A DNA stretch of 64,000 bases, from the NCBI GenBank assembly GCA_965645245.1, contig OZ287071.1, positions 434,001-498,000 on the forward strand. The letters are read 5' to 3'. The notes beneath the pieces were generated by a model. That model was given only the letters and a program-made list of their open reading frames with translations, did not search any database and had not been told where the DNA came from. Shown here in pieces: positions 1-64,000 of this stretch. The stretch's first letter is position 1, and each line of letters opens with the position of its first letter. The translations under genes were made by a program, and so were the position numbers. The stretch is from Massalongia carnosa (taxonomy: Eukaryota).

Positions 1-1383
1 TATTGATCTATGAGAAAGATAAATTTGACATGCTTAAGTAATATTATACCATAAAGACAGGGTCCAAGTCTGCACGTGACGTATAATACGTGTCAGTTGG
101 CCCAACTGACGTATTTTTCCTAGCCCTAGTGGTGAGGCAGCTACCTACAGCTAACTGCTTTGGGAGGGTTTAGAAGTTCCGGGTTGGGATGCCAGGAAGT
201 TCAAGGTGGGTAGGGATTGGGGCGGGGTTTTCGGTGTCGGGGAGGGACTTTTCTCTATGGGATGATGGCGACCAGGCTTCATGCATATATTTGGCAGTCT
301 AATGTTGAAAGTTAAAATAGCCGAAAGGGGTTTAGACTGGGGTTCAAGTAAGCCTTCCGTATAATCTAAATCTCGAAAGCTTTTGAAGGAATAGTTGAAT
401 GATGAGTTTCTTATTTCGTCGCCGGCGAAACATTTTATTGTTCTTATTCTTATCACCCTTGAAAACCTAAAAGAGTTTTGTTCGGACCTCCTGTTTTCTA
501 CAACCCTTCGCATTTCCAACCTACAGCCAGCGGAGCAAGAAATCTCTCGTTGTTTTAAGGTTTAACCTAATTTGATTGAGAAAAGAATATCTTTTATGGA
601 CACGGTCGAGAGATATGATACGCTAAACAGTTATTTCAAAGGTTAAGAGAAAATGACATTAGGTGGCATGCTTCATGAAAGCGAATGAGAAGGTTAGGAT
701 AGGCGATCACACAAGAGATAAATGGAATGTGTTAAAGAGCGCAAGGAGAACACGGGCATTGGGGGTGGCCCTCGAAATGACCTGTCACTTGGAAAATTTT
801 ATGGGCGAACAAGGTTGAGATCAAAGAGCACGAAAGAAATCCACAACAAGGATTATGTTTACCCCCAGCAACTTAAACGGGTTGAGAGGGAAGAATAAGC
901 CGGCTTATATATTTGCTCCTAATCACCCCCCACCAAAACCCTGTAAATCAGCCAACAATCATCGCTATAATGCCTGAAGAACGAGGCGCCATACGGATGC
1001 AGCAGTTACTAGAACCGCTATCATGAATCACTTCCTTGGATTTGAAGTCGGACCAGAAAAGCAGCGGCAACACTCGGAAACGGGGGGGTCTAATTAGAGA
1101 ACCGTGAGGTTTTCGTGATATAAATACATATATACTTCATCCTATCGTTAAGGTAGAAGGAGCAAAGGTACGGAAGGATTTTTCCAAACGCACTTTTCGT
1201 AGAACTTTCCATAATGGAGTCTTGGAAGGTACCGCTATTCACAAGTAAAATATAAAATACATATGCAACGGGGTTTGAGACTAAGAAAGCTTTCAATACA
1301 AGGCTTGTTAGATTTTGATGTTGGTTGAGGATAGGGGGTGAAGAAATATAGTTGTGATAGAAGGGAGAGGGGCGCATGCATGT

Positions 1384-3924
1384 CTATCGCTTGTTCCTGT
1401 TAGCCTGGTATTTTTCGTGCTTGGCAATAAGTTCTTTCCTATAAGGGTTGCGTTAGCGAGCTATTTGCAGGACGAGAAGCGCGCTCGCCTGTCACTTACT
1501 GTAGCTGCATCGGCGTAGGGCTATATGCGCTAAATTCCATACTAAATTCTCCCTTGCCCTGCGTAGCTGCCCTCAACAGGCTGGAAAAGCCAAACATGCT
1601 GTTGAGACTGCAATCAGCGTACAGCGTGAAATCTTCGGCCCCAATGTCCGTTTCATTTATGGTCGCATTGCGCTTGTTCAGTAGGCCTATGATGTTGCCC
1701 TGAAACTCATTCGGCGCCGTAATGGTCGTTTTCATAAGGGGCTCGAGGATCTGCGGGCGAGCAGTAATAAAGGCTTTGCGGAACGCTTGTCGCGTCGCAT
1801 TCTTGAAAGCCATTTCCGACGAATCGGTTATGTGTGTCACGCCGTCATTGATCACCATGCGGGTGCCGATGACGGGGTGGCCGACCAAGGGCCCTTTCTG
1901 ACAAGCTAGTTGGAAGCCTTTATCACAGGCGAACAGGAATTTCTCCGAGATTTTGCCACCAACAACCTGCTGAACGAACTCACCAGCCCCCAACGTACCA
2001 GTTGGCTCCATATAGCCCATGACACGGGCGTAGTCACCAGCACCACCGGTTTGCTTCCTGAGAAGATGGTCGAATTTGACCTTATCGGTAACGGTCTCAC
2101 GGTAGGCAACTTGTGGTTGGCCGGTTACGCAGGCGACCCTATATTCGCGGCGCATACGTTCGACGTAGATTTCTAGGTGGAGCTCGCCCATGCCGGAGAT
2201 GATGGTTTCTTGACTTTCATTGTCCACATGTACACGAAAGGTAGGATCTTCGCGCTGGAAGCGTGCCATTGCCTTTGAGAAATTGGGGAGATCTTTGTTG
2301 TCCTGCGGTTTAATGGAGAGAGAGATGACGGCATCGGGGACGAACATAGAAGTCATACTGTAGCCAAGGGTACCATCGGTAAAAGTATCCCCAGAAGCGC
2401 ATTCGACACCGAAGACGGCACAAATCTCCCCGGCGCCAATTTCCGAAATTTCCTCCATTTCATTCGAGTGCATTCGAACGATTCTAGGAACTTTGACTTT
2501 TTTTTTCGTCCGGGCATTGAAGACATGCGAGCCTCTCCGCAGCGAGCCTTGGTAGACGCGAATATAGGTGAGCTGGCCAAAATTACTCTCCTCAAGCTTG
2601 AATGCCAGGCCTACGAAAGGGAGAGAGTTATACGAGACTAGCTTGACAGGTGCCTCTTGACGATTTCGGTCCAGGGCTAGGTTCTCGACTTCGGAAGGAT
2701 TAGGCAGGTAATCGCATACTCCATCAATCATCGGCTGTATTGACTTGTCTGCCAGCGCCGAGCCCATAAAGACCGGAGTAAACTTCCGAGCAATTGTCGT
2801 TCGCCGAATGGCAGCTTTGATTTGCTCGATTGAGGGTGTCTGCTCCTCCAGAAAAATCTCTGCAATCTCATCATCAACGTCAGCTAGAGTTTCGATCAAA
2901 CTGTTCCGCCTTTCTGCGGCAAGTTCTTTAACGCTCTCGGGAATCACATCTGTTTCTATAATATCTTCCCCTTTGGTTCCTTTGTTGTAGATGGCTTTCA
3001 TCCGTACTAAATCCACCACTCCTTCAAAATTATCTTCCACTCCAATCGGCACCTGTACGGCCGCAGCACTGATCTTCAGTTTATGTTGAATTTGATCAAC
3101 GGCTTTGAATGGGTTTGCGCCCATCCGATCCATCTTATTGATAAAAGAAATCCTTGGCACATTGTATCGTCTCATTTGCCTGTCTACGGTGATGGTCTGT
3201 GATTGTACGCCGGACACCGCACACAGAATCATGACTGCTCCATCTAAAACTCGTAGAGCTCTTTCGACCTCAATGGTAAAATCGATATGTCCTGGTGTAT
3301 CGATTAAATTAATGTGATACCTCTCCTCCTTGCCATTTTCATGCTTCACCCAGTCACAGAAAGTAGCAGCCGACTGGATGGTAATTCCTTTTTCTCTTTC
3401 TAAGTCCATCGAATCCATCTTCGCCCCCACTGCATCTTTACCTCGAACTTCGTGTATTACATTAATCCGGCCTGTGTAAAAGAGAACACGTTCGGTGGCC
3501 GTGGTTTTGCCGCTGTCGATATGGGCCTGGCTAAGTCAATGAAAGTTCGCACCAGAGATCTATAGACTAACAGCTATTCCAATGTTCCTGACTCGAGATA
3601 ATCGTGCTGCCTCTTGAGGTTTAAGATTCTTGATAATCGTCTGTTGTGCTAAAATTTCCGGTTCTGCTGCTTGTTCCAATCTAACCCCCATTAGCTTTAA
3701 GGCCAAGGTGGTCTTCGTCCTACATACACAGCAGCAGCAGCTCCAGACTGTTGGCGCAAGCCTCCCCATCGCCGGTCCAGCAGTAGCCACGAGGCTCCCA
3801 AAGGTCGGAGAGAAGTTGAGGAGGCGCATCTCACAGTCCTTGTGGATACCGTTCGAGCAATGTGGGGACCATTATTAGAAAGAAACAATTGTAGCTGTAA
3901 GGTCTTCATTCCACGCAACCGCAT
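1384..3924 (-). CDS. MEF1: Mitochondrial translation elongation factor G (EF-G1), 4 exons
   Basis: [16 protein letters not shown]-loop split by an intron, DTPGH and NKMD GTPase motifs, EF-G C-terminal domains. Arg/Ser-rich targeting-like N-terminus from ATG 3924. Last exon [17 protein letters not shown] follows a GTAAGT..GCTAAC..TAG intron. Confidence 0.95.
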
Positions 3925-4058
3925 ACTTATTTATGGCCACAGCTACGAAGTCGATCGAGGTAAATTCCGTCAACCGCAAGTGAAATGTGGCTTGGCATAA
4001 ACTTTTTTTTTCAGCCCTATCCGAGTTTGCTAGGGTAATAAAATAGCGTGTTGAATTA

Positions 4059-5386
4059 ACTAAGCACGCCCCTGAAAAAAAAACTGGCAACGTGTAGGCG
4101 ACTTTACCCCATTAAAATTCCCCCCTTTTCATCAACCATCCACACCAACATGCCTCGTAAGCAACGTGCAACTCACTACGATACTCCCATTCGAGCTAAA
4201 CTTCAAGGAATTCATGAATATCTTCTTGATGAAGGCATCGTACATGATCCACGAAATCTTTTCAAGAAGTATGGCGTTTCGGAACGAGCTGGCTACAGAA
4301 TTATTCGCAAAGGAGCTTCGACACGTACTCGTCATCATACAGAGCTTATAGAAACGCGAGGAAGACGATCAAAAATCACAGGCGAGCAAGTACGAGAGGC
4401 TGATCGGCTGCTTCAGGAAGATGAGCTACAACTCGAAGGAAAACGCTTGACATGGGAACAAGTTGCGATGGAAGTTGGAGCAGATGTTGTGGGTCGTATA
4501 ATGCATAACGTGCTACGTGCTGCATTGAATTACGAGAAAGGTCTAGCCTGCGTCAAAGGATGGCTGGCCGACCCTCCTATGCAAAAACGGGTGGAATACG
4601 CTCATATAATGCTGGCCAAATATCCTAAACCAGAAGATTGGTATCGAGTACGATTTAGTGACGAAGTTCATTTCTCCTACGGGCCCGAGGGCAAATTACG
4701 CATCATACGTCAGCCAGGCACACGCTATAGATGGGATTGTATACAACATCGTGATGCGCCAGCGGAGAAAGATCGAAAGAGACTGCATTGTTGGGCGGCT
4801 GTAGGCTACAACTTCAAGTCGGATATTATATTCTACGAAGTGCCGGGCAACAGCAATGGCAAGATGACGCATCAAGTATACATTAACTCAATACTTGAGC
4901 CCGTTGTCATGCCGTGGCTAGAGCGAGGGGATGATTTTGTGCTCGAAGAAGATGGTGATTCCGGGCATGGCACAGGCAGGACGAGAAACGCAGTCAAGAA
5001 ATGGAAGGAGGATCATCGTTTAGAGCATTATTTCAACTGCTCTTCTTCACCTGATTTGGCTCCTATTGAAAACTGCTGGCAGCCCACAAAGCAGCATATT
5101 AAAAAGTATCCTCATTGGGACGAAGCGAGCTTAAAAGCATTGATTTGTGAGGGCTGGGCGACAGTCAGTCAGGAGTTTATTAATGAGAGAGTACGATCAA
5201 TGCCTCAACGGCTAAAGGACGTCATCTCAGCTGAGGGGGCCATGACTGGTCATTAATTTGATGTAAATAGCTTTCAATTGACTGGTTATCGCAATGTAAA
5301 GGTGAAATGTTGATAAAAAGGGGTAAAATTTAGTGGGGTAAGCTCGCTTACATGTTGCCAGTTTTTTTTTCAAGGGCGTGCTAAGT
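4059..5386 (+). mobile_element. Intact Tc1/mariner DNA transposon (1328 bp) with ~75-bp imperfect TIRs and TA target duplication
   Basis: Left end TA|ACTAAGCACGCCCCTGAAAAAAAAACTGGCAAC matches the reverse complement of the right end GTTGCCAGTTTTTTTTTCAAGGGCGTGCTAAGT|TA. Encloses an uninterrupted transposase ORF. Confidence 0.93.
4150..5256 (+). CDS. Tc1/mariner DDE transposase (368 aa, DD38E spacing)
   Basis: Motifs RFSDEVHF, LEEDGDSGH and SPDLAPIENCW; N-terminal HTH-like region; 38 residues counted between the second D and the E. Confidence 0.93.
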   Translation: MPRKQRATHYDTPIRAKLQGIHEYLLDEGIVHDPRNLFKKYGVSERAGYRIIRKGASTRTRHHTELIETRGRRSKITGEQVREADRLLQEDELQLEGKRLTWEQVAMEVGADVVGRIMHNVLRAALNYEKGLACVKGWLADPPMQKRVEYAHIMLAKYPKPEDWYRVRFSDEVHFSYGPEGKLRIIRQPGTRYRWDCIQHRDAPAEKDRKRLHCWAAVGYNFKSDIIFYEVPGNSNGKMTHQVYINSILEPVVMPWLERGDDFVLEEDGDSGHGTGRTRNAVKKWKEDHRLEHYFNCSSSPDLAPIENCWQPTKQHIKKYPHWDEASLKALICEGWATVSQEFINERVRSMPQRLKDVISAEGAMTGH

Positions 5387-5637
5387 TAACACGCGGGTGA
5401 CAAAAAAACGGGAACACCAAAATTTTCGCTTAATTCTATTAGGCATTGATGCTACCCACTTGATCTGAGAAAGCTTCGCCCACCCCTTTCTGATTGCAGC
5501 TATTGTAGTTTGATCATTTCAATAAGATTGACGATCAACGATTTGCTTGAGAGCTTGTCAGCAGTTCTCAATTGACGAAAGATCGGAAGAATGAGAGCAG
5601 TTGAAACAGTATTTCAATTGATGCTCGTCTTTCCATC

Positions 5638-5788
5638 TATGAAATTATTGATTCACTTTGTAGGTATAATAGCATGATTGTCATTGAAGGTAAGCACTAG
5701 ATGGATGCCCATGATGGTAGTCTAACAGTCTAACAATTACCATCTAACAACTAGATAGATGTTAGATGTTAGTCCTTACAATCTAACA
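5638..5788 (-). mobile_element. 151-bp insertion, probable short solo LTR
   Basis: Flanked by a 5-bp duplication CCATC (5633-5637, 5789-5793). Reads TGTTAG...TTTCATA on the minus strand. Removing it restores the host transposase frame (NVVRRW-KDEHQL). Confidence 0.7.
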
Positions 5789-6118
5789 CCATCTTCGTAC
5801 GACATTGTCTTTTCCTGAACCATGCCCGAAATCTTCGTCCTCTTCCATTATTAAATCATCGTCTCTTTTCAGTCATGACTTAACTACAGAGTTCAAAATG
5901 AAGTAAATATACACCCTTTGACTCATCTTTCCATTGAAATTTCCGGGAACTTCGTAAAATATGAGCTCTGATTTGAAGTTCTAACCCACAGCGACTCAGC
6001 AATGATATCGTTTCTGTTTTTTGTCCTTTTCTTTCGATTGACGCTGTTCCTGAATACAATCGTCACACGTACGCTGATCAGATTGACGTATGATGCATAA
6101 CTTTCGCTGTGAACCACG

Positions 6119-6489
6119 TGTCATGGAATGACTGGGCACCTGCCAGTTAGTTCATTGAACCAACCTTAGCTGCTTGAACGAAGCACTAGCCGGCTAGCTG
6201 ATCCGAAGGAACTAAGCTTAATCCGGTTTAGTTAGGGCAAAGGTAAGTGTTCCGGCTGAAGGTAAGTGTTCGGACTGTCAATAGTGTCATAGCGATAGTT
6301 TCATGCCAGGGACTTGGGAAATTGGATCAACGGCTAGATTGGGACTGGTTCCGTTCGCCAGAGTCTTATACTCGCCCACGTTGGATTTTCTGTTTCTTTT
6401 CTCCTTGTCGAACGTCTTGTCCACCTAGCTAGACAATCAAGTAATACGTTTGCACCATCTGAATTTCTACCTGACCTCGCACCGTGACA
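6119..6489 (+). mobile_element. Solo LTR (371 bp), family A copy 1
   Basis: TGTCA...TGACA termini and 5-bp TSD CCACG (6114-6118, 6490-6494); a close inverted copy lies at 57993-58346. Strand is given only relative to copy 2. Confidence 0.92.
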
Positions 6490-7313
6490 CCACGACTGAA
6501 ATGTACTTCATTAGAAAATCGTACTTTCTTTCAGTCATTAAGCGAATATGTGTGACTTTTTCCTCAAGCTCAGGCACGACGTGTGTTGATTAAATTCTCG
6601 AGAACGTAGATCTTGATGCATGCGAGGCATTTGTGATAATTTCGCTTGTTCATGACCCTCTGAATCGTATGCCATGAAACGGAGAGAACCTCAGCAGCTG
6701 CAGTCAGTTGAGTTCAGGTCATTGCTCTTCCTTCAAGCCCCACGTTTGTAATATCTCATTCATACGATCAATATTTTCGTCTAAAAGCTTATCATGACGA
6801 CCACGAGACTACGATTCATGAGCGTTGTGAGCGCGACGACTTGTTCGTGTTTTTAAGCATAACATAACCTCGAGTCCTTCTCACGCCAAAAAAAATCGAA
6901 ACCATTTTGCTTGCTGTGCAGAATTCCTTTCGCCTGAGCATATTTTACAGCCCCCTGGACTTTAGCTTTAGTGGGAGTAGTAAAACCATCATATTTAGTA
7001 GAATCAGAGCCTGAATTGAGCTCCATTATTATAAATGTAGAGGTTAGAAAGGTTGAGTTGCAAGCGAAAATTCTGGTGTGCGCGTTTTTTTGACAGGGAG
7101 TATCACTGCCGAATCCGCAACTCTTATTGTCATGCATTTAGACAGCCTTTCGGATTGATTTAACGGGTTTCAAAGGTTAACAAACGTTTTGCTCATCACC
7201 ACGATAGTTTTCGTCTAACTTTTCTTACCCATGAGTCCTTATCAGTTCATCGTAGACGAAAGATCTTCACCCTCTGTACACTTGAAAAACCCTTACCATG
7301 GGTTATTTATTCC

Positions 7314-9261
7314 TCATAGCATCACAACCCCCACTCCACCACGTTGTTTCTCGTCAATATTATTCTTACCGTCTACACCCCCGGCAATTGGTGGCGTGCG
7401 ATAATTGTATAAGTAATAGTGCAGTTGGCCATCCCCGGCGCCGAATTTTTGATTTTCCAGGAAGAGCGGATTGTCGAGAAGTGTCAAGGCGTTGAAGACG
7501 TCGAAATTGTGCTGAGATATTTGTGTTAGAGGTATCTTCCTCTCCGGGTTGCATAGGGACTAAACATAAATCAAATACCTTCTTGGCTAGTATCAGAGCA
7601 TCGGTTATCAACGCATTCAACCTTTCCCTTAGACCCTGCTCCTGCTCCGCAAAGGCCTTCTCGGAGGCGTAATAGAATAGGTAAGCAGCGCGGACATTGT
7701 CGTGTTTCTGGTTTCCGATTACTGAAGATTCCAGGCAGTAAAATGAGAAAAAATCAGTGATTCTATGGCTATTAGGCTCTTCAATGACATACGTCCAGAT
7801 CACCTGTTCGACGGCGGTTTTTTCGTTGTGGAGCAGCCAGTGCTCTATTTCTTCTACATTAAATTCCGGGGCCATGTCGAACCGCTTAAGGTATCTCTCT
7901 AATAGGATATGTACGGCCTCGACATCTTTCTGCTGCATTGGCCGTAAGCCAGGCGTAGCTGTTGCGCTTGGCAGATGGTATCGCGTTATCTGCCTTGCCT
8001 TGGTAGAGTTTGATGGAAGCGGAGAAAACCCAATTTCGTAGAGTTTCAGCCAGTCCAAGCTTCGGTGGAAGTACCGACAGGAGCTAACAGGTTTAGGAAG
8101 CACAATACCGGCCGTATAGATGGCTTGAAAAATTTCCTGAGCATAGCATCTTCGTGTGATCTCTTGAATGAGGACTGGTGCAAGGCGCTTAGACCGGAGC
8201 TTCTTATGCACACAGAGGAAGTTAATCTCTGTACTTTTGAGCACTTTAGAGCGAACACGGAGGGCGATCGGGACGCCGGATATAAAAGCAACGAGTTTCT
8301 GGGACTTCGTGGCGCGGACGCCGACGTGCCAGTCTTTGCGCCAATCGGGGGATTTAAGAGCCCTAGAGATGAAGTCAGAGAAACCCGGGACAGGAATCAC
8401 TACCCTCCAATTACCAGTTAAGGAAAGAAATAGAATAGTTAAATCTAAACATGGCTTCATCGTCTTCAACATAGTGTCCTGTTAAAAGTTCATATACTTC
8501 TTGCAGCTGAGACCATGTTAGCCATGTGTCCCTGCACTGGTTGCAATACAGTTCACCTCCTTTTCGTTCGTCAAGTCCATCGTAACCCATTCGAAGCCCT
8601 CATACATGGCCCGTGGCTCCTTGGGGACATTTTCTGGATCAATGATCTTAATAGGGCCTTCTTCCTCCTGCTGGGTCTCGTCTATTCCAGGTCAGTTGGT
8701 ATAGCGGTAATGCTCTATTGTAGACTGACCAAACCGGGGAACTGGCTGGGTTTGCCAGAATTTATATGAAGCCATATCCTTTTGGTTTTTCCCGCTCACA
8801 GACTGAGACCAAAGTTAGACCGCGAGAGGCAAAGTAGTAAATCTTGACAGTAATAATACCATGCCCGTAAGTAGATCGGCGACATCAAGTTTCTTCAAGG
8901 TCTCGGTGGCCTTTTCTTTGTCCATGCCGGCGACCTCGCTCTTCAAAGAAGGATTCATCTCCAACAACTGCTCCACCATGCCCGCCGTAAGTTTGCTAGC
9001 AGGGTGGGACGAACTGCTTGATCTATCGGCACCTCCCTCATCACTACCCCCAACCCCGAAAGCTTTCTTCAATTTGGCTCTTTTCGATTTCTTTTTCTTT
9101 GCTGACGAACCGACTACAAGAATGTCCGTATTTGTGACGTCTGCGTGCTCTTCCTCACCTACATCGTCGTTGTCGGTCGCGTTGGAAACTTGAGAATTTA
9201 AAATCTCGTCGACAGCTTCTTCCTGATTCTTGAGATCAGTCTCCTTGGATTCTTCTGCCAT
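7314..9261 (-). CDS. NMT1: Glycylpeptide N-tetradecanoyltransferase (N-myristoyltransferase), multi-exon
   Basis: [46 protein letters not shown] and C-terminal GGVGVVML* motifs. Confidence 0.95.
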
Positions 9262-10271
9262 ATTTGGATCTTCGGGCTTGAATTGCCGTGATGTGTAAAT
9301 TGCAAAAGGCCTCGGCTACTTCAAATGTATAGAGTAGCTTAAAGTCTGCTTGGTTTTAGGCTGCCATGTTCTAACGTATGTCAATTACCTATTATTTTTG
9401 AAGCTTACAGATTGATGGTGTAATCTTTTGCAGCCACTCATCTAATGCTATCTACCAAAAGACACGTAACATATTAAGCCAGTAAATGCTATCCATACCA
9501 AAATTAAATTCTCGCCACTTACACAAGGCTACAAGTCATAGCGTCTACCAGGGTGGTTTTCGCTGTTTTCCGTGTACTGTTAGGGCTCACTCAATTGATT
9601 TATCTTTAAATGATTTCTTTCCTATTTCATCTACGTTACATCTTGAACAGGAACCTGGTAAACATATCCTCCAAGGGATAATAACGTAATTAACCTAACT
9701 AATGCTAGCGCTAGGGCGATGGAACACTCGGCGGATCCCTCAACTGGAGTTCTTGTTAGCAGCAATAGTCTTGAAGCTTGCGCCTGGGGAGCTTCAACTG
9801 AGGATCATAAAGAATTAAGGCGCATGTCCAAAGTACGGTCTTCGATCTATGTCCTTCGAAACGGTGGTTCTAATCTCTTCAATAAAAGAATCCAGTAGTG
9901 ACTAGAAACCCCATTGTATTACTTTCTACCTGCTTCAAAAGGGACTTTTTGTGTTTTGCTAGGCAACATGCTCTGGCCTGGTGGCCATGACCTGAAAGAG
10001 TGAAAGATGTGAATATAATATTTTATGTATGCACATATATCAAAGTGTAGATTGGTATACGCCAAATCCAGTTTGAAAATGACTAACGTAGTCTGGACGA
10101 AAAAAATATATCAACCTCAGTCGATTAGTGCATAAAAAGAATAGCTTCTTTCTCAATGGCAACTCAAACAGATTTAGCACCAACCAAAGCATCATACTCA
10201 CTGGTTTTTCGCCACAAAGGGTTTTTTTTAAATACATATAAAATGATATACTGGGTTGCCGGGAATTTTAT

Positions 10272-11658
10272 CTAGATTTTTAGTTTAAAGCTCTTCAACA
10301 CAGCCTGGGCAACAGAGGAATATGTAACAATACGGTTGTGCCCTATGCCATAGGTCAGCTGAATTGAGACAGTTAAGAGGTAATCGAGTAATTTGCCTCC
10401 GGTAGCCACAATCTCTTGGCGGATTCTTTTAATAGCTCTTTCACCCTGACCTGCAGCCGTCCAAGTATTAGTCCAGCCCGAGTCTCCTAGAGATCGATGG
10501 GTCTTCACGCCATCTATTTGCTTGAAGGTTAGGCCCTGTTCACTGGTAGCGTTGGCAGCCGCATAGAACAACGCATCAGAATGTTTCCAAGGTATCTCAT
10601 AGTCGTTCCTCGCGTGGATGAGAGTAACCTCGCAGTTGTTGCTATTACGAACAAAATTTGCCAGTCGAGTACTTGTCTGCCATGTATCCTCGATGTGACT
10701 TGCAAAGAACCTCTGAAGCAAGGGATACGGCCTCATTGGAGAGAGTATTGGAATTATGCCACCAATTGAATAAGTCAACATGAGCGTGGGAATGTCAGAA
10801 AACCCGGCTACCAAAACAATACCAGCAAACTCAGTTTGCTGTTTTAGGATAAAATGCTCGACAACTGCAGTCGCGACGGCAGTGCCAAGGCTCTGCCCAA
10901 GGATAACAATTCTTTCAGGCGGGATTTTGGCGACTTCTAGAGTCCACTCCACTAGCGCGATACCATCCATAATGAGGCCATTTTCCGTAGGGTTACCGGT
11001 AGAATATCCAAATCCACGATAGTCAACAGTCAAAATATGTATCTTATCTGATGCTCCTGAATATATTGCTCTGTAGGTATCGGTACGCCATCCTTGAGCG
11101 ACTGTACCTGCGTTACCATGAACTAGTTCTCGTTAGCGACACGCTAACTCTCTATGGCACGAAAGGTTCTGTACAGACAGTTAATCACTACATGACTCTG
11201 GGGATCATGAATAAGTAACTTGAAAGCTACGGTATCCAGTAGGTCTTTAGGGAGGACTGTAGACTCATCGAGCAAGAGTGCCTCGTTCTTGGCGTATAAA
11301 GCAAGCGGCAACACATGCCATGCGAAGAGAGTCTCTCCATCAGGTGTACCGATACTGAAAGGCCGAACCTGGTTTTCTGCAGATTGTGAGTGACTCTGAA
11401 AGCCGAAAAGGTCGAAACAGAGGCCTACTTAAAAAACCAAACTGTTCCGGTTTCTTCGGATCTTGCCACCACGCTGTATTTATTTTATGGGCATAAAGTG
11501 CACCATTTTTCATTAGAGCAAGCACACTCAGTTCTGACGATCCTCACTCACTGTCTTTGAATTTTGCCGTTGAGCAGTAGCGAAAGAAATAGAAAATAAA
11601 GCGCCCCGGCTCCAGCGAGTAACCAATAAAACTTTTTCAAAATTGGTGCAAGAGCCAT
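10272..11658 (-). CDS. ABHD12-like alpha/beta hydrolase with N-terminal membrane anchor, multi-exon
   Basis: DYRGFGYSTG, nucleophile elbow GQSLG, HARND, GHN; first exon MALAPILKKFYWLLAGAGALYFLFLSLLL is hydrophobic. Confidence 0.85.
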
Positions 11659-11953
11659 GAGAGGTCTTGAGGAGCGAGTTAGCAGCGCCGAATAAACAAA
11701 CAATAGGTAACTACTCTATAATGTACAGAGTACCAAAATCACTCTTAGCAAATCAATATAATTTAGTCACCTAGTTATGTAACTAAAGTTAGACGCTCGA
11801 TTCGCCAAACTTTTAGCCGCAATTTCCCTGCGAGATCTTTCCCTCTGTTCATACTTGATAAACTATAATTTACCATCGCATTCGAAGCAGGCAAGCTTTA
11901 TGATCCCACTTGCTGGCTTCATCCTTCAATATCAATATCAATAATTTGAAACA

Positions 11954-13619
11954 ATGACAGAGAAGAGAAAACCATCTACAAGAAATCGTGGTGAACCACC
12001 GCTTAAGAAACGTCAATTATCCCCTACTCCTCCGAAACGTTCAGAGCCACTCGACAAGGGGCTACCAGTAAGGCTGAGAAATGATCAAGAACTTCCCGTA
12101 CTACCAACACAACAAGATAGATGCCTTCCAATCACGAATTATCAAAGCATCTCGGAAAGGTTAACCCTACATCTGAATGTCGGAACATCACGCTGATCAT
12201 ACCCCTCCGCATAGTGGCGTTTTAGCTTTATCTATAGAGCGGTCACGGCAGAAATGGCTTACGGACGGTCTATTTGAACGATATTGGGCCAAACCGTCGA
12301 AAAAAAGGACCCTTGTAGATGCTTCAAATCCATCAAAGGAGTCCATGACAAGACTAGGCAGCTGCTCTATGATTATTGAACCCCATGTCTTTGAAATTAC
12401 TCTTTATACAGTGAAAGAGAAAAATACCAACCACACGCCTCCAAATATACAGCTGGCTCCACAATCTCACCCTCCGCCTCCTGATATGCGATATAGCTCT
12501 TTTTCGCATGTTGCTATTTATCATTCAGCGCCTCAAGGCCTCTCGGGGCCAGGCCCTCAGAGCCATGACCAAGAGCGATTGAAATCATCACAACCAACGC
12601 TGCCGCCTTTCAAAGAGGGGTTCACCCAATTTGGACCACAAGCACCTCCATTGTATCATAACCAATTTGCGGCACTAAACAACAAATTACCAGCGCCTAC
12701 CCTTTCAGAAAATGGAGGCATAAACGGTTCGGTTTTGAATAGTACTCAGCCCCAAGAACCGAAGCCAAGCCCAGATCCTGTCATCCAGATGTTGGCTACC
12801 AGAGCAGCAGCTGATCACGATCTCAAAGCCTTAATGAAAGTTGTTGCCTCAGGTAATGCATCGCCGGAACAGCTCGAGACTTTTCAGAATCAAATTGATG
12901 AGCTTAATGATATTTTGAAATCGCGCAATCAGTCATCTCAAGCAGTCAAAGACGAAGGTCCAAATGGTCTTCAAAGTGATCAAGGCCCCTCAAGCCAGCT
13001 ATTAGTATCAACGTCAACACTTAGCAACGGTCAAATGCCTAAAGCTACAACAGCTTATGCCAGTCCAAAGCCAGCTACCACGTCTGTCAAGCAGGGACTT
13101 CCTCCTCAGTACTTCTCGCATTATACGCAACCTCCAAAATCGAAAACCATTACGCCATACAAGCCGGACATCAGTGCAGTGGTGTTTGATCTTAAAGGAA
13201 GTGGAGACCGCTTTTTGTTTCCCAGATTCAGTATTCTCGAGTTTCTCTCTGGGGGCACCCAAGTAATTGTATCGTTTCTAATTATTCGAAGTGGCAGTGC
13301 AGCAGCCTGTAAAGGCTGTCAAGGCTACAAGGAGACTGTTACTTACTACCAGCCAGTAACTATGCGCTTGTCTACTTCTCACCCTCGTACCTTGGAGCCC
13401 CTCTCACGTGTTGTTGCACCAGCGGACGAGGTTCGAAGATACATGAACAGCATAGTTGATAAGATGAGCCCAGCGGAGAACGCCTTCCTTGCTATTCAAT
13501 TACCACGCTCCCTGGAGAGCACCTCTGTTGAAAGGGGCAATCAACATGCGCCCCAAGAGTCAGCCGTCCTCAAAGCGGTATATTCTCCTCCAAGCGCAAT
13601 AACACCACTGAGAACCTGA
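11954..13619 (+). CDS. SWC3: Probable SWR1-complex protein 3, 2 exons
   Basis: YQSISE/SGVLALSIERSRQKWLTDGLFERYWAKP, DPVIQMLATRAAADHDLKALMKVVASG and GSGDRFLFP blocks recalled as typical of Pezizomycotina Swc3; intron at ~12160-12214. Confidence 0.75.
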
Positions 13620-14754
13620 AATGATACTTCTACATGTCTCAAGGTCCTTTGTGTTCATCGAAATTTCTCCATTAAGATCTTTCTTGGATCGCGCAGGTCA
13701 CAAAACCCGTGGCTTTCTCTAAGTCCAGCTAGATCAGAATCGGCCTGATTGTTTTTAGGGTAGATTTTCCAGGCGGATGCTATTCAAGTACGCTACAGTT
13801 CGATCTGTCAGTCTAGTTGTTCCAGAATGGATGTCCTGGAAGATTTATCGGTTTAAACGAAAGATCAGGGGTTGGAGCGTAGGGCTAATAAGACTCGTCT
13901 GCTATGGAAATTTGCAAGTGTAGTGTTGCTGTCCTTGGCCAACTCTCATAATCGGAACGACTTAGATCCCTCCAGCTTTCCGCCTGAGTTTGACTTCTAT
14001 GGACTCCGCGACAACAGAGTTATACATTTGGACTTAATAAGGAGATCATGAAATAATTGCTAGCTCTGTCAGATTTTTGGGCTTGGGAGAATACTCTCTT
14101 ATCTGTAAATGATTATAGTTTGTCAAAGCCATCGTCTTGTAATTGAAGAACCCTCCATATTACACAGTATAACCTGATACTCCAGATCGTTATCTGTCGG
14201 TTTAAGACGAGCTCCAATTTTCTAGCAAAATATGGAGATCTGATAAACTTCCCACAGTACAGGGTTATGGTTTTCTTTGCAAGACGTCTTTGGCTTCCTT
14301 AGCTCGTTGACGCAAATCCCGATGGTGCTCTTTGTATGATGGCAATGGGGTCAAACACCATGTGCCCCCTGATGTTTCTTATCAAACCAGTTCCAACTGA
14401 AGGGAGCCTTTTACTGAATCATAGAACCATAAATCGATCCATGGAATGACTTTTCATGCTCATCGTGATTGGCTCTGTTTACTATCATATATTATATAAT
14501 ACCGGCCTTCGCATATCAATATTTTTTACTATCAATATTTGTCTGCTCTCACAGGCTAGCCAGCAAGTGTGATTTGCAGTCATGTGCAATACTCATAGCT
14601 CATTTTTCAGCTACATAAAAGGAAGCATCTATCCTTCTCTTCCAGCTTGCATTTTCAAGCCTCTAAATAAAATTTCGAGATAGCCCAACCCTGCGTTGCT
14701 CATATCTCTTTTGTCACCTCCATTAACCGATTCAAGGCAAACCACGAACAAGCC

Positions 14755-15465
14755 ATGTTGAGCCTTCTCGTGGGCTTGTTGGTCTTTCCCACCCTCCAGG
14801 CTGTCCTTCTTCTCCTTCACCACCACTGGGTGAACGCACTGAAAATGGCCCGAGCCCAAAACGAGCAGGCTACCATGCCTACAAACCAACGGCGCCTGAC
14901 GATCTTGACTCTCATGGCCGCCCTGGTCATGGCGGTTGAGGCCATTGTGTACTTTTACGTCTTCTTCAAGCTGCTGGACATCCTCGCCGCTCTCACGATG
15001 GGCCCATCCGCCGAGTCTGTGGTCTGGTATTTTTGGTATGGCGTTGGTCTCATGCATGGTTTTTCTGGACTCATCGGCTTTTTCCTGTGTGTCATGTGGA
15101 TCGCCCAGATGAGCATCGTCCTGCAAAGCCCCTTGGATTACGCCTGGCCTGCGTCCCCCTCCACCTGCAAAGTCCCGGGAAACCTAGCATATATCGATCT
15201 CGAAGCCTCTAGCTATTCTACGCTAGACCCGATCGAGGAACTTAATGAGATGACCCCCTTGATCGGAGGAACACTCAGCAACCTGGATGTTACCTTGCCC
15301 GTCGAGCCCTTGGCTTCAGTAATGGATAGCAGCGGCCCAGAACGAAGGTTGGTGCATTCAAATTCATACCCCTCAAACTCCATTGCAAGTACTAAATGCT
15401 TCGACAAACAGTCAAACACCATCTCCACCTTGTCGCGGTATCCGGGTGGAAGACATGACATTTGA
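14755..15465 (+). CDS. Hypothetical membrane protein (about 3 hydrophobic helices)
   Basis: 236-aa ORF with hydrophobic segments and no recognised family. The 3' end is uncertain because an overlapping frame continues to 15685. Confidence 0.5.
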   Translation: MLSLLVGLLVFPTLQAVLLLLHHHWVNALKMARAQNEQATMPTNQRRLTILTLMAALVMAVEAIVYFYVFFKLLDILAALTMGPSAESVVWYFWYGVGLMHGFSGLIGFFLCVMWIAQMSIVLQSPLDYAWPASPSTCKVPGNLAYIDLEASSYSTLDPIEELNEMTPLIGGTLSNLDVTLPVEPLASVMDSSGPERRLVHSNSYPSNSIASTKCFDKQSNTISTLSRYPGGRHDI

Positions 15466-16981
15466 AGAGATGGCGAACTCCAAATCGCTCATCCTTCAAG
15501 CGTTTGCACGACGCCGTTATCGACCGCGATCGCCCCCATCGTCTTCCTGCGCGAGTCCGGGCATGGGCCGTTTGTACGTAGACTCGGAGTTCGAGGATGA
15601 GTTTACATCCTGTGAAGAGGATGATGACGTCGACACGGAAAGCAACCGTGAGTGCGCTATTGATGACGGGGAGAATTCATGCTAAGAGGCGCGAATGGAT
15701 GGATTTTCTTCAGTCTGCACGGGGAATCGCAAGCTTTTTGTTTCACCTCGAGGTTGGGATTTTGGCGGTTAGGGCTTTGGATTTTTGCGTAGATACCCTC
15801 CAAGCGATCTAGCCTTGCAGGCTGTTTATTGTGTCTTTTTTCCCCTGAACCAATACTCACAGCTAACCCCAATGCAGCATTCCAACAATCAAAAGGACAT
15901 TCTATCGTGGCTGTAAATTCTCCCAGCTTTAGAAGAAGCCTTAGACTACTTAGCTTAGACTTTCTTCCCACTCCCAAATCCCGACGCCCCCTTCCCCAAG
16001 ATTCTGTTCTCCAGCCGAACAGCCCTACGCCCAAAATCCCAACCCTGTGGTTAACAACTCTTTGAAGAACAACCCCCCTCAAAATCCTTATCTACGCTAT
16101 GCTTACCTGCTTAAGCACCCCAACGGACCTCTCCTCCGATCCATATAGAAGCGAGTCCTGATCTCGTAATGGCCGCTTCCTCATTCTCATTTTGGTTTTG
16201 CCAAGGATAACTACCTTAAGGTAGGGTTTTTGCGATGAGTGACCCCCTACCAGAGGTCCCACTCCCCTTGATAACGATTGCTTGGATGAAGTGAAGGACA
16301 CGGGTTTGACGCTACCACTGCAGTGTTGCTGTACCTATGCTAGGTATGTGTTCTGTATTTTAGGTCGGTAGATACCCTGCTACCAATGCACGGGGGTGAT
16401 GGATTGGGGGTTGAGCGGGAATGTGCACTACTCTAGACCGAGTAGAATGAAATATTCCGTACGATAAATCACCGTGGAAGCATCATCGTCCGATTTTATA
16501 AACTCCCTACGTTTTAGCATTGTTCAACGTCACTATCCCATCAGGTCATGCCCTCACCCCCCTAACTAGTAGCCTGCCTCCCTATTTGGGTATCTTCTGC
16601 TAGCGTCCATTACTCACGTCCGTCGATCAATCTGCAAATAAAACAAAGCCAAGCAGGCTCTGGCATCAAGTGGCTTTCGTCAACGAAGCCCACGGTTTGC
16701 ATTGAAGGAGCGGCGGAAAGGTTTGATGACCAGGGCGGAGGATACCAGCAGGACACCATGTATGTACAGAGACTTTTGCAACCAGCAAAGCCTTAACGGA
16801 AGGACTTGCCTGCCTAACATTAGTTATTCTGGTCAATTAAGCCTTATCTATGTACAAATTCCGCTTGAACCCCGCCATAACTAACTCACGCTTAACGATA
16901 CAACAGAAATAGAGCTGCCGATCCTTCACATATGTAAAGCTGAAAGACATTGTACAAACGTGAGATTTACTGTCGCTTCCA

Positions 16982-18101
16982 ATGGTGACCAGAGCTGCCA
17001 GCCATGCTGGATCTTGGTACTCGGACAACGGGCCAAGGCTCTCCAAGCAGCTTGATGGCTGGCTGGATCAGGTCGATGAACAAATCGAAGGGGTCGGCCC
17101 TATACCGCAGCCTGGCGCGAGGGTGATAATTGCGCCGTAGGTCTTTCATACCTATCGTTTTAATATCGACTCTAGCTCATTAGATGTTCCCTAGACATGC
17201 TGGCTATGCATATTCCGGTTCTGCTGCCGCATGGGCATATAAATCTCTCGACCTCTCTAAAGCGTATGTTCCATTCTCCCACCTCCATCTGCAATCTCTT
17301 CCGCCCTAACCAGTCGCTATGCCATACCGAAGGAAACGGATCTTCCTCCTAGGCCCTTCCCATCATTTTTACCTCTCAGGCTGCGCCTTGTCACAATGTA
17401 CGCAATATGCTACTCCACTCGGTCCCCTTTTCCTCGACACCACCCTGATCGCGACTCTGCACTCAACATCGAAGTTTGCAAAGATGTCCCGCGCGACCGA
17501 CGAGGATGAACATAGTCTCGAGATGCATCTTCCATATATTCACAAGCTCCTTTCGCGCTCCTTTGAGTCTCCGGATCATTTCCCATCGCTGATACCTATC
17601 CTCGTTGGCGCGACGAATGCCGCTGCTGAACGTGCTTATGGGGCTTTGCTTGCGTCGTATTTAGCTGATCCAACGAGCATATTCATCGTCAGCTCCGATT
17701 TTTGTCATTGGGGTAGCAGGTTTAGCTACACGTACTATTTATCTTCCTCGTGCTCCAAAATCGCCGATGGCTGTGCGCTCAAGCCTTCGAAAGTAAGAGA
17801 CCCTCCTCCAAATGATCCACCTATCTTTGAAAGCATCGCGCGGCTCGACCAATCAACTATGAAGGCCATTGAATCCGGGAGCCACGAGAAACTGGTGCAA
17901 AACCTAAGGGAGACGGGGAATACTGTCTGCGGACGGCATCCTATTGGAGTAATAATGGCGGCCATAGAGGCGCTGAAGGACGAGGGGAAGCTTGAAGCTA
18001 ACGCAGGAAAATGTCGATTTGTGAGATACGAGAGAAGTGGGGACGTGAGAAGTTTGAGCGACAGTAGCGTCAGTTATGCAAGTGCGTATGCTGTTCTATG
18101 A
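16982..18101 (+). CDS. MHO1: MEMO1-family protein (Mho1-like), 3 exons
   Basis: MVTRAASHAGSWY, IIAP/HAGYAYSG, LGPSHH, EHSLEMHLP, SSDFCHWG and NTVCGRHPI motifs. Confidence 0.93.
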
Positions 18102-18462
18102 AGTCGGAGAAGGGGTAAAGTCTACAGGAGTATCTAGATTATACTCTAGTAAAGGATAAGAAGGAGTGGCAGTACAAGGGCTGAAAGAATTGTCCATATA
18201 TTAGTATCCGGACATAGTACGGAGATAGCGAATTGAGATCTTAGCTTCCTGCATTAGACTTTAACTCCCCGTGCCCTAACTAGTTTATGCCTTCGCGTAC
18301 GCGTCAACGATTTAGGTAATCAAACCGTCATCACTTTTACTCCAGTGTCTTATGAGCGCCATGGTTTCAACTTGCCTCGCAGTCAATTCCTATATAGAGG
18401 ATCATTCAATTTCTTCGGTCTTTTATCCCATATCAATCTCTTCTCAAACGATATTCACCACC

Positions 18463-19198
18463 ATGGCTTTAAAACGCAAACGTTCTGAGTCCAATATCTC
18501 TCCATCTTCTACCTCTTCCAGCTTCAGCTCTTCCACTTCACGAGCCATATCAACGAGCCCAAGCCCTTTTTGTCGATTCCCCAGCCACGACATGTCTAAA
18601 AGCAATCACTATTCCTCCGTCAGCTCTTCGCGCTATTCCGATGATTCTTGCCCGCAACTCCATTCTCGAACGCGGAAACGTCATCGAAGTAAACCAGATG
18701 AATCTACTATCCATGGTACTGCAAATCATGTCTTTCGCTCATCTCATGCTAATATTCCTTGCAGAGAAGACCTACCAGATTTTGTTTGCCGCTGCCCGGT
18801 CTCCACCTCCACACAAGTCCTCCATTTCATCCCCGCCCGTTCGAAGTTCTGCACAAACCTCTGAACGCCAATCGTCCCTTCACGCCTTCTGGACTCTTCC
18901 AAACCCACCATTGTCCATTCCTCATAGTCCTCCACCAGAAATACATTCCATGTCTCTTCTCTCTTGCCAAGACTGCGACTCTGCCCTCCACCTTCCATTC
19001 GATACAGACACTTGCATGAGCGGCATGGATGATGCAAATGATTCGGAAGGGTTTGCATGCCGTGGGTGTGGGCGACTAGTTTGTGAAACCTGCGCCGTCG
19101 TGGAAGCGGGGATTGGACGGGAATGCTTAGGCTGTAAGACGCAGATTAGAAGATGTGGAAAAGAAACCTGGGTGGGAGGCATAGGGTGGATGCCTTAA
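18463..19198 (+). CDS. Conserved-looking fungal hypothetical protein with NLS-like N-terminus and C-terminal Cys-rich (zinc-binding) region, 2 exons
   Basis: MALKRKRS..., LHSRTRKRHR, intron ~18716-18763, then CQDC...CRGC...CETC...CLGC. Confidence 0.7.
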
Positions 19199-19877
19199 TG
19201 AGTTTAAAATCTATGGGTAAGTTAATGGTATGAAGACACGATCAAGGAGAGGTTATAAGGGGTTCTGCATTTATCCCTCTGTTGGGCTATTAAGTAGTTT
19301 TTTGCCTTTTGAAAGTTGAAAGATTGTTGGAAAAGATGTTTCAAATAGGTATCATATCCTTCGCATTCAATGATGGTTCGTGATTTCACAAACACATCCG
19401 CAAACGCCGATGGCAAGAGAGCTAAGGTGGACGGAAGTTTCGCCCCTGTTAATACAAACGAAGCGGATTGAGAAGGAGTCGCAAGGTCCTATTTGGTGGC
19501 TTCAATGGCCTTTTGTCGTTTTGTTACTTACTTCAAGGCGTGAACTAAACTGAAACTCTCGATTCAGAAATTTGAAGAGTTGAGCGAATTTGCGCCAGAA
19601 GTGCACGAATATGGGTTGTAATCAGAGGAGTGAGAAGCCATGTATGAGCTTTTGAAACCTTTTATCTCAGTCTCATTGGCCAATCAAAGTCTTACCGATG
19701 GAAGTTTTCCTTAAGCTATCCAACACCTATCCAACTCCACATGGTTGTGAGATTTTCTCATCTTTTCATGATATTACGAAAAGAGAATGTTGCTGGCATA
19801 CACAAAATCACTTTGTTTTGCTTCTCTGTTACCATTTCCTGAAGATGAGTAGAGCTTCGATGGTCAGACAGCCAAAG

Positions 19878-20649
19878 ATGAACCAGTCGTGTTTTCGATA
19901 TACTTCTTTTCTAGTCTTCGTTGTCGTTCTCATTGTTTATATTGCTTAGCCGAGCGTCGCCTCAGTATTCGTTATAGCCGCCGATTCTGTTTCCGTCAAT
20001 GTTAAATACGAATGCAATCCCACCCTCGGAAGTCCGGACATCGCCAGCTGTGAGAAAGCAATATTTCAATCATGGACTCCGAGCTAATCGTGATGGATCC
20101 TATCAACAAATCATTCAGTAGAGTCAAAGCGTACCGGTTTCGATCTTTTGGTCCTCGATCTATCCATCATTGCTATCAAAAAGAATGCTCACGAAGGCTA
20201 ATAGGAGGCTGTGCTATCGCGGTCGGTACTAATGGCCTTCATGCTACAACATGGAACGTTCTGCGCGGCGTCCTCGATTCTCTTGATGCGCGATGCGTCA
20301 GCAACCCGGCGCTGAAAGGCCACATGGGTGGTACGGCCATTAGCCAGCCATATGGGCCACATCGACTGCGAGACCTTTCCGGTGAATTTATAAACTTCTT
20401 ACCTCTCTCGTCTTTTTCATTTGCCCCGAAGGCAATGTCACTTTTTGCACGCCGCTTTTTTAAAAAAAATTGACCACTAAACGCTCCTACTCGACATCAG
20501 GTCGCGCACCTTTGCCCGTCTTCCCGCCGACATTTGAAATTGTTATTTACAAGGAAGTCGATCACAGCCGGTCCCCTTACGAGACATGCGCGTGGGGCGT
20601 CATATCGAGCCACAAGGGTGTCGTGAAAGGTTGTCTGATCGCCCCATAA
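19878..20649 (+). pseudogene. Disrupted gene for a Cys-containing secreted protein
   Basis: A signal-peptide-like start is followed by in-frame TAG (19947-19949), then YECNPTLGSPDIASCEKA, a frameshift near 20070, GGCAIAV..RCV..GG, a clean intron 20382-20500 and last exon ending ETCAWGV..GCLIAP*. Confidence 0.6.
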
Positions 20650-20892
20650 AGACCCCCATAAAGGGGTTTACAAGTATCCAACGGAGAGATCGGGGAAATT
20701 TATGATTAGATATTGCAGGAGTGTATTGAATTGTTGTATATCAAGGAATACCGTTTTCCTTAAAACGGTATTCCTGGAGTATACAGATTAGTAAAATATT
20801 TTTAGAAAGCTACGTTGGGTTTTCTCACCATTGTATCATCATTCCTGCTGAACGCTTCATTAAAGATGGATCAAAAAGCAAAATCAATTATG

Positions 20893-21013
20893 CAACTCGC
20901 GTGGGACTCGAACCCACAGCCTCCAGATTAGAAGTCTGGCGCTAGTTCATATCAGATTTAATTCCAAATCAAATATGAATTTCAACTTACCGCTACCATT
21001 GCGCCAGCGAGTC
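20893..21013 (-). tRNA. tRNA-Arg (anticodon UCU) with a 49-nt non-canonical intron at position 24/25
   Basis: Removing 20942-20990 gives a 72-nt cloverleaf GACTCGC TG GCGC AATGGTA GCGC G CCAGA CTTCTAA TCTGG AGGCT GTGGG TTCGAGT CCCAC GCGAGTT G with all four stems paired. A and B boxes are intact and T4/T5 runs lie downstream. Confidence 0.93.
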
Positions 21014-21333
21014 AGATTCTGAAATTTATATCCATTTCATCTTGTATATAATATAGTTTGTTTAACATCATTCAATGGTAAAAAGTGTTAGCGTCCGTGG
21101 CGCAGCGCCTAACTTCTTGGAGTTGAGACATGGGTTCATTGATTCCACATTTAACTCTTAGCTACAGTCGAAAACATTATTGACTAGCTTCAAATAACTA
21201 CAAACAACTTGGGTTCTCTATTTAGTATCCTTCCGTCGTTCATGTTGGCCTTTTTATATTTCCATACCTTACTAAAAGCTTCTCCTCTCATGTTTTAGGC
21301 CCCAGCCTCCTTCAGCTCTACTAACGGATTCTC

Positions 21334-24300
21334 ATGCGGCTATCTATGCGCCCAACGCAGCCTGCCCTTGTGGCACTCACCCTTTTGATCTTACCATGGG
21401 CTTCGAATGCCTATGGAAATAACTCGAGAAATTACCTGCTTCAACCTACAGTTTCAGTGTTCGATGACCGGCCGGCAGATTGCCTCCCATGCTTCAATTG
21501 CAATTTGGAAGCCTTTCAATGCGCCCAATTCTCCAGCTGCAACAAATACGATGGCAAGTGTTCTTGTCCCCCCGGCTTTGGGGGAGGGGACTGCTCCCAA
21601 CCAGTCTGTGGCTCGCTTGCGCGTGGTAGAGATCGAGGAATTCGACCGAATGAGGAGTGTGACTGTGATGAAGGCTGGGGAGGTATAAATTGTAATGTCT
21701 GCAAAACGGACGAGGCCTGCAATCCTTTGATGTCTGATAAGACAGGTGGTGTGTGTTACCAAGGTGGAGTCGTGGTGAAGGAGAATCATCAGATGTGTGA
21801 TGTAACCAATAGAAAGATCTTGGATCAACTTAAGGAGAGAAAGCCACAAATTACCTTCTCTTGCAACGGCGGAGAGGAGACGTGCAACTTTCAGTGTATG
21901 TTTCAGCACAAAATTGTCTTTTTTTTTAAAATACTAACTAGGTACAGTTTGGGTTGGGCAGGTTGAATCATTCTACTGCGCCTTAGATACCTGCTCTTTT
22001 AGTGCTAAAAATGAGTATGATAAGAACACTACTGACTACAAGTGTGAAAACATCAAGTGCTCTTGCATCCCTGGTCGAATGCTCTGTGGAGAGGAAGGAT
22101 CCATCGATATTGGCGAGTTTCTGACCGAATCAATCAAAGGGCCCGCATCGCTTTCGTCAGTGTCCACGGAGGGAGACAATAGCCAAGATGGCAGCAAGTT
22201 TGAAGAACCAGCTATGAACGACTTGATCAAAAACATCTTCGGCGATGAAAGTATTACCCTGAAATGTAACTCAGGAGAGTGTTTGTACTTGACGGACGTT
22301 CCAGGTTACGCAAGGCCTGTCAAATCGATTAACACACCACTGATCGCTGGCGTTATCGCTGGATGTGGTCTCTTTGTTGTCCTGGTGATATTGATGGTAT
22401 GGTTCCTTTCAAGGAGGTCTTTTAAGAAATACGGACCTATACATTTATCCGAAGACTCAGACGATGAGAACGCACAATTAATGCTCGAGCATAAGCCAGC
22501 TTCTTTACAGTTTGAGAATGTTTCCTACCACCTAAATGGCAAGCAGATTCTCTCAGGAATTCAAGGGATTTCTTTGCCAGGCCAGCTGATGGCCATTATG
22601 GGTGCCTCCGGTGCTGGAAAAACAACGTTTCTCGATATCTTAGCCAGAAAAAACAAACGAGGAGTAACTGAGGGAAACTTTTACGTTAATGGGGAGAAGG
22701 TGCTAGATGACGAGTATCGAAGTGTTATTGGTTTCGTAGATCAGGATGATACCATGCTCCCTACACTTACGGTGCACGAAACGATCTTGACCAGTGCTTT
22801 ACTGCGGCTACCTCGGGATATGAGTACATCAACGAAAGAACAAAGAGTGTATGAAGTCGAAAAGCAACTTGGGATCTATCACATCAAAGACCAGCTAATT
22901 GGGTCAGAAGAGGGCAGTGGCCGAGGAATCTCAGGAGGCGAGAAGCGGAGAGTTGGGATCGCTTGTGAATTGGTAACAAGCCCCAGCATCCTCTTCTTGG
23001 ACGAACCGACCAGCGGGCTAGATGCGTTCAACGCTTTCAATGTCGTAGAATGTCTTGTCAGCCTTGCCAAAGACTACAACCGAACTGTTATATTTACCAT
23101 ACACCAGCCTCGCTCTAATATTGTGGCGCTTTTTGATCACCTTATACTTTTAGCTAAGGGTAGAACGGTCTATTCTGGCCCATTCTCCAATTGCCAAGAA
23201 TATTTCGATCATATTGGCTATCCTTGTCCGTCGGGATTTAATATTGCGGATTACCTTGTGGATCTCACAATGCATGCAGAAACAGCACATACCCCGTTGG
23301 AAGAAACCGGTCCGACAACGTATGATAGAGGCACGGAAGGCATCCGAACTGTCAACAGCAGCGTGCGTGCCATCAAATCAATAGCGAGTGCCTCCAACAT
23401 GAGTTTGGAAAATAGCAGCTACGGAAGTCAGAATGAGTCAACCTGGAGACCAAAAACAAAACGAAGACAATCGCTTAAACAGCAACAAGATCGTAAATTG
23501 TATACTCGGAAGAAGAGCGGCGGAGGGGAGCTCTCTCTAACGCCATGGACCGATGATGAGAGTTCAGATCTAAATAACATAGCTGGAAGTACCCGGGACT
23601 GGCTTAGATTGTCGCGTCAACAGGGGTCGGTTCCCCCCCAGATTCTGGACGATCCGCACCAACTTCCTCCACCCAGCGCTGGCACTGGGACGGGGCTAGA
23701 TGAACTAGTCTCCAGTTACGCTTCGTCAGATGTGGCCAGCTCGATCCACGATGACATCATCTCTGCTTTAAACAGCGCTGCAAACGCAAATGGTTCTACA
23801 AATGGTCAATCCAATGGGGCCTTTGTTTCTGGAACGATGAAAAGCTATCGTCGGGTGGGCTTGTTTGGCCAATTTATGATCCTGTCACGGCGGACATGGC
23901 GAAATCTATACAGAAACCCCATGCTAATGCTTACTCACTACGCAATTGCTATCCTTCTTGCTGTCCTTTCTGGCTACTTGTTCTACGGTCTGACCGATGA
24001 CATCAAGGGATTCCAGAACCGCTTAGGTCTGTTCTTCTTCGTCCTTGCCCTTTTTGGTTTCAGCACCTTGACGTCTCTCACTGTTTTCTCTTCCGAAAGA
24101 CTACTGTTTATTAGAGAAAGGGCCAATGGCTATTACTCGCCAATTACCTACTTCGCGGCGAAAGTTGTTTTCGATATTATACCTCTACGCCTAATACCTC
24201 CTATCATCATGGGCGCTATTGTGTATCCAATGTCTGGCTTAGTGCCGGAATGGCCGTTATTCTTTAAATTTCTCCTAATATTGGTTCTATTCAACCTCGC

Positions 24301-24740
24301 AGCGTCAGCAATCTGTCTCTTCATTGGTATCGTATTTAAAGATGGAGGTGTCGCTAACCTGATTGGGAGCTTGGTGATGCTCTTCAGCTTGCTGTTTGCA
24401 GGCCTACTACTCAATCGCGATGCAATACCAGGCGCAGCAGCGTGGCTTCAGACAGTAAGCTATTGCAGTCTTTCTCTATTAACCTTTTTGCTGACGATTC
24501 CAGCTCTCTATCTTTCATTATGGCTTCGAGGGTCTGATCGTCAATGAGGTCAAATATCTTACGCTAATCGATCATAAATACGGGCTTGATATTGAAGTGC
24601 CAGGCGCTTCGATTCTCAGCGCCTTTGGTTTTGATGTTAGTGCTTTTTGGGCCGATGTCATTGGCCTTGCTATTTTCTCCAGCGCATTTATCATCATCGC
24701 ATATGGCGCAATGCATATGCTGCTAATAGAAAAGCGCTGA
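21334..24740 (+). CDS. ADP1: ABCG half-transporter with N-terminal EGF-like repeats (Adp1-like), 3 exons
   Basis: Signal peptide, Cys-rich EGF repeats, TM helix, Walker [30 protein letters not shown]-terminal ABC2 membrane domain ending LIEKR*. Confidence 0.93.
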
Positions 24741-26369
24741 TTTCCGCTTCGGACATTATCTATGTAACAATTCTGGAAGTTATATTAGGAGGAGCTCTGA
24801 CCACAACATAATGATTTGTCTTTTACGGTTAAGCATTACCAGGTATATTACATTACTCATTCACAGCGAGCGTAATTGACTTGCGAATCATCAACAACTG
24901 TTTATCGCCACGTTTAAAGTAAACTTGAGCTGTGAAACAGGCATTACGTGCGCTTCACAAGTGGATCTTACTTGAAACCAGAGGCCCTCCACCATCGCTG
25001 CGCCTCCGACGTTGCAAGCAAATGTTTCAACCTCCTTTCTCCAGCGCGATTCACCGCACTATTCAATAACCTACAGGCTACGAACGATGAAAGCTCAACT
25101 TGAGAACGCTCACCCCCTCACAGTTCTTACACAACCTAGTTATCTCAACCAACTTAGTATTTCCCGGTGTACCACCACCAAACGCCACGACTCATTTCAA
25201 GAAAACCCGTCCACTTCCCATCTCCACTTCCGCTTTCCCAGATTCCTCCACCATCTCGCTCACCTATACTATTATCAACATCTCTTTCGCCCTTTCTCCC
25301 CTCTCGACCCCCTCCAGCCTAAAGCCCTACCCCTTGAGAACCCGCAACCCCCACTTGTTTCCCTCCCCCGAACCAACGAAATGTCCAGAAAACGTTACCA
25401 CGGTTTCTTCGGCCTCTATTCAAACCTCTTCGCTCTGGCGTTCGCGGCTCTGACCATTATATTCAAGTGATTTGCCCAAACGCCTGCTGTTCCACAACCT
25501 TCCACATGATCCTTTTGCCCCCTCCCCCCTTTTTCCCGTGTCATTCCCGGTTTCTCCAGCCTTTCGTTCTACGCTCTTTTGAACTCTACGCACCAAACCG
25601 CTCAGCCAACTCCTATCTCCTACCCCCATTACACCCCTTTTCCTGGTCTTCCTCGCCCCCGTCTCCCATGTATGTTCTTCCCCTCCTTCTCACCCCCCAA
25701 TCCCGAACCTCCTTCCCTCCTACTTCTACCCTTCGCACTTCCCTTTTCAACCCATCCCCAATCCTTTTCTCCACCATGCTAGCAAACCTTGCCTCCTACC
25801 CATGTTAGCTCTCCTAACCCGGCGGAATCGTCAACTCTACAGTACACCCTGGCTCAAACCCGAATCCTGCCGCCGACACCGGGAAGCAGCAGGGAGGGCG
25901 ACACAAGGTTGATGTGCCAGGGGCAGGTAATGAGAGTTGCAATAGGTATATATACATACTTTAGGGGGAAAGTGTTTAGGATTTTTGGTCAAATGATGGG
26001 TTCTTATTTTTTGTATTTAGGGGGTTTACTCTGTATGGGTATGCTTTAGGGAGGGAATAACTTAGCACGCTCAAAGCGCTATCCTGTTTTGGGGTTTCAG
26101 TTCGACAGTCGTGCGGAGGCTCCGGGCGCAATTTTTTTGTGGCAAATTTTCGCAAATGGAAAAGCAAGCTCCTGGTATGACTAAAGGTTGATGTCTTGGG
26201 CAATATTACAGCTTCCTTTTGCTTGTGGAGTCATGTCTTTCATGTCGATGAACAATCAACGAGCCAGTTTATACATGATTTCCACCACCACCCGAGTCTC
26301 AGGCTGTCTGCGTATTCTCCCATCCTCTCCATTCCCCCCCGTTCCACCCCCCTTTCATCCAAGCAGCCC

Positions 26370-27350
26370 TCATACCCCCCCCCCCGTAAGCTCCTCCGCA
26401 ATCCTCGTAACTCGCTCGTTCGTCACCATGGCAAACCCCGTATGCCGCTCCGCCGCCTTCCCGCCCTCCCCTTTGCCCGCATCTTTCAGCATCTCCTCCA
26501 CCGTCTTCGGCGAGCCCAGGTTCCAGATGTTGAAGCCGCGCGTAGAGTCGGTGGAGAATGCATTGTTGTTGTCAAAAGCCTGGTCAATGGCCACGTCCAG
26601 CGCGGCGGGGGTTGTGATGAAGTCCCGCGCGTGCATGTATAGTGTGTGTAGCATGGCGCGACGCTCCTCGGTGCACTGGGCCTCCTTGGCAGCGACGTTG
26701 GCCCGTTTCTGCGCTAGGCGCTCCATGCGATTAGGGTCCGGGAGGTGATGATAGGCACTAGTGGAGGGATGCGTGGCTGTTGGAACAGAGGGCTTGGTTA
26801 GGTATTCGTCGAGGGGTTCGGGGGCATACGCGCGCCGGAGGTAATCAGCGTGCTTCGAGGCGCTACGGGCGGCAACATTTTGAGCGATGCGCTCCTTACG
26901 GGCGTGCAGCTCAACGAGACTTTCACGCAGGTTGCGGCGGCGGGCGGCGGCCTGCTGGGTTTTCCAGACGACGAAGTTGGCGGCTGGTTTTTGGGGGGAG
27001 TTAGAATTTGAGGCCGGGGCATTTTTTGGTTCTGAAGTTACTGCGGCAAGGTATTCGGGGGAGGTCTTGTCTTTGCCATGTTTTGAGGGGAAGAGATTGC
27101 GGGGGACTGGCAGAATGCCTTTGATCCAGGGCCGGTGTATTTGCTCAGGCTGGCGCGATTTAGGGACGTAGATGAATTTAGGAGACTCCGGGGGGATTTG
27201 GCCAGCTGGAGTGAGGGTGGTCGGCGTCGGGGGGGGGGTAGACTTGGTGGTTTTGGACCTCATAAGTGATATGGGAGATCCGGTTGCCAGGCATCTTTGG
27301 GAACGGAGTTGAGGGCGTGATGGGAATGCGACGGATATTCGTGGTGGCAT
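26370..27350 (-). CDS. Probable mitochondrial small-subunit ribosomal protein mS26 (Pet123-like)
   Basis: Mitochondrial targeting-like N-terminus; IPPESPKFI, RRRNLRESL.EL..RK, LPDPNR.ERL and LHTLYMHARDFI blocks. The family assignment is from memory. Confidence 0.55.
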   Translation of the reverse strand: MPPRISVAFPSRPQLRSQRCLATGSPISLMRSKTTKSTPPPTPTTLTPAGQIPPESPKFIYVPKSRQPEQIHRPWIKGILPVPRNLFPSKHGKDKTSPEYLAAVTSEPKNAPASNSNSPQKPAANFVVWKTQQAAARRRNLRESLVELHARKERIAQNVAARSASKHADYLRRAYAPEPLDEYLTKPSVPTATHPSTSAYHHLPDPNRMERLAQKRANVAAKEAQCTEERRAMLHTLYMHARDFITTPAALDVAIDQAFDNNNAFSTDSTRGFNIWNLGSPKTVEEMLKDAGKGEGGKAAERHTGFAMVTNERVTRIAEELTGGGV

Positions 27351-27575
27351 GTTGAATAGCTGCTGCTGTCAACATAATAGTGAAGTGAGAGCTTCAGATT
27401 TTGCGCCTTGTATGTCGTTATTTCTACTCCAGCATTAACTGGTTAAGTTATCGCAGTCCTTTTTAGGTAAAGTGTACTGTCGAAATAGGATCAATATGTA
27501 ACCCTAACCTCGCACTTCAGGATATTCTGAATAGTAGACAAATTAATTTCGATAGCCGCTAAGCAACACACAAAG

Positions 27576-29838
27576 ATGGGTACAGGTAAGAAAGAAAAGG
27601 TTCGGAAGGAGAGGCAGGGAAAGGTGGGTGATGGTATGGCCAATGTCAAAACTAAAGGCGAGAACTTTTATCGGTATGGATTGGGTCGTCCTTCTAAATA
27701 GGAAGTGGACTATGGTATCTGATAATATGTATGTATCTAGGTCAGCGAAGAAAGCGAAGACGCTGAATATGTTCAATGATGGTAAAGCGCAAAGAAACGC
27801 AGCTGGAAAGGTTACCAAAGCCGCCTCCTTCCAGTCCCGCGAGCTGCCCAAAGCTCGTGTGGAGCCAAATCGAAAGTGGTTCGGAAATACACGTGTGATC
27901 TCACAAGAAGCTTTGAATTCGTTTCGGAACGCAATGGTCGCGCGAGCTTCCGATCCTTACCAGGTTCTTCTTAAATCGAACAAGCTTCCTATGAACCTCG
28001 TCCGAGAACCACTGGGAAAGAACGGTTTGAAGCAACATCAAGCAAAAATTGCAGTGGAGTCTGCGCCGTTTGGCGACACTTTTGGGCCGAAAGCGCAAAG
28101 GAAGCGGGTAAAGCTTAGCGTTGGCTCTCTCGAAGACCTCGCTGGCGAGTCTACTAAGATGCACGACACATACCTGGAGCGTCTAGAGCAAGCCAAGCTG
28201 TTGAGTGGGACGCCAAATGCCAAAGAAAATATCGGAGAAGCAGTCCCTGAAGAAGCTGTGCTCTTAGCGGCGAAAGAGCCCATCTTCTCAAAAGGTCAAA
28301 GTAAACGAATATGGAATGAGCTATACAAAGTAATCGATGCCTCGGACGTTGTGATTCACGTGCTAGACGCACGAGATCCTCTAGGGACGCGCTGTCGGAG
28401 TGTTGAGAAATATATTCGTGAAGAGGCACCTCATAAGCATCTGATATTCGTTCTAAATAAATGCGACTTAGTACCCACGGGTGTAGCAGTAAGTCTGGCG
28501 GGTATATTTCATTCCAGTTCAAGCCTAAACCTCATTCCATCGTTAAGTCAAGGCTCCTTCCAGCATATTGTGCTTTTACTCATGGAGTGCGTCTGTTACA
28601 ACTTTGGTAGATTAAATCTTATCCGCTGTGCATGGCTTTCTTGGTCAGGCACAGATTACTCGACGTTTTGGAGAGTCTATCGTGCAGGATTTGGTATTGT
28701 TGCATTTTTGAGTTGAATCCTTCTCCGCTGCACTGGTAGTGGATAGGTGGAGGTATTCTTAGTAATGCTTCATACATCGTTTCATTTATAGGATATTTCA
28801 TAGAGGCTTGACTGACTCCTTCCACAGGCTTCGTGGGTACGTTCACTCTCCAAAGATTACCCTACTCTTGCATTTCATGCGTCTATAACCAACTCATTTG
28901 GGAAAGGATCTCTTATTCAACTTCTCCGCCAATTCTCCTCCCTTCATTCTGATCGTAAGCAAATTTCCGTTGGATTCATCGGCTACCCCAATACTGGCAA
29001 ATCATCCATTATCAACACCCTCCGAAAGAAAAAGGTCTGCACCGTAGCCCCCATACCAGGCGAAACTAAAATATGGCAATACATCACCTTGATGAAACGC
29101 ATCTATCTGATTGATTGTCCCGGAGTGGTGCCCCCAAGTAACAACGATTCTCAAGAAGATATTCTCCTGCGCGGGGTCGTGAGGGTCGAGAATGTGGAAA
29201 ACCCGGAGCAGTACATCGCGGCGGTCTTAAAGAAGACAAAGCCGCAACATATTCAGCGTACGTATGATGTCAAAGGCTTCGAAACGCCTACGGAATTCCT
29301 GGAACTACTTGCCCGGAAGGGTGGCAGGTTGCTTAAGGGTGGGGAGGCGGACGTGGATGGCGTTGCGAAGATGGTGCTAAACGACTTCTTACGGGGCAAG
29401 ATTCCATGGTTCACACCACCACCCATCATTGAAGGGCAGGAAGAGAAGGGTATCGAGGGCCGGAAAGGAGCCCTAGGGGAAATGGGACGGGTGAGGAAAA
29501 CAGAGGATGCCCCATCTACGGTTGATGGGTCTACGGTTGATGGGGCGCCTGCGGCTTCGTCAAAGGGCGACTCAATATCAGATCCGCCATCAGTAATTAT
29601 CGACGAAGACCAAGATGAGTTCGACGGCTTTGACGATGAGACGCAAGACGCGGACAAGGCTTCTTCGGAAGGAGGTTCATCGCCGTCGCTATCGGAGGAC
29701 GAGACCGATAGCTCCCTAAATGGGGGCAGAGTTACCCTACAACCCCCGATACACGAAGAAGCTGAAGCGGACGAGAACCCATCCAGCGAGCTGGGAGAAC
29801 CCCCGCCGCGGTCTCTGAAACGCCGCCGGAAAGGTTGA
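27576..29838 (+). CDS. NOG2: Nucleolar GTP-binding protein 2 (pre-60S GTPase), 3 exons
   Basis: [35 protein letters not shown] and IDCPG (circularly permuted GTPase order); second intron 28489-28827. Confidence 0.96.
28537..28779 (+). ncRNA. Intronic box H/ACA snoRNA, snR191/U19-like
   Basis: Lies in the 339-nt NOG2 intron. Pocket AGTCA (28546-28550) plus GTTAC (28595-28599) is complementary to LSU helix-69 GUAAC-U-A-UGACU; H box AGATTA at 28609, 14 nt from the pocket; ACA at 28774-28776. The 5' end is approximate. Confidence 0.85.
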
Positions 29839-30571
29839 GCGCTGCATGGTTATGTGGATAATACCGGAACAACGAAAATCAGTTCTACCAATCATCAGAT
29901 CGGGTGACACAACAAATTGCGCTCACATAATCCTTTCACCTCCAAAGTACTTCCTTCCACTTCAGTCACAATTCAACTTTACCCAAGTACTACGGGGTTG
30001 AGTCTTTATGTATGCTGCCGGAACCTGCAAAGCCAATGCAACCCCCCCCCCCATTTCCCCCCATTTCCTACCCTCAATCCCGCATTCAACCCTCCTCCTC
30101 TACTTTAAAGCGGAAATATTATATATTTCTCTCGCACGGTTGCCCAAGGTGCTGAGACCCCGGGGAGTGGTGTAGCTGTGACATAGCCGACTTCGCGAAT
30201 AGGTTATGGAGATCCTTCTATGGAGGTGTTTGGTCGGTGCTGGGAAAGTATGTAAGGATGATTAGAAGATTTCAAAGGAGTAAGACAGGGGGTGGGTGGT
30301 ATGAACATTCAACATACCCTTGACACTTCCTGAGAAGCTTATAGAATTGGATGGGTTTCTTATATTGTATCTCCTGGCTCTTAGGTGTCATAAATAGATG
30401 GCACAGGGTAGGTATTTGATGATAGGTTATCGGCACAGTTTGCTCCGTTATTGGCATTCGAACTAAGTTCCGCAGTTTTTTTTTGATGGGTTTACTCGGG
30501 ATTGAAAGAAAATTTCAACCCCCCTTCGTGATTGCTATTCTAACAATTAATTCACAAAGCAACACACTAGC

Positions 30572-32563
30572 CTATCCTATGCTACCCCCGCTAGAACCAT
30601 GATTTCCTATCAACCCAGCCATTTCCAGCAACGCCCGATCTGCCTCGATGTCTTTGCCCAAACGTACACTCCCCCTCGCTTCCGCTTCCCTAGCCTCAAA
30701 CGCCCACGCGGCCCGCTGCCGCCGAGCCTCCTCGTCCCCACCACAACCCCAAACCTCCAGACTCTCGATCTCGAAGCGATCCTGCCAATTGCTGCGCCGA
30801 CACGGGCTTGGATGGAAGGAACCCCCGCCCCCGCTGTCGTGCGTAAAGACGCCAAACTCAAGGGATTCGTTGAGGAGTAGAGAGACGGGGCCTAAAGCGC
30901 GTTGCGAAGGGAGACCGGATACGGGTTTTGGACGGGGGGGCGGCGAGCCGAAGCTGATGCCGGATTTGCTGCAGGTGGCGTAGTCGGTGCTGAGGGTGCT
31001 GGTGCGGAAGACCTCGTGGATGGGAGCGAGCTGGAAGAGCATGGTAGTGCTGCCGCCAATGGAGTCCTTGACTGTATGCTTCCAAGGGACATCGAGGTAG
31101 GCGCCGAAGAGAACGCGTTCAGTGGAGGTGTTGCCCGCGGAGCCATCGAGAAAGCGCTTGGGGGTTAAGGTGTCGGCGAAGGCGCGCTGGCGGCTATCTT
31201 GGGGGTTTTGCGGAAGCCTTGAGCCGGCGACGAGGAGGATGGTTGGTGCTTGCCAGTTGAAGACCTTTTGCTCAAAAGAGCCGAGGCTGAAGCCGGCAGA
31301 GCCGCCAAGGTAGAGCGGACGTAGGCGACGAAATAGGGAGGTGCTTTTGAGGAAGAAGGAGAGCTGGCTAAGAATATTAAGGTCAAGGATTTCTCCTTCT
31401 TGGACGAGCAGAGGCTCGGGTGGAGGTTCTGGACCTTGAGGGACTGTGGGTGAGAATGGGGGTGCGGAGGTGGAGAAGCGTTTGCGGCGTGCGAGGTCGA
31501 TGTTTTTGCTGAAGAGGAAGTGTTCGAAGAGCGGATTCAAGCCGTCAAAGATGAAGGGCAAGGAGTTTGATATGATAATATTGAAGGGTTGATAGAATAT
31601 GCCAGCATTCCGCTCCGGTGCGAAAGACCATACTATGGTATCTGCAACTTTTCGAAGCCCTTCAAGCCTTGAGGGCGTTAGCCGTTCGGCGTGCGCGGAT
31701 AGACTTTCCTGAGGACTCAAAGGTGCGATCACCAGTAGAAGCATGATCAGTCCTAGATATTATGTTAGAAAATTGCCTGATAGGCCAGCAAACATGTATA
31801 ATCTTCACTTTGAAAATTATCCACCGGAATCTGGGCATGGTGGATCTTAGTAACAGCCCTTCGATCATGCTTGAATACTTCAATAGCATCCAACGATTCC
31901 AACGCTGCTAGCGCGAGCTCGTCATCATCATCATCTTCCTCCTCCTCGTCATTCGCAGACTGATCGATTGAAAACCCTACCGCATGACTTTGAGGTTTCT
32001 CGGCCTTTACAGACCCTGTGGCGATGTCTGTTTCCTTACCACCTAATACGAGCGGGGCTTCCTCCGAAGGTTTTTTGTACGCTATACTAGTTCCCCTATC
32101 GAAAATCGCAAGGCTTCTGAACAATAACTTGTTGCGATCTGCTTTGCCTTTCTTCAAGACTGTGCCATATCTTTCCGTCATGATCACGACAACCTTGAGC
32201 ATTGCCTCAATGGTCAGGATGCTAGGGGCGAGACTTGGAAACGGGAAAGCCCCCAGATAGGTAGACATCTGGTATATCAGAGGTCCTGGGCTCAACGAAT
32301 CCGGAAGGACCAGAAATCGGCACAGGGTCTCCTCTTTCCAATAACGTATGCCATCTTGCTCATCTGCAAGCGATCGAAAGACATCCTTGAAATGGGTAAT
32401 CTCAAGCGGTGTAAAGCACTTTTTTGCGAAACGAGAAGCAAGTTCATTACTCAACTGCTCTGTAAGGGTCATGTAGTGAGCTTTCAACCAGTCACATAGT
32501 ATTAAGTGACGGACCGATAGATACTCTCGGAACACCTTGCGCGCCTGAATGCCCTTGACCCAT
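30572..32563 (-). CDS. RTC5: TLDc-domain protein Rtc5, 3 exons
   Basis: Myristoylation-type start MGQGHS, ELASRFAKKCFTPLEI, TLDc motifs GFSLGSFEQKVFNWQAPTILL and IESLEVWGCG, tail ADRALLEMAGL. Confidence 0.9.
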
Positions 32564-32855
32564 CGTTAGCTATTGCGGCACATCATGGAGGCAGAGGTTG
32601 CCTAGAACTTCAATGAGGATATTCTAGAAAGATATGTTGCTTCTTGAAACCATTATTGCGGACTCCAGCGGGAAGTGTGGTTAGTTATCCAAGCGCCATC
32701 GTCGATTGTAGCCAGAACATCAACTTTCCTCTCAATCCAAACCTTAGTGCACAATAATTTTTCATCAGCCACAACGTACATAGACAACTTCGGTGGATTG
32801 CGTCTTAAGTGATCGGGGAAGTAACCAGTATTTCGCGTTCCTTATTCCCATCACA

Positions 32856-33345
32856 ATGCTCAATAGACGGCTGCTTTCGAAGCCGCCAGCAACATTGCGC
32901 TCATTCCATTGCATCTCGCCCCTCCAGCTTCTGCCTCACGCAACGTCTCGATCGACACACAGCGCTCACGGCTTGGTAACTTCGCGCTGGAGGTCATTAT
33001 GGCAAAACCTAAGGTTAACAGTTGGGGGCTTGAGCAGAAGACCTACATTAGAGGTAATTAGCAGCCAAAAATCGGAGCTCTCAAGGGGAATGAAGGTTAA
33101 GAGTAGTGTCAAAAAATACTGCGATGGCTGTAAGGTTCGTCAACCCGAAGTCTCTTGCTAGATTTTTCTTGTGCAAAGCTCTTATCCTAGGCATACTTTG
33201 CTTTACAGCTCTCTCTGCACCTTCTCACATTCAATGTATCGATGATCTAACCCAACTTCTCCGGAGATTACAGAGTGTTCGAAGGAAGGGTTACGTCTAT
33301 ATCATCTGCTCAAAGAATCCTAAGCACAAGCAGCGTCAGGGATGA
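32856..33345 (+). CDS. RTC6: Mitochondrial ribosomal protein bL36m, 2 exons
   Basis: Long presequence then RGMKVKSSVKKYCDGCK / SVRRKGYVYIICSKNPKHKQRQG*. Confidence 0.93.
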
Positions 33346-33827
33346 GGGAGGCTTTGCTCCTCGACCGTCTACTGAGGGTGGAGACATAAAACACAGATTC
33401 TAGGGGCTAGAGTACTTAAAATGCCTGGTTTGCCAACGAGGTTTCCACGGTTGCAAGAAACCCCTTTGGTCGGTTCGGATAATGAAAAATATATGCCCTG
33501 TTCACCAGACTTACCCCCCATGCTCGAGCTATAGTGGATCAGGACGCACAGGAGGTTAAATTCGAAGAAGCCTTGTGCAACAAAGTATTGCGGGTTGTGA
33601 AGGCTCGGGCCAATGGGATCGCCGAGTGTGGCCTACGCATCACAGAGTTGAAATATATGGTGCACCTGTTAAGGCATACATGTCATGATGTATAGGGTTA
33701 AGAGACTAGCAACTGTCACCACCTTAGAGCTGAATCTTTGACGCCCTTTATTATTTACGCATCGAAGTGACAGAAACGCCTCCAGATGCACCTAGTATCC
33801 AGATCCTTAGCCCAAACAGACGAAAAA

Positions 33828-34575
33828 TCAACTCTCTTTCTTCACCTCTTCAGCATCATTAGGAGGCCCAACCCTCTCCTTGATGGCTTCCGTGCTCTCT
33901 TTTGCTAAGCCTTTTAGCTCTTTGACAGCTTTCACAACAGGCCCTTCTTGGCGCCCTTCCCTTGCACCCTCCTCAGCGTCAGCAGCGACTTTGTCCGCCC
34001 ACCCTTTTTCCAGGGCAGCATCTTCGGTAACCACCCTTCCTGTCACAGCTTTCTTCCCGCTTGCTGCAGCGTTCATCTTGGCTCTCCACTCCTTATCATC
34101 CTGGTCCCTGGCCTCAAGCTCCCGTATCCAAGCCTCATTCTTCTCCTTTGCCTTTTTTTCCGCCACCAGGCCGTCAAACTCCTTTCGTCGCGTCCTATCC
34201 GCCTTGTAGTACCATGATCCCGCGACCATAACTGCTAGTGTAAAGGTTTGAGCGTATAAACGTCTCCGGAACATGACTTGCGCCGTTGTGCTGTCCCCCG
34301 CGCGAATGGATTTTGTGGCACCGTAAAATGCATAGCAGGTCAGGGCGCAGCCTGCATTGAATTTGAAATGTAAGACTAAAACTGCAGATCATGGAGGTGG
34401 ATGCGAACCCAACGGGATTAGGGGCTCCTCCTTGAGGCGGCGAGAGAACTTCTGCCATCTGTTTTCCTCGTAGAACTCTCTAAGATTATGGTAAGCGAAG
34501 CTAGTTTGCAAGAGAAATGTAAATGGTTACATACGAGTCACCATCAAAGGATGATGGAAGGCGTGAATCCGACAT
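33828..34575 (-). CDS. RCF1: Respiratory supercomplex factor 1 (HIG1 domain), 3 exons
   Basis: [39 protein letters not shown] and [10 protein letters not shown] motifs. Confidence 0.92.
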
Positions 34576-35079
34576 AACGTCAGAGTAACGAACAATCAAT
34601 TCAAGCCCAGTTACAGCTTCTCGAGCATTGGCAAGATGAGGTCATTCATGTAAGTCGGAGTTCTGTTCTATCATTTGATTTTTCAGTTACGAAGACCTGT
34701 AAATAGTTCATTGACGATGTTCGACTGTTGGCAACAAACTGACAAAATTCAGCCCAATCGATGTTTGTACTTTTATTTACTCCGTAGACAGGATCGCCTC
34801 TAAAGCCTCATTGCGCTAAATAGCCCAGTGACTAGATTGCCGCATTAGTCGTGCGTGTATGTAACTAGTTCGTTAATTTTCATCGATTTCTTCCCTTCGA
34901 TAACCTTGAATTTCAAAAGTCAATAGCTAGTGGTGGGTAAACTGCTGTCTCAGGGAAAATTACTGTCAAAGTTTACACATAACTAGATACAACCTATTTT
35001 CTTTTCTTTTGGATATTTCAGGCAATTAGACCAAAATTTCTTTCTTTAGAGCAAATAATCGCTTCTTGCAAAGTACATC

Positions 35080-36872
35080 ATGAGTCCCTCAATAACTCAT
35101 GCTGATGACGATGGCGCTCTTAGAATCTCACAAGTCGTTAGAGCACCGCTGACAGAATACTCCATCAGTCCTTCACCACCATCAAAGAGAACCAGTTTAT
35201 CCTTTCCGGTTCCTCCAACATTTCTGCTCCCAGATGGCTACCCTGATGTTAGTGTTTTGTACCACATCTTTGTATCAGAAGGTTTTCTAAACCTCTGTTC
35301 AGTATCTCCGTCTAATCTTGACTTCGCGCGTTTATGATGTTGTAACCGAAACACCCTTGACTCATGCAGTAAATCTGAGCAACAGACTCGAGTGCAAGGT
35401 TCTCTTGAAACGGGAGGACCTTCAGCCAGTCTTCAGTTTCAAGTTGCGAGGGGCCTACAACAAAATGGCACATCTACAGCCAAAGGAAATGTGGAAAGGA
35501 GTGGTTGCATGTTCCGCTGGTGAATGTTTTCAAGCCGATTTTGCTGGAATCAGACTGAAAAGCTCCAGGAAATCATGCTCAAGGGGTTGCGTACTCGGCT
35601 CGAAAGCTTAAGATACCAGCAACTATTGTCATGCCTTCTGGCACACCGGCAATCAAGCACCTAAACGTTTCCCGCCTTGGAGGATGCGTGGTACTTCATG
35701 GCGAGGACTTTGATACAGCCAAGAGTGAAGCGCGTCGACTAGAAGAACTTCATGGTTTGACAAATATTCCACCATTTGACGATCCTTATGTCATTGCTGG
35801 ACAAGGTACAATTGGTATGGAATTGCTGCGCCAGACAAACCTGCAAGAACTTGAAGCGGTTTTTAGCTGTGTCGGTGGAGGAGGTCTGATAGCCGGTTTA
35901 GGCGTGTATATCAAGCGCATAGCTCCGCATGTAAAGATCATTGGAGTCGAGGCTCACGACGCCAATGCAATGGTGGAGTCACTCAAAAGACGGGAACGGG
36001 TTACTCTGAAAGATGTCGGGTTGTTTGCTGATGGAGCCGCCGTGAAAAACGTTGGAGAAGAGACGTTCCGACTCTGTTTAGATGTTATCGACGAAGTTAT
36101 TGAGGTTTCAACAGATGAGATATGCGCTGCGATCAAGGACGTTTTTGAAGACACAAGATCAATCGTCGAACCTGCTGGTGCTTTAGCTTTAGCTGGACTC
36201 AAGAGATATGTTGTTACAAATCCATCACCCAATCCTAAAAGAGGCTTAATAGCCATAGCATCTGGCGCAAACATGGATTTTGATCGCTTGCGGTTTGTGG
36301 CAGCGCGCGCTGCCTTGGGTGAAAAGAGGGAAGCTCTACTCTGCGTCACTCTTCCGGAGAGACCTGGCACCTTCATTAAGCTAGTCAAAGCCGTCCTCCC
36401 GAATGCAGTGACTGAGTTCAGCTATCGCTATGCCAAAAAAGATCATGGAAATGTATTTATGAGCATTTCGGTCAATCCATCAACACGGACGTCAGATCTC
36501 CTTGATCTGATAAATCGCCTAGATAAAGATGGTATACCTGCGGCGGATCTTAGCGGAGATGAGCTAGCAAAATCCCATATAAGACATCTCATTGGTGGTC
36601 GATCCAATGTCGAAGATGAGCGGCTTTACATGTTTGAGTTCCCAGAACGACCTGGTGCATTGGTCAAATTTCTTGATACTCTTCGCCCCGGCGGCCAAAA
36701 CATTACTCTCTTCCATTACCGAAACCAAGGTGGGGACATTGGAAAGGTTCTAGCCGGAATTCAATGCCCTGACGCTGGGAAAAAGGAACTCGAGGAATTC
36801 CTATTAAGATTAGGGTATCCTTTCGTCGAGTGTACAGATTCACCAACCTACAAACTGTTCCTCCGTGATTAA
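35080..36872 (+). CDS. ILV1: Biosynthetic threonine dehydratase, 3 exons
   Basis: [19 protein letters not shown] (PLP lysine), SAGNHAQG across an intron, VGGGGL, two C-terminal PERPG regulatory repeats. Confidence 0.96.
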
Positions 36873-39563
36873 GGCTGTTCTAACAATTTCACATGTCCTT
36901 AGATTTATATAGATGACAACGGAGAATAAGACACTTTCCACGAAGGGATTCAATCCATCGTGAAACTTTTGCTTCTGGCCATGTGTTGAGCAGGTCCTTC
37001 ACTTGTCATTTTTTCATATTAGCCGGAAGCCCGATCGAAGCACATACTTCTTCACCACGGAGAGTACTATGAGAATCGCTCAATCTGACTTTCGTGGACC
37101 TCGAGGATTTTTCTATCGACGAGTTCAGGAACAGAGTCTACAATAATTATACGTGTAGGGTACGATATTGATCGTCGACCCGGCTTTAGATCTTATTTCC
37201 AACTTTTTTACCATTATATGCGTATACTTTCGCTCCGTATATCTACCATACAATAACTTTACTATAACCCTAACCCTAAGTGTATATGCCCTCTTGAGGT
37301 TACCGTTCTTCTAATGTGTCTGTCTACCGGCTCGTCTGCTTTGGCTATCTAACTACCTGACTAGGTAGGTAGCTGCTTTTTTCGTCACCTGCGATCGGAG
37401 AAGGTTTTCAATCTTCGTCTTCCTGCTTCGACAGTGCTGAAGATATATGCTGTGTAAATCTAACCGATGAATCTAGACTGCCGAAACAACTATTTTGATA
37501 CATCGAGAGTTCTCTTTTGGACAAATCCCTTGCTTTCATACGTTATATCTATACTCCTTTCGTCTAAGGCTTTTCAACGCATGGAGTTCTATCTTAAAAC
37601 TCCGCATATCCGAATCACGCTTCAACCCGTAGGCGATCACTTTAAGCCCCTTTTTCATATACTCTTAAATTTTCCGTACCTAGATAACTCTCCTTCTAGT
37701 ATTAACGAGTTTTTATGCGGAATATTTTGGATTTGTTAGGCTAAAATAATTCGATAGCCTTGCCGCACTAACCCGGCTTCTACGCCGCAGGAGTATCCGT
37801 AGCACACGTACTTCAAGGCTCCAGGTCCTTTCGTACCCCTTATCCTGCATATCTCCTATTACAAGCTAGCATGATATTGGAGTTTAGTAGGTAGCTTTCA
37901 CTTATTCTCCACCAACGCTGCTTTGCCAGCTCTGATTTCTCTCACAGTGTCTCTCAGCTAAGAGTTGAAGATTAGTATTCAACACTTACAAGCTCCGTGA
38001 ATTTATGACAGCGCCGGGTACAAAGCACAAATTATTCTGCAAGGCCTTTCATAGCTTCACGAGATGGCGCAGAGACTCCAGATGCTTTTTTCAAAACAAA
38101 TAGTAAGATGTAACCAGGCATAGTGCGTTTCTGCGGTTTGGCTAAGGTCCTGTAGCATTTTCGTTCATTTATGACAAGTACTCTTTCTAACCATATGCCA
38201 CGGCCTGCCTCATTCCGCAAACTCAAGGCTCACAAAGAGATTGAGCCATCTTCTTAGGAACTGTGCATCTTGACTTATAAGCTTCGGAAACTACATGGGG
38301 ACTTTTGGCGTAGGCCCACACATTCAGTTTATTTCTCTGGCTGCTTCCTCTTTGGGATTTCTCATTATCTCATTAAACTCCATACATCGCTTAATTTTTA
38401 GAGGGAGATTAAAATCGAATAAAGAAGGATAGAACTCAGACTAAATAGATGGAAACATCTAGGAATACTTTTTCTCAAGTTGGACATTTCTATCAACATG
38501 AGTTCCAACTATCTTGAGGCAGGAGTGGTTACACCAGAGAGGCAGTATTTTCCCCCACCATCGAGAAGGCGTTGAAGTGCTAGTTCAGTGTATGATAGTA
38601 TCATGACGACGGCCTGCTGGGTCAGAAACCTCTACGTGGTGCAGGCCGTCAACAACTCCTCGGAGGCGACCGATATCTGATCATCGCCAACGCCGAAGCC
38701 CACTTCGGTGGTTATTTGAACGATCAACGTTTTCGCTGATCATTCATCATTTCGAAGGCATAAATAGCTCATTCAATTTTGAAACGTTCACACCCCTTAG
38801 GCGGAAGTCTTTCGTCCTATCGAAAGCATTCATTCATTACAAAATTACTGCAACTCCAACTACAAAGACACCACGGTCTGCTCTCGATCACGACCCGTCT
38901 TATCTTCATTGAATCCTAACATTGAAAAAGAAAGAGTGTTTGTTGAGCGTGTGAAAATACACAGTCTCTTTCATTAACTGAGTTTATAGAATTCCTAGCG
39001 CTTGAAGAGTTGAGTTTTTGCATCGCGTGATAAAAAATTGTTTTCGATGCAATAAATAAGAAATTATAGGATGCTACGCTTAAATATAAACCATGACGAC
39101 CACCTATTATACTTTTTGCTTAGACAAGAAATATGAACAGATAAATATCCATATTAAAGAGGTATAGCAACATCGTCGCTCTTACAAGAAATATTGAGAT
39201 AATTTATCGCTCAGCTATCACGGTTTTTCTTACACTCGAAAGGGTTACGCTTAGCTTTATCTTATCGATCTCGCAGGGGTGAAGCCCGCATGACGCAGAG
39301 AAGAGAACCCTGAAGGCATGACATTTGCTCATCATCCCGTGATATTTAAATATCATCTACGGACCTATCGAGGTGCTTAAACTGCATGTGTAGGCCCACA
39401 CGTGCAGCCCCCGCCTTATCCTAGCTAACTATTACCTGGGTGGACGTTTGGGGCTGATTCACATGTGCTTTGATGCTTATCTAATTGAGAAAGCCAGCTT
39501 CCGGCCAGTTTCTCGATTTCATATCATCATTGATCAACTGAATTGCGAAAAAAGGCTGGAAGC

Positions 39564-41203
39564 ATGGCGCAACCTGAGAACCTCCCAGAAGGAGTCTTCT
39601 CTCTGCTGGACACCGATCTGTACAAACTGACTATGCAATGCGCCATCCTCAAATACCTCCCGGAAGTTCGTGAGTGGTGCTCTAAGTATTTGGAAAGGAT
39701 ATCTGATTGAAATCTCATAGCTGTCACGTACAAGTTCACAAACAGGACTCCCCAGATGCAATTGACTCGAGCAGCTTATTGTTGGCTTGAGCTGCAGATT
39801 AGTAGTATGTCACCTTACCCCCCAACCCTTTGTCTTTAGTTAATGTCACGCCCAGAGCTTGAAAATATATCTGTGACCAAGGAGGAAATCCAATACCTAG
39901 AAAGGACTTGTAGCTACTTCACCAGTTTCTACCTACAGTTTCTAAGCTCGTTTCAGCTGCGTCCAGCCAAGCAGGTTCAGCTCTCCTTCCAGCCAAGCCA
40001 TGATACTGGTAGTGAAACTGATACGGGCGAGATCAGCCTTCAAATCACAGGGAGCTGGCTCGATACGATACTTTATGAGACTCCTTTATTGGCCCTTACG
40101 AGCGAGGCTTACTTTAGATTTTGCGATAGGGACTGGAATTATGATTTGCAAGAGGATAAAGCATATGGCAAGGGGATTAGACTTATGGAAGGCGGATGCG
40201 TGTTTTCAGAGTTTGGTACAAGGCGGAGGAGAAACTATCATACCCAGGACTTGGTGCTGCAGGGCTTGACGAGGGCGGCAAGAAAAACTGCTGCTAAAGG
40301 GTGGAAGGGGAAACTCAGCGGCACTAGTAACGTTCATTTTGCCATGAAGTACGCGATCCCGCCCGTTGGAACTGTTGCTCACGAATGGTTTATGGGGATC
40401 GCTTCCATCAAGGACGACTATGAGCATGCCAATGAGACTGCTTTGAGATACTGGGTGGGGAGTTTCGGTGAAGGAGTTCTGGACATTGCATTAACGGACA
40501 CCTTTGGTACTCCTAGCTTCCTCAAGGCTTTCAAGCGGGTCATGCCAACCCCAGCTAAAGCAAAAGAGGATGCCACATCAACTCGTATTCCGGGTGCCTT
40601 GCGGCCATCGACGCAGCCAAATGGTCATAGCGACGTTGAAACCCCCAAGAATGTCATGATTGCCAAGGCTATTGGCAATGAAAGAAGATCTTACGCACAG
40701 ATATTTGCCGGTGTTCGCCAAGACTCAGGAGATCCAAAAGCGTTTATTAAGATGATGCGGGACTTTTACGATAGCGAAAACATTATGGAAAAGAAGACCA
40801 TAGTATTCTCAGATTCCCTCAATGTTGAACGGTGCCTTGAGTATATGCGTGCTGCAGACGAGGCAGGCTTTTCTCCTAGATTTGGCGTTGGCACATTTCT
40901 TACCAGTAGGCTTTGCTTGTCATTTTTTGCGATTGCCTGCTAATAGTGACAGATGACTTCACTCACGCATCCAGCGACGAGAAATCGTTTCCTTTGAACA
41001 TCGTGATTAAGCTATCCTCGGCCAACGGACGCCCTGCCATCAAGATCAGCGATAATGTAGGCAAAAACTCAGGTGACTCGGAGACAGTTATTAAAGTTAA
41101 AGAGTCTTTGGGGTACATGGAAAAGACGTGGGCAAATGGCAACGAGAAGACTAGATGGGGCACCAATAAGGCCGAAGCTACAAACCAAACTGCGCAGGCA
41201 TAG
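39564..41203 (+). CDS. NPT1: Nicotinate phosphoribosyltransferase, 4 exons
   Basis: SLLDTDLYKLTMQ, SEFGTRRR, GTVAHEW, ALTDTFG, RQDSGDP, FSDSL and IKISDN.GK motifs. Confidence 0.95.
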
Positions 41204-41862
41204 GCAAAGAATGATTCCGAGCGGGTGTGAATACTCCCCAGCACTCCAACTTGATTTTAGCCTGGGTATGGCCTCAGAAAAATTTTCAATAAAATGTTAT
41301 TGTGTCGTGTACGTTAGAGTTGTCATTTATACCGAGATATTATATGTAGAAAAACCGGAGTGGCAAAGATTATGGATTACTTTTTGTAAGCGCAGACTAG
41401 GTACTCCGCCCATCCGATCTTGAATTCTTTCAAAAGCCTACAGATTGCCTGTGGCGCCCCTGATTACATGTGAATAGCGAGCCCGGATCAACAGAAAAGA
41501 AAAATTCAGCCCATTGCACGTAACCCCTCTAAATTCTATAGCTAAGAATAGGCTCTAAGAGGCTCCGCCGGCCATTCTTGTCCACGCGAAGTAAGCGCTT
41601 GCCTGCAGAAGCGGATTTCACGCTAAGCCGGAACTTTCACAAACCTCGTGTATCCTTTAGCCAGCAACAATCAGTCCATCACCGCTACATTTATCAGGCT
41701 CCCACTTTGCACTTTTACTTCGTCTTCCTCTTCATCTTACATTCTATACTCTAATCCGAAACGCAAGTTCCTCGCTTGTCAAGGTAACCGCTGAACCGAA
41801 GCCTAAGGAGAGAAGAAGATCATCGCCTGGTTAGGGGTTAGGAATTTATCCAGTTGCCATCA

Positions 41863-43158
41863 ATGGCTGTAAATGCCCCCTTCCGCATTGCGATACGCGT
41901 TCCTGGAATCGGCGGATAGGGAGATGGAGATTATGCAGTTTTTAATGCTTGGGAGTATATGTCTCAAAGTATCGCGACGCTAATACGGTCAATGTGTTCA
42001 CAGCAATACAATAACGGAGGTGGCTATGGACAAGCAAACCCTTATGAACAACAGAACAACCGATATAATCAAGGTGCTGACAACCCCTATGACCGTCAAG
42101 CGGGGAATCCATATACTCAACCCGCCACGAGCCAAGAGGATTATGGAGGCGACGGCTATGGTAAGCAACGTGGAGCTCCGACGTCTTTCAAACCTAACTG
42201 ATGTAACGTAATAGGAGGTAATGACGTGGAATTGACGCCATTGAACGGCCAGGCTGCCTCAAGGGATCCGAATGCTATACTTAACGAATGCCGAGACATT
42301 GACCGGGGAATCGATACCATTGAGCGCAATCTAGAACGATTGCGCTTCCTACAAACACGAGCAATCGATGATCCTGACGCAAGCCAAGGCACGCAGACCA
42401 ACCGCGAAATTGACGCTTTGGGATCGGAAACCATGACCTTGTATCGTAATTTCGGCGCTCGGATCAAGTCTATCAAACAGCAACGAGAGTCTGGAGAGCC
42501 AAGGAACAAGCCCCAAGTGGGCAAGGTTGACCGCAAATTAAAAGCTGCAATCAACGAGTACCAGCAGGTTGAGAGTGATTTCCGGAAGAAATTGTCAGAG
42601 CAGATGGCCAGGCAGTACCGCATTGTCAAGCCTGACGCCAGTGAATCCGAGGTTCAAGCAGCGATTGAAGATACCTCCAACAATCAAGTGTTCAGTCAAG
42701 CTGTGTGTATTGTTATATATTTACGAGATGGTGATGCTAACAAAACCTTGTAGCTCCTTCAAAGCAATCGACGGGGTCAATCACAGTCAGCGCTGCGTGC
42801 TGTCCAGGGAAGACATGAAGCTATCCAGAAGATTGAGAGGCAAATGATTGAGCTCGCCCAACTGTTCCAGGATGTAGAAGCCGCTGTGGTCCAGCAAGAA
42901 CCTGCGATCGAGGAGATTGAAACTAAAGCCGGGGTTATTAATGAGAATGTCGGCAAAGCCAATCATGAGATTGATGGAGCAATTGTAAAAGCGAGAAGCC
43001 GCAATCGAAAGAAGTGGATATGTTTGGGCATAGTCGGTAAAGCATACCTTGGTTTACGCATAATGCCTTAGCAGCTGCTAACAGCGCTCTCAGTCCTGAT
43101 CATTGTTGCCGCCGTTGTTGTCACAGTTTTAGTGATAGAGATTCGCAAACACGGTTAG
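41863..43158 (+). CDS. SSO2: Plasma-membrane syntaxin (Sso1/2-like t-SNARE), multi-exon
   Basis: Two-codon first exon, Habc domain, ARQYRIVKPDA, SNARE motif RHEAIQKIERQMIELAQLFQD, ARSRNRKKWICL plus C-terminal TM. SSO1 versus SSO2 cannot be distinguished. Confidence 0.9.
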
Positions 43159-43783
43159 AGACAAGCTTTTGGCCCATGGGGGGCAAATCCCTGCGGAGAC
43201 CAGGCATCTGGCGACTGTTCTATCATTTCTATCATTTCTACCAGTTATCCTTTGTCTTCCGTCTCTCGCTGGAGTTTGAAGTCTCTCTCTCTATGTATTC
43301 TCCTTGTCATCCGCCGACCATTCACATCGGGCTCTGCCTATTTGCGATTCGTCGACACATTTCCTTGGGTCCTTTTCACTCCATGCGCTCTGGTTTCTCC
43401 ATGTATTGTTGACAGAAGGCGGTAGGAGTCAGATTCTTGTATCTTCAGTAGTATCTAATACAGTTTTTAATATTTTCAATCATGTTTGAATGATTCGTCG
43501 ATCAAGGTCTAATTTCGGGTCGTATGAGATAACGGTTGACTGCCGAATCTTGCCGTGCCTGATGCGATCATACCGCAACCCTTTTAGGATCAAAAGTCAC
43601 GAATGGCCGGAGTCAGAGTCGGCCCGGCAGCAAGGAGTTAGCCGAATGGGCGCCCTACCCGTCGCGCCTCCCGTCTTCATGTTCCTTTGATAAGCAAACA
43701 ACTATCAACATCTAAGGTATTCGAAGGTGCGCCAGAGTCAAGGGCCAATCCACGGTACCTGCTGCCGCTAGATTGCATAAAAG

Positions 43784-44578
43784 ATGCTACGATGGTATTT
43801 GAGTTTTAGATTTAATAGATCATGCAGCATTGCTAACTGTTTCCTGGACTTTAGGTACCAGAGGAAGCTGGCTCAGCGGCCGTTGCTGACCCAAAGTATC
43901 ACCACTTCTGTAACCTTCCCAAGTCGTTACATGAGTAGTTGGCGGAAACCTTCTGACCCCTAGGTTATGCAGATACTTTTTGCCACCGGAGACACCATGG
44001 CCCAGCAAGGTGTTGAGCGGGTTGGATTGGACAAACACAACTTGAGCCGAACAGGGCGAATGGCTTTGTATGGTGGTGGTATGGCGCATAGCTGCTACAC
44101 TATCATTATTTAGGGCATCTACGACGAACGTCTGGCTGATCAACCTTTCCATGCTCAACAGCCATATTTGGTCCTGCAGCCACCACCTGGTTCAAATTTC
44201 TCCAAGAAAAAATCCAGCTTCGCAACGCCAACCTCACCATCGCCGCACGGGTACTAGCCGACCAGTGCATCTTCGCGCCCACCAACATGTTCGTCTTCCT
44301 GAGTAGCATGGCTGTTATGGAAGGCAAAAGCCCAAGCGACAAGCTAGAAAGCACGTATTCGACGGCATTGGCAAAGAATTGGATGATTTGGCCAGCAGTG
44401 CAGGCGGCGAACTTCAAGCTTGTGCCCTTAGAGCATCGAGTGCTAGTTGTAAACGTGGCTTCGTTGGGTGAGTTCTGTATCCGTTCGTGCGCAAATATGT
44501 TAGAGATGTGTGCTAACGAATGCTGATTCTTCAGGGTGGAATTGCTACTTGAGTTATCTTAATAGTCAAAACAAGTGA
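43784..44578 (+). CDS. SYM1: Mpv17/PMP22 family mitochondrial protein Sym1, multi-exon
   Basis: [58 protein letters not shown] and [10 protein letters not shown] motifs. Confidence 0.92.
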
Positions 44579-45303
44579 TCAAACTGCGCGGATACCCACT
44601 TGATCGTTGCATTTGAAGGCGTTGATGAGGCTTTATTTGGGAGTGTGGGCTGGAAATACTCATAAATGGAATTTGCATACGTAACGATGTAGAGTGCATA
44701 CAATCAGTTGGGTAGACTGCTCTTCTGATGATGGTGCTCAGCGCCCTTGACTTAAAATAAATCAGGGCTACATGGTCTACGTTGAAGCTTTAAGTCTACC
44801 TCTGCTGCTTTCAGAGATTCAGCTACGAGTAATATAACTTCCAACTCCTCAAACCTTCGCAAGGCTATATGCTTTAGAGACATTCCAAGATGGAGCTGTT
44901 TCCAGGCTGTCATGAGTATTGAGGTTCAAACCATGTTACAATGATACTCAATTTATATGTAGCTCCCCGTCGTCCGTCGCGATTGCCGTTGGAACTCTTT
45001 CCGAAGCTTTGTGCACCCAACAACTCGCCAATCAAAATCAGCGAAAGTGAACTACATCTCCCTCCTCTCGTCCCCCAATACCCTGCCTGGCGCAGTGTCT
45101 TCGGTTTTAATTAGAAAGCTCTCACCCTGTCTCGCTACAATCTGATGATCCTAAAGCAACATATCTTCTTGCCGAAACTCTCACGCTGTGAAAGCTTGCG
45201 CCAACAGATGTTACGAGTGGAGGTCCAAGCACCAACATTCAACCCTTGAGCTGACGTCTGCTCTGAACATCCTTTCTCTCACTCACTTGCTCAGACCTTC
45301 ATC

Positions 45304-46255
45304 ATGGCTGCTCTACAAGCACCTTCTAGGAATACCTCGGCAAACCCAAACTCCCCTGTTCCGCTGGATACTATACCTATTTCGCCAGCCAAAGATTCCG
45401 ACTCCAACAGCGGCGACGATGATGGCGCTACCGCCAAGCTTCCCTCGTCCTCCAAGACTGGAGAAGAGCAGATCACTGTCTTCCATGATCCGGAAAACTT
45501 CAACGTGAAGCACCCTTTAATGAATGAATGGACGCTCTGGTTTACCAAGCCGCCCAGCGGGAAGGTTTGTTAGGCGTTTTGGTACTTTCCAATGCATGTA
45601 ACTGGTCTAACTATGTCAGGGCGATAATTGGAACGATCTCCTGAAAGAAGTAGTCACTTTCGACTCGGTCGAAGAATTCTGGGGCGTTTACGTGAGCCTA
45701 CCTCATTTTACCTGATCATTAACCTCTCTAGAAAATGAACTAAACTCCACTTCCTAAACTTAGAACAACATCACTCCCACATCGGAGCTGGCCCTAAAAT
45801 CCGACTACCATCTCTTCAAAAAAGGTATCCGCCCCGAATGGGAAGACCCTCAAAACAAGCATGGGGGCAAATGGTCCTACCAATTCAAAGATAAACGCGC
45901 TGCCCCCATCGACGAGCTCTGGCTTCACGTGATGCTCTCGGCAATTGGCGAGACGCTGGAGCGGGATCACACGGACGGGGAGGTCATGGGCGTGGTGGTG
46001 AACGTGCGCAAGGGCTTCTATCGGATAGGCTTATGGACGAAGACGGTGGGAAAGAGCGTCCCGGGCGGCGGAGACGGGGACGTGGCAGGCGGCAAGGGGC
46101 GCAGCGCGGAGAAGAGCCGGGATGTGCTAATAGGATTGGGGAGAAGGTTCAAGGAGGTGATGAAGCTGAAGGACTCGGAGCAGGTAGAGTTTTCAGGGCA
46201 TACGGAGAGCGCTCACAGCGGAAGTACCAGAGCTAAGGCTAAGTTTACGGTTTGA
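45304..46255 (+). CDS. CDC33: Translation initiation factor eIF4E, 3 exons
   Basis: KHPLMNEWTLWF, FDSVEEFWG, DYHLFKKGIRPEWED and RKGFYRIGLW motifs. Confidence 0.95.
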
Positions 46256-46281
46256 GGTTTGAGGTTTGAGGTTTGAGGTTT
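46249..46281. repeat. (GGTTTGA)n heptamer tandem overlapping the eIF4E stop codon
   Basis: About 4.5 copies visible directly. Confidence 0.85.
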
Positions 46282-46935
46282 ATGAGAGTGTGAAAATGGG
46301 CTTAGTTTTACAGTGGAGTGGCTAGGGCAGGCGGATTCCAAGGAGCGATTGGGATTTCTTGTCGTAGCGTGGCTTTGGGTGCGGATGGGCACTCAACATT
46401 CCCCCCGTCCCTACCTGGTTGCAGCAGCTCGGCGGAGCATATGTTATAGGGATGGCCTATCATGATGGTTTGCATTTTTAGCAACTAGATACCTTTCTCC
46501 GTAGCGATACCACTGTACCTATCCTAAATTTTACGATTTGCTTTTATTTCCCCCAACTTTCCAATTTCTGTTCGGCGGGGTTGTTCTTTTCGGTGCGAGT
46601 GTCTGGAAATGATGTGGGCGTCTGTGTATTATCGCAAAACCTATTCGGTTTCTTCCTTGGGTGGTGATTGGGTTCAGGGTTGGGGGTATGCTCGGGAGAG
46701 GGTGCGCGGGTGGGAGTGGCGGTTGATTTTCTTGCGAAGCGTGGTTTTTGAAAGAGGGAGGGGAATTGTAATAGAATAGAGTTGACTGGGTTTGGAGAAA
46801 GAGGGGGGGATCCTAGAAGAAAGGAGAGGTGTCGTTAAGGGGAAGGGAAAGGGGAGGTCGGATTATTCCGTCGAAACGGGCAAGTTGACAAAATCAACAG
46901 AAAAAGGAAGAATATTAAATTAATGTAGGAATGAA

Positions 46936-47400
46936 TAGGTAGGTAGGTAGGTAGGTAGTTATCTTTCCACATAGGTAGACAGGTATGTACTCCATATGTA
47001 ATACCCTCTATCGAGGCAGCCAGCTAGTCCTTCCGACCCAAAATCCTAGCTATAACCTCTTCTGAGCCGGATCTGTGAGTGGGGGGAAGGGGAAACGGGG
47101 TGATTTGTTTATTATCCAATTCAATTCAATGAATATGATGGACCGAACGAATGAAAAAGAAAGAAGGAAAAAGGGTACCTGGTTAAACGAAAAAAAAACC
47201 CACCCGTTCAGAGTTGCATGCATGTATGCATGCATGCACTAGCAATGGGAAACGAGAAACGGGACAAAAAGCAGTGAAGCGTGTGTGCGGGCGGGCGGCG
47301 AAAGTTGCCCTGGGAAATGGAAATGGAAATGGAAACGGAAATGCCATATTGTGCTATGCTATGTATGTGTGTGAAGTTGTTGGTATGTATGTATGTACAT
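46936..47400. repeat. Microsatellite-rich intergenic patch: (TAGG)n, (ATGC)n, (GGAAAT)n, (ATGT)n
   Basis: Short tandem runs at ~46936-46958, ~47216-47237, ~47313-47343 and ~47384-47396. Confidence 0.8.
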
Positions 47401-47602
47401 AATATACGAGATTTGGAAGGAGAAATCTGGAGGGAGAGAAACAGCTGCGGGGTTCTGTTAGATCTACCCTCCCACTCCATCATCTTCTTCTTCTTAGCAA
47501 CCCCTTCCAAAATACACCACTTCTCCCCTCCCTCTATTTTCCTTTCCTTTTTTTTTTTCCTCTGCACAAACAGCTACTCTCTCCATTCGGGGGCCCTCTC
47601 CC

Positions 47603-48173
47603 TTAGAGAAACGGGATAGACTCGACGGAGCAAACGGTCTTGATAGTTTTGAGGACGGAGCGGGTGGCGAATACAGTGTGCGGGGTTCTGATCGTGGCCT
47701 GTGGATTGTAAGAAAAAAAGGGGTGGTTGATTGGTTCTTTAGTGAGATGGTTGAAAGGAGTAAAGAGAATCGGGCGAAGAAGAAAAGAAAAAAGAACCGA
47801 AAAAAACGAGACAAGTCAAGAGTAGCACAAAGTAGGTTTGGATGATATAGGAAAGAACAGGCTCCACGAACCGTTCCCGGCACAGCGCTCGTCGTGAGCT
47901 TGCAGCCAAAACAGTGGAGCGAGTACGTCGACGTGATGGTGGTTTTGTACACGGTGACCGTCGCGGCCGCATCGGTGGTGACGAGGTCCCAGAACGTGCA
48001 GTTCTCGTAGGCGGGGATGATGAAGGCTTGGCATCTTATGTTGTGTAGATTGGGGGTTTGGTATGATTAGAAATTGAGTGTTGAGGGAGGCGGGGATATG
48101 GAGGTGGATGGATGGGTGCTCACGAGGATGTGGAGATGGCTAGGATGATGAGGATGGGGGTGAGGAGATGCAT
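47603..48173 (-). CDS. Small secreted Thr/Cys-rich protein (~102 aa, 3 exons)
   Basis: Spliced reading MHLLTPILIILAISTSSCQAFIIPAYENCTFWDLVTTDAAATVTVYKTTITSTYSLHCFGCKLTTSAVPGT-ATIRTPHTVFATRSVLKTIKTVCSVESIPFL*, with GTGAGC..TAAG and GTTCGT..CAG introns that keep frame. Confidence 0.72.
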
Positions 48174-50515
48174 GGTTTGTTGCTGAGAGACAGAATATGT
48201 GTGGCTGTGGAAGAGGAAGGGTCAAGGGATCGCTACCTCGATGGCAGCGGATAGGTGTAGATGAGCGTTTGCGTTGGAGAAGGACGTAAATTGGGAACGG
48301 ATGATAGAAGTCCAAGTCGCTCAAGGTAAAGGGGAGCAAACAAGGTGCTTTTTAAAGGCCAAACTGAAAGATCTCTTTGTTCACATATCCTACGCTATGT
48401 ATTACATCACGGACGAAACTCCGTTAGCAAGAAAAAACACACCATGGACGCAAATCTACAACAAACTTCCATCTGCTTGATAACAGCTGACAAAACATCC
48501 TAGAAAACCCCCGACTAGATCAAACTGCAGCGAAAAGGCGGGGAGAAAGTAGATTCGACGTGCGTGAAGCTAACCTAGGAAGCTTAATTGCTTTTGCGAT
48601 CATAATTTTGACCTCGTATCGTGGATTTTTCAACGAGTCAGAGATTCTCGCCTCATGCGAACAGCTCGAATCAACCGTGCCCCTGTTTCCTTCGGCTGTA
48701 GCTTTGGAGCTACCGAGAAAAGGCGGTTTACCATGAGCCGTTTTGTGGGAAACGGCAATGAAGGAAGGGGACGATGCTACTCCGTAGTCGTTGGATGAAG
48801 AGTTATGCTTTGACCGGTAGGGGGCATTAGTAATCGTGCATGTTGTAATGCGACGAGAGAGCCCGAAAAAAATCAGCTTGTGAAAGCAGCGAGCAAATAA
48901 CGAGATACTCTGTATAGAGTACAGAGTACTCCGTGTCTAGTCGTTCAAGCATTGCATTGGTTTAGATACCTATGGCGTGTCAAAAATGACAACGTCATAC
49001 CTCCAAAGTTAACACCTATTGTTGCTGAGGTTGATGAATAGTAAATGCGGACAAAATAGCCAAATCCGAGTGGCTACTCATAATCTTGGATTGTAAATAG
49101 AACAGTACATTGTAGCTCTAGTAGGTGAACCTGAAAGGTGTGCATGCAAGACATAGGAGAAGATATGAAATGTTAGAAGCCCAGATTAGATGATCAAAAG
49201 CAGGAATGCTAAACAACTGGAGGAGGATACATCGTTGATCAATGAGTTGGGCAATGAATCGTCTGAAAGTGCTTGAACGAATAAAGTGGAAGGTTGGAAG
49301 AGCCTGATGTCTTAAGTGATATATCAATAGGCTCTTCACTTCGGTCCAAAACGCAAAGTGTCCAACATTTCTCTTAGATCTCCACACTCCCCAAGAACTA
49401 TTAGTTTTCTTTAGTCTTACCCCGGCAGGCCGATACGCTGCAGTATACTATATATGGCACATGAACATTGTCGACGAGAGGTTATGTATATTTATTTCAA
49501 GGTTCCAGAATATAGGCTCTGACCACGCTGCCATATATACACGATGATGGATCGAGGTGGCGCAAATTGCTTGACTATAGCGGCTTCAATGCTGAACGGA
49601 AGAAAATGGGTTGGTACGTGATCTGTTGTTGAACTTGGGAATGAAACAAGTCTTAACGGGTACCAGTAATTCGGGAAATGGCTAGACGTACGCCCTGCTT
49701 TCATACACGAACACCAGGCACCTATTTGACTTCCCTATTTGGCTGTCCGCTGGCGTCAGTAAGTCAGTTCAGGAGATAAATGATGTTCGAAGAAATTTGA
49801 GTGGATACGGAATGGCCGAATGAGTGACTGAATAGATGCATGGTTGAACGACCAGTAAGCGTTCAGATGGTTAAAGAAATGCATCAGAGTCGATTAAACG
49901 CATTGCTGAGTGGCTGAATGACTGAATGGCTATAAATCAGATCGATTGTTTTAGTCTTCAATCTAACGGATAAGGGCAAGCTGAATACAGCGCTATTGAT
50001 GATGAGAATGGAAAATTTTTCAAGTAAAGTGTTATTGATCGGGATGAAACACATCTATCTCAACGCAGTGCGATGGATAAGAGAATGAAAATAACTAGAT
50101 CCAATTCTATTGATGGATGACACATAGTACAATGAAGCGCTAAAGACTATGATAATGGAACACTTAATACAATGCTATTGAGCCTAGATACGGAAAAGTC
50201 CAGAACATCAATAGCTACGAAAATGCTTCAAGCACTTACCATTGAGCCATCCATTGTCATTGACACTCTCCCGCTGAGTATCTAAACTCGAGATTTCATC
50301 TCATCTCTCTTTCCTTCTTCGTTCACCGAACATCCTTCTTCCAGCTTCATTATACTTTTTGTCTCTTCTAAGTTTGCAAGCTTTTTACCTCCTCCTTTTA
50401 AGACACTTGCACCATAAGTATTCAACCACCGATACCTTGCTGTCACTTCTTCCCCTCCTTGTCTCTATACAGAGCTTGACCACACAACGCAGCATCAGTC
50501 CTAACCATTTTTATA

Positions 50516-52553
50516 ATGCATCCATCCAGAGTATCTGATTGCAAGAAGGCTTGTATGGAGGCGATGGAGCGCCTGAAGTGCTCTAGAGCTGAAAGAGAGG
50601 CTGGAAGAGCTCGAAAGGCTGTTACCAAGGTGATTATGGTAATACTTGAAAGAAAATGAGATGTGGCTAACTCTTGGTCTAATTGCTTATATATAAAGAC
50701 ACGGAGCAGACTGGAGGAGACCCGTCTTTGAAGAGGAAGGCAGGTGAGGAAGATATTGGGCAGCGCCCAAAGAAATCGGTGAAGGTAGGTATATGTTCCT
50801 AGTTGGTTGAAATAGTATAGCCCGACTAAATCTTGTAGACTGAAGAGAGGCAGCGGAAAGCCCTAAAGCCGAAGGAGACGCATATTGTTGCCAAGCCAAG
50901 CCTCTCCTTTCAAAGGCATCTAAGCCGAGGGCTAAAGCCCAGTTTCTCGAATGTATGTAATCACCATATTTCCGAAAGTCGAGATCTCCACAAGAATACA
51001 GATTGACAGACTCCCATAGAAGGTCCATGACGCTGTTGTTGTGCTTGCAAGCCCTCCAACTTCTAAAAAGCGAAAGGCTGAGGTAGGTGTTGACGAGCAT
51101 GCAATGAAGAAGCTGAGACTCCTTGTCAAGCTTGCTATAAAGCCAAAGACAAGAGTCATTGAGCTCGAGAAATGCAGCCTGCCAGTAGAATTCCAGCCAA
51201 GCCAAAATTACTAGCATCCAAGCAGCCAATACCTTGCCTGCCAGAGCAAGTGGATAGGGCTCCAGCTTTGGATCATTTGAAAGCCAACACAAAAGCAGAC
51301 GACCGGCCAAATCCACGTCCCCGAGGTCTGCACAATTTTCATCGGGGTTGTTTCGCTAATGCTGTTGTTCAATGCTTAGCGGAAATTCTAGATCTAGCAG
51401 GCCGGCTCCGTACGAAGAGCGCCGGAATCTTACAGAACACCGAACTGCGCAGCACTACCGAAGCCAACCTCCTGAAGATGGCAGGCAGAAAAAGAGTTGC
51501 AGAGGCTAAGAGGCAGCTAATCGAAGCTGCCTTTGAAGATTTGAAGGAAAAGGTGTAACTCCAGCGCCAGCCTCACCACTGTCATGGTTTACTAAAACTT
51601 TCTTAGTTCCATAGAGGCGTACCTTGGTGAGCTTCTAGGGCGCATGAGCCCCACCAAATCGAAAGAACCGGCTGTTTCTCCATTTCTGTTCCTACAGGCG
51701 TTCGGTGCCCTCGAAAAAGATGAGAATGGAGACTCATTCAACGGAGAAACATCAGAGTATGCATGGGACTTCCTGATGCGTTTACTCTACCACCTTCAAT
51801 CCGAAGAGTCGAAAGAGTAAGGACGCGACCCGGCAAAGAAGACGGCGGTAGAAGAACTTCTTGAAGGGAAGTTGTTATCAAAAGTAAGCGGTACAATTGG
51901 AACATTGGACGGCGTCTTGAAAACTGGCTGATCTCAAGTACGAATGCCCAAGATGCGGGCACAAGCATGAGACACCTAGCGCCTTGCGGTCTCTTGATCC
52001 CGATCTCCAATGAAGCGCTACGACGGCTTCTTTCCAACAGCTTGTTAGTGACTACGAGAAAGAGGTCGAGCTGATTGACTACCGATGCGAATGCTGCGGA
52101 GAAGTGACTAACGTCATTAAGGTCACCAAGTTCCAAGAAGCACCTAGAAACTTGATTATCAAGCTGACTAGGACTGACCACTTGGGCAAGATTAGGACGT
52201 TGGTCGACTTTCCGGTCGGAGACGTGGGAGTTGAGACGTGGAGTGGCAAGGCCAAGTAGAAGGTCTGCGGCTTCGTGGAACATACAGGCAAAGCGTAAGT
52301 TTTCAACTCGCCATTTTAGAATTTCCATCTTTGAAATGAAGTTCCAAACTTTAGATATCATGACGGGCATTATATCGTATGTGCGCTTTTTGCTGTTAAC
52401 CCCCATTCCCGCCGATGGCACTATCTTAACGACCACAAAGTTGAGAGAATCAATCGAGAAGACCTGCCAGACCATCGATATGGGTCCCTCTTTTTCTTAC
52501 AAGAAGAGATTGAAGATTGGAAAGTAAGAGAACGTACCTTGGGGCTTTCTTGA
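50516..52553 (+). pseudogene. Ubiquitin-specific protease (peptidase C19)-like pseudogene
   Basis: Cys box GLHNFHRGCFANAVVQCL, zinc ribbon CPRC/CECC, His box EHTG..DGHYI and WHYLND. In-frame TAA 51818-51820 and TAG 52257-52259, plus a frameshift near 52000-52030. Confidence 0.75.
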
Positions 52554-52852
52554 AGGAATGGGGTTTGGAGGATTTCCTATAATACTTTACTGATTCCATT
52601 ATTGACGGAGAGCTCATGTTTATATCAGTATTTTCTTTTGGGGGGGGTTTCATAGTTGTATAGCCCTTGCATAGCACGGAGGTTCGAGGGGTTTCTTTCG
52701 TTGTTGAGGGCCGGTCACGGATCGGTATTATTTTGAAGATTCCCTCGGCCACCCTTCATCACGTGATATCGTGTTTTTCATCTGTTTTGTCGTCGCGTAT
52801 CTTTCTTCCATTTAACATATCGATCCACGTAGCACAACTGGCCATAATCTGG

Positions 52853-55800
52853 ATGATGGATTGCATTCTGGACGGGTTGAATGCCGCTCAGAACGCTGCC
52901 GTGACTTCTCCATCTGCCGTTCTTCAAATACTCGCCCCACCAGGCTCTGGCAAGACAAAAACTCTCACATCACGAGTAGCCTACCTTTTAGCACACCATG
53001 GCTACAAACCCTGGAATATCCTTTGCTTAACATTTACAATCAAGAGTGCGCGGGAAATGAAACAGAGGATTGCAAAACTCGTCGGCAATGGCTTGGAATC
53101 ACGGTTGATCTTGGGAACGTTTCACTCCATCTGCCGACGCTATCTGGTTTCCTACGGTCATCTGATTGGTCTTGGTAAAGGCTTCGGCATTGCAGACGCT
53201 GCTGACAGCAAAAGCATCATCAAAAGGATTGTCGAACGACTGCATCTAAATATTGACTATAAGAAGGCACAGGCACGGATCTCCAGCTCCAAATCCCGAG
53301 GCATTGGACTATTTGATGTGAGACAACAGGGACTAAAATCCAGAAATGTGGACCAGCAGGAGTTTGCCATCGTTTTCGACGCGTATGAAGCTCAACTCGA
53401 AGCATCGAATCTTCTCGACTACGACGACCTTCTTTTGAAGTGTGTTGACTTACTTCGGCAGCATCCGCAATGCGTAACTAATGTGGAAGTTGTGTTGATT
53501 GACGAGTTTCAAGATACTAACATTGTTCAATTCGATCTTATGAGGCTATTTGCAGCGTCTCATAAACGAATTACCACTGTTGGAGACCCCGATCAAAGTA
53601 TATATGGATGGCGATCCGCGGAAATCAAGAACCTCGAGCGAATGCAAACTCAATATCCGGACACGTTAGTGATACACCTGGAAGATAACTACCGGTCATC
53701 GGCCGCCATCCTGTTAGCAGCAAGTGAGGTAATTGAACAAGACGCGGCTCGGCCTTCTCGACCAATACTGCCAACTCACTGTCCAGGCACTGTGCCTGTA
53801 CTCCGTAAATTACCAACAGCGGAAATCGAGGCAAAATGGATCGGCATGGAAATTGCTAGGTGCGTAGGGATGACAGGTCATCTTCTCAAACATGCGGATT
53901 TTGCCATCCTCCTTCGCTCTGCCCAACTCTCGCGGCACATAGAATTCGCCATGGGCAAGGCCGGCATACCCTATCGCATGGTTGGTGGTAAAAAATTCTT
54001 TGAACGAGCTGAGATCAAGATTCTACTGGATTACCTACAGGTATTGAGTCAGCCAAACAATAATGACGCCCTCAGCCGAATTATCAACGTGCCCACCCGA
54101 CACATCGGCGTCATGACCGTTAAAGCATTGCTAGAAGAAGCTGAGGGGAGGCAGTCTTCGCTCTGGGACCTTGTACGTCAAACAGTACAAGGGCGGAGAC
54201 CAAGATCCAGAGTATCAAAACCAGCAGAGCATGCCATGAGTCTTTTCGTGAACATCATCCTCACTTCTAGGAACAGGATTGTGGATCTTAAGACCCCTTA
54301 TTTTCCTGGGGATGTTCTTAAGTTTATTATAAAGAAGGTTGAATACCGCAGATTTCTTGAAAGAACATACGAGAAAGATCATGAAACTCGGTGGGAGAAC
54401 GTGGAAGAGCTACTAGCACAAGCATCTGAATATAATCCATCCTCTACCGAGCATGCCACAGGGGTTGAAGCTGACGACGCCCTTCCACAAATTGAAGGCG
54501 TTGAACAGGGGAAGCGCAACATCGGAGAAGAAGCTTTATCAAAGTTTCTAGCTAACATAGCGCTTGCCACGGAACTTCAACGAGACGGGACGAGCGCCAA
54601 TGGGGAAACTATGCAGCAGTCCCAGGTTACCATCTCCACCATTCACGCAGCGAAGGGACTAGAATGGCCTGTGGTATTCATACCATCAGCATATGAAGGA
54701 TCAATCCCACACTCGAGAGCCGAAGACACGGACGAGGAGCGGAGGCTACTTTATGTGGCAATGACACGAGCGCAGGCTCTATTGTATATTAGCTTTCCGC
54801 TCAGGAATTCCCAGAGAGGTGAGATGCTCTAACTTGGTCAGCAGTGGGATCCAGATAGTTCTAACTTCCGGCAGAGGAAACCACTATATCGTCGTTTTTG
54901 TTTTCCGAGAAAGTGGCATATCACTTTGTTTCACAAGGCCCAGAGTTGGCTCCAGGGACCGTGCAAGATATAGCACAGATTCTGCGGCGTGATTGTCCAT
55001 CTGAGTTTGACCTGTTGGATGGCTCCAGAATGATAGAGAACCATAGCGACGCCCTGTGGCCCTTGAACGGCGAACAGGATCCACAGATAGTGGAGACCAG
55101 ATGGGACCTAGGGAATGAAAATGCCATACCATCTTACAAGCGTCGCAAAGTAGAAAGTAAAGAATTGCGTGAGCAGCTACCAGATAGGTATGGTGACAAA
55201 ATTTCGGCCCGCTCAAGCAAAGTGTCCTTTCCCAGCACAACTACCATGCAAAACAGCTCATCATTTTCCTGTCAAAGAGGTTATGGCTTCACCTCCGCAG
55301 CAACAAAGCTACCAGATGTCCTAGATACTCAGATAAGACATCCATTCATGAAAAGGACGGCACCACGTTCAGTTTTTGGGAGCGAAAACCAATACGGAGA
55401 GCTTCAGGCCAACATAACAGAATCTCCCAAAACAAGTGAAGGCCAAGGTAATTTATTGAATTTTTGGGCTGCAAAGGATAATACTGATCAGCTCCCTAAT
55501 ATGTCTATTGCTTCGCCCGAAGTGTTATCAGCTTTGGTAGGAAAAGCCGAAAACCAAGAAGCATCAGGGCAGTTTGACCGCAGAGCAAAAATTACGATAG
55601 CAACCGCAGCATCTGGCAACTTTAAAGCACAAAAGCCAAAACTTCCATTAGCTATCATACCTCCAGGTCTTGCGGATCACAAGTTGCGTTTTGTTGGGAA
55701 AACCGGCCGGTCATGTCTCACGGGGACAGAGTGTGACCCAGCTACAAGGCAATACGCCTTCCTTTCAAGTTCACCACCGCCTTACCAGGATCTGCACCCA

Positions 55801-56049
55801 GAGGACAAGGAGAGCTGCGAGCAAGTTTCCGCCATTCACCATGGAAGTGATGAGAAGATCCGCAACATGGTGATCGAGGGGGTTAGTGCCTATCGTCCCA
55901 CCACGACGTTGCACAGCACCAGTCTTGCAGAGCTACGCGCAACCTCTGATCTTCCCAGGAAGACGCTTGGGGTTCGTAGAAGCATGGCAGGATGGTCCTC
56001 TCGAAAGAGCGGTTTTTCAGTCCCAAGTCGGGTTACGAACATGCGTTGA
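52853..56049 (+). CDS. SRS2: UvrD/Rep family ATP-dependent DNA helicase (Srs2-like), 2 exons
   Basis: APPGSGKT, IDEFQD, VGDPDQSIYGWR, NYRS, STIHAAKGLEW and EERRLLYVAMTRA motifs; long disordered C-terminus. Confidence 0.92.
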
Positions 56050-57992
56050 AGACAGCTTTGCTAAGAAACTTGAACCGCTGTGACTGAGATGAGAGATGGC
56101 GCAGACAGCTACGAATAGAGACACTTGGCATGGTGCTGATTGGCAAACACAAGGCTGTGCCAATCAAAGTGGCTATTCTTGCTGAAATGATGATAAGGAA
56201 TGACGAAGATATGACTTCGAAGCAAAACCACAGTGATGAAACAGACTTAGACCTAGAGTACGAAGCAGCGATGCCGTCAAGCAATTGGGTTCCAGGGGGC
56301 GGGTATCGGATGCAGGACCCGATGCGGCGGCGGTATACCGCAAGGGTTAGTGCAGCGCATGGGAAAAAAGAACAAACCACGCCTCTCATGGTGGCGATCT
56401 TGCGATGAAGATGATGCAATGAATGACGAATGGGCGCGGCCTCTGAAACTAAGGAGTATTGGAGAAGGAACCTTCCCCATTTCTGTGGCGGGCCTGATGG
56501 CATCTCATTTCTTTCTTTTAGACGCTAGTTTCTGATCATATCTGGTTGGGTTACGGCACATGGAACACTCTTTGCTTTGGCAGCGCCGACGGCGGGGGAA
56601 GTCGAATCGGCGGGTTCGTTCGAGCGCATTGGTTTGGGTGTTCTAATGGGATTTGTCCCTGTCGGCGAAGCGCGGACGGGCTGTGAATTCATTTGTGCAT
56701 TGACTGGGAACTCTGTTGTGACCGCCGTATGAACGCCGGCATCTCGGTGCAGCGTTCTTGAACGTGGCCAGGGGGTTTGGCACTGTGTCGTGCGCGGAAG
56801 CGTTCCCTACCTAGATCTAAGATCAATCGACCAATCGAAGGCTTCTGCGGTAATTGAGTCATTCGTATTCTGAGGTGGACAAGCTCAAACACGAATCGAG
56901 ATGGATCACAGGCAACTCACATTCGCATCGTCGGTTCTACTCCACCTTCACCGTCATCTAGTTACTTGTCCTCATTGCTGGGCGAATCGGCTGACTTGGT
57001 ATTTCTTGGCGTTCCTCCCTCTTCAGGCATGTTGAACAAAAACCAACTAGGCATACGGCAGCGGGATGCAGGAGAACAGGGTCTAGGGCTATCAAGGATA
57101 GGCAAAGAGAAGTGCTTGGCAAACGTGATGCAGGTACTCCGTATTTCCAGTGAAGATACTTCAAATTTAGCTATCTGCTGAACTGAATTCTGAACGACTG
57201 AATAGCTAAATTACATGAGAAATCACCGCCTCTTATACTGCTTGAAGGCCTTCATCTCGACCCATGTCAAATGCATGAACCTACTTTTTTGAATCTTTTC
57301 AGCTGAGCAAAATACATCTTATTGTCGATCGAAGACATCGAGACACTCAGTGATCATGTACAACTGAATTGTCTTCGAAATGTAGCATTTTTGCTTCATA
57401 TCTTTGCCTTCTCGTAATTGTTGAAGTCGTGCTGATATTTGAAGCTTTTCGCATATAACATATGATTGCCTAATCTGGAAAATTAGTAAGCAGAAGACGT
57501 GCGTGGAGAAAAGCCATGGACCCGAAAAGCGTTCTGAAGGTAGAAAGCAGATGATACCAGGCCAAAAGGCCTGGTTTTACCAGCACTAGTCTAAGCTAAC
57601 TAACTAAAATAGGAAGGTGCCAGCCTTGGAAGGTGCAGACCATCTGATCTTACACAGTATGTCACTGTGATGCTGGTTAACTAGCGTCATTTGTCCAACA
57701 AGCAGCTTTGAGAGCTATTTTAACAGAGCCAATGAGAGGGACTTTGCTTCCCTATCACGTGCCGGTCTCTCTAGACGCCATACTACCACTCGTGGCTCTA
57801 AGAGCCGGCTAAGCCCCTCCGGGTTAGCGGACCTTTAGCTGACTACGCATGCTATGGGCGGCACGTCTGAGCGCAAAACCCTGATGCGTTCTCATACAAA
57901 TTTTTGGCTTAACCTGAAAAACCATCAACAATCAAGTTGCCGACGAAATCGTCGTACAACGACACTTGATAAATTATCTTTTAGTAGAAATA

Positions 57993-58346
57993 TGTCACGG
58001 TGCGATGTCAGATAGGAATTCAGGTGGTGCAAACGTGTTACTTGATTGTCTAGCTAGGTGGACAAGACGTTCGACAAGGAGAAAAGAAACAGAAAATCCA
58101 AAGTGGGCGAGTATAAGACTCTGGCGAACGGAACTAGTCCCAATCCAGCCGTTGATCCAATTTCCCCAAGTCCCTAGCATGAAACTATCGCCATGACACT
58201 ATTGATAGTCGGAACACTTACCTTTGCCATGACTGAACCGGATTAAGCTTAGTTCCTTTCGGATCGGCTAACCAGCTAGTGCTTCGTTCAAGCAGCTAAG
58301 GTTGATTCAATGAACTAACTGGCAGGTGCCCAGTCACTCCATGACA
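57993..58346 (-). mobile_element. Solo LTR (354 bp), family A copy 2, inverted relative to 6119-6489
   Basis: TGTCA...TGACA ends and 5-bp TSD AAATA (57988-57992, 58347-58351); end-to-end similarity to copy 1. Confidence 0.92.
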
Positions 58347-58648
58347 AAATAATGCTTTAATGTACATTCTATCGATTAATCTATACTTTGACTATATATC
58401 GATGCCGAATTGTGTCGCAATATCGACTTCGCAACGAGGACTCGACTTTGACTCAGAATTTCAACACCAACATAATGACTCACTGGCACCAATTTTTCAC
58501 TGTCGGCGCCTTTCATCATTGAACTGATCCTTCGAGCGTTGTTTTCGAAAGCCCAAAAACATTGACTGTGATGAACCTGCTTGATGAGCGTTTTGCGGGC
58601 TAATAATCCAATTCCGAGTCGTCGACTATCGCTTGCAATCAAATCTAA

Positions 58649-59147
58649 ATGAACGATTCTATAGCGTCGATAACTCGCGAGCAGGTGACGGACGTGATTC
58701 TTAACAGATTCGGCTTTTCGTCAAAGAATGAACAAGTTGACGTCATCATGACTTTGACGCATGATCAAAAGGATCTGATATTTCTCGTCAAGACTAGATT
58801 TGAAAAGAGCATTATCTTTCAAACTATGTCATTGATGTTTTCTGTAAGAACCACTATCCAGGGAAGACGAATAGTAGTCAGCTACCTAAGAGACTAAGCA
58901 TGAAGAAGGGAAATCTATCTACAAAGAAGAATGTGAAATGTATATGCCCCGTTTGCCCTTCTTCTCGAAGTTTCCATCCGGCTCTAGAAGCTTATCTCCG
59001 AAGCTTCGGTCGGAAAGAGCCGTTGGATTTAGCGCTCCCACGCCCGAGTCCTGACATTTTCTTTGTCTTAAGACAGCTTTAATTATCATGTTTCTCAAGA
59101 TCTTAGAGGCTCAACAGTGTAAGAAATTAAGCGTGATCGAGGGATAC
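58649..59147 (+). pseudogene. Mutated RecQ-like (SF2) helicase N-terminal fragment
   Basis: RFGFSSKNEQVDVI..KDLIFLVKTRFEKSIIFQ (decayed Walker A, AKTGFGKS type) continues after an LTR insertion as KTALIIMFLKILEAQQC (motif Ia). Confidence 0.72.
58843..59056. mobile_element. Solo LTR (214 bp), family B
   Basis: TGTAAG...CTGACA ends and 5-bp TSD TTTTC (58838-58842, 59057-59061); interrupts the RecQ-like relic. Confidence 0.8.
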
Positions 59148-59480
59148 TGTGACGGTTCTACCAGGATGTGGAATTTTCTATCTACTGGGAAGCTATGCAC
59201 TAGAAAATATCAAAGATGCAGAAAGGAAACAAGCAAAGGATGCCCTCTCTAGGAGTCAATCGCTTGGCCTGATCTAGCTGCTTGTTGTCACGATTCTACT
59301 CGACACGACCTCGGCACTCGGATAAATTCGGCATCGCCTAACTAGGGCAAACCATAGATGGAACGCGCAGGAACTTTCGATTTTGAAAATCACGAGAAGA
59401 TTCCACCGCGACTATACCACATGGGTACTAGCGCAATAATGGATATAGACATCGAAAGATATTCGTGACCAGAAGAGCTC

Positions 59481-60107
59481 ATGAAGAATATGATCCCACC
59501 TGCGTTGTTTCCAAGCCCTCCTCGTCGAGGTGGATGGATGTTTTGGGGATGCTTTTTTGGTACTACGAAAGGACCTTGTTTGTTTTGGGAAAAGGACTGG
59601 GGTAGCATCAATAAAGACTCTTATTGTCAGCGAACTGTTCCCATTGTTCATGGCTGGATGAGAATGAACTCAGAATTGCTTTTCATGCAAGATAATGCCC
59701 CAGGTCATGCAGCTGAATTAACCCTTCAGGAATTTCGCGATAGAGGATTTTCAGTCATCGAACGGCCTCCCTTCTCACCCGACTTGAATCCTATCCAAAC
59801 TGTTTGGCGAATGATGAAGGACTGGATACAAAATGTTTATGGAGACGAGGATAAACTCTCGTATGATGCTCTACGAAAGGCAGTGAGGGAGTTCTGGGAT
59901 GCTATATCTGCAGAACAATTGGGAGGGTTAACTGACTCCATGCATGATCGATGTGTAGCTGTTCGAATGGCAAACGGTATGTACACTAAATATTAATGAG
60001 AATTGATTGGACGAAGCAGATGAAGTCATCAACCCTTTTTGGTATGGTGAAGTGAGTAAAAATCCCTGCACATATCTTACTAACAACTAAATCGCTGGAT
60101 ACCATAG
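59481..60107 (+). mobile_element. 5'-truncated Tc1-type (DD34E) transposon, catalytic E changed to Q
   Basis: WMFWGCF, FMQDNAPGH and SPDLNPIQTVW with 34-residue spacing; ORF ends 59996. Probable right end just before TA at 60108-60109. Confidence 0.85.
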
Positions 60108-60109
60108 TA

Positions 60110-61105
60110 CATGTCCGTCGGTTGCCTGTCCTCGAGTGTTCACCCTCTCCCACCACTTCGCTATATTCCTGTGAAAGCCAGGAACAATTTCTGTGCATCC
60201 GGTGATAATTTCGTCATTTAAAGAGACTGAGCCTTGAATTATATTTCCCCCATGACCATCTTTCAAATATTTGGGTCTATTCATATCAATATGCCGAAAG
60301 AATGTGGCATCACCTGAACGTACGTATTTCGCGTAGTAGGGATAAGATACCAGGCGGGGATTTCGATCCGGACGGAGACATTGCATACAGGGCCCAATAC
60401 TCCAGATCTTGCCGATTAACCTGTTGAGTCAGGGAGAAAAACATTGTCCGTAACCATCCCTTGTTGGGCGCCCCATTTCGCTCGCGTTGGTGATAGATAT
60501 AGAGATCGAACTCTTCGGCAATCAACCCGCCGACCCCAGCTTCATGCACCTCATCGACTGTTATACCATCCCATAGCCAGCGAAACATGTTTTGAACAAG
60601 CAGGTTGCCGTCTTCCGCCCAATGCGCCCATGCCCCCTCACCACCAATCTCGTCGACTGTAGCCTTCGCCCGAGCGTCACTTAACGACTGCATCAAGCTT
60701 TGATTATGGGGCGCTGCGCATAGACGCCATGATCGTCATCTTCGGTTCATGGACGAGATTTCAATCGAAATCAAGCGCGAAACCTCGGACTGGACTTAAA
60801 TGCATCTAGATCAGCAGGGTGCCGCCAACACGCCCCTAGCCTATCCCGTAAACCCTGCGTCTTTAAACTCTTAATCTACAGGCCGAAATGACCTACTAAC
60901 GAGTATAGATGTTCGTGGCACATGTGTCTTAAGGTCGCCCCTCTTCGATTAGCTTCTATCATTATTCTCAATGTATCGAGACACTGCGAGTCTTTCTTCA
61001 TGCCTGCTGTCATCGGATTCTTTCGTTTAATTCGTTCCAGAATGGCGCTAGAAATCTCGCGGCATTTGCACATTCTCTTCGCCGCGGCCGTCCCCTGAAG
61101 TCTTC
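60110..61105 (-). pseudogene. PhyH-like 2OG-Fe(II) dioxygenase pseudogene
   Basis: FFRHIDMN (HxD), IQGSVSLNDE and GCTEIVPGFH; upstream Cys/His-containing part (CKC...MCHEHL). Several stops and frameshifts; truncated by transposons on both sides. Confidence 0.65.
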
Positions 61106-61106
61106 A

Positions 61107-64000
61107 TCACGTCTATGATTACCTCTGCTAGCCATGGTGCAGTGATTGTTGTCAGCACTGGCTCATAGTGCACCATCTTCGTAAGCTGGTCGACGATAAC
61201 CAGGATCGAATCGTAACTGTCGCGCTTCCAATCCGCAGATTCAGGCAACCCCGTCACGAAATCCATAGACAAGTCTTTACAGCGATGAGTTGGCACTGGC
61301 AGTGACTGGAGGTCTCCGCAAGGCTTGTGTCTGACCGCTTTAGAAGATAAGCAGACGTCGCAACCCTTGACATAGCTCTCGAAATCGCGGCGGAAAGTCT
61401 CCCAGAAGTACTTTCTCGCAATGAGTTCTCGCGTCTTTTCGATGCCGAAGTGTCCTGCTAATGGATCATCATGATGCCTACTAATTAGTTCAGTTCTGAG
61501 GATCTCAGGGACATAAGGCAGGCTTTGATAATGCAAAATCCCCTCGGTGTCTTCCCAGCCATCTTTTCCAAGCTTCTCTGCTCTGACCAGCTGAGCTTGG
61601 GTATCTTCCTCCTGCAAATCCTGCAACCTCAACCTCATGCCACCAATGCTGACTTTGTAAGGACCTTCAGAGGTCATTCTTGGCGGAGCGTATCCCAAAA
61701 CTGACGTAGTTGAGGGAAGACGTGCGTTCCGCAGATGATGACGTGGTGTGGTGGGGTGAGATTCTGAGTACTAGTGATACTAGAGATGCTGGCGCTGGTC
61801 AGCGAGGACTGCAATCGGTGAAGGATTCGAGTATTCTCAGCTCGAAGCACTTCCTCTTCGCCTTGGCTCCTCTGAGGATAGCGAGATAAAGCAGCGGCGG
61901 CTCCATTAGCCTTGCCTTGACGATAATCGATGCGGAAATTGTAACGAGAGAGTTCTTGCGCCCAGCGAACCTGGCGTGGGCTTAAACTCTTCGTATCCAT
62001 AAATCGCCGCAGGTTGTTGTGGTCTGTAAGCACGAGGACTTCATGCTTATGACCTTCGAGATAATGCCTCCAATTCTTAAAGGCTTCAACGATGGCCAGT
62101 AGTCCCCATCGTGAGTTTCGTAATGAGTTTCTGCAGGAATCATTTTCCGAGAAAAATACGCTACTGGGTGCCATTGGCCGGTTTCGATATCCAGCTGGCT
62201 AAGAACGCCACCTATGGCGTAACCCGAGGCGCCCGTCTCAAGTCGAATGTGGCGCTCAGGGTCAAAATGTCGGAGGATCGGTGCTTCAGTGAACGCCTGC
62301 TTTAATTAGGCAAAGGCTAACTTAGCGGCAGGAGTGAGGAAACAAGATTCTTCCTCTCCGCGCCTTGCCTTTGGGGATGGCCCAGTGTTGGCTACCAAGT
62401 TTGTTTTGAGCATCGAGGTGAGTGGAGCAGCAATCATGCTGAACCCCCGGATGAACCGCCGGTAGAAGTTGGCGAATCCCATAAATACCTGGACGTCTCG
62501 TACTGACTTGGGTTCTGGCCAGTTCTTGACAGCTTCAATCCTTTCCTCTTCCATACGAATTCCTTGGCCCGAGACAACGTAGCCTAGGAAGCGAACCTTA
62601 TCCTGATGAAAACGGCACTTCTTTAGGTTGGCAAAAAGTCCGTTTTTTCGGAGGTTCTCCAAGACCCACTTAACAGTCTCAACGTGGCCTTGGCCTGAGT
62701 CCTCGGTATAGATCAGGATGTCATCCAAGTATACGATGACGAAGATGTCGAGTTTCTCTGCTAGAATTTTGTTGATATAGCCCTGGAAACTAGCTGGGGC
62801 ATTGGAAAGGCCGAAGGGCATAACTTGATACTCAAAATGGCCATATCGAGTCCTGAAGGCCGTCTTCTATTCGTCACCTTCTCGAATTCGCATCCGACGA
62901 TACGCGTTCGTGAGATCCAGATGGGTAAATCGCTTGGCACGGCCTAGTCGATCAAGCGACTCTCCAATCAAGGGTAACGGGTACCGATTCTTGATCGTCA
63001 GGGTATTGAGTCCTCGATAATCCACACACAGGCGGAGACTACCGTCCTTCTTGCGGATGAACAGTATCGGAGCACCAGCCGGAGACTGGGAAGGCCTAAT
63101 AAAACCGCTGGCTAGGTTGGTTTCAATATAGGTTTTCAGTGTCTCTAGTTCCACAGGACCTAGGCTGTAGATTGGGCCATAAGGTGGCTGCTTACCATCT
63201 ACTAGGTCGATAGGATGGTCGTTAATGCCGGTGTGCTCCGGTAGCTCTACTGCGGAGTCAGGGGAGAAGACGTCAGAGAAGTCGGAATATTCAACGGGGA
63301 TCTTGGCCTCCTCGCTCACTAGCGAGGCTACTTGGGCCTGACGAGAGGCGTGGATCGGCATGGACGATGGCTTGCTTACGGCCATTACATGCACCACATA
63401 TGCCTCGTCGTCTCCTCCAAGGACCGCCGCCGCGAATTCTTCCTTATCGATGATCTCCACACGTCTGGTTGTTGGTAAAGCCTCGACAGCTGTGTAGGTT
63501 CTCCAGGCGAGCTCTCGCTCTACGAACCGTATATCCACACTGCTGAGTGTAAGAAAAGGCATTCCCAGGACCACCTCCAGGCTAATATCAGCCAACAAGA
63601 AGGTTTCCTGGAAGAATCGAACCTTCCCTAGCTTGTCCTTGACCGCGAACCCTGCGATAACCATACCGAAGGTATCCAGGTGAGATCCATCAATCTTTTG
63701 CGCCCCAGCATCTGTTTCCCTAACACGAAGCCCTAGTTTCGCGGCATAAGCGGGGTGCATTGCGTTGACCTCGCTGCCCGAATCTATCAAAGCCTGTATC
63801 TCGTCTTGATCCTTCCTCAAACGGACCGGATATCTAATACAAGGAACCCGCTCAAGATTAGCCTCCTTACTAGTTTCAGTCAGAGGCGCGGAGGTTGCCA
63901 AGACCGATACTAGTTTTTTGAGGCGTCCTTCTTGGACTCCCGACAAGTACTTGAGTAGTGTCCCTTCTTGTTGCAGTTGAAGCAGGTGATTTGGGACAAG
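61107..64000 (-). mobile_element. Defective Ty3/gypsy LTR retrotransposon (gag end, PR, RT, RH, truncated IN); runs off the window
   Basis: Gag knuckle CFNCNKKGHYSSTC, protease LIDSGS, RT YLDD, RNase H TDHNNL, integrase H-H-C-C and SMDFVTGLP in gypsy order; premature stops at 62867 and 62306 and frameshifts. Confidence 0.96.

Follow-up and report, generated by a model that had tools for sequence, protein, structure and literature searches.

A probable spliceosomal intron in the D-stem of a nuclear tRNA-Arg(UCU) gene of a lichen-forming fungus

In a lichen-forming ascomycete, a nuclear tRNA-Arg(UCU) gene is split within its D-stem by an insert of 49 nucleotides (nt). The gene is likely to be functional, and the insert likely to be a real U2-type (GT–AG) spliceosomal intron. 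Eukaryotic nuclear tRNA introns lie at position 37/38 and are removed by a protein-only pathway of SEN endonuclease and ligase. The insert described here is probably an ectopic spliceosomal intron in a structural RNA gene, new in being in a tRNA, and it may be excised by the spliceosome. A full-text literature search, which covered few subscription journals, returned no description of a spliceosomal intron in a tRNA gene; its sole phrase match, in the accessible text of that source, was ‘non-spliceosomal tRNA introns’ (bioRxiv 10.64898/2026.07.09.736142). The gene lies in a stretch of 64 kb, which we refer to as the window.

Structure of the split gene and signals of the insert

The gene is encoded on the minus strand (Table 1). 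In the order of the elements listed there, exon 1 (21013 to 20991) reads GACTCGC, TG, GCGC, AATGGTA and GCG, and exon 2 reads C, G, CCAGA, CTTCTAA, TCTGG, AGGCT, GTGGG, TTCGAGT, CCCAC, GCGAGTT and G. An earlier note on this DNA had described a complete 72-nt tRNA with fully paired exons, intact A and B boxes and a T-run terminator, interrupted by an insert with a GTAAGT donor, a CTGAT branch motif followed by 10 nt and a TAG acceptor. Re-reading the sequence showed its coordinates and letters to be correct, and every one of these elements is present. When the two exons were joined by script, ARAGORN returned a 72-nt tRNA-Arg(tct) with a perfect cloverleaf, in which every stem is paired (7 acceptor, 4 D, 5 anticodon and 5 T pairs) and G1–U72 is the sole wobble. 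The insert interrupts the 3′ strand of the D-stem behind its third base, rather than the anticodon loop at 37/38; the site is numbered Sprinzl 24/25 because position 17 is absent. Because a G stands on both sides, the junction can slide by one base (23/24 or 24/25), and of these two registers only 24/25 gives GT…AG.

Table 1 Positions of the split tRNA gene, its signals and the neighbouring transporter gene in the window
Feature	Position	Strand	Description and basis
Whole tRNA-Arg(UCU) gene	20893..21013	-	121 nt with the insert, 72 nt without; sequence and ARAGORN
Exon 1	20991..21013	-	23 nt; acceptor 5′ strand, U8 and G9, D-stem 5′ strand, D-loop, bases 1–3 of the D-stem 3′ strand; sequence, ARAGORN
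Insert	20942..20990	-	49 nt; U2-type intron signals; longest T run 3
Exon 2	20893..20941	-	49 nt; last D-stem base, G26, anticodon arm, variable loop AGGCT, T arm, acceptor 3′ strand, discriminator G; sequence, ARAGORN, Rfam tRNA match 20901–20944
Anticodon TCT	20932–20930	-	within exon 2
Candidate 5′ splice site	20985..20990	-	G|GTAAGT; sequence
Candidate branch site	20951..20955	-	CTGAT; branch A at 20952, then 10 nt; sequence
Candidate 3′ splice site	20942..20944	-	TAG; sequence
Internal hairpin of the insert	20946..20979	-	14 pairs, intron positions 12–45; fold prediction
A box	20996..21006	-	TGGCGCAATGG; tRNA positions 8–19, untouched by the insert; sequence
B box	20904..20914	-	GGTTCGAGTCC; sequence
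T4 and T5 runs	20873..20883	-	10–20 nt past the discriminator; Pol III terminator-like
TATA-like element	21045..21055	-	TATATTATATA; 32–42 nt upstream of the mature 5′ end
Second TATA-like element	21025–21030	-	TATAAA; 12–17 nt upstream
ABCG-type transporter gene	21346..24740	+	divergent neighbour; tblastn with homologue P0016
Transporter intron	21896–21947	+	52 nt; GTATGT..CTAAC..CAG; tblastn, full-length homologue P0016
Transporter intron	24455–24503	+	49 nt; GTAAGC..CTGAC..CAG; tblastn, full-length homologue P0016

The splice signals of the insert are far beyond chance. We searched the window for 49-mers that start with GTAAGT, close with YAG and have CTRAY 7–20 nt before their last base; of the 127,904 49-mers on both strands, the only one with all three signals is the insert itself, and GTAAGT as such occurs 20 times on both strands. 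The features that mark the insert as U2-type are the donor, the CTRAY branch motif, the YAG acceptor, a length within the range of the mRNA introns of this organism and a product that is restored by exact removal.

The adjoining transporter gene provides a local standard. Its two introns are the homology-verified introns of the window, and the joined coding sequence is open for 1098 codons with a single terminal stop. The branch A is followed by 10 and 9 nt in these introns, compared with 10 nt in the insert. A cruder scan that joined open reading frames (ORFs) across the window gave 13 candidate introns, 5 of which are 49–54 nt long with CTRAY 9–21 nt from the end. The earlier likening of the insert in length to the mRNA introns of neighbouring genes holds for the transporter introns, and in length and in all three signals the insert is typical of the introns of this genome. 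The best source-named matches of the transporter all come from lichen-forming ascomycetes, among them Stereocaulon virgatum, Lecanora helva, Physcia stellaris, Bacidia gigantensis and many Teloschistaceae, at 78–84% identity.

The surrounding sequence has the layout of a Pol III gene. A cloverleaf, an A box, a B box and a downstream T run together point to a nuclear tRNA gene transcribed by Pol III. The two boxes were identified by their consensus sequences, and the TATA-like upstream elements presumably have a Pol III role, as in the promoters of fission-yeast Pol III genes. The insert widens the spacing from A to B box to around 83 nt, compared with around 34 nt without it. Avoidance of Pol III T runs within the insert was considered as evidence and dropped: the insert has no T4, but the same is true of 50% of its shuffles, so the absence is not significant, and 81% of the shuffles have no T5.

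The tRNA gene is intergenic. Its distance of 333 nt from the start codon of the divergent Pol II gene would suit a reading in which the spliceosome acts on a Pol II transcript, namely a non-coding minus-strand RNA whose start lies in a promoter region shared by the ABC transporter gene; splicing would take place during its transcription, after which RNase P and RNase Z would release the tRNA. Pol II transcripts are also the normal substrate of the spliceosome, as stated in accessible passages of PMC8527467. However, the gene has kept the full Pol III set of A box, B box, TATA-like element and T runs, there is no minus-strand ORF of at least 100 amino acids near it, and U6 is a Pol III transcript that can be spliced (accessible passages of PMC5855946). 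We consider a Pol II precursor quite improbable.

Standard tools do not report the gene, as the earlier note had anticipated. By default, ARAGORN found 0 tRNA genes across the 64-kb window; with its option for introns in the anticodon loop, it miscalled the locus as a tRNA-Ile(gat) with a 27-nt intron. The Rfam match is limited to 20901–20944, approximately exon 2 alone, at 30.8 bits compared with a gathering score of 29. What is apparently the sole tRNA-Arg(UCU) gene here is thus invisible to tools of the ARAGORN or tRNAscan type, which do not model such introns, and the tRNA gene sets of lichen fungi, and perhaps of other eukaryotes, may seem incomplete for this reason.

Three further features of the window were noted. 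An inverted repeat at 20741–20778 (17 nt, 4-nt loop, 94% complementary, TCAAGGAATACCGTTTT / AAAACGGTATTCCTGGA) lies around 115–150 nt downstream of the tRNA 3′ end. On the plus strand, 21078–21165 shares short collinear blocks with the tRNA (TGGCGCA, GCGCC..CTTCT, TGGGTTC and TCCAC), and a decayed inverted copy of the tRNA was suggested there by these blocks and an inverted repeat; its alignment ranked 224 and 38 among 5,101 window pieces under two scorings and was not among the top matches under a third scheme, and we attribute the likeness to chance. Farther away, 28535–28779 on the plus strand matches the H/ACA small nucleolar RNA family snR191 (RF01263) over its full length (model 1–273) with 38.5 bits, below the gathering score of 46, and an E value of 3.1e-05; the fungus probably encodes a diverged guide for pseudouridylation, of the snR191 type, at this place.

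Folding of the precursor and other classes of intron

An intron cut by the tRNA endonuclease would be expected to carry a bulge-helix-bulge (BHB) motif at its junctions. We enumerated such motifs in both junction registers, allowing each cut to be preceded by 1–3 bulged bases and the central helix to measure 3–5 bp. A fully paired 4-bp helix with two 3-nt bulges does not form in either register, which bears out the view of the earlier note that no BHB spans the junctions; nearest to one are a 3-bp UAG/CUA helix with uneven bulges and 4-bp helices with a mismatch. In its predicted fold of lowest free energy (−42.5 kcal/mol, z −4.16), the precursor of 121 nt has the last intron G paired within a CUGGCGC/GCGCCAG helix and not bulged. 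We therefore rejected membership of the SEN/BHB class of tRNA-endonuclease introns, given a break in the D-stem at 24/25 or 23/24, rather than at 37/38, and no BHB.

There remains removal by a tRNA-splicing endonuclease or another nuclease at a relaxed motif or at a hairpin, followed by a tRNA ligase, in which case GT–AG would be incidental. Non-canonical tRNA introns, including those of the D-arm, exist in Archaea, red algae and nucleomorphs, and the insert does form a predicted hairpin (−10.4 kcal/mol, z −2.84) that is more stable than 199 of 200 shuffles, 1 of the 200 being as stable. But the non-canonical introns known elsewhere are defined by BHB motifs, whereas neither register here has a BHB or near-BHB; and eukaryal tRNA endonucleases measure from the mature domain to 37/38 (all three statements on known introns and enzymes from accessible passages of PMC3978253). 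An incidental triple signal has odds of less than 1 in 100,000, and a strain variant described below breaks a pair of the hairpin. Such a nuclease seems to us highly improbable.

Under spliceosomal excision, the predicted fold may help or hinder. For the precursor, the prediction leaves most of donor positions −1 to +4 free of pairing and pairs +5 and +6, and it pairs the branch motif CTGAT inside the stem of the intron hairpin. The hairpin would bring donor and acceptor close together, yet must open for U2 pairing. The pairing of the branch motif and of +5 and +6 counts against excision, as does a 5′ exon as short as 23 nt plus the leader.

Two further intron classes were set aside. A self-splicing intron of group I or II was rejected on the length of 49 nt and because no Rfam intron family matched at the gathering score or at E values up to 0.5. 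Origin as an introner, an introner-like or MITE-derived element or another mobile element was rejected on the lack of further copies, terminal repeats and a target-site duplication: the window has no other copy of the hairpin core with up to 3 mismatches, no other contig in runs X1 or X4 is at least 80% alike over the insert, and there is no flanking direct repeat beyond one shared G.

Copy number, strains and demand for the tRNA

DNA contigs of four runs (X1, X3, X4 and X5) were aligned to positions 20000–25000 at 80% likeness. X1 and X3 represent the same organism (depths 447 and 823), X5 holds identical DNA at low depth, and X4 is another strain at depth 25, with 18 substitutions and 3 indels in 5 kb (around 0.36% divergence). 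One run containing this DNA is labelled as a lichen metagenome. We take all four runs to be DNA because they have no joints even at the verified mRNA introns, the intron at 24455–24503 being covered unspliced by X5 record 27. Each of the four runs has contigs with the insert, which occurs in two strains; it is real DNA rather than an artefact of assembly. An insert-free form, visible as a joint, does not occur among the records listed for these runs (6 of 6 for X1, 5 of 5 for X4, 8 of 12 for X3 and 8 of 23 for X5).

The strongest rival to a spliced gene is a dead copy, in which an intron was put into the tRNA gene by reverse splicing or transposition and stays unspliced, AGA being read by another, diverged or undetected tRNA-Arg(UCU). 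An intron-derived insert would bring its splice signals whether spliced or not. The exons, however, show no decay, as the earlier note had argued: the cloverleaf is flawless, with every stem complete, and neither the two promoter boxes nor the terminator are damaged. The sole fungal-depth record over the tRNA in X1 and X4, the runs with all records listed, is the contig with the insert. Assembled from 31-mers, these contigs (31.6 kb and 22.4 kb) cross the exons unbroken, so a second gene sharing the 49-nt exon 2 is not possible. Other pieces over 20900–20943 have depths of 2–26 and 4–7 mismatches (83–89% alike); several have an encoded CCA and thus come from other organisms of the thallus, and that pieces this unlike were picked up indicates that detection was sensitive enough.

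A tRNA pseudogene was accordingly rejected on the flawless exons and the lack, at fungal depth, of a paralogue at least 80% alike. The single-copy argument covers copies of at least that likeness; a strongly diverged second tRNA-Arg(UCU), or a copy in X3 or X5 records beyond those listed, would escape it. The check proposed earlier, a search for an intron-less tRNA-Arg(UCU) gene, was thus answered in part: none appears at fungal depth among the same-species contigs listed, at a likeness of 80% or more. Within one fungal tRNA family, gene copies are as a rule nearly identical, which also speaks against a dead copy backed by a diverged paralogue. The insert is, moreover, shared by both strains. 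Concerted evolution of tRNAs is mentioned in accessible passages of PMC5832005. On balance, a dead copy appears to us unlikely.

The strains differ little over the gene. In X4, none of the 72 exon bases and none of the three splice signals is altered, but with around 0.3 changes expected in 72 nt the comparison has no statistical power and cannot reveal purifying selection, which leaves room for a dead copy. The one interior change of the insert, at 20970 (C>T on the plus strand; G to A at intron position 21), breaks a G–C pair of the hairpin. Outside the gene, X4 has a 6-nt insertion, AAAATC, at 20835, 58 nt downstream, and substitutions at 21030 and 21044 in the TATA-like region; among the changes at 20835, 21030, 21044 and 21080 there is also a 1-nt deletion.

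The same contigs gave two observations on the transporter gene. In X1 and X4, a contig of almost 5 kb shares two exact 18-nt pieces with the transporter start (21328–21345 and 21524–21541) at around 4.7 to 6 times the fungal depth (2091 compared with 447 in X1; 155 compared with 25 in X4); it could be organelle DNA or an element in many copies, with a motif that is short or shared by chance. X5 contigs diverge from the window at 23567 and 22549, in transporter exon 2. The last bases of one of them, immediately ahead of 23567, are ...GACTAACGTAG and resemble an intron end, at a point where the window has continuous coding sequence; this break may reflect a difference in intron presence or absence in a related fungus of the sample.

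Pattern searches in other collections returned no orthologue. The end of exon 1 and the start of exon 2 separated by N{38,68} gave 0 matches in metagenome contigs and 0 in prokaryote genome contigs, and the anticodon arm, AGGCT and T arm in succession gave 0 in genome contigs and 0 in viral contigs. With NNNNN in place of AGGCT, 44 metagenome loci matched. All 42 that had upstream sequence are intron-less and none has the AGGCT variable loop; many lie beside another tRNA gene or come from marine samples, and they are not relatives of the lichen fungus.

Demand for the tRNA appears substantial. AGA is the commonest arginine codon of the transporter gene (15 of 49) and accounts for 88 of the 504 arginine codons in the long ORFs of the window; to our knowledge, it is read, by the decoding rules, solely by the UCU anticodon. 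Removal of the insert is argued for because this is an apparently single, flawless gene for a needed tRNA, and the gene is probably both needed and spliced.

If the insert is a spliceosomal intron of a working gene, as we favour, its sequence signals suggest the following route. Pol III would transcribe from the intact A and B boxes and stop at the T runs, and the acceptor and T arms are predicted to fold in the precursor. U1 would pair with G|GUAAGU, and U2 with CUGAU once the AU-rich intron hairpin opens. The spliceosome would then join ...GGUAGCG to CGCCAGAC..., completing the D-stem, and end processing and CCA addition would proceed as usual. The intron itself may have been gained ectopically, for example by reverse splicing into an abundant RNA, as discussed for U6 and rRNA. 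We raise more tentatively, and with some doubt, the idea that an essential Pol III tRNA of lichen fungi depends on the spliceosome for its maturation: with a single gene as the sole reader of AGA, AGA decoding and translation rate would be tied to spliceosome capacity. The growth-throttling role proposed for ectopic rDNA introns of lichens would then extend to tRNA, and a hidden class of tRNA genes skipped by standard finders would be implied.

Comparison with introns of other non-coding RNAs

Were the favoured reading of a spliceosomal intron to hold, tRNA would join the short list of RNAs matured by the spliceosome (U6, U1, U2, U5, U3 and rRNA) and would be a second class of Pol III transcript that is spliced. 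The gene would allow a natural test of whether introns are gained through reverse splicing into abundant RNAs outside the spliceosome. A split tRNA would also be in keeping with the peculiar biology of lichen fungi: their rDNA is rich in introns that depend on host machinery.

The precedents that the earlier note had named are all in print; they are cited here from the accessible passages of each source. Fungal U6, U1, U2, U5 and rRNA genes carry spliceosomal introns, with reverse splicing discussed as their origin (PMC5855946, which cites Tani and Ohshima 1989, 1991 and Canzler et al. 2016 for the U6 introns of fission yeast and other fungi). Spliceosomal introns also occur in fungal U3 genes (PMC5832005) and, ectopically, in the rDNA of lichen fungi, and yeast removed one of the latter from Pol I transcripts (PMC8527467, which cites Bhattacharya et al. 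2000 for such introns and covers work on Cladonia grayi).

The U6 introns resemble the present case: in both, a short GT–AG intron with canonical donor, branch and acceptor interrupts the gene of a small, structured fungal non-coding RNA made by Pol III. The sequence of U6 introns is otherwise unconserved, and they are thought to arise by reverse splicing, for which U6, unlike tRNA, has an obvious route, being in the catalytic centre of the spliceosome. U6 introns are also backed by RNA data and by many species, whereas the putative tRNA intron is known from the DNA of one locus in one species and two strains.

The rDNA introns of lichen fungi come from the same fungal group, are likewise of spliceosome type and lie in an RNA of the translation apparatus that is not made by Pol II and needs their removal for function. 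They differ in host and in evidence: the host is a Pol I rRNA, they are found in many taxa and their removal has been shown, whereas the tRNA case concerns a 72-nt Pol III tRNA and is read from DNA alone.

The introns of U3 genes, like the insert described here, have canonical splice and branch motifs and break up a stem in a structured non-coding RNA; their presence varies between close relatives. The host RNA is a different one, proof has come from experiments in S. cerevisiae and N. crassa, and a single 5′ stem-loop accounts for 133 of 138 U3 introns (PMC5832005).

The BHB introns in tRNA genes of Archaea, Cyanidioschyzon merolae and nucleomorphs resemble the insert in lying outside 37/38, the D-arm included, and in being missed by finders (PMC3978253). 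Those introns, however, have a bulge-helix-bulge at their junctions and are cut by the tRNA endonuclease, whereas the insert in tRNA-Arg(UCU) has no such motif and carries GT, branch and AG.
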